DNA of 64,000 nucleotides, from assembly GCA_977017645.1 (NCBI GenBank), contig OZ360231.1:93062001-93126000 (forward strand), given 5' to 3'. The DNA comes from Torpedo marmorata. Lineage: Eukaryota. How positions within the stretch are numbered: position 1 is the stretch's first letter; each line of letters starts with the position of its first letter. Below the pieces are notes generated by a model. It searched no databases, was not told where the DNA came from, and worked only from the letters and a program-made list of their open reading frames with translations. Below, piece by piece: positions 1 through 64,000 of this stretch. The translations under genes were made by a program, and so were the position numbers.

Positions 1-510
1 CCACCCTCACCATCATTCAGGGCCCCAAACAGTCCTTCCAAGTGAAATAACACTTCACTTGTAAATCTGCAGGGGTCATCTGCTGAATCCAGTGCTCCCG
101 TTGTGGTCTCCTCTACATGGGAGGCACTGGATGCAGACTGGCAGATCGCTTTGAGCACCTTGGCTCTGTCCGCCGCATTAGCAGGGATCTCCCATTGGAC
201 ACCCATTTCAATTCCCTGCCCCATTCCCTTGCCAACATGTCTGTCCATGGTCTCATGCACTGCCAGACTGAGTCCACCTGCAAATTAGAGGAACAACACC
301 TCGTATTCCGTCTGGGCACCCTACAACCAGATGGCATTTACATTGACTCTCCACTTTCCGTTAGCCCACCCCCCCCCATCTTTCCCTATGACTCCTTTCC
401 TCTAGTCTCTCTCTCTTTCCTTTTCCCTCTTCTTTCCCCCAGCTCTGCTTCCACAGAGCCAAAAACAACCCCACCCCTTCCCCAATCAACTCTCACCTTT
501 CCTCTCTCTT
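1..510 (+). mobile_element. Penelope-like retroelement remnant (GIY-YIG endonuclease region plus C/T-rich tail)
   Basis: Degenerate translation FTCKSAGVIC*IQCSRCGLLYMGGTGCRLADRFEHL...KLEEQHLVFRLGTLQPDG matches the Penelope GIY-YIG domain and its C-terminus; a pyrimidine-rich tail follows. Confidence 0.8.
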
Positions 511-519
511 GTGTCCCAT

Positions 520-1683
520 CCACATCCAAAGAACTCCTGTGGCATCTTGTCAGAACTCCCCACTCTGTTGTTTGAGGGGCTTCCCCTCAGTCTCAGCCCC
601 TCAATGCCCAGTGATAGGAGGACTCGAGACTGTGGTCCTTCCCCACAGCACCCTCACGTTGGCTGCACCAAGCCTCAGTGTGTCCCTCAGCACGTACTTC
701 TGCAGCACGGAATGTGCCAGTCTGCAGCATTCCCACACCGACATCTCTGTGTGCTGAAAGATCAACAGGTTTCGTGCAGACCAAAGTGTGTCTTTCACCG
801 AGTTGATGGTCTTCCAGCAGTTCTGGATGTCTGACTCTATGTGCGTCCCTGGGAACAGCCCGTAGATCAGAAATTCCTCTGTCATGCTACTTGCTGGGGA
901 TGAACCGTGAAAAGGACCCTTGCATCCTTATCCACACACTCTCAGCGAATCTGCATTCTGCAAAGAGGTGGACCACTGCCTCCTCTCCAACGCCGTTATC
1001 TCAGGGACAACGTGCATTATGGGTGATGTTATGGTTGTACAGGAAGGATCTGATCGGGAAGGCTCCTTTCACCGCCAGCCAGGTCAAGTCCTGGTGCTTG
1101 TTGGTAAGCACTGGTGGTGAAGCATTCCGCCAGATAACCTGGACGGTCTGCTCAGGGAACCATCCCACCTTATCAATCGAGTCCTTGTCTCTCAGTGGCT
1201 GCAGGATGTTCCGTACTGACCATTGCCTGATGGCCTTGTGGTCAAACGTGTTTGTCTGGAAAAACTTTTCCATGGAGAATAAGTGGTATGGCAAAGTCCA
1301 GCTGACTGGGACATTGCGCAGCAATGGTCCAGGCCCATCTTTCGCAACACCTGGGACAGGTAGAATCTCAGCACGTCCATTGATTTGGACTGGGCTATGG
1401 ATGTTCGTGAAGAGCAGTTTAATCCAATTCCGGATTCCCTCCCCAAAGCCCATTTTGGAGAGCACGGCCATCATGTATGTATGTGATATCTGGTGTAAGC
1501 TGACCAGGCAGGAGTCCACTCCCCTGTCCTGCATGTAGGCGATGATATCTCTGAGCAGCGTGAGGCTGTCAGCGATTTTCCTGCCTGGACCCATGCAGGT
1601 TTGGTCTGGGTGGATTACCTGCCCCAGGGCAGACTTGACTCAATTGACGATGGCCTTGGACAGGACTTTGTAGTCAATGTTTA
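520..1683 (-). mobile_element. Tx1-like (L1 clade) LINE ORF2 remnant, internally deleted
   Basis: DYKVLSKAIVN*VKSALGQVIHPDQTCMGPGRKIADSLTLLRDII (RT N-terminal part) is fused to a zf-RVT-like C-terminus WRNASPPVLTNKHQDLTWLAVKGAFP...ARCP...HLFAEC; ORFs 1001-1594 and 593-885. Confidence 0.85.
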
Positions 1684-1694
1684 ACAATGATATG

Positions 1695-3818
1695 CAGGGG
1701 TGCAGTGCTGCTGGAGCTCACCGGAGCGCCACTCCGGCACCTCTGTAAAAAAAGGATCAACTTCTCCACGAATGAGGGAGATGTGATTGTAGATTTGAGA
1801 GAACATTCCTCTCCCAAGAAGTTTTAGAATTTGAGTCGGAATACTGTCTGCTCCCCAACTTTCCATTTGACACACAGGCATTAGTGAATCAGGAATGGTG
1901 GCGAGGCCAGACTGCCAGTTGAGGAAATGATTGGCGGATACGCTCCACTTTCCGTTAGCCCACCCCCACCCCCCCATCTTTCCCTATGACTCCTTTCCTC
2001 TAGTCTCTCTCTTTCCTTTTCCCTCTTCTTTCCCCCAGCTCTGCTTCCACAGAGCCAAAAACCCCACCCCTTTCCCAATCAACTCTCACCTTTCCTCTCT
2101 CTTGTACTCCAACATGCGTGAGCGAAGACACCGCGGTCCCGCTAAATATCGTGATACTTACACGGAGAGGGCCGTCGCCATCTGATTGGGGCCACATGGT
2201 AAGGTCCTGGCAGCGGAGGCTCCGATATCCCGTCTCGCCTGCGTTTCGTCCCCCTCTATCAATTCAGCTATGCTCGCCACTTACAGAATGGATCAGACCG
2301 ATAACAGTATTCCATTCAAAATTAGCCCTCATGTAGAAATAATATTTTTTATTTCTCGGCAGTTGACGGAGAGGAGGGGCTTTTGGCTGGGGTCAAAGTT
2401 GTACCGGTGAGTTTAGAGAAAGACCTGGGAAAAAGGGAGAGACACGGGATGGGGGGGGAGGGGTGGGGGAGAAAGGCACTGGATAGAGAGGGGTAGAGAG
2501 AGAAGTGTAGGATAGATAGAAGCACAGGATAGAGAGATAGAAACTCGGAATAGAGTCAAAATTGAGAGAGACCTTAGATTTGTGTGTGTGTGGGTGGGGG
2601 TGGGGCAGAAACCTGGGAGATAGACCCAGGATCGAGAGGGAGAGATAGAAAAAGACCTGGGGGAGAAAATACTGAGTGATAAGGAGACCCAGGAGAGAAA
2701 GAGAGACCCGGGATAGTGAGAAAGATAAATCGACAAGATTAGGGACAGTGAGAGAGGAGACTTGGGATAGAGTGATGCAGGACAGAGTGAGGAACCCCAG
2801 GAGAGAGAAATATGAGATAGAAAGAGAGAGTCCTGGGATAGAGGGAAACTGGGGAGATAGAGGAGAAGATCAGAGAGGGAGATACATGGGATGGAGTGGG
2901 ACCCAGGATATGGATAGAGTGAGCTTAGGGACAAGAAAGAGAGAGAGAGGGATCTAGGATAGATAGGGAGAGGGAGATTTCCAGAGAGACCCAAATTAGG
3001 TGGGGGGGGGGTGGAATGGGGGGAGAGAAGAATGAACAAAGGGATGTCATAGTGAGAGAGAGGGACAAATCCAGGTTGGAAGGAGACCCAGCCAAGATAG
3101 ATGCAAGAGACACAGGAAAGAAAGTGAGAGACATGGAATAGGAACAATGAGAGTTTGGGTGGAGGAAGAAAGAATGACCAGGAAAGCAAGAGGAAGGAAC
3201 AAAACAAAACAGAGTTCCAAGAGGCAATCCCCACAGAGAAAGAGAATGACCAGGACAGACAGACATATGTGAAACTCATGATGTGGAGAGATAGGACAAA
3301 CTCAAGGTATGTACCGAAAAAGAGATGGCATTTTAAAGAGAGAATCGGGGAGAGACCTGAGAAAGCAAGGGCCAGAGACATGACACATTTTGGGGATTAG
3401 ACAATCTAGGAATTAATCTACCAGACCTCTGCAGATAATTAGTGAGTGCAACCGTGCAATACTTTGTCATATTATTATTTTAGGTATTATGTTTTATTGT
3501 ACCAGTTATACACTGAAATGTAGTGATAGGCTATAATCCTGTTAATGTCTTAACTATCACTATATTTCTGTGGAGCTCTGGAATTCATATATTTATTTCA
3601 TCTTGGTTTAGTGCTTGACATTATAAGAAGCCCTATTCATATATATATGTTACACCCAATTTGTGTACCTGCTCATTTCATGTACTGGGCAACTTCCTTG
3701 CCCCATTCATGTAATGAGCAGGTACACAAATTGGATGTGACATATACAGAGAGAGGATATGGGAAATGGCAGGCATTTTGTTAGCTCCGGCACCTAAAAA
3801 AATAGCACTGCACCCCTG
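1695..3818. mobile_element. Non-autonomous hAT-type DNA transposon carrying heterogeneous cargo
   Basis: Perfect 14-bp TIRs caggggtgcagtgc (1695-1708) / gcactgcacccctg (3805-3818); identical 8-bp TSD atgatatg (1687-1694, 3819-3826); subterminal motif ctccggcacct near both ends; no transposase ORF. Confidence 0.85.
2413..3380 (+). repeat. Purine (GA)-rich low-complexity tract
   Basis: About 1 kb of strongly G/A-skewed degenerate gagaga/gataga sequence; explains the S/L/P-rich spurious ORF 2413-3381(-). Confidence 0.85.
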
Positions 3819-3829
3819 ATGATATGGGT

Positions 3830-5880
3830 CATCAGAATCAGAATCTATTGTCATGAACAAGTCATGAAATTCGGTGTTTTGAGGCAGCATCATAGTGCAA
3901 ACATTCATATCATAACCATCTTAAGACATTACTATAAAAAATATATATAAATAATAGTGCACGAAAAGTAAGGCAGTGTCTTTGGTTCATTGATTATTCA
4001 GGAATCTGATGGCAGCAGGGAAGAAGCTGTCCTTGTGCCGTTGAGTGCTCGTCTTTAGGCTCCTGTACTTTTTTCCCGATGGAAGCAGAGTGAAGAGGGC
4101 ATTGCCTGGGTGGTGGGGGTCTTTGAGGACAGAGGCTGCTTTTATAAGACACTGCCTCGTGTAGATGTCCTCGATGGAGTGAAGTTTGGTGCCTGTGATG
4201 TCACAGGTCGAGTTAACAACCCCCTGGAGTTTATTCTTGTCCTGAGAGTTGGCGCCTCCATTCCAGGCAGTGATGCAACCAGCCAGAATGCTCTCCACAG
4301 TACACCTGTAGAAGTTTACGAAAGTCTTTGGTGACATACCGAATCTCCTCAGACACCTCACAAAGTATAGCCGCTGGCGAGCCTTCTTTGTGATTGCATC
4401 AACGTGGAGGCTCCAGGACAGATCCTCGGAGATGTTGACACCCAGGAATTTAAAGTTCTTGATCCTCTCCACTACTGAGCCCTCGATGAGGATTGGGTCG
4501 TGTACCCCTGACTTCCTCCTAAAGTCCACAATCATCTCCTTGGTTTTGCTGACGTTGAACGCAAGGTTGTTTTCGTTACACCATTCAACGAGCTGATCTA
4601 TCTCCCTCCTGTACGCTTCCTCATTGCCGTTTGTGATTCTGCCGACAACTGTGGTGTCATTGGCAAACTTGTAGATGGTAATTGGAATTGTGCCTGGCCA
4701 CACAGTCATGGGTGTATAACGAGTAGAGCAGTGGACTAAGCACGCATCCTTGGGGTGCACCCGTGTTGATAATCAGTGAGGAGGACACGTTGTTTCCAAT
4801 TCGTACTGACTGTGGTCTTCCGATGAGAAAGTCAAGGATCCAGTTGCAGAGTGGGGTACAGAGGCCTAGTTTGTAGCTTCTTGACCAGCACTGAGGGAAT
4901 AATGGTATTAAAGGACGAGCTGTAGTCGATGAAGAGCAGCCGTATGTATGAATTGCTGTTTTCGAGGTGATCCAGAGCTGAGTGGAGAGCCAGCGATATT
5001 GCATCTGCTGTGGAGCGATTGTGACGATAGGCGAATTGCAGTGGGTCCAGATCTTTGCTTAGGTACATGTTAATTCTGGCCATGACCAGCCTCTCAAAGC
5101 ATTTCATCGCAGTAGAAGTTAGTGCTACTGGGTGGTAGTCGTTGAGGCAGCTCACACTACTCTTCTTGGGTACTGGGATGATTGATTCCCTTTTGAAGCA
5201 GGTGAGAACCTCTGACTGCCGCAATGAGAGGTTGAAAATGTCCGTGAACACTCCGGCTAGTTGGTTGGTGCAGATTTTCAGTACCCTGCCAGGTACGCCG
5301 TCAGGGCCTGACGCCTTGCGAGGGTTCACCCTCTTGAATGATGTTCTGACGTTGCCCTCAGAGACAGATATCACAGGGTCCTCAGCCTTTTTAGGGATTC
5401 TAGTAGGCACTGTTTGGTTCTTCTTCTCAAAGCGGGCATAGAAGGTGTTCAGCTCATCGGGTAGTGAAGCATCACAGCCGTCTATAGTGTTCACTCTCGC
5501 TTTGTAGGCTGTAATGGCCTGCACTCCCTGCCATAGCTGGTGTGTATCTGTCTCTGTCTCTAGCTTCCTCCGGAATTGCCACTTTGCTTCAGAGATGGCC
5601 TTCCGCAGGTCATGCCTGGACTTCTTGTAAAGATCCCGATCCTCAGCCTTAAACGCCCTTGTTCTCGCCCTCAGCAGGTTGCGAATTCTCTGATTCATCC
5701 AGGGCTTCTTGTTGGGGAATTCCTGATATCCTCCTTCTACCCCTTCTGTTTGAAGATGAGGGTGATGATGCCCTTCCACATGGAGCCTGACATGCTTCCT
5801 GCCAGGAGCATAGCGTTGTATATACATCCAGCAGGTCCCAGTCCACCCAGTCCTACAGAGCCGTGTACTACTCAGCTGTT
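3830..5880 (-). mobile_element. Rex1/Babar-like LINE, 5'-truncated and frameshifted
   Basis: RT motifs [61 protein letters not shown]; C-terminal KDPHHPG...DSFFPAAIRFLN; (TTCTGA)n-like tail at ~3830-3850. Confidence 0.9.
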
Positions 5881-5899
5881 AAGCCTTTGCTTCTGGGAG

Positions 5900-7460
5900 T
5901 CTTACTGGACCTAAAGGAACGATGGAGTTCATCAGCTCCCCAAGGTAATTAGCTGATCCACTCTCCCGCTCTCTGTCTGCAGGGCATGATGAGAGGACAA
6001 AAAAATATTCACATGCATTGTGTCAGGCGGTAGGAAAATTGTATGGGAGGGTCCAGTTGCCCAAACACCTTTAACTGAAGGTAATATGCACCCATTTACA
6101 CTGGGAGACAAAATACGTGTGAAATCAATGAATAAAGATTCTTTTCTCCCTGGTGAAAAGGCCCGTATCTCGTGCTCTTAATGACCTGTTAAAGTAAAGA
6201 AGAAACCTGATTGGAAATATGCCACAAGTTGCAAGCTGCACCACGAAGAGGATGATATGAACGTGGTAAAAATGGTATCTTCCCTGAGAGAGAGGAACGG
6301 CGCTGAGATCTAAGAGCAGAATGCCACTAAGAGACTGAAAAACCTAACCCATAGCTCATGTCGTATATATTTAATAACTAATTATTAACAAAATATATAC
6401 TCAATAGAGGACTAATATGAAGAAAGTAGTAGCACTTACCCTATAGGGGGTAGGATTGATTAGGTGCCTAACTGCACCCCAGGTTATATAAGAGGGAATA
6501 TGGAAGCAGAAAAGCTTTGAGTGTGTGAAGTTGGGGGGGGGGGGGGCAGACCAGCCCACGCTTACAAAATACATGGTGGCAATTTGCTAATTATACAGAC
6601 CACCGGGCAAATCTAACCAACTGCTATGTTTTTATGGCAGTTCCCCACTTGGCGAAGAGCCCGGTATATCTTAAACCTTTGCCAGTGGAAAGAGAACCCC
6701 CCTCGTTATCTATAATTGTTAAGACTACAGTCCTACACTGTTCCAGGCTGCAAGTCTGCTCACCAGAATTGTCTGGACTCTATAAAGTATCTGGTATTGA
6801 GTAGTTTTAATTCTGGGGAAACACCACTTTTAATTTTACAGCACTGTGCTCCCCCTATTGTCTCCAAGCTTGGGCCCTGGTCAATAGCTCCAACACTATC
6901 ACTGTGCCAAGAGAGGTGTATGTAGAAACCCATGAGGCCTCATCTCCAATCTGTTTATGTACAGAACCAGACTCTTTAAAAAAAACAACTGATTAGGATT
7001 TTCCTCGTGTGACATGTCCCTCGCGCTCCTAATACAGTGGTCCAATCAATCTGCCAATGTGACCAAGTTGGACCAAAGCTACTGTTTACCACTCCTATAG
7101 TATCTGGATGGCAGCGTAAATATATGGAGTGCCAGGGTAAGTTTGATCTGTGGGACTAGGGCATATCCATTGCTCCCTAAGCGATGGGCTGAGGGCTGCT
7201 ATCTGGGAGAGTTGTCTATCTCTGTCATGACTATAGTCCCGCCACCCAATGTTTCCCATGCAGGCCTCTTCCACTCACGTGGAGTTCTAATTTCTTCAGG
7301 AACTAAGTTTTCAGCAGGATTTCTCCCCCAATGGGGTGCTGTAAATAATGGACATGCAGTAGACAACATATGTTTAGAAATGGAACAGTTGACCAACGAA
7401 ACTATAAAGGGGTTAGCCATTCTGAACCAGGAGATGGAAAATCTTCGAATGGTGGCCTCA
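5900..7460 (+). mobile_element. Class I ERV 3' remnant: integrase C-terminus plus gamma-type env fragment
   Basis: ~6090-6240 HPFTLGDKIRVK...KGPYLVLLMT (IN GPY/F region); ~6570 NTWWQFANYTDHRANLTNCYVF (SU with degenerate CxxC); ORF 7143 ICGTRAYPLLPKRWAEGCYLG...NETIKGLAILNQEMENLRMVA (SU/TM), truncated just before the immunosuppressive domain. Confidence 0.8.
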
Positions 7461-8109
7461 TGGCTTACAGAACAGAATAGCAGTGGACAAAGGTTATGGG
7501 GAGAAGGCCAGAGAGTGGGCCTGAGAGGGAGAATGGATCAGCTCATGATTGAATGGCAGGGCAGACTCGATGGGCTGAATACCCTATTTCAGCTCCATGC
7601 CTCTATTTATAAGCATGGGACCCTGCTTCATGTCTATTACTACCCTCCCCGCAGTTTATTATGTCTCCAGGTTTTGTGCCTTGTACACCAATATCAAGCA
7701 GCAAAATGCACATGACTATAAACTTACTTCAGTCTAAAACACAACTTTTCACAACTACTCATTGCTTCTTGTCCATACATATATAATTTTTTGGCATTAC
7801 CAATCCCGAATTGAATCACTCCACTATTGGCAGTCGTGATTTAAACTCCAAAGTTCTTGGGTTTTGTCCCTAAACCTCTCCTCCACTAAGATGTCCTCTA
7901 AAATCTCTGTTATTTACCACATGCCCACCATATCAAGTTTTAAAATAAATGTGGAAAATGCTGGAAACATCCAGGAAATGACGCAGCATCTGTGGAGAGA
8001 GAAACAATGTGTCAGGCCACCAGAAACAGTTATGTTTGTTAAAGTTCCTCTGAAGCACCTGAATTAAGGAGGCTCTACATTGAAAATTAATATGAGATAT
8101 TTTGTCGTA

Positions 8110-9240
8110 ACCCACCTGGAGAACGATTCCTCATACGCCAGGTTGCTGTTCATTGACTTCAGCTCGGCTTTTAATACAATCATACCCCAGAGGCTCATGG
8201 AGAAGCTGTCGTCACTGGGACTCAACACCCTTCTCTGCAACTGAATTCTTGACTTACTAACGGAAAGACCAGTCTGTCCGGGTCGGCAGCAGAATGACGA
8301 GCACCATCACCCTGTGTGTGCACTGGCGCACCTCAGGGCTGAATGCTCAGCCCACTCTTGTTCACACGACTGACCCACGACTGCAACGCTAGATGCAGCT
8401 CCAACAGAGTCATCAAGTTTGCACGTGACACGACAGTAGTTGGCCTCATCAGCAACAACGAGTTGCACTACAGAGAAGAGGTGAAAAATCTCGTAAAATG
8501 GTGCGAGAAGAACAACCCGAGTCTCAACATGGACAAGACGAAGATTATTGAGGACTTCAGGAGGACCATCCTCCACTACACATTAGAATAGCTTGGTAGT
8601 GGAGAGAGTAGAGAGCACCAAGTTACTCGGAGTCCACTTAAGAAGTGAGCTATCCTGGACACAAAACATCTGCTCACTTGTCAGGAAGGCGCAACAGCAA
8701 TTGCACTTCCTGAGAAGGCTGAGGCGGACCATTCTGTCAACTTTCCACAGGAGCTCTAGCGAGAGCGTCCTGGCCAGCTGCACCACAGTGTGGTAAGGTT
8801 GCTGTAGAGAGCATCAGATGGGAGGTCAATCCACAGGACCATAAAAGCAGCAGAGAAGAGCACTGAGGTCTCCCTCCCTATCGATGGGATTTACCGGGAT
8901 TGTTGTTTAAAGAGGGCTTGCAAAACCAGTGAGGATCCCTTCCACAACACTTCGAGATGCTCCTCTGGAGAAAGAGATACAGGAGTATCAGAGCCAGCAC
9001 TACCAGGCTGAGGAACAGCTTCTTCCTACGGACAGTGAGAATCTGAACGACTGATGAATTGCTCATACAAACCCTCCGAGACTCAACTATTAATTTAATA
9101 ATAATATTTATTTATTTTGATATTTGTATATATATGTATCGTTTGACTCTGTTTTGTTTGCAGTATGTTGCCCCGAGGACCGAAGAACGCAGTTTCGTCG
9201 GGTTGTACTTGTACAATCCGATGATAAATAAACTTGACCT
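8110..9240 (+). mobile_element. Rex1-like LINE 3' fragment (second family)
   Basis: [39 protein letters not shown]; LINE 3' UTR ending ataaataaacttgaccttg. Confidence 0.85.
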
Positions 9241-9414
9241 TGGGCGGCTGCAGCAGTAAGAATGTCGGTGTACCTGTACATTGTACTTACGTGTATGACA
9301 ATAAACTCTCACCTCAAGTTCTGTGATGAGTTTGAAAGCGGGGCTAGACATTGGCGCGGTGTTGCCGGCATCGGGCCCCGGGACCAGGCCACCAGTGCGG
9401 CAACTCGGGACCAG

Positions 9415-9960
9415 GCCACCCCCCGTGTCCCCCTCCCCCCCGTGTCCCCTCCCCCATGTCCCCCGACACCCCCGTGTCCCTCGACCCCCCCGTGTCCCCC
9501 GACCCCACCCCGTGTCCCCCGACCCCTCCCCCGTGTCCCACGACCCCCCCGTGTCCCCAACCCCTCCCCCGTGTCCCCCACCCCTCCCCCGTGTCCCCCA
9601 CCCCTCCCCCGTGTCCCCCACCCCTCCCCCGTGTCACCCGACCATCCCCCCCGCGTCCCCCGAACCCCCCCGTGTGTCTCCCCCGACCCCCCCGTGTGCC
9701 CCCCCCGACCCCCCCGTGTGCCCCGACCCCCCCCCCCGTGTGCCCCGACCCCCCCCCCGTGTGCCCCGACCCCCCCCGTGTGCCCCGAGACCCCCCCCGT
9801 GTGCCCCGACCCCCCGTGTGTGACCCGACCCCCGACCACCCCCTGTATGACCCGACCACCACCCCCTGTGTACCCCGACCACCCCCATGTGCCCCGACCC
9901 CCGACCACCCCCCGTGTGCGACCCCCGACCACCCCCCGTGTGCGACCCCCGACCACCCAC
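9415..9960 (+). repeat. C-rich degenerate minisatellite (~18-22 bp units, ccccgtgt(g)ccccgac)
   Basis: Direct inspection; produces the six-frame P/G-rich pseudo-ORFs at 9112-10226. Confidence 0.9.
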
Positions 9961-9974
9961 CAGGGGCGAACGCT

Positions 9975-10060
9975 AACACGGAAGTGCTTCCTCTAGTTTT
10001 GGTCCGTTTGCTGGAAGTGACGTCAGGCGCTGCAGGTCGGTGGAAGAGAAGATGGCGGTG
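9975..10060 (+). promoter_or_regulatory. CpG-island housekeeping-type promoter of KLHL15 (ETS, ETS-CRE composite, YY1)
   Basis: cggaagtg 9979-9986; ggaagtgacgtca 10013-10025; aagatggcgg 10049-10058; CpG-rich context upstream of a strong donor at 10272. Confidence 0.7.
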
Positions 10061-10271
10061 GTGGGTTGGAGCTGACACTCAGTTTGGGGGGCGGGGGGGG
10101 TGTGGGGTTGGGTTGGGGGGTAACGGCGTTGACTTCACTGGCGGCGAAGCCGAGTGTGGAGAGGGAAGAAGGGGAGGGTGGAGGAGCGAGGGCACCGAGA
10201 CAGTCCCCTTCGTGGATCGCGGTTAAAAGGAGGGTGGAGTTGGATGTGAGGAGCGGTGGCTACTGATGTTG
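10026..10271 (+). other. KLHL15: Putative non-coding exon 1 of KLHL15
   Basis: Follows the promoter motifs and ends at TTG|gtgagt (10272); TSS position is approximate. Confidence 0.55.
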
Positions 10272-11671
10272 GTGAGTGAGGTGGAGGAGAGTTGGGGGCA
10301 CCCAGTGGGTCATTGGTGTCCTTTTCAGTAGAAACCGTTACGGAAACGAGATTAATGATTTTCAGTTTTCAATTCAAACACATCCCATCTCTTCATCTAA
10401 AGCGGAAGGAGGTCTATGGAGGGGTTAAACTTGCAGGCAAGTTTGTTTTTAGAAAAGCCCCTTCGTCCTGATTCCAGCGCTTGTGAGTTGTGTTGTACGT
10501 ATCTAAAATGAAAGTTTGTTAAGATCGACGTTTGAAGTCTTCTGGAAACAAATAGGAGGTATTTCTGAACGTGGCTGGAGTCATTAAAACCATTGGTACG
10601 TGTTTTTCTTGGGTTACTGAAATTTGAAGGGTAAGTGTTTGTTAAATTGTTAAGCAATTTGCAGAAAAATATGAAGAAGTGTTTAAGACAAGTTCTGGAG
10701 GTTTAGTCTATAATATTTGTGGCATCCTATATAGCATAATGCGAGACAAATTTGCATTGCGATCACAAAGACACATTAAAATTTAACATTTTTCAAATTA
10801 TGGCTTTGAGTTTCTGAATTATGGGAATGACCCAGCCAAGTCTTGAGAAGGGTACAAAGACAGTATAATCCCAAATGCCTTATAATAATGTGGGTATGCA
10901 TAATTGGGTTAGGCGATTAACATAGTTGGCTTTTTAGCTTGTGTGCATTTTGTGTGAGGGAAGTTTAAATATTGTTCTTCTAAATAGAACAAGTAAGCCA
11001 GTGCTTGTGTTAAACCACTGTATTAAATACAACTTTTTCCAAACATTTGTAAATAAGAATATAGATTGAAATAATTGGAACAGCTTGAGTCAGGTGACTA
11101 AATAGTTTCTGAATGGAGTGCCATGAAATATGTATGACCATTCATTGAATATAAGCATTTGGAACTGGAGTCGGATTTTCAACTCCTCAAGTCTTTTTGC
11201 TTATTTCAATAAAGTCTTATTGTAACCTCAACTTGATCTTAACCTTCATAACCTTTCAGCTCTCTTTGTCAAAAGTTAACTAACCTTTGTCTGAAATATT
11301 GAAAAAAATCTCATCACTTTTAAAAGGGCAGTCTCTTATTTTTAACAATGAGCTCCAGTTTTGGATTTTCTCTCAAAAGGAAATATCTTCACATGTCCAC
11401 CCAGTCAAGACTTTTTAAAAATTGGTATTACAGCTTTAGGATTTAGGATTGTGCATGGAAGTATTTTTCCTTCCAGTTGAACAGCCTATCATCTCAAGAC
11501 AAGGGAATAAAAATTCCTAATGGGCAAGTATGAAACCAGTAGCAAGGAAAAAAGGAAGTTTGAAATGCCAGGGATATTTTTCTCTGTTGCAGTAAGTATT
11601 AGAGGCTAGTTACTTGAATAGTAATAAGAAAATATTTTCAAACATTTTCATTTTTCCCCCTTGCCATGCAG

Positions 11672-11796
11672 GAGCCGCTTGCTAATGTGGAGCCTCTGTT
11701 AGGCAGGAGCACGGGACGGTCAGGACTGAGGACCCCATCACGAATTCTGTCGATGTCACTGCACACTTGTTCAATGGACAGTGCACTTGCAGGAAG
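11672..11796 (+). other. KLHL15: Putative non-coding exon 2 of KLHL15
   Basis: Polypyrimidine tract plus cag| at 11671; AAG|gtgagc donor at 11797; consistent with the recalled four-exon structure of human KLHL15. Confidence 0.55.
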
Positions 11797-12101
11797 GTGA
11801 GCTGGCTATGTCCTCTGAATGAGAATGGTGCCGCTTTACATTACTACCAGCCCAGGCAAGAACTGATAAGTTATTTACTCCTTGCTTCTGGGACAGCTGG
11901 GACCCTGAGCTCTGATGTACATGCTATTGCCTTTAGCTCCTCCCCCTTTGGTTGTCCCTTGGGATTGAGGATGAGTTGCTGCTCAGGTCTCACTGGTTAA
12001 ATGTGTGGCAATATAAAAATCAAATAAATCATAAATAGTATTTGCTCATTAAGCATGGAAATGATTTAGTATACATGTTACTTTTGTGTATCAGATGTGG
12101 A

Positions 12102-12388
12102 TAAAAACATTGTGAAGGACTTCTCACACCCCTTTGGTAAACTGTTTTCCCCTTTGCCATCTGGAAGGAGGTACCGAAGCACTCGGGCTCGTACGTCCAG
12201 ACTGTGAAACAGTTTTTTCCCCCAAGCCATCAGGCTCCTCATTTCCTAGATATATATGTGTATTAGCATGTTATAGTTTTTCTATTGTATTATGATATTT
12301 ATGTACATCTGCCCATGGTCCTGGAGAAACGCTATCTCGTCTTACTGTGTATATGGTAATGAACGACAAATAAAGGTGACTTGACTTG
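12102..12388 (+). mobile_element. Short Rex1-type LINE 3'-end copy (A)
   Basis: KNIVKDFSHPFGKLFSPLPSGRRYRS...NSFFPQAIRLL followed by a tail ending (gactt)n; near-identical to 23766-24027. Confidence 0.8.
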
Positions 12389-14286
12389 GATGATATGTAA
12401 TACCACTTAACAATCCTTCACTTACTGATCTATTTTGAGATCAGTCAGTGATAGCGGAAGATATGAGGTGAAAGTTTATTTTCTTGATGATGGGAAGTAC
12501 CCTCCTAAGGCAGCCTGGTAGAGATCAGATCTTGCAGTGTAATTTGGCTGCATCTATTTTTCTCATTTGCCAGTTTATTAGTGTGCCATCAAACTATTTG
12601 TAGGCAAAGCAATAACTTGTAAGCACCCTATGTGATTTTTGTTTCCTCTCTCCAATACATGTTCAAGGCTGGAGCTGTATGTCTAAATTTAAAAACAATA
12701 TCTCACTGAGAATGAATTCATTGTTCTTGGCCTCTCACCAGAGTCGGCGTCAGAAGAGACCTAATCGGGGGGGCATTAGGGTAACCGCGGGAGGGGGGGG
12801 CACAAACTGCCATTCGAGAATTCACTCAGCGGGGGGGGAGCGGGTGCCATACCTGCCATGGACCTCCTCCGTACACCGCGCCGTCACATTTCCCCCTCCC
12901 TCCGGCGTTTCAGACAAACGCGCGTGCTTATAGCGCGTGGAGACGAAACCACGTGATTCATTTTGGTGACACCCCCTCTGATGGCGTCACCGATGCAGTT
13001 GATAGCCACAATTGAATTCTTTATTTCGTTGTTCAGTTAAAACCTTTCTTCAGAGAATTGAATGTTAATCTGCGCATTTTTGATGTTTGAATCAGATTCA
13101 CAATCCAAAGATGACTGCACAGAACTTTCAGTTACTCTTAAGAAACAAATGAAGTCTGTGTCCAATAATTATCAAAGAATAAGCTAAAGTGGTCGAACGG
13201 AAGGGACCGGTTTCAACATGGAACTATCAACTATCTTACAGTACAGGGAAAAGCGACCAGTTTGTTTGATATAACTTTAAAAACGTATGAAGTCGGACAC
13301 TTTGGCACTTGATAGGTTTTGAAATTTTGAAAAAACAATCCGGTCGTTTTTATCTGCACTGTACTTTGAGCTTCTTTCGTATTATTTCACGTGAGCTCGT
13401 GTTATACACTGTTTGATTGTGATATATCTGCTTAGTTTGTATTTGTGAGATTTACAAAATGCCTAGATGAACACAATCTATTAGTTAAAATCTGTTCTGT
13501 AACCTCGTGTAAGGTTAGACGAACTCATGGAGAATAATTGCACTGTTATACGGCACTGACTTTTTGGCTGATCTTGGTATTCTCAATTGCATTTCTAAAT
13601 TCCAAATTTAATTTTACTGAAGTAATTTGCACTTCCTGTAGATAATTCACAACACCATCAAAGGTTGTTTTCCATTCAGGATATTTTTATTTTGTTCTTT
13701 GATGATTAATTTAATCTATATCCTTTCCGATCAACCAGTGGCATTAGAGTAAACACAGTTGATTTTACAAGAATACAACATCCAGACTTGGGAAACTTGT
13801 GCTTTTTAAAACCCCCATTGCTCATCTCTAAACACACACGCCGTTCCTTATATACTCAAAGTGCTGTCAAGATGAGAGAAACAAAGTTTATATTATGTAA
13901 TCAGATTCTCCCATTTCTTATACCTTGTTTCTCATACCTTGAGGAAGAGCACAAGACCGAAACGTCGGTTATATGTAGTATCTTTGCCTCCTATGGACGC
14001 TACGAGACCTGCTGAGTTCCTCCAGCATTTCTGTTTTTACTACAATCACAGCGTCTGCAGACTTTCCTGTTTCACTCGCGTTTCTTATCACTGACTTTAC
14101 CTGACACTCATCGCCGCCCTTTCACTTTGGGTCAACGTTTAATGCAGTAGTCTCCCAAATATTGGGCAGAGTCTGACTTCACCTGTGCCATCGCCCATGA
14201 AGACTTTCCAGGTGTGAAAACATACAGTCAGAAAATCCGTCAGACCTCTCAACTTTCCCAAGCACCTATCGCCGCCTCTGCCTTAC

Positions 14287-14467
14287 CAGGGTTCCTCAGT
14301 TTCCTGTTCCTCAGCACCAAGATGATGACCAGCATGTTGCCCAGGATGTCCACAACGACGGTGAAGATCAGGACTGCGGCCAGCGCCGTGGTGACTCTGA
14401 CCCCGGCGAAGGGAGTCCTTTCCGATTCCCAGGAGTCGGGCTCTGAGCAGTTCCCATCTTCAACCAT
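14287..14467 (-). pseudogene. Orphan melatonin receptor (MTNR1/Mel1 family GPCR) coding exon 1
   Basis: gcaATGG start; MVEDGNCSEPDSWESERTPFAGVRVTTALAAVLIFTVVVDILGNMLVIILVLRNRKLRNP-G|gtaagg; TM1/ICL1 signature of melatonin receptors with the conserved phase-1 intron (181 nt = 60 codons + 1); no exon 2 in the window; paralogue not assignable. Confidence 0.85.
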
Positions 14468-14496
14468 TGCCACTGCTTTGCATTCAACTCCCAACC

Positions 14497-17400
14497 ATCA
14501 GAATTAGAATTTATTGTCATGAACAAGTCATGAAATTCGGTGTTTTGCGGCAGCATCATAGTGCAAACATTATAACCATCTTACGACATTACACAAAATA
14601 TATAAATAATAGTGCATGAAAAGTAAGGCAGTGTCTTTGGTTCATTGATTATTCAGGAATCTGATGGCAGCAGGGAAGAAGCTGTCCTTGTGCTGTTGAG
14701 TGCTCGTTTTCAGGCTCCTGTACCTTTTTCCCGATGGAAGCAGAGTGAAGAGGGCATGGCCTGGGTGGTGGGGGTCTTTGAGGATAGAGGCTGCTTTTTT
14801 AAGACACCGCCTCATGTAGATGTCCTCGGAGTGAAGTCTGGTGCCTGTGATGTCGCAGGTTGAGATAACAACCCTCTGGAGTTTATTCTTGTCCTGGGAG
14901 TTGGCGCATCCATACCAGGCAGTGATGCAACCAGCCAGAATGCTCTCCACGGTACACCTGTAGAAGTTTACGAGAGTCTTTGGTGACGTACCGAATCTCC
15001 TCAGACACCTCACAAAGTATAGCCGCTGGCGAGCTGCCTTTGTGCTTGCATCAACGTGGAGGCTCCAGGACAGATCCTTGGAGATGTTGACACCCAGGAA
15101 TTTGAAGTTCTTGACCCTTTCCACGACTGAGCCCTCGATGAGGACTGGGTCGTGTTCCCCTGACTTCCTCCTGAAGTCCACAATAATTTCCTTGGTTTTG
15201 CTGATGTTGAGCGCGAGGTTGTTGTCATTATACCATTGAACGAGCTGATCTACCGTATATTTTGGCGTATAAGTCGAGTCTTGAAACCCTCAAATATCTC
15301 TCAAAAAATGGGGGTCGACTTATATGCCAGATATACTTTTGAGACCTTAAATTCAGCTCAAAAACCGCTCCATGCCGATTCGGCCTATAAGTCGACCCGT
15401 GAAAACCTGATTCGGCGTATAAGTCGACCCGTGAAAACCTGATTCGGCGTATGTCGACCCTTGAAAACACGATTCGGCGTATAAGTCGACCCTTGAAAAA
15501 CCAAATAAAAACCCGACTGCAACAAATTTTCATTGAAATTTTTATTGAAAACAACACATTTAGAACCCTTCAAAATCACTTTCGCTATCATCGTCTGAGG
15601 CAAAGATCTCGGCAAACACATCCGGGGTCTCGCTGTTTAAACAGTCATCATACGGGTCCCATTCTGTATCCGCTTCGTCACAGTGTCCCACAACAAATCA
15701 TCTTCCGTACCATCAATTGCACAAGAGTTACCGCACTTTTTAAACGATTTTATTACAGTCTCTACTTTCACTTTGTCCCATGCCTTGAGCACGAAGTCAC
15801 ACAGCACATCAAGCGATGCAGCACGCATTGCCCCACCTTTTGTAAATAATTTTTCTGCACTCAACATCCATGTATTCTACTCTTCATGCACATGGTCTTT
15901 GAATGGCTTGTTCAAGCAGACATTGAGAGGTTGCAATATAGACGGGATAACCGCCATGTAAGTATTATGTTGTGCTAATCTACTTTTAGTGTTCTCAGTT
16001 AAGTGGCTATGAAACATATCCCAGACCAGCAAACTATGTTCCTTGCGTAAACCGCCTGGCCGCCTGTTCCACACATTGTCTATCCATAATTTTACACCAT
16101 TTTCATACATCCATCCTTTTTCATGAAAATGTACAAAAATACCCGCAGGAAATTTTATTTTAGGTTTAAATTTGCGTTTGAAGATTACCATGGGTCTTAA
16201 CTTTGTCCCGTCAACCATGCACGATAACACCACGGTAAACCTGGTCCTTTGATGGCCTGTACTACTGGTTTGCACAGTTTTTACACCTTTCCATTCCACT
16301 GTTCTAATGCCTATCATGTCAAAATTCATGGGGGTTTCGTCCATGTTTCCAATATTTGCCAATGCAAACTTGTGTTTGTGCCGGTTACGTATAATAAACT
16401 GGTGAAAACTTACAACTTTATGATCAAGATCTTTTGGTAGTTTCTGAGCAATTTTTGTTTTTCCTGTTCATGAAACGGTTGCACCAGCCTACTGTAGCTT
16501 CAAAATTATTACTGAGTTCTGGGTGCGACTTTGCCCACTTCAGTGTAAATGTTCTTATTTTATTTCGGGTGACTAGCAATCTTGCCTCTGTTCACGTACC
16601 CATGCTGCGACATGATTTTCCAACTGTGACCAACGAGTGATTCCTCTTCTCATCGAACATTGCCTTTTTGGTATTTTTCTTAAAGTCTCTTCTTTCTTTC
16701 TCCAATCTCTTACCAACTTATATATATCAAATTTTCTTGCAGCAGCACAGTTGTTGGTTTTCTTGGCCATTTCTATCACTTTTAATTTAAAACTCGCCTC
16801 ATACTTTTGTCGTTTCAATGGACCCTCCATGATAACAATCACCTCCTGCCAACGCCCAGCAGCTCAATCATCGTGATAGTTGTGGGTCGACTTATTCGCC
16901 TGTCAACGCCCAGCATCTCAGGCATTGCGATTTTTTTTTTTGGGGGGGTCGACTTATATGCCCGATATACAATAAAACCATTAAAATGAGGCTGAAAAAG
17001 GGGGGTCGACTTATCTGCGGGTCGTCTTATACGCAGAAATGTACGGTATCTCCCTCCTGTACGCTACCTCCTTGCCGTTTGTGATTCTGCCAACAACTGT
17101 GGTGTCATCGGCAAACTTGTAGATGGCATGGGAATTGTGCCTGGCCACACAGTCATGGGTGTATAATGAGTAGAGCAGTGGGCTAAGCACGCATCCTTCG
17201 GGTGCGCCTATGTTGATAATAAGTGAGGAAGAGCCGTTGTTTCCAATTTGTACTGACTGGTCTTACGATGAGGGGGGTACAGAGACCTAGAGTTTGTAGC
17301 TTCTTGACCAGCATTGAGGGAATAATGGTATTGAAGGCCGAGCTGTAGTCGATGAAGAGCAGCCGTGTGTATGAATTGCTGTTTTTGAGGTGATCCAGAG

Positions 17401-18276
17401 CTGAGTGGAGAGCCAGCGATATTGCATCTGCTGTGGAGCGATTGTGACGATAGGTGAATTTTGCAGTGGGTCCAGATCTTTGCATAGGTACGTGTTAATT
17501 CTGGCCATGACCAGCCTCTCAAAGCATTTCATCACAGTAGAAGTTGGTGCTACTGGGCGGTAGTCGTTGAGGCAGCTCACACTACTCTTCTTGGGTACCA
17601 GGATGATTGATGCCCTTTTGAAGCAGGTGGAAACCTCTGACTGCCGCAATGAGAGGTTGAAAATGTCCGTGAACACTCCGGCTAGTTGGTTGGCGCAGAT
17701 TTTCAGTACCCTGTCAGGTACGCTGTCAGGGCCTGACGCCTTGCGAGGGTTCACCATCTTGAATGATGTTCTGACGTCGCCCTCAGAGACAGATATCACA
17801 GGGTCCTCAGCCTTTTCAGGGATTCCAGTAGGCACTGTTTGGTGGTTCTTCTCAAAGCGGGCATAGGTGTTCAGCTCATTGGGTAGTGAAGCATCACAGC
17901 CGTCTGTTGTGTTCGCCCTCGCTTTGTAGGCTGTAATGGCCTGCACTCCCTGCCATAGCTGGTGTGTATCTGTCTCTGTCTCCAGCTTCCTCCGGAATTG
18001 CCACTTTGCTTCAGAGATGGCCTTCCGCAGGTCGTGCCTGGTCTTCTTGTAAAGATCCCGATCCTCGGCTTTAAATGCCCTTGTTCTCGCCCTCAGCAGG
18101 TTGCGAATTCTCTGATTCATCCAGGGCTTCTGGTTGGGGAACACCCGGTATGTGCACGTGGGCACCTTCATCCACGCAGATCTTGATGAAGTCGGTGACA
18201 CCTGTTGCATATTCATTCAGGTCTATGGATGAGTTCTTGAATATGTTCCAGTCCACCGATTCAAAGCAGTCCTGCA
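14497..18276 (-). mobile_element. Rex1/Babar-like LINE (same family as 3830-5880), split by a pogo insertion
   Basis: ORF pieces 17287-18216 and 14642-15181 are near-identical to the 3830-5880 copy; the sequence resumes exactly across 15251/17048. Confidence 0.9.
15253..17046 (-). mobile_element. Full-length degenerate pogo-superfamily (POGK/Passer-like) DNA transposon
   Basis: TIRs ccgtatattttggcgtataag / cttatacgcagaaatgtacgg; TA TSD at 15251-52 and 17047-48; transposase fragments RQKYEASFKLKVIEMAKKTNNCAAARKF (Brinker-type DBD), IGNMDETPMNFDM, LLVWDMFHSH, LQPLNVCLNKPFK (DDE_1); frameshifts present. Confidence 0.92.
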
Positions 18277-19019
18277 AGTTTCAACTAGTTAATCCATTTT
18301 GATTACAATTAATTTTCTAACACAACTAAAACGGCATGACTAGTTGGAGATTGGGGTGCGTTTTTGAATTTAAAGGTTTGTTTTGCAATATAATTAATGG
18401 AAACTTTGTAACGATATTCAGGAGTTCAGTAACAAAGGTAGAAGTTCATGGCTTTGGGCCTTATTAGGCAGCAGAAAGACCTCGTTGTTTCAATAATGGC
18501 AGAATGCTTGGCAATGTATTTATCCTCATTATTGTATTGCCACTCCTCACCCCAGGAGTGGTTCTAGGGGAAGAAGAGGATCACCAGAAATAAGGAATAC
18601 AGGCATCTGAATTACAGTTTGCATTCATGCAGTTCTTCTTAGCTAATTTCTGATCATCAACAGCTGACAGAGGGCCAGAGTTTAGACGTTTTTTTTTCCC
18701 AAAGGATTGCCAAAGGAGAGGCTTCCAATTCTCCAATGCTTTATAGTAAAATTACGATTGTGGTAATTGCAGATACTCCTACCACTCTTTATTGGTGAGA
18801 TTGACTGAAAATTGATGTTAGCGCTTTCTGGTTGTGATTGACTTAGCAAAAGATGTGTGCCAGGAATTGATTGGGTGTATGTTACTTCAGGGTTACAGAA
18901 TTTGAGGGAAGAAATCAATGCTGAGTGTACTTTGGCCTGGTCTATTTTGTAAGAGCATTATCGCAAAAAATTAATCCTGAGAGCCAGGTGTAGCAAAATG
19001 ATTCTTCTAAGTAAAGCAT

Positions 19020-19335
19020 AAACTTTTTTTTCACTGAGGTAGGTGGGATACAAACCAGAGGACATGGGTTAAGAGTGAAAGGGGAAAAGTTTAGGGGGTA
19101 CATGAGGGGGAACTACTTCACACAGAGAGTGGTGGGGGTGTGGAACGAGCTGCCATCTGAAGTGGTGAATGTGGGCTCAATTTTAACATTGAAGAATTTG
19201 GACAAGTATATGGATGGGAGAGGTATGGAGGGCTATGGACTGGGAGCAGGTCAGTAGGACTAGGCAATAAAAATGGTTTGGCACAGACTAGAAGGGCCGA
19301 AGAGGCCTGTTTCTGTGCTGTAATGTTCTATGGTG
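19020..19335 (+). mobile_element. CR1-type LINE 3' end
   Basis: TRGHGLRVKGEKFRG..RGNYFTQRVVGVWNELPSEVV; tail gggccgaagaggcctgtttctgtgctgtaatgttctatg. Confidence 0.8.
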
Positions 19336-21937
19336 CATAAATTTTGGATCGGGGAAATATGCCTGAAGGTTATATCTGACAGTTGAGCCAGTTGTAATTT
19401 TACATTGCTATGGCAAGTGCTGGATGGTACTTTGGCTTTTCTTTTGAAACTTGTAATTGTCACTTATGCAGGCCACAGAAACTTTGAAGTAACACATAAC
19501 ATTCCCATGCATTTGAGTCCTTGAATTGACAATAGATAGGACACTTTTTAGAAACATGCTTGAAAAAGGGTCACGTGGATAAGATACTGATCTGTGTCCC
19601 GAGAAAAACTTCTACCTGTTTGAACAAGAAAGAATAATTAACCTGACTGATCAGCTACATTTTAATGCACAAGAGGTTAATCCCCTTTTGTTAGCTCATT
19701 ACTTTTTCACTGTAGTTACAAGGTACAAAACAGTAAAAAAAATTTGTAACTAATCTGTAGTTGTTGTACAGTATCAACATGTTTCTGGAGTTTCCATACA
19801 CCACAAGCTATTTGACATATCATGCCAGTGTCACAGTTGGTTTTGCTGGGATCTTATTGTAGCTGATTCCCATCTCACTGCTGCAAACTCCCAAAAGCTT
19901 TACTATTTTTCGCTCCAGGCTTGTGCTGTTTGCCAAAAACACCACCTTACTTTTTGTTGTGGCTCACTTAAGAATTTCAACTGTTTGATATAATTTCAGT
20001 AAACTTGCTAATATCGTCTTTTAAGATGAAGCATTGTTTATTGGTTGTCTATGGATTAGGATCAAACTTGTTTTTCTCTGGCTATTGGTAAAATACAATA
20101 TATTTTTATTCCTGTTCTCTCCCAATGAATTTGATCACTGGGAAATCAGTGAAATACCAAAAGGTAAAATACTCTTTAAAGATTTAACAGCTTCCTAATT
20201 CAATTATTTGGGTGCAGGGTTTAAAATCCTCGGGTAGGTCCACAAATGTCTTCAGCAATTAAAACATTTAAGCTGTGCCTGACAGAAGGAATTAATTAAA
20301 TTGTAAATTGCAGGTGAAGTTGTGAAAATTGCTCTTATTAAATTTATACATGACTCTGCCGGTGCTTTCTAATAGGATCAGCAAAATAATTGATAAACTT
20401 GTGTCGAGCTTCTTAAATGTAGATTTAAGTTTTGGCTAGAATGACTTGGCTTCAAGATAAGCCTGTGATTCTGATATTAGGTCCCTTTCTTGGTGTCAGG
20501 TGAGTTTGCTGTTTGACTGAGATGACACTAAAAGAGTAAAATTTGGCTCAGCCAGAACTTCATTTCATTAGCACTTTTAACAATTTTGGAATTGTGCAGG
20601 TTTTAAATTTAAATTAACGCAATTGCAATAGTCCACTGTCTCATACTATACAAGAGGAGCCAGAGCGTGACATGTAATAGAATGTATTATATTTGAAATG
20701 AAATTGCTGAAAGATATGTCTTAATCTTTGTGTAAATGGGGCAGGAGTTGGCATTTGCCAGAGAAAAGGGATGAAAGGGCACAGCAGTCCTCCCAAATTT
20801 GGTGGTAGGACATTATTGTCTTTATGCCCTTGTTTCCCACCTGCCAGCAGGCATGATTGGGAAGATGTGTCAGAAAGCCACCCAAAAAAGTTCACAACAA
20901 AAGGGAATCCACAGCAATCAAAGAATTGGGACAGGAAATGAGAGATTCAAACATCTGCCGGATGTTTGAATTTAATGCTGCACCTACTTTGTTGTGCCAA
21001 GCCTTGGGAGATCTCTTTGGCCAGCATTAAATTCAAATGGTTGCCAAACTCTGAGGACTGATCCTTGATGTTCCTTTTTTTCAGTGTCAGCTACCCTCAA
21101 ACTAATTGTGGTTAAACAGGGAGAAATTAGGTGAGGTTAGATATTGCATATTTAGTATTTTAAGTCTCTGATTCTCTCCTTTAAATATTTCACCACCCTT
21201 GAGTCTCTTTAAGAAAATGGTGGTGGGGTTTTAAAGAGACCAGATTCCTGTCAGTCACCTGATGAGTTCTGAGAGCAGATAAATAGTTTCTGACCTCATA
21301 ATTCAGGATATTTTTGCATTGCAGCTGCCATGTTAGTATCGGTCCTATTACTGTATCTCAGTACATCTTTGAAAGATGCATGGCATGCTTCCTTATTACT
21401 GATTATAACATGTCAGTTTATTATCACCACTCAGCTTGTGTGTAGATTGGCCACTTACCTAATCTATTCAATAGATTAATTAAAAATCATGAGTGAAATT
21501 TTCCAATCTGTTGTGATCGTTGCATATATTGATGGTGAGTCATTGGAATATAAACTGATCATAATGGTGAGTTAGTACTGAAATAAATAACTTGATAGTC
21601 TTTCAACTAAAAACCTTGACTGGCCATTTTCTACTCATGGATGCTGTCTAACCTACTGAGTGCCTCCAGCAATTCTTTGTTTGCTCAAGATTCCAGCATC
21701 TGCAGCTTTTGTTTCTCTCATTGAATTAATTAGCCTCATGCAGAATTAATTATGTAAAATTCCTAAAAATGTAACTAACTTGAATATTATACTACATCAG
21801 AGGTTTTAAAGATGTCATGGTTAATGTCAGAGAAAAATGTGGTGGTTGGGGTAAGACAATAATTCTATAGGTTCTTTTAAATGTTTTCATTTTACCTTGA
21901 TACACAAAGATTCAACCTTTTCTGTTTCAGAGTATTG

Positions 21938-22642
21938 ATGGCTGGAAGCGTGGATGTGTACAACTCCTCTGTTCATGACTCCTGCGTCTCCTCAGGGTTT
22001 AAAACTCTGTACGAGGAGGGATTATTGTTTGATGTCACCCTAGTTATTGAGGATCACCAGTTTCAGGCTCACAAGGCACTACTGGCTACACAGAGTGACT
22101 ACTTTCGAATAATGTTCACAGCTGACATGAGAGAGCGGGACCAGAACAAGATTCACCTTAAAGGACTTACTCCAACAGGCTTTAGTCACGTTCTTCAATT
22201 TATGTATTATGGCTCCATTGAACTGAATATGAGCACGGTCCATGAGATCCTACAGGCAGCCATGTATGTCCAGTTAACTGAGGTGGTGAAATTCTGCTGT
22301 TCTTTTCTTTTGTCAAAAATCTGCTTGGACAACTGTGCAGAAATCATGCGACTTTTAGATGATTTCAATGTTAATATAGACGGTATCCAAGAACAGCTAG
22401 ACAAGTTCCTACTGGAGAATTTCGTACCACTCATGACCCGATCTGATTTTCTGTCCTACTTGAGTGTTGAAAAGCTTTTGACATGTTTGGAAAATGATCA
22501 ACTGAGCCGATTCCCAGAGATTGAGCTCTTTGAGGCTGCACAGGCCTGGCTGCGACATGACAGAAGCCGTTGGAGGCACACAGATGCCATTGTTCAGAAT
22601 GTCAGGTTTTGTCTGATGAATACAACAAGCGTTTTGGAAAAG
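21938..22642 (+). CDS. KLHL15: Kelch-like protein 15, first coding exon (BTB and BACK domains)
   Basis: Acceptor tttcag|21931, ATG at 21938; MAGSVDVYNSSVHDSCVSSGFKTLYEEGLLFDVTLVIEDHQFQAHKALLATQSDYFRIMFTADMRERDQ; 235 codons; donor AAG|gttagt. Confidence 0.97.
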
Positions 22643-23765
22643 GTTAGTATGTTTGAAAGCAGTAACCAAGTCACAGCACTAAAGCTAGACCATTGTGTGC
22701 TGTGAGGAAAGTATCAGTCAGGATCCAGTTGCCCTTTGCTTTAGCTAACTGATTTATTACAATTAGCAGCTACTCTTTACCTTTTACTTTTTAACTTGTG
22801 ATGATTGTGAAGGATTCTGATGTCATATGGTGATGGAATATCAAAAAATAAGTTTCATCGTGTACTATGATTTAAAGATTTTTTTAATAAAATCTAAGAT
22901 AATGGATGAAATGCTTTGGTCCAGCATTTTATAACATTGATTTCTGGTTAATATTCTTGGGGTGAAAGATAGATTTTTTTGAATGATTCCTAAGTGCAAA
23001 TTTTTATATTGTTTTTATGGTAATCGCTGAGCTTTAATTTTTTTTCAAGCTAGAGGGATTCCTATTTCTGATATTCTTTTAGTTGTGAATGACAACACAG
23101 ACACGTAGGGATGTTGAAGTGGATTCTAACAAGCTTCTTGGCCACTGGTGCTTCGATATTTTCACCACTTGGAACTAGGATTGATCCAGGCAGGGTGTTT
23201 ATCGCCTGTACTTAGAAATCTCAGAAGATAGTACAATGTAGAGGAAAGAACAAAGAAACAATTACTTTATGGATGAACAGTCAAAGGATGATTTCACATG
23301 ATTAATGATCAAAGCATGAAATCCACATTAAAAACAGACTTCCATGGCTTTGGGTATCTAGATTTGATGGATTAATGGCAAATCTTGATGTTTTTGTGAA
23401 ACCATTTAATCTAGAAATGCTTTTCTAAGTTTTCACAATATTGGTCTCCAGCAGGCATTTGATCTTTATCCTTCTGTGGTGGTGGTGATCCTGTCATCTT
23501 CTCTTGTGCTGTACCTCTGGGAAGCAGGCTCATGAACACTTGTTTTCTTGTTTAAACTCCAATCCAGTGGGGTCCTTGTAAGAAGGGATTTGAGCTCAAA
23601 CTTTATCCAAGCACATCTGCTTGGACATCTTTAGAATTAAGAGACAATTAGCAAACAGTGCAGAAACTGCGATATTTGTGCTTGTCATTGTCTTGTGAAT
23701 TAAAAAGAAACAAATTAATCTAAATGCCCAAAATCTTTGAATTTAGGCTGAGGAATGAGGAAGGC

Positions 23766-24027
23766 TAAAAACATTGTGAAGGACTTCTCACACCCCTTTG
23801 GTAAACTGGTACCGAAGCACTCGGGCTCGTACGTCCAGACTGTGCAACAGTTTTTTCCCCCAAGCCATCAGGCTCCTCATTTCCTAGATATATATGTGTA
23901 TTAGCATGTTATAGTTTTTTCTATTGTATTATGATATTTATGTACATCTGCCCATGGTCCTGGAGAAACGCTATCTCGTCTTACTGTGTATATGGTAATG
24001 AACGACAAATAAAGGTGACTTGACTTG
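23766..24027 (+). mobile_element. Short Rex1-type LINE 3'-end copy (B)
   Basis: Near-identical to 12102-12388 with the same 5' start and a ~26-nt internal deletion. Confidence 0.8.
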
Positions 24028-25719
24028 ATCTTCACAAGGTTCATTTCTCAAAGGGAAATGCACCTTGCATTCGAGTTTATTCAAATCTGTGCACACACAA
24101 TTTAATATTTTTCCATTTTCCAACAAAATGCAGTTGATCATAACATCTGCAAATGTAAATTCAGTTAAGAAATACAATGAAACTCACTTAAGATCAGTTT
24201 TTTCTGACCCACATGATTATCCTTGTAACCAAGTGGACAGGTGTATAAGATTTGCTGTGGAGATTTGAAGGATTGTGGTTTTCTTTGTTTGCTTTCATCC
24301 TCCCTGTTATTGAATTATGACCAGTAGTTGGAGGTAGGCAGAGGGTAAAGGCCTTCTCTTCCTCTTCTTTCCACTGCCTGCCCCCATGACTCTTCCATCA
24401 ACACCTGAAGCTATGCATCACAAGTAATTGATCAGTTTTAAGGATCCTGTCCCCTGAAACATGCTTTATTTCTCATTTGGTTCACAAATTTTATGGAACT
24501 TTGGCCCAAACATTTTTAAACCAATCTTTCTCAGCAATGATCAATTTCAAGTCTGTAGTCCAAACAGGACAACTTGACTTGTATAACTCAAGTGATTTAC
24601 TGAGCAGTGTTTTTGACCAAAATATCTTGTTGGGTTAAATTGATTATAGCGTGTAATATAAGGCTCAGTTTGATGTTTTACTATTAGATTTAATGGTGCT
24701 GTTAATAATTCCCTATACCCACAGACCCTGAGGTTTGAACTGTAGGTGTTGATGGACATTTAATAGCTCCCATCAAATACTGAACAATATTCACAGTGAC
24801 TGCTTGTCTGCAGAGAGTAGGTCTGCTACGTATTTCCTCATTCTAACTAAAACCAATGGAGAATAATTGGATCAGGTCCAGAATTTTCTCAGGCAAGAGA
24901 TTTGAGGCTAAGTTGATCCCACTGTAGGTATCAATGGGTGCTGCATGTTACCTCTGTTTGCAGGTTCTGATTTGGTGAGATAAAGGAAGCAGTTATTGTG
25001 CTTGTATCAGCGACTGTATCTTAAAATGTACACTTGTGATATTATAATTACAGAAACCTTTATGGTTTTTGTTTGGTGTTATTGTTTGATGGGGGGGAAG
25101 GGAAGGGACAGGACACACTTTTACTCTAATACAGCTCACCTTTTGCAGTAATGCACCAGCCGTGTGGCGTGGACTGATACTTCCAGCACACAACACAATA
25201 TGGAGAGCAATTGTACTGGGGATACCAACCTAGCCTGTAAGTCTCTCTGCATTTATTTGTAAATAAAATACAAGCTGTAAGAATGATGGGAGAGCGCAAT
25301 GATTTGTGCAAACTCTGTAATATGATTGGTTAGAGGTTTGAGGCAGAAAGGCACAAAGCCATATTGTTTAAATTTTAATTAATTTGGAACTTTAATCAGT
25401 CATAAAGGAGGATTTATTTTCTTTAATTTTCCTTCCCTCCTCCTGAATTCATTGATTAACCATGAGATTTAGCTCGTTGTGGTGCTATCCAGGTAGCACA
25501 TGCTAAACATAAATTCTACCTGGAATCTTAACTTTGACCAGACTTTGCTTTGAGTCGAGGACGTTAATTAATCATGCATTTAAAGTTGGGCTTGTTAAAA
25601 TCCATCAAAGGTGTTTTCCTTGCGCACACACTAAATGCTGCATTTTGGTTGACTCAAGTGAAAACGAAGCAAATCATTAATCTGCCTATGTTGATCTAGG
25701 GCTGTGACACTTTGTAACA

Positions 25720-26184
25720 CAGTGAAAGTTTAAAATTCTGGACTGCTCGGGGATTTGGTCAGTCTGGATTTTCTGATTTTCAGGATTCTCGGGCAGTACT
25801 TTTAAAATTCAAATTTAAGGAGGAATAAAGAAGAGATGAACAGGTAAATTTTGAGAGTTTATTCATTAGCAAATATAGCATGCTTCATTTATCAAAACGA
25901 GCAGTTTTAAAGAAAAAAGTCAAAAATATAAACAAGATTCTTTTCATTACAAAAAAAGAGTGTAATGCTTGAAATTATGTTTAAAAATGAATATTGTAGA
26001 AGAAAAATGAATTTCTTTGTGATAAGTTTTCCTATATTAAGCATGGTTGCTTGTTGCCACTGTGCATCTGTGGCACTTACGAATGCACGCCTCCACACAA
26101 AAGCCTGCTAAATTTAAAAAGTTTGCGAGTCCAGATTCTCAGGTGGTCCGGATTTCTGCTATCCAGATTTTTGGACTTTTACTG
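25720..26184. mobile_element. Tigger/pogo-like MITE
   Basis: Imperfect TIRs cagtgaaagtttaaaattctgga / tccagatttttggacttttactg; TA on the right flank; AT-rich non-coding interior. Confidence 0.6.
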
Positions 26185-27778
26185 TATTGCCTTTGTAAGA
26201 ATTGTATTGCCACTCATTCTATAAATTAGCAATACATTGTATTTTTTTTATGTGCATCCATGTGAAGTCAGAGGATGCCTTTCACTATTGTTCCATCTTT
26301 ATAATGATTCTATCAACTTCCCTCTATTTTGAATGCTTACATTATAAATTATTATTTGTGACCTGATTCCGTGTAAACCTGGTTAAAAATAACAAAACCA
26401 GAGGCATTTATTTTCTATTTTTAAAAGTTTGTGCTACTTAAGTTATGAAGTAGGTTGGATAGTGAGCTGCAGTTTTATATTTTTACTCCTTTTGTTTTCA
26501 TCATCCCACCCCATCAAAGATCAGCTAATGTTTCTATTGTGAACTACAGTCTTATTAATCTTGGGTTTTGTCAACTCAGCTTTACCAGTACTTTAACTTG
26601 AATAGTAAATTTCTAAAGGTAGCGATGGCTTGGAGCTGAAATAAATGGTGTTGACAGATCAAAAAATATTTTCGTAAGTTGAGAACAAAATGGTGTTTCT
26701 GGGGTGCCCTTTAGATTCCAGATCTAATGTATCTGAGATAATGGTCAAGTTTGTCTTTGCAATCACTAAGTTTACTCCCTTGAAGGGAGTAATAGATCTT
26801 GTGACCTATTCTTTAGCGAATTGCCATTCAGGTGTTGTGGAAAACTGAGAGTTCCAAGATGCTAAAGTGCTTGTAAGTTATTTTTGAGCAAGAATAGACT
26901 TCAGCTATCCCTTGACCTTTCACACGGAGAGCATTGGTTGGGGCATAATTGTGCTTTTAAATTCATATTGGATATCACTGGCAAGCCTGGCACTTCCCTG
27001 GCTGTCCTGGGGAAGATGGTAGTAAACCTCTAATCCAAGTAGTGAAAATATTACAATAGTGCTATTAGCTATGGAATTCTAGTGACAAGTAACAACAACA
27101 TGTTTTCAATATATTATCACTGCTTCTAGAAGTATTTTATGTAAAAACAAATTTGAGCTTAGTTTGCAAATTTGCCACTCGATGTGAGAAGTTTACCAGA
27201 AATAACAGGTTTTTGTTATCCTTTGCCACTGGTATCTTGAACTTAGAGATGGGGAAAAGCAACCAGTGCTTCAGTTTTTAATGAATATTAAGTTACCTTT
27301 TCTGGAAAACATGCATGCTCAACTTGAGTGAGAATGGTTATTAAATGAACCGATATTAATGTTTGACAGTATGTTATCTGGCTTCAAATCAGGATGAGTT
27401 TCAGGAGAGCTTCTGGTGTTAACAAACTGCCCTCCATTGTTTGATCAGAAGTGGAGGGAAAATGCATTGTATGCGTTGATACTTTTCTTTTGTGAGATTT
27501 ATTTGTCTTTGTACGTTTTCTGATGATTTTGATATTTTGTATAATATTTTAAACAATGCATTGTTGAGCATGTTAATTCGCCAGAAAGTGCCATAATCGG
27601 GTGGAAATTCTGCCCATTCGGACGCTTTTCATTTATTCTGCAAGAATTTGAATAATAAAGAATTGTGTGAAGTTCTGTGTTTGAAGTTTGAATTATTTCT
27701 TCTTTTCAGGAATTAGTTTTCAAGTGACTGTCCCTTGGATTTCAAGATAATTCCTGTAATCTATATCAGTTTTAATGA

Positions 27779-28588
27779 CCGTATTTGACGGCATATAAGA
27801 CCCCCTTTTTTCCCCAAAAAGTGCCTCAAAAACCACCCCGGATCTTATACGCGAAGTAGACATTTTGGTGCTGCCATTTTGGGCACCGAGTGGAGTCCAG
27901 GAAGCGGGCCCGCAGCTTCGCGGACCACCTTCCCTTGGGTGGCCCGTGCTTTCCGGAGTTGCCGCCGCCGCTCACTTCCCCCAGTAAGAAGGCTCGCTCT
28001 CTCCCTCCTTCCCGCCCGCTCGCGCTCTCCCTCGCGCTCGTCCTCCCTCCCGCCCGCTCTCTCTCACCAACAGTGGTTTGAGGCGAGCGCTGGGCCTCGA
28101 TGATCAGGCTTTGTTCGACGAGCACGGACCCTCGAGCAAATTGAATGAGGCGCGGGGGCGGGTGGCAGTGAGCAAGCGGCCTGTCAAGCTCAGCTCAACA
28201 GGCCGCTCACTCACTGCCACCCGCCCCCGTGCCTCATTCAATCTGTTCGGGGGGCCGTGCGCGTCGAACAAAGGCTCAGCATGGAGCCTGATCACCGAGG
28301 CCCAGCACTCCCCTCAAAGCAAGTGATCGATTGCTCCCCGCGACGGTGGGCCTGGGTCCTGCCCGTTGTCCTGGCTTCTCTCCCTCCCACCCTCGCGCGC
28401 CCGCAGGTCCCGGCACATCTGTCAATCAATTAGCGTTTGGACGGTGTGGGGGAAGCAGCCTGAGCCTCAGTGTGCGGTGGGCAAGAGGACGTGTTGCTGC
28501 TGTAAAGGTAAATACACTAAAACAAATTTTTCCTGAAATCTCGCGCTAAAAATGGGGGGGGGGGGGTCCTATATGCCGTCAAATACGG
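27779..28588. mobile_element. Non-autonomous pogo-type element with CpG-rich palindromic interior
   Basis: TIRs ccgtatttgacggcatataagac / gtcctatatgccgtcaaatacgg, related to the TIRs of 15253-17046; TA on the right, GA on the left. Confidence 0.85.
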
Positions 28589-29724
28589 TAGGTTTTGGGC
28601 ATTACAATCACACATCACTTTTTAAAATTAATGAGTACTGATTGATGCAAGATACAGTTTGAAAAGTGTAAACTTGAAGACGTGGATAAAAGTAGAAGTG
28701 TGATTTATTATGCATTTTTTTGTAAGTTGCAGATGGTAACAATAGTGATCAATGCATTTTTTTCTTTGCAGCGTTCCTTCAATTCCATAATTCCCTTACC
28801 CACATATTTTGCATCATATTATGTCTTCTACTCAATTTTAAATTGAAATCCAGTATTCTATGATCTGTGAAACTTAATACAGTATTGTGGACCTCTATTC
28901 ATTTGTGCATGTGGTTGAGAATAAAACCTATGCTTTAAGAAGGAAACGTTGATCTTGCATTAAGACTCTGACTTTTTCACCACCATCTCCTAATTAACTG
29001 AGATCCACTGAAATGCTTGTTATACTCTCAATTTTAATTGTCCGAGCTTAAGTTAGAAGTAATTAGAAATGTGGTATTTCATTAAGGGAAAAATTCCAAT
29101 ATGGTGTTTTGCTAGCTACGTAATATGACACATGGCTACAAAGTAAACAGTAATATTAAAATCAGTGTCCGAGGACTTGCTCAAGACAAAGATATTCATC
29201 TTTATCTTTTAAAATTAAGAAATAGTGAGCCTGCCATTGAGTGCCTCGTATACTCATCTCAATGCAACAATATCCTTTGTTAGATTTCAGTTCTATATAT
29301 TGATTATTTTTATTTGTAAAGTTTTTCAAGAAAGTAATAGTTTCTGCTTTCTATGACAGTTCCTCATTACTGTGCAGGCTTTGGTGTAATGTATGTGTTG
29401 TGTAATTAAATCTTGTGACTGCTTACTGTCCTTGTGTGTAATTTACTTTGCATTGCTTTAGCTTCCGAGATTATGAAAGTTAGATCGTAATGTTGACCAT
29501 TTTAAGTGCCTGTTATGGTTTGGTCTGAAATTATCCAACCATAGACCTAAGACTTTTGCATTGCTGCAATGTATTTCTTTGTCAAGGATTTACTATTGTT
29601 AATCATTTAACTATATTGGGTCGATAACCAGAATGGAACTGATTGCAAGAATACATTATTTGAAGTTAATTCTTCTTATTTCTATAATTATCACCATTTT
29701 ATTGTACCTTTTGATTTTTCTCAG

Positions 29725-30834
29725 GTAAAGACATCCGAATTTTATCACTACTCACGACAGCTTCGTTTTGAGGTTGAACAGGCTTTAAGCTACTTTCAGA
29801 ACATGAATCACCAACCACTCTTGGAGATGAAATCTAATCGCATTCGTTCTGCCAAGGCACAAACTGCAGTTTTCCGAGGGATGATTGGACATAGCATGGT
29901 GAATAGCAAGATTCTTCTGCTGCACAGGCCCCGTGTCTGGTGGGAACTGGAGGGTCCACAAGTGCCACTGCGACCTGAGTGCCTTGTAGTTGTCAACAAC
30001 TTTGTATTTTTGTTGGGAGGAGAAGAGTTGGGTCCTGATGGTGAATTCCATGCTTCTTCCAAAGTCTTCCGGTATGATCCCCGACAAAATTCGTGGCTGA
30101 GAATGTCTGATATGTCTGTTCCCCGATCAGAGTTTGCTGTTGGCATCATTGGAAAGTACATCTATGCTGTGGCAGGCAGAACAAGGGATGAAACCTTTTA
30201 CTCAACTGAGCGTTATGATATCACACAAAATAAATGGGAATTTATCGATCGATATCCAGTTAATAAATATGGCCATGAAGGAACCGTTCTCAACAGTAAG
30301 CTCTACATAACGGGTGGGATAATGTCCTCTTCAACCTCCAAGCAAGTATGTGTTTTTGATCCCAGTAAAGAAGGCACTGTAGAACAACGGACAAGGAGAA
30401 CGCAAGTGGTTACCACATGCTGGGAGAATAAGGCTAAAATGAATTATGCACGCTGTTTTCATAAAATGATTGCCCACAATGGGAAACTTTATGTTTTTGG
30501 TGGTGTGTGTGTAATTTTACGTGCATCCTTTGAGTCTCAAGGCTGCCCATCAACAGAAGTTTATAATCCTGATTCTGACCAGTGGACTATCCTAGCATCA
30601 ATGCCCATAGGAAGAAGTGGACATGGAGTGGCAGTTGTTGAAAAACAGATAATAGTCCTTGGTGGCCTTTGTTACAATGGTCAATACAGTGACTCCATAC
30701 TCACCTTCGATCCAGAAGAAAATAAATGGAAAGAAGATGAATATCCAAGGATGCCTTGTAAACTGGATGGCCTACAAGTCTGTAGCCTTTACTTTCCTGA
30801 CTTTGTCCTGGAGCATGTTCGAAGATGTACCTAA
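29725..30834 (+). CDS. KLHL15: Kelch-like protein 15, last coding exon (kelch repeats)
   Basis: Acceptor ctcag|29725, phase 0; VKTSEFYHYSRQLRFEVEQAL...WWELEGPQVPLRP...RMPCKLDGLQVCSLYFPDFVLEHVRRCT*; spliced protein is 235+369 = 604 aa, the recalled length of human KLHL15. Confidence 0.97.
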   Translation, partial: VKTSEFYHYSRQLRFEVEQALSYFQNMNHQPLLEMKSNRIRSAKAQTAVFRGMIGHSMVNSKILLLHRPRVWWELEGPQVPLRPECLVVVNNFVFLLGGEELGPDGEFHASSKVFRYDPRQNSWLRMSDMSVPRSEFAVGIIGKYIYAVAGRTRDETFYSTERYDITQNKWEFIDRYPVNKYGHEGTVLNSKLYITGGIMSSSTSKQVCVFDPSKEGTVEQRTRRTQVVTTCWENKAKMNYARCFHKMIAHNGKLYVFGGVCVILRASFESQGCPSTEVYNPDSDQWTILASMPIGRSGHGVAVVEKQIIVLGGLCYNGQYSDSILTFDPEENKWKEDEYPRMPCKLDGLQVCSLYFPDFVLEHVRRCT

Positions 30835-31683
30835 AACAATGCTATTGCTACACAACACTAATCAACTAGTGAGGCAAAGCCATAGTTTGGTTGAGTATTT
30901 GGGGAGAGCAAGTTATACAGAATTTTTAAGGTATTGCCCATGAAAAATAAAGTGCCAAAAGAAATGCAGTTCATAATTTTAAAAATGTAATCAGTCTTGA
31001 TTGATTTCAGTTTCATTCATAATCAATTAAAAAAACTTTTAAAGGAAATTTGCCCATTTACATCCTTGCACGCTTGTCTGGCACTCTGAACACCATTGCA
31101 AAAGAGTTTTTAAAATTCATTCACTGGATAGGGGCTTTGCAGGCTGAACGAGCAGTTAATTTCTAATCTCTAATTGCCCTTGAGAGGCTGATGGTTAGTT
31201 TCTTGAACCACTGCATCTTTGGGTGAAGATCTTCCCACAATGTTTTCAGTGAGAGTTTCAGGATTCTGACCCAGCAACGGTGAGAAATAGCAATATATCT
31301 CCAAGTCGGAAATACTATTTGTATGTCTATTTTTGATAACTTTTATTTATTAGTTTTTTCCTTTTAATTTCTTCTTGGCATTTTAACAACTTTGGCCTTT
31401 TCACCAAATTTGTGAATTCTTTTCGAGTTGTAAACACATTTTTCTCGATTGCCTTTTACAGACCCTTTTGTCTTTTACTGATTGATTAATAAGTGCTTTC
31501 AATTAAAATCAGAAAATGCTGGAAACATTCAATAAGTTGGGCAACATCTGTGGAAAGGGAAACAGTAAATGTTTCCAGTTGAATCCCTTCATCAAAACAA
31601 GGAAATAAAAAAGCAAGTTAATTTTAAGTTCAGAAAAAATGGAGGAAGGGATGTGGAGGTCTCAAATATCCTCCTTTGCTCAC

Positions 31684-31900
31684 TTAGACATACATACAGC
31701 ACGGTAACAGGCCCTTCCGGCCCACGAGCCCGTTCCGCCCAATTACACCCAATTCACCTACAACCGCCATACGTTTTGAAGGGTGGGAGGAAACCGGAGA
31801 ACCTGGAGGAAAACCACGCAGACATGGAGAACGTACAAACTCTTTACAAACTCCGAACCCGGGTCGCTGGCGCTGTAATAGCGTTGGGTTAACCGCTACT
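31684..31900 (-). mobile_element. tRNA-derived SINE
   Basis: Reverse complement of the family at 38901-39170 (gagtttgtacgttctcc core; tail cctgttaccgtgctgtatgt...ctaa). Confidence 0.8.
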
Positions 31901-32291
31901 CTCCCTCGAGTTCCCCACCCCACAACTCCTTCCCCTTCATTGGATGGTCTTGATTGTTTATCCCCTTCTCCTTTTGAGAGAGATTCCCTTTGCCTTATTC
32001 ATCAGTTATCCCCCTGCTCTCCAAAGTTAAAAGTAACTTGGTTTCTTCCTTTCCCAGTACTAATAAAGGGTCTTCAACTTGAGACATTGTTTCTGTTTCC
32101 ACGAATGCTGCCTTACCTGATGAGTGTTTTGAGCATTTTCCATTTCTGTTTCAGATTTCCAGTTTCTGCAAGTTTTGATTTGGGGAAAATAGTTTTAGTG
32201 CAGTTGAATATTTCAGCGATCATGAGAGCAAACTGATTATTGGGGGTTGTGGGAGGTCACGGAAGTGAAAATCACAAGGATTAATTTAGTG

Positions 32292-32666
32292 CAATAGTTT
32301 TCAAACTGCCCCCCTGAACTCACATTCCACCTTAAGCAATCCCTATGCCATAAATGCTCTGTGATTAGTAAGGGATTGCTTAAGGTGGTATATGAGTGGG
32401 AAGGGAAGGTTGAGAACCACTGCTCTAGACCCAATTGTTACTGAAATATTTTGCTTGAGAAAAATTGTCATTGGCCCATTTCCTTTGGAGTTATGAAACC
32501 GTGCACATAAAGAGTCAATTAGGTATGATTAAAACAGTGGTTTTCAAACTTTTTCTTTCCACTCACATACCACCTTAAGTAATCCCTTACTAATCACAGA
32601 GCACCTATGGGATAGGGATTGCTTAAGGTGGAATGTGAGTTTCGGGGGGCAGTTTGAAAACCACTG
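32292..32666. mobile_element. Composite hAT (Charlie-like) MITE made of two inverted ~131-bp units
   Basis: Ends caatagttttcaaac / gtttgaaaaccactg; internal ends ttgagaaccactg (32422) and cagtggttttcaaac (32535); 8-bp TSD atttagtg at 32284-32291 and 32667-32674. Confidence 0.88.
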
Positions 32667-33985
32667 ATTTAGTGCTTTGGTTTTGTTCTTTTGGGTCATG
32701 GAAGGACAGCAAAGCAAAACTTCTGTAATGTCAAGGTTTTGTGTAAAAGGGAGGTGTTTGTATATTTGAAGGTAACCATCCTTAGACAATTTCAGTTAAA
32801 GAGCAACAAGAGAATCATAGCTTTCTTAAAACCTGCAACAATTTTAGAATTTTTTCTTCAATTTAATATTTCCCTGAATTTGCTCACTAAATCACAGACT
32901 TGCTGTTCTGATGGTGTTAACAAGTACCTTCATCAGCAAGAATAGGCAGCAGCATTTCTAAGGCATACCCATGTTGAAATAAATTTGTATTTGACAAAGT
33001 TCTCGTGTTACTATTTATGTTAACTGTTTACCGTGACACTGGCAGACTAATTTCAGTATAGTACATCATACTTCAAATACCCACATTATCCGTGCCAAAA
33101 ATATTTTGTGACTTTTTAAAGCTGAAGATATTTGTAAACAAAATGTAGTGTTAAATAATAAAAAAAAAGTCTTTTAAAATTGACTTGTCAATGTCACTTG
33201 AGTAGTTGTTTATGAAGAAACCATTCTCAGTCAATATCTTAATTCCTGCCAAAAGTAATATGTGAAAAAATTCTAAAGGTAGTATTTGTGGGCTTATCCA
33301 ATTAGTTTGAGGGCATGATATATTTAAATATGCTTTTATTTCATGATTATTTTCAAACAAGCTTGGGACAACTGTGACTTACGATAAATCATGTTATGTG
33401 CAGTGGTTTTATACTTTTCATCGTATATAATCTACTGTTTGAATTCCAATGTGTGCAATATACAGTTTGATTTCTTGGATAAATGGGCACTCTGGGTTTG
33501 GCGGTGTATTTGATCATTTATGAAAATTACCAAGGCTTCCATGCGTACCATCTGCAAGATTAGTGTAAAATGGGTGCTTGAATCAGTGGGCCAAAGGGAC
33601 TGTTTCGGTGCTGTATGGCTCCACGATTGATTTTCTTTTTCTCTCTGAGAACTGCATTGAGAATTAAACAAGGATGGCTAGATTGTCTTAAATTTCTAGT
33701 TGGTACAATGACTTCGTTGTAACCCATTAACTCGCTCCTCTCTGGCCAGGTTCAAAAGGTTATTACTTTTCAAAATGGAACACATTCTCAAAACAAAAAA
33801 ATATTCATTAGCCAGAGGTGTTCCTTTTTATGTAAATTAATGGTGCTGTCCAGTGTTATTTTGCATTATTTCCATTCATTCTGTGTTTCGAACAATATAA
33901 ATCCCAGTCAGAAATGAAACAATAACATCTTTATTTTAAGTGTTTAATCTCTTAATTTACAAGAAATTAAAATGTAGCTTTGTAC

Positions 33986-33991
33986 AATAAA
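33986..33991 (+). terminator. Candidate KLHL15 polyadenylation signal
   Basis: tgta-c-AATAAA at the end of an AT-rich 3'UTR-like stretch; other AATAAA hexamers exist (~30946, ~33137). Confidence 0.35.
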
Positions 33992-35733
33992 ATCTTTATT
34001 CATCTCACTAGAATGATGGTTATGTATATACTTGTCTTTTTGTAGGGCTAGCAATCTTTGGTCCAGGAAAGTCGTCTTTCCAATCTTCAGCTGGTCAGTA
34101 AGCAAAATATAGATTGGACGTGTTCTGTTGTGAGGGGTAAAATCAGCCAGAGTAACTATTCTTCCTGGAGGCTAACTGTAAGTAAATAGCTGTTGTTGAT
34201 TTGATTTAAAATATAATTTAATCTGTGACTTTGCCACAGTCGGATAGTCCACTGCGCTTGCACAAAATGTATATGTTGCTGGCAACGATTCAAGCTGATA
34301 ATCAGATTGATGCCTTGTGTCAGGAAGGGTAAATTGTGAAACAAGATATTGATATGATGAGGCTTCAAGTAATCATGTCAATGTGTTGGAAATAAATCAG
34401 AAACATAATAAATGGTGCTTACAGATATATTACACAATACATCAAGTCACAAATAATTCCAATTTAGTTTATTTTTTATCATTAATTTAGTGACTGTCAC
34501 TGGTTTATCTAGGCAGACTTCTGGATTTATCTTTTCTAAGTGTATGTGCACATTTCAAAACGTACCGGGGGTGTAGGTTAATTGGGTGTAAATTGGGTGG
34601 CACGGACTCGTGGGCCGAAATGGCCTGTTACCGTGCTGTATGTCTAAATTTAAAAATGTCAACAATCTGCTTTAATTTTAATTGAAAAGCAAGAATCAGT
34701 GAAGGTGGATTGACATAGTTTCCCTTTAGCAACACATTGCATTCCTGAGTTTTAAAAGGTATATTTAAACTTGATGTCTTCCAGCAATTTCTGTGAATAT
34801 TATGTTTCCTTAACCTTTTCATGACTTGTACATTAAATTTACTTGCAGTACTTGATCACTAATTTTACATAAAAAAACCTTTGTGTTTCTAATTGCATTG
34901 TAAATAGCAATAGCTACTTTCAGTTGACTTCCCAATGTGAATCTGTGCAGTGCTCTCAAATGTTCTTTTTAATTCTATTCTCTATTGAAGAAGCAATTTG
35001 GTGGTGGTTCTTGAAACATTAGTATCCATGTGATACCTTGCCTAAATGATTGAGACTGGTACACTCACCTCTGAATTCTGAGATTAAGCCCCTGAGTGCA
35101 GAAACATGAGTACATTGACCAAGGATGATATTTTGCTGTTCAACTCAAGGAGTTTCATGCAAAAATTGCCTTTTCTTGGGACGCTGCTCTTTCATGGTCC
35201 ATTTTGAACATGGAATTAAGCCCACTTTCTGTTCGTAATAGGTTGAACTAAAAGATTGTGTGAACACAGTACAATTGCCTTGGCCAATATTGCTCAGCAT
35301 AGATGAGCAGAAAGATGATTTCACCACCGCTTGTGAGATCTTCCTGCGTTCAATTTGACTGCTGTCTACCTACGTTAGATTTCAAAAGTAATAGATTGTC
35401 TACGAAATGCAATGCATCATCCACAGGTGAAAGGAGCTATTGTTGCTTAAACAGTCACCCCTGCTATAATTTGCAAGGTTTGGTTCTGATTACAACTGGT
35501 CGGTAGGAATTGTATCAGAGAAGGTTAATGTGTACAATCTGTAACATAATGTGTACAATCTGTAACATAAGCCATGTATACGAAAGAAAGTGAAATACCA
35601 GAAGGATGTTAATTTACCTTCATGTAGCAATACTATGATCTAGTGCACTCAATATTTGTATTAAAGATCAAAATAAAGGTACGCAAAACAAATTGCGTAC
35701 AAAGTTGGTCAAAGTGAAAGGCAACAAAAAAAC

Positions 35734-35739
35734 TTTATT
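35734..35739 (-). terminator. Candidate CXorf58 polyadenylation signal
   Basis: AATAAA on the - strand about 64 nt past the stop codon, followed by U-rich sequence. Confidence 0.5.
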
Positions 35740-35802
35740 TTTCTGAATTGTTTAAAAATTGACATTTGTTTTTATACAACATATACTTTTTGCAGTCCTG
35801 TT

Positions 35803-35997
35803 TCAGTCTGGGAAAGGTGTCTCACATATATCAAGTGAGAGTTTCTGTGTCCAAGCATAGAGTTTATCCACTTCATGCTCCCATTCTTCTTCTGAAGTTA
35901 AATATGCAACTTGATCTTTTTCTTCTTCATCGGAACTTGTGACAAACTGAATGTCATCCTGTGCAGAATTGTGGGGAGTTGGTTTATTTGGTTCTTC
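35803..35997 (-). CDS. CXorf58: CXorf58 orthologue, last coding exon
   Basis: cag|EEPNKP...EEEWEHEVDKLYAWTQKLSLDICETPFPD*; phase 0; convergent with KLHL15 as in human Xp22. Confidence 0.8.
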   Translation of the reverse strand, partial: EEPNKPTPHNSAQDDIQFVTSSDEEEKDQVAYLTSEEEWEHEVDKLYAWTQKLSLDICETPFPD

Positions 35998-36280
35998 CTG
36001 ATAATTATGTAATGAATTTAAGAAAATTATAAGCATTAATGCAGATTAGTCAAATTAGCATTATTTTTTACTTCAAAGAGGCAATACATTTTTCTTGCTG
36101 TTCACTCTATAATCATTACCCAAAACGAGCAAATCTCAATCACACCAATATTACACTAACAGCTGCAGATTAAATTTGTTATTCATATCACCAAACTTGC
36201 CACAAAGTTTCTTATGTAGCTTCCTCTTTATCCTATCACTAATTGTGCCTGTAAAAATTATTGTTTTTTTATTGAATTTT

Positions 36281-36281
36281 A

Positions 36282-36329
<48 letters not shown>
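36281..36329. repeat. (TG)n(TA)n microsatellite
   Basis: Direct inspection. Confidence 0.95.
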
Positions 36330-36331
<2 letters not shown>

Positions 36332-36399
36332 AACAAGAAAAATGTACTGTACAGGTACAAAGTAAATACAATGTATCCTAGAATAAAAAATAAACATTG

Positions 36400-37150
36400 C
36401 AACTAATGATAAACAAACAGACAGAATTCAGTTATATCTCTTGTTCCTGCAGAAAAAATAACAAAAGAAAAAGACTAACTAACTAATCCTAAATCTATAG
36501 CCCCTAAACAAAAAAGAAAAAAGCCGCCTTAAACCACCAAAAGAGGAACAGTACGTTGGTGAATTGCCTTATATGTAAATAAGTTCAGGAAGAGATTATA
36601 AACGTTTCGTATATTATATACAAAATAGTAAACCACTATTATTCATTAAACATTAAAATATTCCATAAAAGTGTGCCACATTTTATCAAACTTAACTTCG
36701 GTTTTCAAAACATTACATCTAATCTTCTCAAGGTTCAAGCATGATAAGGTTTGGGTCGTCCATTGTGCATAACTGGGAGGGATAGAGTCCGTCCATCTTA
36801 GCAAAATAGATTTTCTAGCCATTAAAGTGGCAAAAGCTATCACATGGCAATCCGACACCGATAATCTACTGTTCTCTATCACCACACCAAATAAAGCTGT
36901 AATAGGATGAGGTTGAATAGTAACCGAGAAAATACGGGAAAATGCATTAAAAATTTCCTTCCAATAGTGATCTAATGCTGAACAGGACCATAACATGAAA
37001 TAAGGAAGCAACCCCATTACGACACCTGTCACATAAAGGCTTGACAGTAGGAACAATCTTAGCTAATTTATCTTTGGATAAATGTGCTCTATGTACTACT
37101 GTAAAAATGTTCTGCATTATCCTGAAAAGGATGTGGAAAGTGCCAAATAA
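36400..37150 (-). mobile_element. L1-clade LINE 3' remnant (ORF2 Cys-rich C-terminus plus 3'UTR)
   Basis: VVHRAHLSKDKLAKI...CDRC...WSCSALDHYWKEIF...ARKSILLRW...LNLEKIR. Confidence 0.8.
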
Positions 37151-37766
37151 ACACAAGTTTCATCAGAGAATGGTAATGTAGGAGTTAAAGCTGTCAACTG
37201 TAGCATTCAGAAAGGAAGTGGGTGAGGGCTCTGGGAGAGATCAGGGGATTGGAAGTAGCTGGTCTTTTCTTCCATACATGAAAGGCCAAACAACTTCTTT
37301 TTCTGCTGTACACAATCAGTGATTGTGAACGAGTTCAAACTTCCTCCCTATCTGCAATACCCTCTGTCCTCTATTTCCTCAAATGCTTATCCAGCCTCCC
37401 TTTAAATGGATTAATACAATTTAGCTCAATCAGTTCTGATCATTGCATCTTACTACTCTGGATAAAAAGGGTTCCTCTGAATTTCCTGTCTGACATTTGG
37501 ATGTCTTTCTTACATTGTCCTCTTGTACACTTCAAATGAAACATTCTCTAACTTCACCAAGTCCTTTCATAGTTTTAAAAGATCACTTTTAGGTCACCTT
37601 TCAGTATTTTTTCTCAATAAACAGTCCATCTTTTCTGATATGTGCTAATATTTCTGGTATCACCTTTGTAAATAGATGACAAAATATTAAGGATGAAAGC
37701 ATTTTATGCCATATGCCACAAATATTAAGGAGATAAAGTATTTGTATACACACCACATGATTTTAC

Positions 37767-37905
37767 CTTTTTATTTAAACCATAAATCTTTCTCATTTTG
37801 GAAACTTTTGCTCTTGCTTTGTAAGACCGTCGTCGTGATTCCTTGCCTGCTTTTAACGAAATTGAGGGTCGATGTAGAGGGGTGTGTGTGGCTGGAGAAG
37901 CTGAC
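37767..37905 (-). CDS. CXorf58: CXorf58 orthologue, coding exon
   Basis: tag|...SRRRSYKARAKVSKMRKIYGLNKK|gtaaaa; 139 nt, phase 2 to 0; resembles human RRSKQAQMKVEKMRKVY (recalled). Confidence 0.85.
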
Positions 37906-38900
37906 CTAGGAAATTAAACATATGTCTGTCCATATTTTTTTTCCCCTCATTAATAAGTTGTCATTTTACTTGGATTGAGTGGTGGCTGCAAGGTTGTGGT
38001 CAGAGTTCTAGTTGGTGTGTTGTAGAAATTTCATTCTCCAATTCTTATTGCTTCTGGTTGAATTTAGCATTCACAGGCTAGCTATGTTGTCCTGAGAAAT
38101 AGGGAGATATTACATTATTTTCATCAAAAGTACCTAAAGTACAGCCCAGTATATGATGAAAAATTGGGAAGTTCCCCAATTTTTATGATCATTCCATTGT
38201 GCTTTTCACTTGAGAAATTCAAAAATTCTCAACTTTGGAATCTGTTTCTCGTCCCCATAATTGTTTTGCAGCCAACCACCACCCCCCCCCCCCCACCTTT
38301 CCACCAGCAGATATGGTTTACAATTTGATTGTAAAATGATATATACATCATCTTTGGAGCCTGTTTCTCCAGGAGTTGCAATAATTACACTTCTACAGTA
38401 GTTGTTTCTGTCATTTCTATCTTGGGGAATTAGACAGCTTTTGTTTATCACATCATTCATGAATGGGTTTACAGGAAAGATACAGCAAGATCTCTACTTC
38501 CACAAGTCTTCAATTGAAGACCATAAGAAGCAGAAACAGGAGTAAGTCATTCAGCCCCTTGAGCCTGCTGCATCATTCAATAGGATCATGGCTAATCAAC
38601 ATTCCTCATGTTCAGTTTACTGTGCTCTTGCCATAATTTTTTATTGTCTTACTGATTAAACACCTATCTCAACCTCAATGTACCCAAGTACTCCACACCC
38701 ACAGCTCTCTGTGACAAGTTCCAAAGACTCTCAACCTTTCTTAAATGCACACCCCCTTATTCTGAAACCATGCTTTCTGATTCTGGACTCTTCCACAAGA
38801 GGAAACATCTCACCATTCACCCTGTCTCAGCTCATATTCACCTTCAGAATCTTGTATTTCAATAAGGATCCCACTTGTTTTAAATTCCAATGAATAGAAT

Positions 38901-39170
38901 CAGCACGGTTGGCGTAGCGGTTAGCGCAAAGCCTTTACAGCGGCAGCGATCGGGACCACGGTTCGAATCCCGTAAGGAGATCTGTAAGGAGTTTGTACGT
39001 TCTCCCTGTGTCTGCGTGGGTTTTCCCCAGGGGCTCCGGTTTCCTCCCACTGTTCAAAATGTTCCGGGGGTGTTGGTTAATTGGGTGTAAATTGGGTGTA
39101 AATTGGGCGGCACGGACTCATGGGCCGAAATGGCCTGTTACCGTGCTGTATGTCTAAATTTAAAAATTAA
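38901..39170 (+). mobile_element. tRNA-derived SINE, near full length
   Basis: A-box tggcgtagcggttagc, B-box ggttcgaatccc, conserved core and LINE-like tail ending tctaaatttaaaaa. Other copies or fragments at ~34556-34655(+), ~40405-40480(+), ~47250-47470(-), ~49815-50030(-); an older relative at ~54780-55080(+). Confidence 0.85.
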
Positions 39171-40499
39171 CCTATTTAGTCGTGGTGGAGGCATCTTGTT
39201 GAATGCCTTTTAAAACCAAATACGAATAGTGGTTTCCCTCTATCCACCCGAGTCGAGACTGCCTTTAGTGAATCATGATAACTTTATGGTCATGATGACT
39301 CTGCTTGATTGGATAATGATTTTCCAAATACTGTATACTGGTATTACTTGCTTTAACTATTGATTCTTTATTTTACAACAATCAATGTTACTCTAATGGA
39401 CCTATACTTATCTGTATTTTGCCCCTTCTTCCTTTTGAAAAGGGATGACCACAGTATTTGCACTGCAAAATTTGATGAAAAATAAGTTAACTCCCCTGCT
39501 ATTTTTCTTTGTTCTCCACAACTATTTCTGCATTTATTCTCTAAAAGGCACATGTACATTTGGATCTATTTCTTTTGATTATATTTAAATGACCTCTTGT
39601 ATTCCTCAGATGTTTGCCCTCATAGTTTATTTTCTCTTTATTTTTTTTGTCCTCTTTTGCTGGATTCTGAATTTGTACCATTCTTCAGGTCTACTTCCCA
39701 CTTGTGTCTCCTTGTACATTTTCACTTTCAACCTGATACCTGCTTAACTCTCTTGGTTAACCATTGTCAATTTATCCTTCCCTTAGAATCTTTCCTCCTT
39801 AAATGTCTGCCATGCTTGCGAGTATCTTTTCTGTTAATTTATCAGTTCAGCACACTTCAGCCTCATTCCATTGCAATTCGCTTTATTTAATATAAATAGT
39901 CTTAAATAAAGACTTCATTTAAGTCTTCACACCCAAGTCCTGCCTCTCAAACTGAATACAAAATCTATCATGCTATTGCCACTAATTTTTGGCAGATTTT
40001 TTATTCCGATCAGTTATTAAACCTGCTCATTACGAGATTCCAAATGGCCTGTTCCCTGGGTGGTTCCATAAGTATTGGTTTGGAAAACTACCCCAAGTGG
40101 ACTCTCTGAATTTAATCTCCTTGCTGCCCCTTCCAACTTGATTAATCCCTGTTCACCACTCATTCTGCTGCAAATTTATCTACAAAGTTTATCCACAAGG
40201 CATTTAGCTTGTCCTTTTACCATTTTTAATTATCTTGCTTTTTTTATTTTACTGTGGTCCCATTTGCCTTTATCTCCTACCTTGCATTCAGCCAATCTTT
40301 CTTTCATTTTTGTCCCTGTCATTCTCCCTTAATCATCCCATTTGGTTTCCATCTCCCTTTTGTTTCTGAATAAACTTTTCGCAAAAGCACGAGAAAACAT
40401 TTGGTCATAGATGTATTTGGGTGGCGCAGGCTCGTGGGCCAGAAAGACCTGTTACCATGCTGTCTCAAATTTAAAAATTTAGGACATCGGTGCTGATCC

Positions 40500-41400
40500 T
40501 TTAGTATAACCCATCCCGATATCATGAAAACTGACCTGAAAGTTACAGAGAAGTTCTTGTAATCTGTGAACCACCCCCCAATATAGTAGTATGAGATGTG
40601 TTCAGGTTTGTTACCAAAATCCAGATCTTTGAAAGCACTTTTGAATTGTTGATGAATCTTCCATTTGAATAGATGAGGCAAACAATTTTAAGGACAGGTT
40701 TTATAACATTTTCTTACTTCAAATATCTGCTTATGATGGATGATACAATGAAAAGGGAGTCGTTTTGGAAACTTAAGATTGTGTTTGTAGAGCCAGATGA
40801 GGATGATTTTTTTTTCTTCACTACCATTGCAATGCAGAGATTTATGGACTCCAATGTCAGCTTTTTTCCAATACTTTGCCATATGCACTCTTTGTGCATC
40901 ATTGTGGATTATTTCTTCTAGCACCACAAGGTCCACCAATTATTTTTTCACAGTTTCATCCAAAGGTAGATCGTGGACATATTATTGGTTGTGGTTTATC
41001 TTGTATGTCTATGGATTTGTTGACAGTGAGGATGAATGGAAGAGAAATTCTAACATTGTTTTGCAGTCTGGAAGATAAGTCGAATTGCAGCGTGGCTTGA
41101 CATTAGTATTTGCTTTACCAATCACTAAGATTTTATGTTGATCCAAAATTACCATTATCTATAATGTCTTCTGAACAAATCATCCTTTAGAATATACTGT
41201 AAACATTTAGCTGAAGTGATATCATGTGAAATAACAAAACTAATTTCTGTTCTGTCAGCTTCCTTTCTGAAAGCGGGAATTATGTTTTGGATGTATGATC
41301 ATGCATTTAAAGCATTTGTCTTTTCTTCAATTTTGATCCAGGAGGATAAAAAACATGTCTGCGATTCATTGAGGGGGAATTTATTTGCTTTGCAGATAAG
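40500..41400 (-). mobile_element. Decayed hAT (Charlie/SPIN-like) transposase relic
   Basis: Fragments FHCIIHHKQI (HCxxH motif), CIAMVV (degenerate DGAxxMxG) and HQQFKSAFKDLD in broken frames. Confidence 0.55.
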
Positions 41401-41422
41401 GCACAGTGGTTTGCCATCTTTA

Positions 41423-41670
41423 ACATACAGCACCAATAGCCTGAATACGACTGGGATTGTCTGATCTCGGAAGCTAAGCAGGCACAGGACTGGTCAGTAC
41501 TTGGAGGGGAGACCGCCAAGGAACACCAGGTGCTGTGGGTTTCTGTGAGGGGCGCTGGACAAAATAGCGACCCTCTGTCTGCCTTACGGTAGACAAAAAT
41601 TAAAGAATTTCATGTATGTTACATTCTAAATGTAGTATTACGTGACAATAATGGAACCTTTACCCTTTAA
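41423..41670 (+). mobile_element. 5S rRNA-derived SINE (SINE3-like): 5S head 41423-41542 plus LINE-like tail
   Basis: agcctgaatacg...gtctgatctcggaagctaagcagg...tggtcagtacttgga.gggagaccgcc..ggaacaccaggtgctgt aligns to vertebrate 5S including boxes A and C; tail gtgacaataatggaacctttaccc; ctttaaca is repeated at both ends. Confidence 0.8.
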
Positions 41671-43184
41671 CAGTGAATGCAAAATCTTCCTATTCTGCCT
41701 TAAAACTTCTATTTTCTTCGTTGCTGTACTTTTTACAATTCTGGTGCTGATATAGTCATTGCAAAATGAATGCAGACCTAATAATACTCAAAGCTTATCA
41801 GTCTTAAGAAAAACCTGTAATATTCTGCAGGGTTATTTTGCTAGTAGATTGCAAGTATACCATTTGTATCCACCACATTGGCTGAATACAATTGGACTAT
41901 GCTTAAGTCCTGGGATATTAAACACTGTGTATACTATGGTCAGTCTGTTCAGGCTAAAGAACAAGATATGCTGAATTTCACAACAATCATCCCAACTTCA
42001 AACCCTACTACATGCCTGCCAAGATGAGGGGGAACTGTGGGCTGAACTTCATAGATCCCCAATTGTTTGCTGCTGGATTTAGAGTTTATTTATCCTTGAG
42101 CTGTGCTTGATCTGTAGGGACAAATGCAGCTTCTATGCTGTGATTTAGCCACCCTTGTTACAGCTATTCTAAGACAATTTTAGAAAAGGAGTTTGACATA
42201 TTACCCTGAACAGAAAAACATAGTGAACATTTTGTAATAAAAAATAGAGAAATATCTCAATGGAATAACTGATAAACAAACAAAAGAAAGATGATGACTC
42301 TGATAATCTTCATATTCAGACAATAACAATTGGAGAAGTACTGAACTCATCAAGACCTAAGAACCTCTAGGTTCAAGAACAGCTTTGGTCCAACTGCTCT
42401 TGAACCTTCTACATTACCATCACCATAACACGACTTCAAGACCACCAAAGATCTGTCTGACTTAGCACTTTTACATTGATTTCTTTCCAATTGTGAATAT
42501 TTATTATGTTTGTTTTTTCTCTTCGTAATATTGTGTTTTCCCCTTCCTGTGTGCTGTGTGTTTTATATACCTGGGCAGCTGCAGCAAGTAAGACTTTCAT
42601 TTGTACGTTGAATACAGTGTTTTTTTGCATTACAAATAAGTGGTAATACTGCCTCCCTGCAGGAAAAAGAATCTCAGGGTTGTATGTGATGTCATGTATG
42701 CACTCTGACAATAAATCTGATGATATTGCATCTGTACATTGTACTTGTGTATGCTACAATAAACTTCATTCATAATGGGAAGCAGCATTCTGAAGAGATG
42801 AGGTGAATTTAAAGTCAGTTTAGAAATTCAAATGAAAGTTGTGAAAATAGCTAATGCCCACAAAAGGATAGAAATCCCTGAGCACAGATTCCAACCATCA
42901 AAACTGTTCTGACAAAGCATCTCTAAAATGACCAATATCTCCTTTTGTCCAATTCACCAACAGATTCAACGCGCAACCCCAGTATTTCCCAGAGTAAAGA
43001 AAATATCGAGCAAAATTCTTATGCAAAATGTTTCTTATGAACCTTCATCAACTGTTTGATAAGCTATGAGATGAATTTTTAGTTCTGTTTGCAATGTCAT
43101 TGCGAGATTAAGTTTATTATTGGTCGATCTATCTTATTCTATATAATTTCTGAAAACAAATTACACAAGTTTCACGAAAAGCAC

Positions 43185-43414
43185 CTGGTCTGAGAGATTG
43201 TTCCAATCTGTTGAAGCTGAATTTTTTCAGTTATTGGTTTTGAGAGCAGAATTGGCAATTCCTCCTTTAAACGTTGTGATAAAGTTCTGCTGTGGGCATA
43301 GTCTATGATGTCGTACATGATTGTTGTGCGGGGAAGGTTTGTCAGGGTCAACATCCTCCAGTAGTTGTCTCTGCCACCAAGACAGGCTGCAGTCTCATCT
43401 AGATTACTTGTATA
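43185..43414 (-). CDS. CXorf58: CXorf58 orthologue, coding exon
   Basis: tag|YTSNLDETAACLGGRDNYWRMLTLTNLPRTTIMYDIIDYAHSRTLSQRLKEELPILLSKPITEKIQLQQIGTISQT(R)|gtgc; 230 nt, phase 0 to 2. Confidence 0.88.
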
Positions 43415-43774
43415 CTACAGAAAAATAACACAAAATGAGAAAAAAACATTTCACAGATAATTAAGTTCTTACAATGTAGCATAATCAATTTAGTTCATGT
43501 GATTCATCTTTTATTTCAACTTGGCTAACTTGTTTGTTTACCATTGGGTTCCAGTAACAGGTACCACACATGCTTCGCTTTTTTTAAAAAGTATTTACCA
43601 ATGATAAAATCTCACCAGATTGATCATGTCCTAATTCGTTTAACTAGATACAGAAACTGTCTTCAGCATACTGTAAAATAGAATTCTGATTACAGAATTA
43701 TTGTAACACAGCTGGCCATTCAAACCACTCTATTCCATGTTACTTCCCAGCAGAGCAATCTCATCCATCCCATT

Positions 43775-45095
43775 CAAGTTCTAGTTTATTTGTCATCTGA
43801 TTGTACCAGTACAACCCAACATAACACTGTTCTCTGTTCCATGGTGCAGAACAGTGCAAAATACACATACAGACATAACACATATACAAACAAATGATAC
43901 GTATATACAGTACATATGTTCATATATTAAAATAAATATTATTAATAAATAGTAGAATCACAGAGTTATTTTAGCATCATTCGGCATTCTCACTGCCTGT
44001 GGGAAGAAGCTGTTCCTCAGCTTGGTGGTTCCAGCTCTGATACTCCTGCATCTCTTTCCCGACAGGAGTAGCTGGAAGATGCTGTGCGCAGGGTGGTAGG
44101 GGACCTCAATGATTTGCCGAGCCCTCTTTAAACAACGATCCCAGTAAATTGTATTGATGGGGGGGAGGGAGACCCCAGTATCCTCTCTGCTGCTTTTGTG
44201 GTCCTGTGGATTGACCTCCGATCCAATGCTCTACAGCAACCGTACCACACTGTGATGCAGCCGGCCAGGATGCTCTCGATTGAGCTCCTTTTGAGAGTTG
44301 ACAGAATTGTGGCCGATAACCTTGCCCACCTCCGCCTTCTAAAGAAGTGCAGTCGCTGATGCGCCTTCCTGACAAGTGAGGAGATGTGGTGTTTCCAGGA
44401 TAGGTCACTTCTTAAGTGGACTCCAAGGAACTTGGTGCTCTCGAATCTCTCCACTACCGAGCTATTAATGTGTAGTGGATGGTGGTTGTCCCTGGTCCTC
44501 CCGAAGTCCACAATCATCTCCTTTGTCTTGTCCACGTTTTGTTATTCTTGCATCATTTCGTGAGATTTTCCACCTCTTCTGTATATTTTGACTCATCGTT
44601 GTTGCTGATGAGGCCAATTACTGTTGTGTAATCTGCAAAATAGATGACTCTATTGGAGCTGGATCTGGCGTTGCAGTTGTGTGTCATTAGAGTGAACAGG
44701 AGCAGTCTGAGCACACAGCCCCGAGGTGCGCCAGTGCTCAGCGTGATGGTGCTCGTCGTTCTGCTTCCGACCCGGGCAGACTGCGGTCTTTCTGTTTGCA
44801 AGTCTAGAATCCAGTGACAGAGCCACTGGGTTGTAGTTGTTGAGGCTTGTTATTGTTGTCTTCTTTGGTACCAGGATGATGGCTGCCTTGAAACCCATGG
44901 GGATGATGGACTGCTGCAATGACGTGTTGAAGACCTCCATAAGGACTTCCGTCAGTTGGTCTGCACAGTCCTTCGGTACCCGGCCAGGTACGTTGTCTGG
45001 TCCCACTACCTTGTGTGGGTTCACCCTTGATAGGATTATCCTCACCTCAGCTGCGGCTATGCAAGGGGCCTGTTCTTCAGGAGCTGCCACGTGGT
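43775..45095 (-). mobile_element. Rex1-like LINE fragment with internal deletion
   Basis: ORFs 44650-45090, 44553-44801 and 44128-44535 carry RT and C-terminal motifs; related to 8110-9240. Confidence 0.85.
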
Positions 45096-45689
45096 CTCTC
45101 TCATTCCCACCAACTATATGATTCTTTTACCATTATCCGTGTAAGGTTAATTGGCAACTGTAAATTACCCACCAACAGGTCTTTGAGAAGTGGAAAGAAA
45201 CAAGAGCATTGGGAGAACAAAACTCTACACAGAGAGCACCCAAGGTCAGGATTGAGCTTGTGTTGAAGCTGTGAGAAAGCAGCAGTAGCTGCTGCAACAT
45301 CATGCCACCATTCTGTTAGTACTGGTTCAATAAGCCAGAAATTACTTGTTCAAGTTCTATCAGAGGAGCTGTAAAATTTGATTTGTCCCTGACAAAGAGA
45401 AATCTGACATTGTTATAATTGGAGGAAATCTACAGGCTGACATACAAATTGTTAGATAAGCAACCCCTGGGATGCCTTGTCCCATATGGTGGACAGATTT
45501 AGCAAAATTGTTATTTAGAAGGTGGGAATCTTGGGTCGAAAACCATAAAATGTCCTGGCTTCAAGCCAAAAAGACTATTGAACTCCATCTACTGGTTGTC
45601 TTCAAATAAATCTTTTTTGGAAGAATCTCTGAAGGAAGCAAGCGTGTAGTCTGGCGACTTTAATTGGCAATACTTTCATTTCAGTACTT

Positions 45690-46546
45690 TCAGAATCAGA
45701 ATTTATTGTCATGAACAAGTCATGAAATTCGGTGTTTTGAAGCAGCATCATAGTGCAAATATTCATATTATTACCATCTTACAACATCATATAAAAAATA
45801 TATATATATATATAAATAATAGTGCACGAAAAGTAAGGCAGTGTCTTTGGATCATTCATTATTCAGGAATCTGATGGCAGCGGGGAAGAAGCTGTCCTTG
45901 TGCCGTTGAGTGCTCGTCTTCAGGCTCCTGTACCTTTTTCCCGATGCAAGCAGAGTGAAGAGGGCATGGCCTGGGTGGTGTGGGTCTTTGAGGACAGAGG
46001 CTGCTTTTTTATGACACCGCCTCATGTAGATGTCCTCGATGGAGTGAAGTCTGGTGCCTGTGATGTTACAGGCCAAGTTAACAACCCTCTGGAGTTTATT
46101 CTTGTCCTGAGAGTTGGCGCCTTCATACCAGGCAGTGATGCAACCAGCCAGAATGCTCTCCACAGTACACCTGTAGATGTTTACGAGAGTCTTCGGTGAC
46201 ATACCGAGTCTCCACAGGCACCTCACAAAGTATAGCCTCTGGCGAGCCTTCTTTGTGATCGCATCAACGTGGAGGCTCCAGGACAGATCCTCGGAGATGT
46301 TGACACCCAGGAATTTGAAGTTCTTGACCCTCTCCACTACTGAGCCCTCGATGAGGACTGGGTCGTGTTCCCCTGACTTCCTCCTGAAGTCCACAATCAT
46401 CTCCTTGGTTTTGCTGACGTTGAGCGCAAGGTTGTTGTCGTTACACCATTCAATAAGCTGATCTATCTCCCTCCTGTATGCTTCCTCATTGCCGTTTGTG
46501 ATTCTTCCGACAACTGTGGTATCATCGGCAAACTTGTAGATGGCAT
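45690..46546 (-). mobile_element. Rex1/Babar-like LINE 3' fragment (family of 3830-5880)
   Basis: Open frame from AIYKFADDTTVVG to DSFFPAAIRFLNNE; same 3'UTR and (TTCTGA)n tail. Confidence 0.9.
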
Positions 46547-48224
46547 TTCCACCAAATTGATCAAATTCTGAAACACGTAGTTGCCATTGAGGGCTTGCAT
46601 TTGGTGGTAAAGAGAGCAAATTAAACCTAAATGACCTCATCCTCATAACTCACCTGTTGAAGAAACTCCATTCTGTAAAAGCATTGTAGAAAACCCATGA
46701 TGACTAAGTGGGATTTCCACTGTGAAAATGCTCAGAACAATTATTTGACAAAGCACGGCAACCATAGTAAGAGGGCAGATTAAGGATTGATCTAGCAGCC
46801 TAAAACTTGGCATTTATACTGTCAATCTTCAACAGCAGCAAATTGTACACTATCACAATCTGTAATTTAATGGCTCTTCTCATTTCCACACATTAATCAC
46901 ACAAAGCCAGATGACCAAAATTGATCCAAATGAAGCATCAGAAATAACTTTGAATTAGTTTCACATTAATGAAGCTGCAGCAAGCTAAACACCAAAAGCA
47001 ATAGAGATGAATGTGTTTACAAGAAACAGATCAGAATGTCACTACATCTACTCAAGAATAGTGTTGGCTAAGGAACCAATAAGAGGAGGTGGTTCCAATA
47101 ATGATGGTAAACATAACCTGCCAGTACTACTTGAAAGGGTGAAAAGCTTATAAGTACATCCATCATGTGAAATTGCAGGATTGAATTAAATGGGACTGAG
47201 AGTGCATGCAGTGTATTGGTAAATGGTATATAAGTTTAAATTTTAAAAAAATTTAAATTTAGACATACAGCACGGTAACAGGCCCTTTCGGCCCACAGGC
47301 CCGTGCCGCCCAATTACATCCAATTGACCTACAACCCACAGTACATTTTGAACGGTGCGAGGAAACTCACGTAGACACGGGGAGCACGTACAAACTCTTT
47401 ACAGACAGCGCGGGATTCAAACCCCAGCCCCGATCGCTGGTGCTGTAATAGCATTACGCTAACTGTGCCACCCTCAGCCATTGTGCAGTGGTGATAGAGG
47501 GAATGAAGATTTTGGTAGGCAGGTGGGATACAAATCAAGCGAGTTGCTTTGTCTGGGATAGTGCTGAGCTTCATTTTCTGATTTGTTCCTTGTAGATGGT
47601 GGGAAGGCTTGGGCATCCGATGAATCACTCACTGCAGGAAATCAAGTTTCTGCCCTACTCCTGTCGCCACAGCATTTATGCGGCTGGTCCGATTGATTTT
47701 CTGGTCAATGATAACCTCCGGAATATTGATGGTAGGAGAGTCGGCAGAGATAATATCAAGGATAGATCGTTATATTCTCTCTAATTGAAATGACACTTTA
47801 ATGGGGTAAGTATTACTTGCCACATAGTCTACACCTGAATGTTTTTCAGCTTTTGTTGCATACAAGCATGTGATGCTTTATCTCTTGAGGAGTTGTGAAT
47901 GGAATTGAACAGTGTGTAAACATTGAACATTCTCCACTTCTGACCTTGTGATGGAAGAAAGTTCATTGACGAAGCAGCATTGTCAGGTACACGCCAGTGT
48001 TCTGACAAGACTGGAATAGCTTGGGTAAAGGCATAGCTAGTTCTCGAGTTCAGGTATTTAATACTACAGGTGGAATGTTGATGCTCTTGCAGCCTTTGTT
48101 GAATCCAATGGTCTCAGCCATTTTTTGATATCATGTGGAGTGAATCAAATTCACTGTAGAATCTCTTCTGTGTTGTTGGGATCAGGATGAAGTTAAGATG
48201 AATCACCTTTTGCTCACCTTCCTA

Positions 48225-48930
48225 CAGGAAAGTTATCATAAGGTGCAAAGAAAATTTACTTGGATGTTGCTGGGACTTGAAGAGCTGAGTTATAGGGAAA
48301 GGTTGAATAAGTTAGGACTTGTTCCCTGGAACGTTGGAGAACGAAGGGAGATTTGATGGAGGTATGCAAAATTGAGGGGTACAGATAGAGTAAATTGAAA
48401 CAGGCTTTTTTTCACTGAGATTGAGTGAGACGAGAATTGGAGGGCATGGGTTAAGGTCGAAAGGTGAAATGTTTAGGGGGAACTTCTCACAGAGGGTGTT
48501 CAAGTTTATTTATCATCCGATTGTACAAATGCAACCCGACGAAACAGCATTCTCCGGTCCCTGGTGCAACACACTGCAAACACACATACAGGTAAATGAT
48601 ACATGTGCACAGTACGTATATACAAATATTAAAAGAAATATTATTGTTAAATAGTAGAGTCATGGAGGGTTTGTATGAGCAGTTCATCACTGTCTCACTG
48701 CCTGTGGGAAGAAGCTGTTTCTCAGGCTGGTGGTTCTGGCTGTGACAGTTGGAACAAGTTGCCAGCGGAGATGGTGGATGTGGCTTCGACTTTGATATTT
48801 AAGAGAAGATTGGATAGGATGGGAGAGGTATGGTGTGGTGCAGGTCAGTGGGACCAGGTGGAATAATAGTTCAGTATGGACTAGATGGGCTGAAGGGCCT
48901 GTTGCTGTGCTGTAGCATTCTATGGTTCTA
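48225..48930 (+). mobile_element. CR1-type LINE 3' end interrupted by an antisense Rex1-type tail (~48500-48745)
   Basis: GHGLRSKGEMFRGNFSQRV | insert | SWNKLPAEMV; CR1 tail gggctgaagggcctgttgctgtgctgtag. Confidence 0.7.
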
Positions 48931-50180
48931 TCTATTTGGTACATCTGGCTGAACATGGCTTAGACTGGGCCCCATCATTGTCCAGGAGAGGGACATCCTC
49001 CTCCTGTTAGTTGTTTAATTGGTCAGCACCGTTCCTGACGAGATGTGGAGGACTGCAGAGTTTCAATCCAATCAGTGGTTGTGAGATTGCTTTGCTCTGC
49101 CTGTTGCATGTTGATTTTATTAATTACCCAAGCAGTCCTGGGCTGCAGTTTTGCAAGACTGGCATCTCAACATTTTTTGGCATGCCTGGTGTTTTTCATG
49201 GCCTTCTGCACTTTTCATTGAACCATCATTGACCTCCTGTCTTGAATGTAATGGTAGATTTCGAAGTTAGCCAAGCCATCAGGTTTCAGATTGTGATACA
49301 TTTCTGCTGCTACTAATGGTATACAGTGCTTCATGGATGTCCAATTCTGAGCTTCCAGATCTTTTCTGAAGGTATCCCAATGCATACATGTTTTCTTAAA
49401 TAACCAACTAAGATATCTTGAATTTCTGCACAGTATTTCTTGTTCTCTTAACAATTCCCGGTTGAGTTCCTCCAGCATTTGTGTTTTTTTTTTTTTTTTA
49501 CTACAATCACAGCATCTGCAGACTTTTGTGTTTCATTCCAATTTACTGAGAACTTTTGTGATGCCTTTCCCCAACAGCTCCAACAACATTTGATTTCTCC
49601 ACAGAGGAGGACAAAGAACCATAGCAGATTGCCAAGATAGGGAGATTACAGTGATGTGCTCTATAAGCATCTACGTAATTGCATATTTGAAATTTTCTAC
49701 CTGGACATTCAATATGCAGAAAATTTAGACTAAATGATAGGGGAAGAATTTTTATTTTTAACTGCAAGTGCTAAACAATTGAGAGAGATGTCACGGGTTA
49801 CATTTCTTAAATTATTATTTTTTAAATTTAGACATACAGCACGGCAACAGCAGGCCCTTCCAGCCCACAAGCCCGTGCCGCCCAAATACCCCAATTAACC
49901 TACAACTCCTGTACGTTTTGAAGGGTGGGAGGCACCCGGAGGAAATCCATGCAGACACAGGGAGAACGTACAAACTCCTTACAGACAGCACCGGATTCAA
50001 ACCCGAGTTGCTGGCTCTGTAATAGCGTTGCCGCTCGCTTGTATTCGTATCCCAGAATTCAGTTTAACAGAAGCCAATTGAAGAGGTAAGAGTAACAAGC
50101 ATCTGATATACTTGCACCCACTTAGCACTGGCAAATAAAGAATTCTCCCTTAAACGGAACAAAAATGTTTTAGTTCAAAC

Positions 50181-50312
50181 CTGCACGTAATCTTTGGCTG
50201 TTACAATATCAATTTCATCTGCTACTTTTGTCCTTTGGTATTGAAGGTTATCCTGCATGATAAGATCAAAGAATTTCCTTCTTCCCATAATCTTGCAAGA
50301 AGCAGCTGCTGC
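50181..50312 (-). CDS. CXorf58: CXorf58 orthologue, coding exon
   Basis: cag|AAAASCKIMGRRKFFDLIMQDNLQYQRTKVADEIDIVTAKDYVQ|gtttga; 132 nt, phase 0 to 0. Confidence 0.88.
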
Positions 50313-52661
50313 CTGTTAAGAAAACTCCATAGTCATTTTAATTTTTTTTAAATACAACTTTATCGATGTTAAAGTTTGGAAAATAGGCAATTTACATCTG
50401 TTCTACTCTAAATCCTATCAAGAAACAAAACTTCAATGTTAAAAGTTAAGCATAAGTACTCTATTAATTACTTGAGATTTGTGCATTTCCAATTTGTTAC
50501 CATTTCTGACAGGCTATATTAGAATGTTTCATTCCTATATTTTTTTCCTTTGGTTCTTTTCTTGACTACTTATTCTCATGGGCTACATGTGTTACAAATA
50601 CACTGGTCGAACCTCACCTGAGTTTGTAAAATTCAGTCCTTTAAATTAACCCAAGTGCAAGTACTGCGCTGACAAACAGGGCTGCATATCTGGAGTGAAC
50701 CATGGTTTCCCAGAACAGTGTTTGGGCAGTGAGATGAGTGCAGGTCACTGTTCCACAGGAGGCACCGAAGGGAAAGAGGAGGAGGCAGAGTTGAAAGGGA
50801 GATTCAAAACGTCCAGCAGTGAGGCGAGTGCTGGTTAGGTTCGGGTGAATATAAAAGGAGTGTGGGGTCTTGTCCAGGTGCTGCAACAGGTCATCACAGC
50901 CTCAAGATTTGGGGAATAGGTTTAGGATGGAGATGAGGAGGAATTGCTTTTCCCAAAGAGTAGTGAATCTGGAATTTTCTGCCAAGGAAGCAGTAGAGGC
51001 TAAGTCACAGAATCATACACCATGGAAACAGGCCCTTCAGCCAAACTTGCCCACGCTGACCAAAATAACCCATCCATACTAGTCTCACCCGCCTGCATTT
51101 GGCCCATTTAACTCTAAACCCAGATAGCGGAGTCAAGGGATATGGGGAGAAGGCAGGAACGGGGTACTGATTGTGGATGATCAACCATGATCACAGTGAA
51201 TGGCGGTGCTGGGTCGAATGGCCTACTCCTGAACCTATTGTTTACTGTCTATCCATGTATCCATCCAATTTGTTCTTAAACATTGCAATAGTACCTGCCT
51301 CAACCAGCTTCTGCAGCAGCCCATTACATACACCCATCATCCTCTGTGTAAAAAAACAAAACAAAAAAAAAACAACACAAAATTTACCCCTCAGGTTCCT
51401 GTTAAATCTCTCCCCACTCACGTTAAACCTATGTCCTCTGGTTACTGATTTCCCCTACTATGGGCAAAAGATTGTTTGTGTTTACCCTATCTATTCCTCT
51501 CGTGACTTTGTATACCTCCATGAAATCACCCCTCATCTTCCTGCACTCAAAGGAATAAAGCCCTAGCCTACTCAACTGTAGGTGGAGCTGAGTCCATGGC
51601 CAGATCGGCCATGATTTTATTGAATGACTGAGCAGACTCAATGGGCCAGATGGCCTATTCATGATCCTATTTCTTAGATTTTGTATAAATGGGTGTGACT
51701 TTTCAAATTAAGCAGGAAATGGGAGCACGTACAAAAATTCAAGAAATTGAAAATTATTCAGATTTTATTCAGATTGGAAAACCAAACTTTTATCAAAAAA
51801 AGTTGATGATAACATATAATATGAGAAACAAATATGGGATATTTTTGCAAATTTAGCGTCCATATATCCAATCATTAGGTATGAATATTTAAATGTGTTG
51901 CTCTACATCCGAGACCCTGTTGACTCTCTCAAAGTTAAAGAAGAAATATTGTTGAATGCCACGCGTCGAATCGTGGACCCAGCAGCGATCCGTGCAAATG
52001 TTTTTTTTAATAAGTAATACCAATGCCTTCCTTTCTGTTCTTTTTTAGTTTTTAGTAAGGGGAGGGAATTAAAGGGAGGGTTAGGGTGGAGTAGCAACAT
52101 TGAGGGTGGGTTAAGGGATGGGTTAGATACACTGTAATACAAATTGTTTTTTATTTACTGGAATTAATAATGTATATTACATATGTTGTACTACTGTGAG
52201 AAAATTCAAAATTTAAAATAAAATATTTTTTTAAAAAAAGTTGATGATTTACAGGAAAAATAATATTTTCTTGACCAATTAATTATAATATAGAATTTAA
52301 GTGTTTAACCTATAGCAACATTTAAAATTTAATGTGGAAATAAAATAAATGCTACTTCCACAGTACGAATGTAGAGACGAGAGTAATTTGTGCATACTCT
52401 AATTGAGATTAGAATTTATATTGAATTTATATTACGGAGCAGGAGATAGGGAGGGGTTGAGAGCAACTAGGTATGTGAACACAAACATTATGTAAGGAAA
52501 GGATTGAATCAGCTGTAATCCTCCAAATGGATAGCTCACTTGCACACACTGTCAAAATTAATTCATGAAACTGGAACGTGAATTCCACCTTTTGAACCCA
52601 GCAAAAGAACACTTTCTAAGGAGAAAACAATTGGAGTAAAAAAAAAAAATAAAAAAATTAC

Positions 52662-52773
52662 CTCAGTTGCAGGCTTGATTATTCTTTTTCCACTTAAATA
52701 TTGATTCTTGTAGTTCCCAGTATGTTGAAAGATCTTAAACACAAGGATAGGAGGAAATTCTTCTCCAGCAAAT
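52662..52773 (-). CDS. CXorf58: CXorf58 orthologue, coding exon
   Basis: cag|(R)FAGEEFPPILVFKIFQHTGNYKNQYLSGKRIIKPATE|gtaatt; 112 nt, phase 2 to 0. Confidence 0.88.
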
Positions 52774-52899
52774 CTGATGGAAAATAGGAAAATTGGATTC
52801 AGTAAATGCTGACAGACGCATTGGATAACAATGCTGGTGATATTTTGTTAAGAATTTATGAATAATGTGTTCTTGGTCCACCACTCAATGTTAGAACAA

Positions 52900-53912
52900 T
52901 CTGATGGCGGCGGCACGAGTAACTTGCAGCGGCTCCTCCGGGCTTGTGCATGTTTCATGTTAAGTTGAGAGCCGTGCACAATCAGTGACCAGTAGGATCG
53001 GATAAATGAAGCGTCGAGGAACTTCTTGAACACAACAACAGCACCGGGTGAGGTTCCAGGGCTGGGACTGTTTGACGGACCGGACTGATACTGCGGTAGT
53101 CGGCCTTCAATCCTCAGGGTCGAGTGGCGATGGCAGCCGAGGTGAGGATGCGATGCGAAGGCAGCTGAGGACGGTTCGGGGGACGGTGGCAGAGCGACCA
53201 GTTGGAGCTCGGAGGACGGGATTGGGACCTCTTCCACGCAAGTACTCACAGAAGTTCTGCAACTGAGAGGACTGGAGTACGCTGCGGAGACCAACGGGGG
53301 AGTTCGATGGTGAGGTCGGCTGGGGCACTGCGGGGTGCGATGTTGGAAGGAGACGGAGGCGACGTCGGCGGCCAAGGACTCAGTGGGGTTTTCCCCTTCT
53401 GGACATGGACGCAGGGCGCTGAACCCTACAGAACTCTGGGTTAAATGAACTGGGGGCAGTTCTGTGCTGTGTAGTTTTGTTGTGGCATCGAGCCTATTGT
53501 CCGACCCTACTGTTTGTAGTATTGTGGTCACTGTATAATAACGAGGGGGGGGGGTTATTCGTGTATGGGGTGTCCCTTGTGAATTATTGTGTGTTTAGTG
53601 CCGCGAGCGTGTTGAAGATGGCGGCGCTTGGATTGCGACGGCTTCTTGGCGGGTAAGCGGTTGGACCTGGTTGTTTGTTTTGTCTGGTGCCCATGCTGGC
53701 TGCTTGCCTGCTGGGGATGGTGGCGCGTTAATCCGCAGTGGCTTCCTCGACAGGTTGAGTGGTGGGCAGGGGCTGTTTTGGTTAGTCTTGTTTTGTTTGT
53801 CAGCAGGCATTGTCTTGGCCTTGTCTCGTGTTTTATGGGCACTGTCCGGGGAACTCAATTTCATTTTACTCTATGTAAGTAGTGTAAAATGACAAATAAA
53901 TGATTCTGATTC
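52900..53912 (+). mobile_element. GC/CpG-rich putative non-autonomous retroelement with a Rex1-type tail
   Basis: Starts gatggcggcggc and ends tgacaaataaatgattctgattc like the LINE tails elsewhere in the window; no RT homology seen. Confidence 0.5.
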
Positions 53913-54469
53913 ATTCCATAGCAGGAAAAGATCCTGTCTAATTGGTAGCACTGCAGTACAAAATGCAATTTGGTTACATTCTCATATCATAAAACATTTG
54001 AAGTTAAAAATATACAAGATATATTGAAAACAACAGGTTAAGGAACAGTTGCTACCCCTCCAACACCAGACTCTTAAACAACAGACTAAATCAGAGACTC
54101 ATTTAAGGACTCTTACTTTACACATTATTTATTACTGAATATTTATTTTTTCTGTATTGCACAGTCAGTTTGTTTACATTTCTTTGTTTACGTTTATCTC
54201 TTTTGTATACATATCTTTTTATCTTGAGTACAGTTTGCAGTTACCAATAAGAATTTCTGCCTGGCCTGCAGGAAAAAGAATCTCAGGGTTATGTCATGTA
54301 TGTACTCTGATAATAAATTTGAACTTTGAACAACGAACTACTTGTTGAACTATTGTTATAATCACTTGTACCACATTAAATTTTCAACTATGTACAAATA
54401 TTTTTGCATTCTCTTTTTTATATGGCAATGTAGCATTTCTTTTATTAAATAAATTCCCACAGAATTTAC

Positions 54470-54564
54470 CTGAATTTAACTTTATATGCCATTTTGGTAT
54501 CCTTCAGGAGCTCAGATTCAGAGGGTTGCAGCTTCCTTAAAATGTCCGTTGTCAGACAGTGTTC
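54470..54564 (-). CDS. CXorf58: CXorf58 orthologue, coding exon
   Basis: cag|EHCLTTDILRKLQPSESELLKDTKMAYKVKF(R)|gtaaat; 95 nt, phase 0 to 2. Confidence 0.85.
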
Positions 54565-55352
54565 CTGTAATAAAGGGTAACACTGATGAATTTAGACAGA
54601 TTTTGACACGAGCATATCTGAAAAAAAAATGCACTCATGCTCTAGGGATTATTACCAGTGACAAATCATGTAATAGAATGTGGATTAATTCTGAAATCAG
54701 AAATTATCAGTGATTTCTGGGAAGAAAGAACATTGAGGGATTTTTTTTTTGTTCCCAAAATATGACTTTAATTTAAAGTTGGAAGCAAGGTAGTGCAGCA
54801 GTTAGTGTTGCTGGTTCACAGCTCCAGGGATCTGGGTTCAAATCTGACATCTGTGTGGAGTTTGCACATTTTCCCTGTGATTGTGTGGGTTTCCACACAT
54901 TCTAAAAATGTGCTGATAGGATCATTGACTGCTGTAAATTATACCCTTCGTGGAGGTAAGTGACAAAGAAACCAAAGAGGAGCTGTTGGGCATGTGCAAA
55001 AGAATAAAATGTGAGGAAAAGGGAACAGAACTGATGGAATTGCTCTACCTGGATTCATTGGGCTGAATGGTCTCCTCTGTGATGTCAATTGTGGGAGATG
55101 GACATTTTTTTGTATGAGCATTGCTGGTTCTTGCCCAGATTGCTTTTATGACTTTTGTTGCTGATGATTAGGTGAGTGTCTTAAACATCTTATTGACAGT
55201 GATACATAATGCTGTCCTGCACTAATGCACCAGTTCTAAAAAAAAACATTGATGAACAGTAGGAAAATTAAAGATGAAAGGGAAGACTTCTCATTGTTAA
55301 TAGCCTGTTTTTTTTGGTTTTTTTTTTAAAGTAGCTATTCCTTTATACTTAC

Positions 55353-55452
55353 TGCGGCACAGATTGTGTGCTTGAGTAGGCGAAATATTTGTTTATTTCT
55401 ATAAGAAAACCATGAAGTCTGAATAATTCGAGCAGCAGAATCTGGATCAATT
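55353..55452 (-). CDS. CXorf58: CXorf58 orthologue, most 5' coding exon identified (IQ-like motif)
   Basis: cag|IDPDSAARIIQTSWFSYRNKQIFRLLKHTICAA|gtaagt; 100 nt, phase 2 to 0; upstream exon(s) not identified. Confidence 0.85.
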
Positions 55453-56664
55453 CTGAAACAAGGAAAGATCATCTGATTATAATGGACATTATTTATTGTC
55501 AAAATAGACAATACTTGAAAATTGACAGCTATGTTGGCAATAAGGCAATCAGAGTAATTGGGACTAGGTCAGCTGAGTGGTCTTGATGCACATGATCAGC
55601 CTAAACATTACTCAATGGCAGATAAGGCTAGAGGGTTCATAAGGCCCACTCCTACTGAAATCCTAAAGAAAAAAAACCACCTTATCAACCCTGCAAAACC
55701 CTCCTCAAAAACAGTGCAACCTTGATATAATATAGTGTCGGGGAACAATCTTCATGCCTGGATTATTAGCTACCTGTGTTATTAGTGAAACTAACATTCA
55801 TCTAATTATAGAACCCTCCTTTCTTTGAGTTATAGCACATAGCATAAACAGACAGTTTGAACAGGTTTCCCCAATGTCTGGCCATGCATTTTTTGTTCAA
55901 TCTCGATTACTGTATCCCACAGCCACAGTTTGTCATACAGATCCCCAATACTGATTATATTCCAGAATCAATTGCTTCTTTCTCAATACCACCATTGTCA
56001 GAGGGGCTTTCACATACTAAGATCTGTTACATTCTGCTGGGAATATTACTAGTTTCTAAGAAGACAAAGGAAGTTCAGCATGTCCCCTCTGTCCCTCAAC
56101 AACTTCTACAGGTGTACCAACAAAAGCATAATTACTGAGTGCATTACAACATGATACACTAGCTGCTTTCCTCAAATTTAGAAGAAACTACAGAAGGTAG
56201 TGAATGCAACTCAGATCACAACAAAAACTTTATTCCCCTCCCACAAGGAATGGGGTCAACATACTGAAAGACCAATCATACCCCAGACTCCTCCTCCTCC
56301 CTCCTCCCATTGGGGAGAAGGTTCGAGAGTGAAAATAGGCTCGAACAAGCTTAAAGACAAATTCTTCCATGCAGCTATGCACCTGAATAAGCCCCATAAC
56401 AGGGCTCTCATGGTGCCCTGCCTGATGGTAATTGATCTATAATCTGTAAATTGTGACAATATACGGCTGTATGTAATGCTAGAGATAACCTGTTGGTCTG
56501 TTCACAGAAGAACAAATCTCACTGTATTTTGTGACAAATAAACCTAAGCTTACTGTAACCCTGGAATAAAAATAAACATGGACTCTTCCGGGGACAGGTC
56601 CAACAGATATAGATTCCCATAATTCCACATTTGCCTATATTGGAACCTTTTCCACAATTTTGCC

Positions 56665-58700
56665 CACAGACTTTATCAAAACAGCTGTAGATGAGTGAGT
56701 TCCCGCCAAATCCTTCAGGGTTTTCCCCAACCAGAAGCCCTGGATGAACAATGAAATCCGGAACCTGCTGAGAGCCAGATCACAGGCATTTAAGTCCGGA
56801 GATCCAGATCAGTACAGTCGGAGCAGGTATAACCTGCGGAAAGCTATCTCCCGGGTGAAGTGGAGATTCCGGATGAAAATGGAAACAACAAGGGACACCC
56901 GACAGATGTGGCAGGGCCTAAATCCATAACCTGTTACAAAACCAAATCTGGTAAAGTAGCAGACGGCAAAGCTTTGCTCCCAGAGGAACTCAACGCCTTC
57001 TACGCCCGATTTGACGACAGTAACAGCGAAGAACCACCCCTCCGCATGCCCATGTCCCTTGATGATCCCATCCTGTCCGTATCTGAGGATGAAGTGCGTG
57101 CTGCCTTCAGGAGAGTGAATCCGAGGAAAGCATCTGGCCCGGATGGAGTACCTGGCCGAGTATTTAAAATATGTGCTGACCAACTTACCAATGTGTTCAC
57201 GGATATCTTCAATATCTCGCTCCAGCAGAGTGTGGTACCCACCTGTTTCAAACAGGTGTCAATCATTCCGATGCCCAAGAAGAGTGTAGTAACCTGCTTT
57301 AATGACTATCGACCAGTAGCACTTACATCAACAGTGATGAAGTGTTTTGAAAGGCTGGTGATGAAGCATATCAGCTCCTGTCTGAGCGGTGACATGGATA
57401 CATTCTAGTTCGCCTATCGTACTAACAGGTCTACGGCGGATACCATCTTACTGGCTGTACACAAAGCCCTGGAACACCTGGACAGCAAAGATGCATACAT
57501 CAGGATGCTCTTTATCGACTACAGTTTGGCATTTAACACCTCATCCCCTCAAAACTGATCAGCAAACTCCAAGATCTGGGAGTTAACACCCCACTGTGTA
57601 ATTGGATCATGGATTTCCTCACCTCCAGACCACAATCAGTGAAGATTGGTAAGAACATCTTCTCCACAATCTCCATCAGTACCGGAGCACCACAGGGCTG
57701 TGTTCTTAGCCCCCTGCTCTACTCACTTTACACCTACGACTGTGGTTCGGTACCACAATAACACCATCTACAAATTTGCCGATGATACCACGGTAGTGGG
57801 TTGTATAAAGGAAGGGGATGAGTCAGCATACAGGATGGAGATTAAAAACTGGTTGAATGGAGCACCAACAACAACCTTGCACTCAATGTCACCAAAACTA
57901 AGGAGCTGATTGTTGACTTCAGGAAAGGAAAGCCAGAGGTATACAATCCAGTGATTATTGGGGGATCAGAGGTGGAGGGGGTGATCAAATTTAAGTTCTT
58001 GGGAGTCACTATCTCAGAGGAAATTTCCTGGACCCAACACACCAATGCCATCGCGAAGAAAGCACGTCAGCCCCTCTACTTCCTCAAGAGTTTACGGAGG
58101 CTTGGTATGACACCAGAAACCATGGCAAATTTTTAGAGGTGTAGTGGAAAGTGTGCTGACCGGCTGCATCACGGTCTGGTATGGGGACTCCAATATCCCT
58201 GAGCGTAAAGCCCTCCAAAAGGTAGTGGATACAGCCCAGGACATCACAGGCAAAACCCTCCCCACTATTGAGAACATCTACAGGGAACGCTGCCGTCGGA
58301 GAGCAGCAGCAATCATCAAAGACCCACACCACCCAGCACACGCTCTGTTCTCGCTGCTGCCATCAGGAGAGAGGTATAGGTGCCACAAGATTCACACCAC
58401 CAAGTTCAGGAACAGCTGCTACCCCTCCATCATCAGACTCCTCAACAACAAACTCAATCAGGGACTCATTTAAGGGCTCTTACTTGTGCACTTTATTGGT
58501 TTTCTTTTTTATTCTCTCTGTATTGCACAGTTTGTTTACATTCGTTATCTGTTTACATTTCTTTATTTGTTTACATGTATACGCTGTGTACAGTTTATTT
58601 TTTGCACTTTTGTGGTAATTCGGCAGCGTCCGCAGGAAAAAGGAATCTCAGGGTTGTATGTGATGTCATGTATGTACTCTGACAATAAATCTGAAATCTA
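56665..58700 (+). mobile_element. Rex1-like LINE, 5'-truncated and frameshifted
   Basis: FPNQKPWMNNEIR, KASGPDGVPG, PVALTSTVMKCFERLV, KFADDTTVVG, KDPHHPAH; tail gacaataaatctgaaatct. Confidence 0.9.
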
Positions 58701-59308
58701 ATTTTATCTATTAGTTTTTCGGGTTAAACACAATCTAATGCTAAATTAGTAAAACTAGGGAACCTGCAATATATCTGTCTGAAGGTGGGGGGTCATGATA
58801 ATAACACAAAATGCTGGAGAAACTCAGCTGGTCAAACAGTGTCCTTTATGTAGCATAGGGGGTCATGATAATGCCCACACTATATCTAAAACTGCAATAT
58901 ATGTAGGTTATATCAAGAAGTATTGAAGGTAGTAAGGACACAGAATCTACTAGCTATAGGGAGCTTCTATTTACTGAAGGACTGCACCCTTATTACAAAT
59001 ATTAAACCACTGTTGCTTTGATGTTACTATCACTGACCAAACGAGCTTAGCCTTCAAGGATAAAGCTGCCAAACTGGGTCTGCAGTAGAGAACCAGCAGG
59101 AGGGAAAAATCTACCCATTGTAGTGTTAGCAAGAGACACTATTGCACGTCCTTATAAATACTGAATATTTGAGTGTTTTATGAGAACACTCTTCATTAAA
59201 ATGTGCAGCTCTGCTTATGTTGAACAGGTTAAATTCAGAACAGATTGTGGAAATAAAAGTCTGTCTCGTTTAGACTGATGTTGATTAATACAGCTTGATT
59301 AATGCTGA

Positions 59309-59791
59309 TGTTGGGATAGTTGCAGATACCCAAGAACAGTGGGGGCCTGGCAACGACAGCCTAGCTGATAAACTTCCATTAGCCCTGATTTCTCCAAAAT
59401 CATGTGACTTACAAAAATTAGGAGAACCAAAACTGTAGAAATACGTGAGGGGAGGGAGACATGTCTCTGTGATTGGTCCACAATATGATGCAACATGTAA
59501 ACGGACATTTCGTGCCTTAATGCTGATGGGATAATGTTTGCTACATAGGATGAGACTGTTTTGTGATTGGTTAATGTCAGATAGCGTTGGAGAATGTAAA
59601 CCCATCATTTGTGTGTTCGGGGAGCTCCTCGATCCTCTGTGGAGGTGACGGACCTCCCACAAGTTCGTGTATTGAATAAAGGGAATTGGCTGAAGAAGAC
59701 GAGTCCGTGTCCTTCATTCTTCAGGAGAGTAGACTATTGATAGAGATCTCACCCCAGAATCTGGGTGAGGTATGAGTACCAGTCCTCTACA
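59309..59791 (+). mobile_element. ERV 5' LTR (approximate 5' boundary)
   Basis: TGT...ACA termini; AATAAA at 59675-59680; immediately followed by a PBS-like sequence. Confidence 0.65.
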
Positions 59792-59795
59792 AATT

Positions 59796-59813
59796 TGGCA
59801 AGTCAGCCAACAG
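59796..59813 (+). promoter_or_regulatory. Degenerate tRNA-Arg primer-binding site
   Basis: tggcaagtcagccaacag matches the tRNA-Arg PBS tggcgagccagccaggag at 14/18 positions, 4 nt after the LTR end. Confidence 0.65.
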
Positions 59814-60169
59814 TCCAATATCTCGGTGAGACAGTGGAAGAAGGCCGATGGACTGCGGGGTTCCTCCGGTAGATAACTGGCCAAATTAGGATAAGGTGAA
59901 CAGATACGTTTTTCATTAAAGTCTGTGAAGGAGGCTCCGCGTGGTCCGGCGGTTCCTGGTTCAATCTTGTGTGAGTGACGGACTCCTGTGGGTGAGTATA
60001 ATTAAGAATTTAAAAATCAGGAGTCGTGTTGAGGAATGAACGGTTGAGAGATATATATTAAAATTTTGGGGTTTTAAGCGTGAAAAGTGGAATAATATGT
60101 GATTTGAGATGAAGAAGAGAATGAAAAAAGAGTTTTATCGGAAAAAAAATAAAATAGGGTGAATTGTGA

Positions 60170-60860
60170 GCTGTGGCTGCCACTGAACTAGCCCCACACA
60201 GGGTGAATCGTGAGTCATGACCACTGAACTAGCCCCACACAGGGTGAATCGTGAGTCGTGACCACTGAACTAGCCCAAGCAGGGTGAATCGTGAGTCATG
60301 ACCACTGAACTAGCCCCACACAGGGTGAATCGTGAGTCGTGACCACTGAACTAGCCCAAGCAGGGTGACTCATGAGTCGTGACCACTGAACTAGCCCCAC
60401 ACAGGGTGACTCGTGAGTCGTGACCACTGAACTAGCCCCACACAGGGTGAGTCGTGAGTCGTGACCACTGAACTAGCCCAAGCAGGGTGACTCATGAGTC
60501 GTGACCACTGAACTAGCCCCACACAGGGTGACTCGTGAGTCGTGACCACTGAACTAGCCCCACACAGGGTGACTCGTGAGTCGTGACCACTGAACTAGCC
60601 CCACACAGGGTGAGTCGTGACCACTGAACTAACCCAAGCAGGGTGAGTCGTGACCAGTGAACTAGCCCCTCACAGGGTGAATCGTGAGTCGTGACCACTG
60701 AACTAGCCCCACACAGGGTGAATCGTGAGTCGTGACCACTGAACTAACCCAAGCAGGGTGAGTCGTGACCAGTGAACTAGCCCCTCACAGGGTGAATCGT
60801 GAGTCGTGACCACTGAACTCGCCCAAGCAGGGTGAATCGTGGGCTGTGCCCACTGCTGAA
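60170..60860 (+). repeat. Tandem array of ~17 units (41/40 bp, with 33/34-bp variants) in the ERV leader
   Basis: Unit agggtgaatcgtgagtcgtgaccactgaactagccccacac; ccactgaact/ccagtgaact recurs 17 times from 60180 to 60810. Confidence 0.95.
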
Positions 60861-61129
60861 CTTGCTGTAGAAAAGAGGCAAACCATGAGCCACATGGAAG
60901 CTGTGAGCGAGGAGACGTACTCCCCAGAACCGTCTGCCACTGAACTAACCTCAAAAAAAATTTTAAAAAGAGTAGAAAGAAGAAAAAGAAAAAAAAAAGG
61001 AAGTAAAATAAAAGAGAACACAGAACAAGAAAGGGTTAAGGGGAATTTTTGGGGGGGGATAAAAGATACGTCAGAAGGCCTTGCACAATCGGGAGTAGGT
61101 GGGGGCTGATAACCTCAGTACATGATACA

Positions 61130-63620
61130 AGCACCTAAGAAGCAAGTCTGCACCACAAAGCCTTGTAAAGAAATTAATTGGTATGGAAGGAATTCAGGAA
61201 CAGACAGAACCAGGAACCCCTGCCGAGCACATGAAGAATTTGTTCCACACAGACTATGGTCAGACAATAAATAAGTGGAGGCTCTGGACAAAGTAAGGTC
61301 CAAATTCTTGGCCAGAGAATTGGAAATTCAGCCCAATACATATTTAGTGTGTCGAAACCATCCTCTGCAAATGGACGCTAATGCCAGAATAGTACAGAAA
61401 GACAAAGATGCACAGAACACACTTATCCAGTATGTAGATGATCTACTGCTGTGTAGCCCATCTCTTACTATGTGCAGGGAAGGTACAAGGCTCTTTTTAA
61501 ACGGCTGGTTGAGAAAGGACATAAAGTGTCCAAGCAAAGCTCCAGTTCTGCTGAGAACAAGTTAAGTACCTTGGTCACGCATCTCTCCCAAGACCGAATT
61601 GAGGACATCGTGACGCTGCCAAAACCAAGGACGGTGAAGGAAATGCAAATTTTATGGGAATGACTAGTTATTGTAGGCAGTGGATTTGTGACTATGCAGA
61701 AATAGCAAGACCATTCAGAGACTTGTGCCTTGGCAAGACCAACTCCCAAGAGGCTAAATTGGTCACATGCAAAACAGAGCATTTGAAAACCTCAAGAAAG
61801 CTCTTCAAAAGGCATCCATACTGAAACTCCCAGACTATGGGAAACCTTTCTTTCTGTTCAGCAGAGAAGGAGGGATTTGCAACCTGTTCTTACCCAGAAG
61901 GAAGGTGGAGGATACAAACCTGTGGCGTATTATAACACACGCAGAGACTCAGCTGAGAGAGAACTACATCTATGTGAGAGAGAACTAGCAGCAGCCGCAT
62001 TTGGTGTGGATAAGGCCACTCCAATAACAGCCAGACATGAAGTGACTCCATATGTATCACACGCAGTAGAAGCATTATTGAGCAGAGGAAAATTATCTCT
62101 CATGCACAGGAGAGTAACGGACTACAAGGTACTGTTGACACAACTGGAACTGACAATTGTTAGGTGTAAGACTGTCAACCCAGCAGAACTGATGATGACA
62201 CTAGACAATGGAGAAGAGCATGAGTGCCAGGCCATTATAGAACAAGACTCCCAAGCCAGAGATGACCTGTCGGCACGGTTGGTGTAGCAGTTAGCGCAAC
62301 GCCTTTACAGTGCCAGCAATTGGGACCGGACCTGGGTTCGAATCCCACGCTGTCTGTAAGGAGTTTGTACATTCTCCCCGTGTCTTCGTGGGTTTTCTCC
62401 GGGGGCTACGGTTTCCTCCCACCCTTCAAAAAAAAAACTTACCTGGGTGTAGGTTAATGGGGTGTAAATTGGGCGGCATGGACTCGTAGGGCCGAATTGG
62501 CCTGTTACAGTGCTGTATGTCTAAATTTAAAAAAATCTAGATTTAATTTAAAACCGCTGCAAGATCCAGATAAGATGCTGTTCATGGATGGATTATCTTT
62601 TATTGACCAAGGGACAGGGGTAAGAAAGGTTTAATATGCGATTGTTGAACATACAGGCACCTGGGATTACCGGATTATTGAAGAAAAATCACTGAATTCA
62701 GGAAATAGCTCACAACAAGCTGAACTCCTAGGATTGGCTGAGGCATTCAGACTGCGAAGGGCAAACAGCCAGCATCTACACCGATTCCACGTTCATAACT
62801 AGGGTAAGGTTTGGGGTAGGAGAGGATTTATCACTACAGGAAGAAACCCTGTTAGAAACATGCATGAAATTAGAGAATTGCTTGAGGCCATGAAACTACT
62901 ATCCAGATTGGCAGTGATAAAATGTGCATCACACGCAGGAGGCACTAATCCAGTGTCCAATGGTAACGATTATGCTGATAAGGCCACGAAAACCGCAGCG
63001 GAGAGTTTTGAACACTGGCAGGAGTACTGGCCTCAGGCAAATCAAGCAGCATTGGTAGAAGTAAAAGAGGTAACTCTGCAGGATTTGATTGAAGCACAAC
63101 AGGCCACAACAACTGGTGAGAAACAAGAGTGGGAAAGCAAAGGGTGCACCCTGGACAAATCAGTAGGCCTGTGGAGACAAATTATGACAGGGAAAATTGT
63201 GGCGCTGAGCTCATTAATATAGGAAATTTGCAGAGCGGCTATGGAGTGAGCCACTCTGTAAGGGGGGAGATGATGAATAAAATTCAGAACCATTGGTTTA
63301 TACCGAAATTGACTGAACACGTGGACAATACAAGGAAACAAAAATAAAGAAAGGAACTCCTTCCACACCAGGCTCTATGCCACCAACAGTGACTCCATTT
63401 ACTTACCTGGTAATGGACTACATTGACATGGTCGACTGTGCAGAAGGAAAGCCTTGTAATAATTGATAAGTTCTCGAGGTGGGTTGAAGCATTTCCTAAC
63501 GTGCATGCAGACGCCAAAACAGTGGCAAAAGCATTTGCAAAATAAACCTTCCCAAGGTTTAGAGTGTGTCAAATGTTGAGCAGTGATAATGGACCTCATT
63601 TTGCAAATGTACTTACAGAC
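61130..63620 (+). mobile_element. Class I (epsilon/gamma-like) ERV gag-pol remnant, internally deleted
   Basis: TLIQYVDDLLL (RT), LKLPDYGKPFFLF and PVAYY (connection), LFMDG...SSQQAEL...IYTDS...VIKCASH (RNase H), MDYIDM...IDKFSRWVEAFP...SSDNGPHFAN (integrase core); many frameshifts. Confidence 0.9.
62271..62553 (+). mobile_element. tRNA-derived SINE inserted into ERV pol
   Basis: Same family as 38901-39170; pol resumes on the far side (ARDDL...KPLQDPDKMLFMDG). Confidence 0.85.
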
Positions 63621-64000
63621 ACACTGTGTAAAGTGTGCTGACCGGCTGCATCACGGTCTGGTATGGGGACACCAATACCCCTGAGCGTAAAGTCCTCCAA
63701 AAGGTAGTGGACACAGCCCAGGACATCACAGGTAAAACCCTCCCCACTATTGAGAACATCTACAGGGAACGCTGCTGTCAGAGAGCAGCAGCAATCATCA
63801 AGGATCCACACCACCCAGCACACGCTCTGTTCTTGCTGTTGCCATCAGGAAAGAGGTATAGGTGCCACAAGACTCGCACCACCAGGTTCAGGAACAGCTG
63901 CTACCCCTCCACCATCAGACTCCTTAACAACAAACTCAATCAGGACTCATTTAAGGACTCTTACTTGTGCACTTTATTGATTTTTTTTATTCTCTCTGAA
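63620..64000 (+). mobile_element. Rex1-like LINE 3' fragment interrupting the ERV integrase
   Basis: Near-identical to 58150-58520; runs off the end of the window. Confidence 0.85.

Follow-up and report, generated by a model that had tools for sequence, protein, structure and literature searches.

A melatonin receptor exon in a kelch gene intron of Torpedo marmorata: one copy of a multicopy Pack-TIR element carrying the 5' end of MTNR1C

The locus and the exon it contains

The window analysed here is a stretch of 64,000 nucleotides of the Torpedo marmorata genome (contig OZ360231.1, here C43). It contains exons of a BTB-BACK-Kelch gene, which we take to be KLHL15, and a transposon remnant that lies antisense within a 5'-UTR intron of this host gene. 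The first-pass annotation had already placed a melatonin receptor exon antisense in an intron of the kelch gene, with the tail of a same-strand LINE ending about 30 nt upstream. Both observations hold, and the LINE match reaches 14497. The features are, in window coordinates:

11672..11796, + strand: non-coding exon of the host kelch gene, flanked by AG and GT
12731..12738, - strand: expected right-hand 8-bp target site
12739..14500, - strand: remnant of the Pack element (MITE plus MTNR1C cargo), its 5' ~510 bp including the 5' TIR missing
12739..12995, - strand: 3' portion of the ~370-bp MITE, with the TIR (12739-12752) at its end
12996..14286, - strand: captured start of MTNR1C intron 1, ~1.3 kb, differing from the parent at 85 of 1214 sites; start approximate
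14287..14467, - strand: captured MTNR1C coding exon 1, 60 codons plus 1 nt, open, GT donor at 14286
14468..14500, - strand: last 33 nt of the captured upstream/5'UTR sequence, placed by alignment and sequence; first 3 nt common to the LINE tail
14497..15252, - strand: 3' part and tail of a LINE, presumably Rex1-like; PF09004 match, 92% to a LINE copy in L008
15253..17046, - strand: DDE_1 (Tigger/pogo-like) DNA transposon nested in the LINE; PF03184, E=6.6e-17, the LINE match breaking at 15252/17047
17047..18277, - strand: upstream part of the same LINE, truncated at its 5' end; upper limit approximate
21931..22645, + strand: first coding exon of the host BTB-BACK-Kelch gene, ATG at 21938; end approximate
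29725..30834, + strand: Kelch-repeat exon of the host gene

The non-coding host exon is matched exactly (11671-11796) by a contig of possible RNA type from the related organism C.

The captured exon (181 nt, 14467..14287) displays the ATG, NCS sequon, TM1 and phase-1 donor G/gtaagg described at first pass, and its top PDB matches are melatonin receptors (MT1, E=1.6e-9), which bears out the identity given to it. It differs from the parent exon at 13 of 181 nt. Five amino-acid-changing and five silent changes are counted in it, six of these ten at CpG. Two altered residues had been claimed. The S-to-L change is real and is a CpG transition in codon 50, while RNAG to RNPG is not a change, since RNPG is read in the parent, Narcine and Mobula proteins alike. 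The copy retains 1.3 kb of intron 1 and has no exon 2, which rules out a processed pseudogene and agrees with the view of it as an unspliced genomic copy.

The parent gene

The parent is found on another contig than that of the window. Its exon 1 is at C47:66655318, and exon 2, intact and on the same strand, follows 114 kb downstream at C47:66769704. This exon 2 is 95% to the Narcine protein. The parent matches the element only at q102-2056 and is without MITE ends. A receptor tree was made from 31 sequences, 28 proteins chosen from 120 listed plus three own exon-2 pieces, with no row labelled MTNR1D, and in this tree the parent groups with Mel1c/GPR50 apart from 1A and 1B with a bootstrap of 100. 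Judged by this sequence grouping, the parent is MTNR1C (Mel1c). The 217 kb around its exon 1 yielded a split copy of a second Pack element (see below) and a diverged relative, but no empty member of the MITE family. The captured segment has a family member carrying another cargo at a distance of 5.6 kb.

The source of the cargo, MTNR1C/Mel1c (the GPR50 orthologue), is in the available text of PMC7541902 a two-exon gene whose exon 1 ends after TM1. The element copies, unlike MTNR1C, are without exon 2, and no seven-TM receptor can therefore be made from them. It had been proposed that the window exon might instead begin a nested, functional melatonin receptor gene with a very long intron. The parent intron is itself 114 kb, so the 14 kb without an exon 2 downstream prove little alone. 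However, among 117 scored of 3193 candidates the three MTNR exon 2 matches lie on C47, C1 and C31, and none lies on C43. The sole 95% exon 2 is that of the parent on C47, and the intron copied here breaks off after 1.3 kb at a MITE end, which leaves a nested gene with next to no probability.

The element, its empty relatives and its copies

A non-autonomous DNA transposon of ~2.3 kb is present in the genome in at least 26 copies on 20 contigs (30 DNA matches merged into 27 loci, the parent and 26 copies), and the term orphan is therefore wrong for the exon if it is meant as a unique event. The element consists of a ~370-bp MITE with 14-bp imperfect TIRs (two mismatches) and 8-bp TSDs, enclosing 1.95 kb of MTNR1C, that is ~460 bp of upstream sequence, exon 1 and the beginning of intron 1. 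The 5' junction is identical in all 22 copies that retain it. The 3' junction is single across the copies, altered in some by local deletions; in the window copy the cargo/MITE junction is spanned by a deletion of ~20 bp. The window remnant shows 88-89% identity to full-length copies over q514-2325, its last base being 12739. Insertions interrupt 15 of the 25 other copies, in one case by the same LINE family. In the related organisms A-C several contigs per site are seen over the cargo, which hints at a multicopy family there, the summed depth being no measure of copy number.

The abutment of the same-strand LINE tail on the upstream sequence of the exon had suggested that LINE 3' transduction brought the exon into the intron. 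Of the 30 matches, however, only that of the window runs into the LINE tail, and the parent upstream sequence is continuous there. In the other copies the element extends ~510 bp further, to a MITE TIR, and TIRs with 8-bp TSDs are seen, while the window copy ends downstream in a TIR and not in a tail. Transduction is accordingly extremely improbable. The alternative offered with it, duplication at the DNA level and a LINE hit afterwards, fits the data; what it had missed is the vehicle, a multicopy TIR transposon. The parent 5' UTR, which had been expected to resume at ~18277, is found neither there nor anywhere else in the window.

An exact TSD (8/8) is found in 10 of the 18 Pack copies where both ends were called, all of them different, against 0 of 306 mismatched control pairs. 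In six of the 18 the match is at most 5/8 positions, one of these, C2, fitting with a 1-bp offset. For the window copy, the 5' end of which is deleted, the 8-mer at 12731..12738 has no perfect partner within 14400-22000. A contig from organism B, a relative, runs along the flank as far as 12738 and diverges right at the TIR boundary, which is the pattern expected of an empty site (one contig, near side only). The MITE also exists without its cargo. Of 30 loci found with the element 3' end, 27 are MITEs without MTNR1C cargo, and the first 30 matches to the junction motif comprise 26 family members, 24 of them empty MITEs. An exact 8-bp TSD flanks 20 of 37 empty MITEs. The exact 15-nt junction motif occurs 329 times and the reversed control 125 times; the supported figure for the family is hundreds, the 3048 first-look candidates for the MITE 3' end being no copy number.

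Hallmarks of the hAT superfamily are an 8-bp TSD and short TIRs starting with CAG, while Helitrons have neither TIRs nor 8-bp TSDs. The element has an 8-bp TSD and short TIRs, and judged by its termini and TSD length it likely belongs to hAT. No autonomous partner emerged from the 30 PF05699 loci examined (of 150 matches, with 1.5-kb flanks), none of which has the MITE ends. The interior is non-TE sequence with an identifiable parental locus free of TE ends, both flanks come from one TIR element that also exists without cargo, and several copies have the same chimeric structure with distinct TSDs. These features make the element a multicopy Pack-TIR, a kind already described.

A second cargo, unrelated to the first, occupies the identical internal position of this MITE in ~30 copies, so that this one small family has captured sequence at least twice. 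A 700-bp family considered as a longer progenitor was rejected, as it proved to be this second Pack. One might go further and regard the family as a vertebrate counterpart of Pack-MULEs, with one capture hotspot and repeated uptake of CpG islands (likely promoters), each chimera being multiplied to dozens and scattering cassettes of promoter, first exon and splice donor of a GPCR, some of which would now start chimeric or TM1-only transcripts. Two cargoes at one site are observed, while further cargoes and expressed, selected copies belong to that reading only, and it must be considered rather unlikely.

Decay and proposed origin

The tree of the copies is star-like with a single node of support at or above 80, and a founder copy cannot be identified from it. 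Four copies have a ~103-bp deletion in common but form no clade in the tree. The pooled copy exons contain 120 amino-acid-changing or stop changes and 66 silent ones, a non-silent share of 64.5% against a neutral expectation of 61% (p=0.37); the pooled copies decay neutrally. CpG sites are changed in 105 of 702 cases in the copy exons and in 1 of 32 in the parent.

The frame, ATG and donor of the window exon are intact, and the full-length copies carry the CpG-island upstream region of the parent with a CpG o/e of 0.74-1.03. At least 30% of Pack-TIRs are transcribed as chimeras according to the available text of Tan et al. 2021 (PMC8277862). It could be asked whether the window copy or another copy, having the same origin, has been exapted to give a TM1-only peptide of 74 aa, an RNA antisense to the kelch gene or, via the splice donor, a chimeric transcript. 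The open frame of the window copy is, however, nothing special, since 10 of the 23 exon-bearing copies are equally full-length and open. The changes in the window exon and the neutrality of the pooled copies also speak against it, as does the absence of ~430 bp of upstream cargo from the window copy. No RNA data set was listed for the sequence, and a contig of possible RNA type from organism C (166 nt, depth 3.7, 14291-14456) does not have the three window-specific letters, so it cannot be assigned to parent or copy and is evidence neither for nor against expression. Exaptation is therefore judged very unlikely; the window copy is damaged and likely non-functional, and no function is indicated for it.

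With high confidence, then, the exon belongs to a non-autonomous, likely hAT, transposon that carries 1.95 kb from the 5' end of MTNR1C and is dispersed in at least 26 copies, the window copy being likely a neutrally decaying relic. The MITE ends, cargo, intact parent, common junctions, TSDs and neutral substitution pattern are observed directly, and from these we infer the mechanism. During repair of a break or stalled fork at about position 103 of the ~370-bp MITE, synthesis would have switched template to the 5' end of MTNR1C, a CpG island. The capture junctions have microhomologies of 1-3 bp, and gap filling and FoSTeST, either of which may have operated, are not separable here. A transposase acting in trans would then have moved the chimera repeatedly in one short burst, and one copy would have inserted antisense into a 5'-UTR intron of the kelch gene. 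The copies were likely methylated and then decayed. Later a LINE would have inserted ~30 nt upstream of the ATG, the 5' ~510 bp (including the 5' TIR and the likely promoter) would have been lost, and last the DDE_1 transposon would have entered the LINE. As to the LINE insertion and the 5' deletion, it is likely that the LINE came after the element.

Relation to known systems

Of 281 Pack-TIRs in 100 animal genomes, only four were reported as amplified to several copies, these being Pack-hAT-N8_XT of Xenopus tropicalis and three other frog and alligator families, and 0 Pack-TIRs of any sort were recorded for the elephant shark, in the available text of Tan et al. (PMC8277862). As described there, the frog and alligator Pack-TIRs resemble the present element in being short non-autonomous TIR elements that enclose a host fragment, with microhomology at the junctions, a different TSD for each copy, copies far from the parent and a GC-rich cargo. 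The present element differs in its host, a cartilaginous fish, and in copy number (at least 26 against three, a comparison with the worked example of that paper only). Its cargo measures 1.95 kb, where the median given in PMC8277862 is 224 bp. This cargo comprises a whole coding exon together with its upstream region and donor, and two unrelated cargoes are found at one internal site. In the same source, Ssk-FB4 of Drosophila melanogaster likewise captured 5' upstream and coding sequence that was amplified by repeated transposition, but it contains a nearly whole gene that is expressed and selected and has TIRs of ~700 bp, whereas here only exon 1 is carried between 14-bp TIRs and the copies look fixed and neutral. 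In plant Pack-MULEs and in bat Helitron gene capture (PMC4224331, as far as its available text goes) gene fragments are also amplified by DNA transposons, although of other classes. No description of the element was found in the literature; most subscription papers, Repbase and Dfam lay outside the search, so that the MITE itself may be catalogued.

Capture and amplification by cut-and-paste transposons is common in plants, and the present element is a rare vertebrate case where a captured gene piece was multiplied. The more than 20 spurious copies of melatonin receptor exon 1 are a possible source of error in annotation, in PCR and in measuring MTNR1C by RNA-seq. In this one small family the parents of both cargoes are preserved, along with empty elements, junctions and TSDs by the dozen, and gap filling versus FoSTeST is therefore testable in a vertebrate with comparative ray genomes.

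The melatonin-receptor exon and its host gene

Positions 14467..14287 on the minus strand form 60 codons plus one base, directly followed by gtaagg, in agreement with the first-pass annotation of an open exon with a donor; read through the donor, the frame comprises 74 residues in total before a stop. Its identity as a melatonin-receptor exon is borne out by the top PDB matches, which are melatonin receptors (MT1, E=1.6e-9), and the two database relatives found are ray proteins labelled MTNR1B-like (Narcine 92%, Mobula 83%), which makes a ray the likely host. RNPG, previously read as a change from RNAG in this copy, is also found at the exon end in Narcine, Mobula and the parent gene described below, so it is no substitution of the window copy. 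The S-to-L difference is a real change in the window copy, and is by nature a CpG transition.

The exon is antisense within a 5'-UTR intron of a BTB-BACK-Kelch gene, which we take to be KLHL15. The intronic site, proposed earlier, follows from two of these features:

11672-11796: AG/GT-bounded exon of the kelch gene, matched end to end by a contig of likely RNA origin from a related organism
15253-17046: DDE_1 transposon, Tigger/pogo-like, nested in a LINE
21938, plus strand: coding start of the BTB-BACK-Kelch gene flanking the window exon

A C-rich tandem repeat (9420-9960 and 10000-10271) immediately precedes the CpG island and likely first exon of the kelch gene (candidate donor 10272).

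A dispersed element carrying MTNR1C exon 1

When the 6.2-Gb genome was searched with window 14100-14520, 30 matches were obtained from 28/28 candidates, and none but the window's own extended into the LINE tail. In the window the unit common to the copies occupies 12739 to 14500; in other copies it is ~510 bp longer. With a full-length copy as query (2325 bp between termini), 40 scored candidates yielded 85 matches, which merge into 27 loci: one parent and at least 26 copies, on 20 contigs; this lower bound includes a copy on contig C44 known only as an internal piece. The exon is present in 23 copies. In ten of these it has its full length, an open frame and a GT donor; three have in-frame deletions, four stops, five frameshifts and one a large deletion. 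Insertions, classified in part, are also present in 15 of the 25 other copies. Short internal inverted repeats in the captured intron (13237-13370 and 13678-13724) recur in other copies.

The parent lies on contig C47, where a Narcine protein query found an intact exon 2 (66769704-66770567, 95%), preceded on that strand by an exon 1 at a distance of 114 kb. Among 117 scored of 3193 candidates, further exon-2 hits were on C1 (70%) and C31 (partial, 75%); none was on C43, the window's contig, and none was a fourth, MTNR1D-like, exon 2. In the MTNR1B-clade exon 2 (L043, G000:C31:1902982-1903266) only query residues 60-154 were matched, perhaps because of an interruption or incomplete assembly. 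The MTNR gene structure and four chondrichthyan paralogues are described in PMC7541902. In a tree of 28 proteins picked among 120 listed, plus three exon-2 pieces from this genome, the parent and Mel1c/GPR50 form one group (bootstrap 100); judged by sequence the parent is MTNR1C, against its relatives' database names.

The parental exon-1 locus matches the full-length query over positions 102-2056 only, without either element end. The cargo consists of exon 1 flanked by ~460 bp of upstream sequence and ~1.3 kb of intron. It overlies a CpG island (o/e 0.74-1.03 at C47:66654500-66657000 vs 0.14-0.21 just downstream) and probably contains the promoter.

The junction between LINE tail and cargo lies 33 nt upstream of the ATG and has three shared bases; the remainder of the element beyond this junction is absent within the window. 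No perfect TSD partner for the window copy was found within 14400-22000. The simplest reading is that the LINE inserted later and the 5' end was lost, in line with the earlier suggestion of a DNA-level duplication subsequently hit by the LINE. One other copy is interrupted by a LINE of the same family. Short subterminal repeats occur near 15370-15500 in the nested DDE_1 transposon. In B, a related organism, a 1895-nt contig tracks the intron as far as 12738 and departs exactly at the TIR boundary, hinting at an empty site, with 269 onward letters lying outside the comparison.

The MITE vehicle and its two cargoes

The element ends are those of a ~370-bp MITE: of 30 loci retrieved by the element's 3' end, 27 lack the MTNR1C cargo. 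The first 30 junction-motif matches comprised 24 empty copies, two with a second cargo, two of a related element and two chance matches; the family as a whole has hundreds of members (329 exact motif matches vs 125 for a reversed control). The TIRs, which start with CAG, are 14 bp long and mismatched at two positions; the TSDs are 8 bp. Exact TSDs were found in 20/37 empty copies, in 10/18 cargo copies with both ends called (12/18 matching at six or more positions) and in 0/306 mismatched pairs. hAT elements have 8-bp TSDs and short TIRs beginning CAG, which these features fit. Among the 30 hAT-domain loci examined, out of 150, there was no autonomous partner. Near-identical hAT-domain matches cluster at G000:C47:95.4-99.7 Mb (L107, L109-L117, L119, L127, L131, L132) at intervals of some hundreds of kb, a pattern suggestive of a large tandem or segmental repeat.

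The 5' junction is identical in all 22 copies that keep it (MITE position ~103, microhomology 1 bp); at the 3' junction about 3 bp are shared and almost no MITE sequence is lost. Seven copies, the window copy among them, have local deletions across the 3' junction. A ~103-bp deletion from this junction is common to four copies, on C25 (49.4 Mb), C39, C22 (16.9 Mb) and C59, marking either a derived subfamily or recurrent microhomology deletion; they form no clade in the cargo tree. Two loci (L199, L201) hold a different small element, in which shared MITE positions ~81-190 surround an A+T-rich insert of ~220 bp and the MITE TIRs are absent. A diverged MITE relative with ~1.4 kb between its ends (G000:C47:66609275-66610881, L140:9276 to L141:881) is possibly an older Pack element.

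A search for a donor near the parent turned up a member of the MITE family, lying upstream of the captured segment at a distance of 5.6 kb:

L144:9174-9285 (G000:C47:66649173-66649285), pieces to ~66644780, opposite strand to the MTNR1C segment: split copy of a second Pack family
Loci L155-L193: second Pack family, same MITE and internal site, ~700 bp with ~490-bp cargo, about 30 copies

The interior of the copy near the parent, used as query, retrieved 32/32 candidates; 11 of the first 12 fetched were ~700-bp elements with both ends, seven of these 11 with TSDs matching at 7 or 8 of 8 positions. An interior-only match (92%) without element ends at C43:39755611-39756084 (L189:311-783) is the source of the second cargo, with 2/45 CpGs changed vs 62/637 in its copies. 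Since this end-less source has kept its CpGs, and the second family's 5' junction (3-bp microhomology) is at most a few bases away from that of MTNR1C, one MITE took up two unrelated CpG-rich segments at a single site and multiplied each of them. A second-family copy so close to the first parent is unexpected; by our own arithmetic the chance of one of ~32 copies lying within 10 kb of a given point is about 1 in 10,000. It is ruled out as a plain donor of the MTNR1C element, since the first family keeps MITE sequence that is missing from most copies of the second.

Age, selection and relation to known Pack-TIRs

The cargo tree is a star with a single node supported at >=80. Outside the exon, non-CpG divergence from the majority is 809/37828 (2.1%) for the copies vs 53/1589 (3.3%) for the parent. 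These values suggest that a single burst followed soon after capture. Empty MITEs diverge by 111/3100 (3.6%, 14 copies). Changed CpG sites in the exon (105/702 in copies, 1/32 in the parent) are as expected if, as we infer, the copies are methylated and the parental island is not. Exon changes in the copies number 117 amino-acid-changing, three stop and 66 silent, a non-silent share of 64.5% vs a context-matched neutral expectation of 61% (p=0.37). The window copy has five amino-acid-changing and five silent changes, and no function is indicated for it. The capture mechanism, too, we infer.

No earlier description of the MTNR1C-carrying element was found in the literature, repeat databases being outside this search. 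It has the defining features of a Pack-TIR (Tan et al. 2021, PMC8277862) and thus belongs to an already known kind. That survey gives 370 Pack-TIRs in 100 animal genomes, none of them in elephant shark, with four of 281 unique ones multicopy; the worked multicopy example, whose cargo is 291 bp of UTR, is present in three copies. The MTNR1C element exceeds the cases compared here in copy number and cargo size. The window exon very probably originated through such a multicopy Pack-TIR, likely a hAT element.
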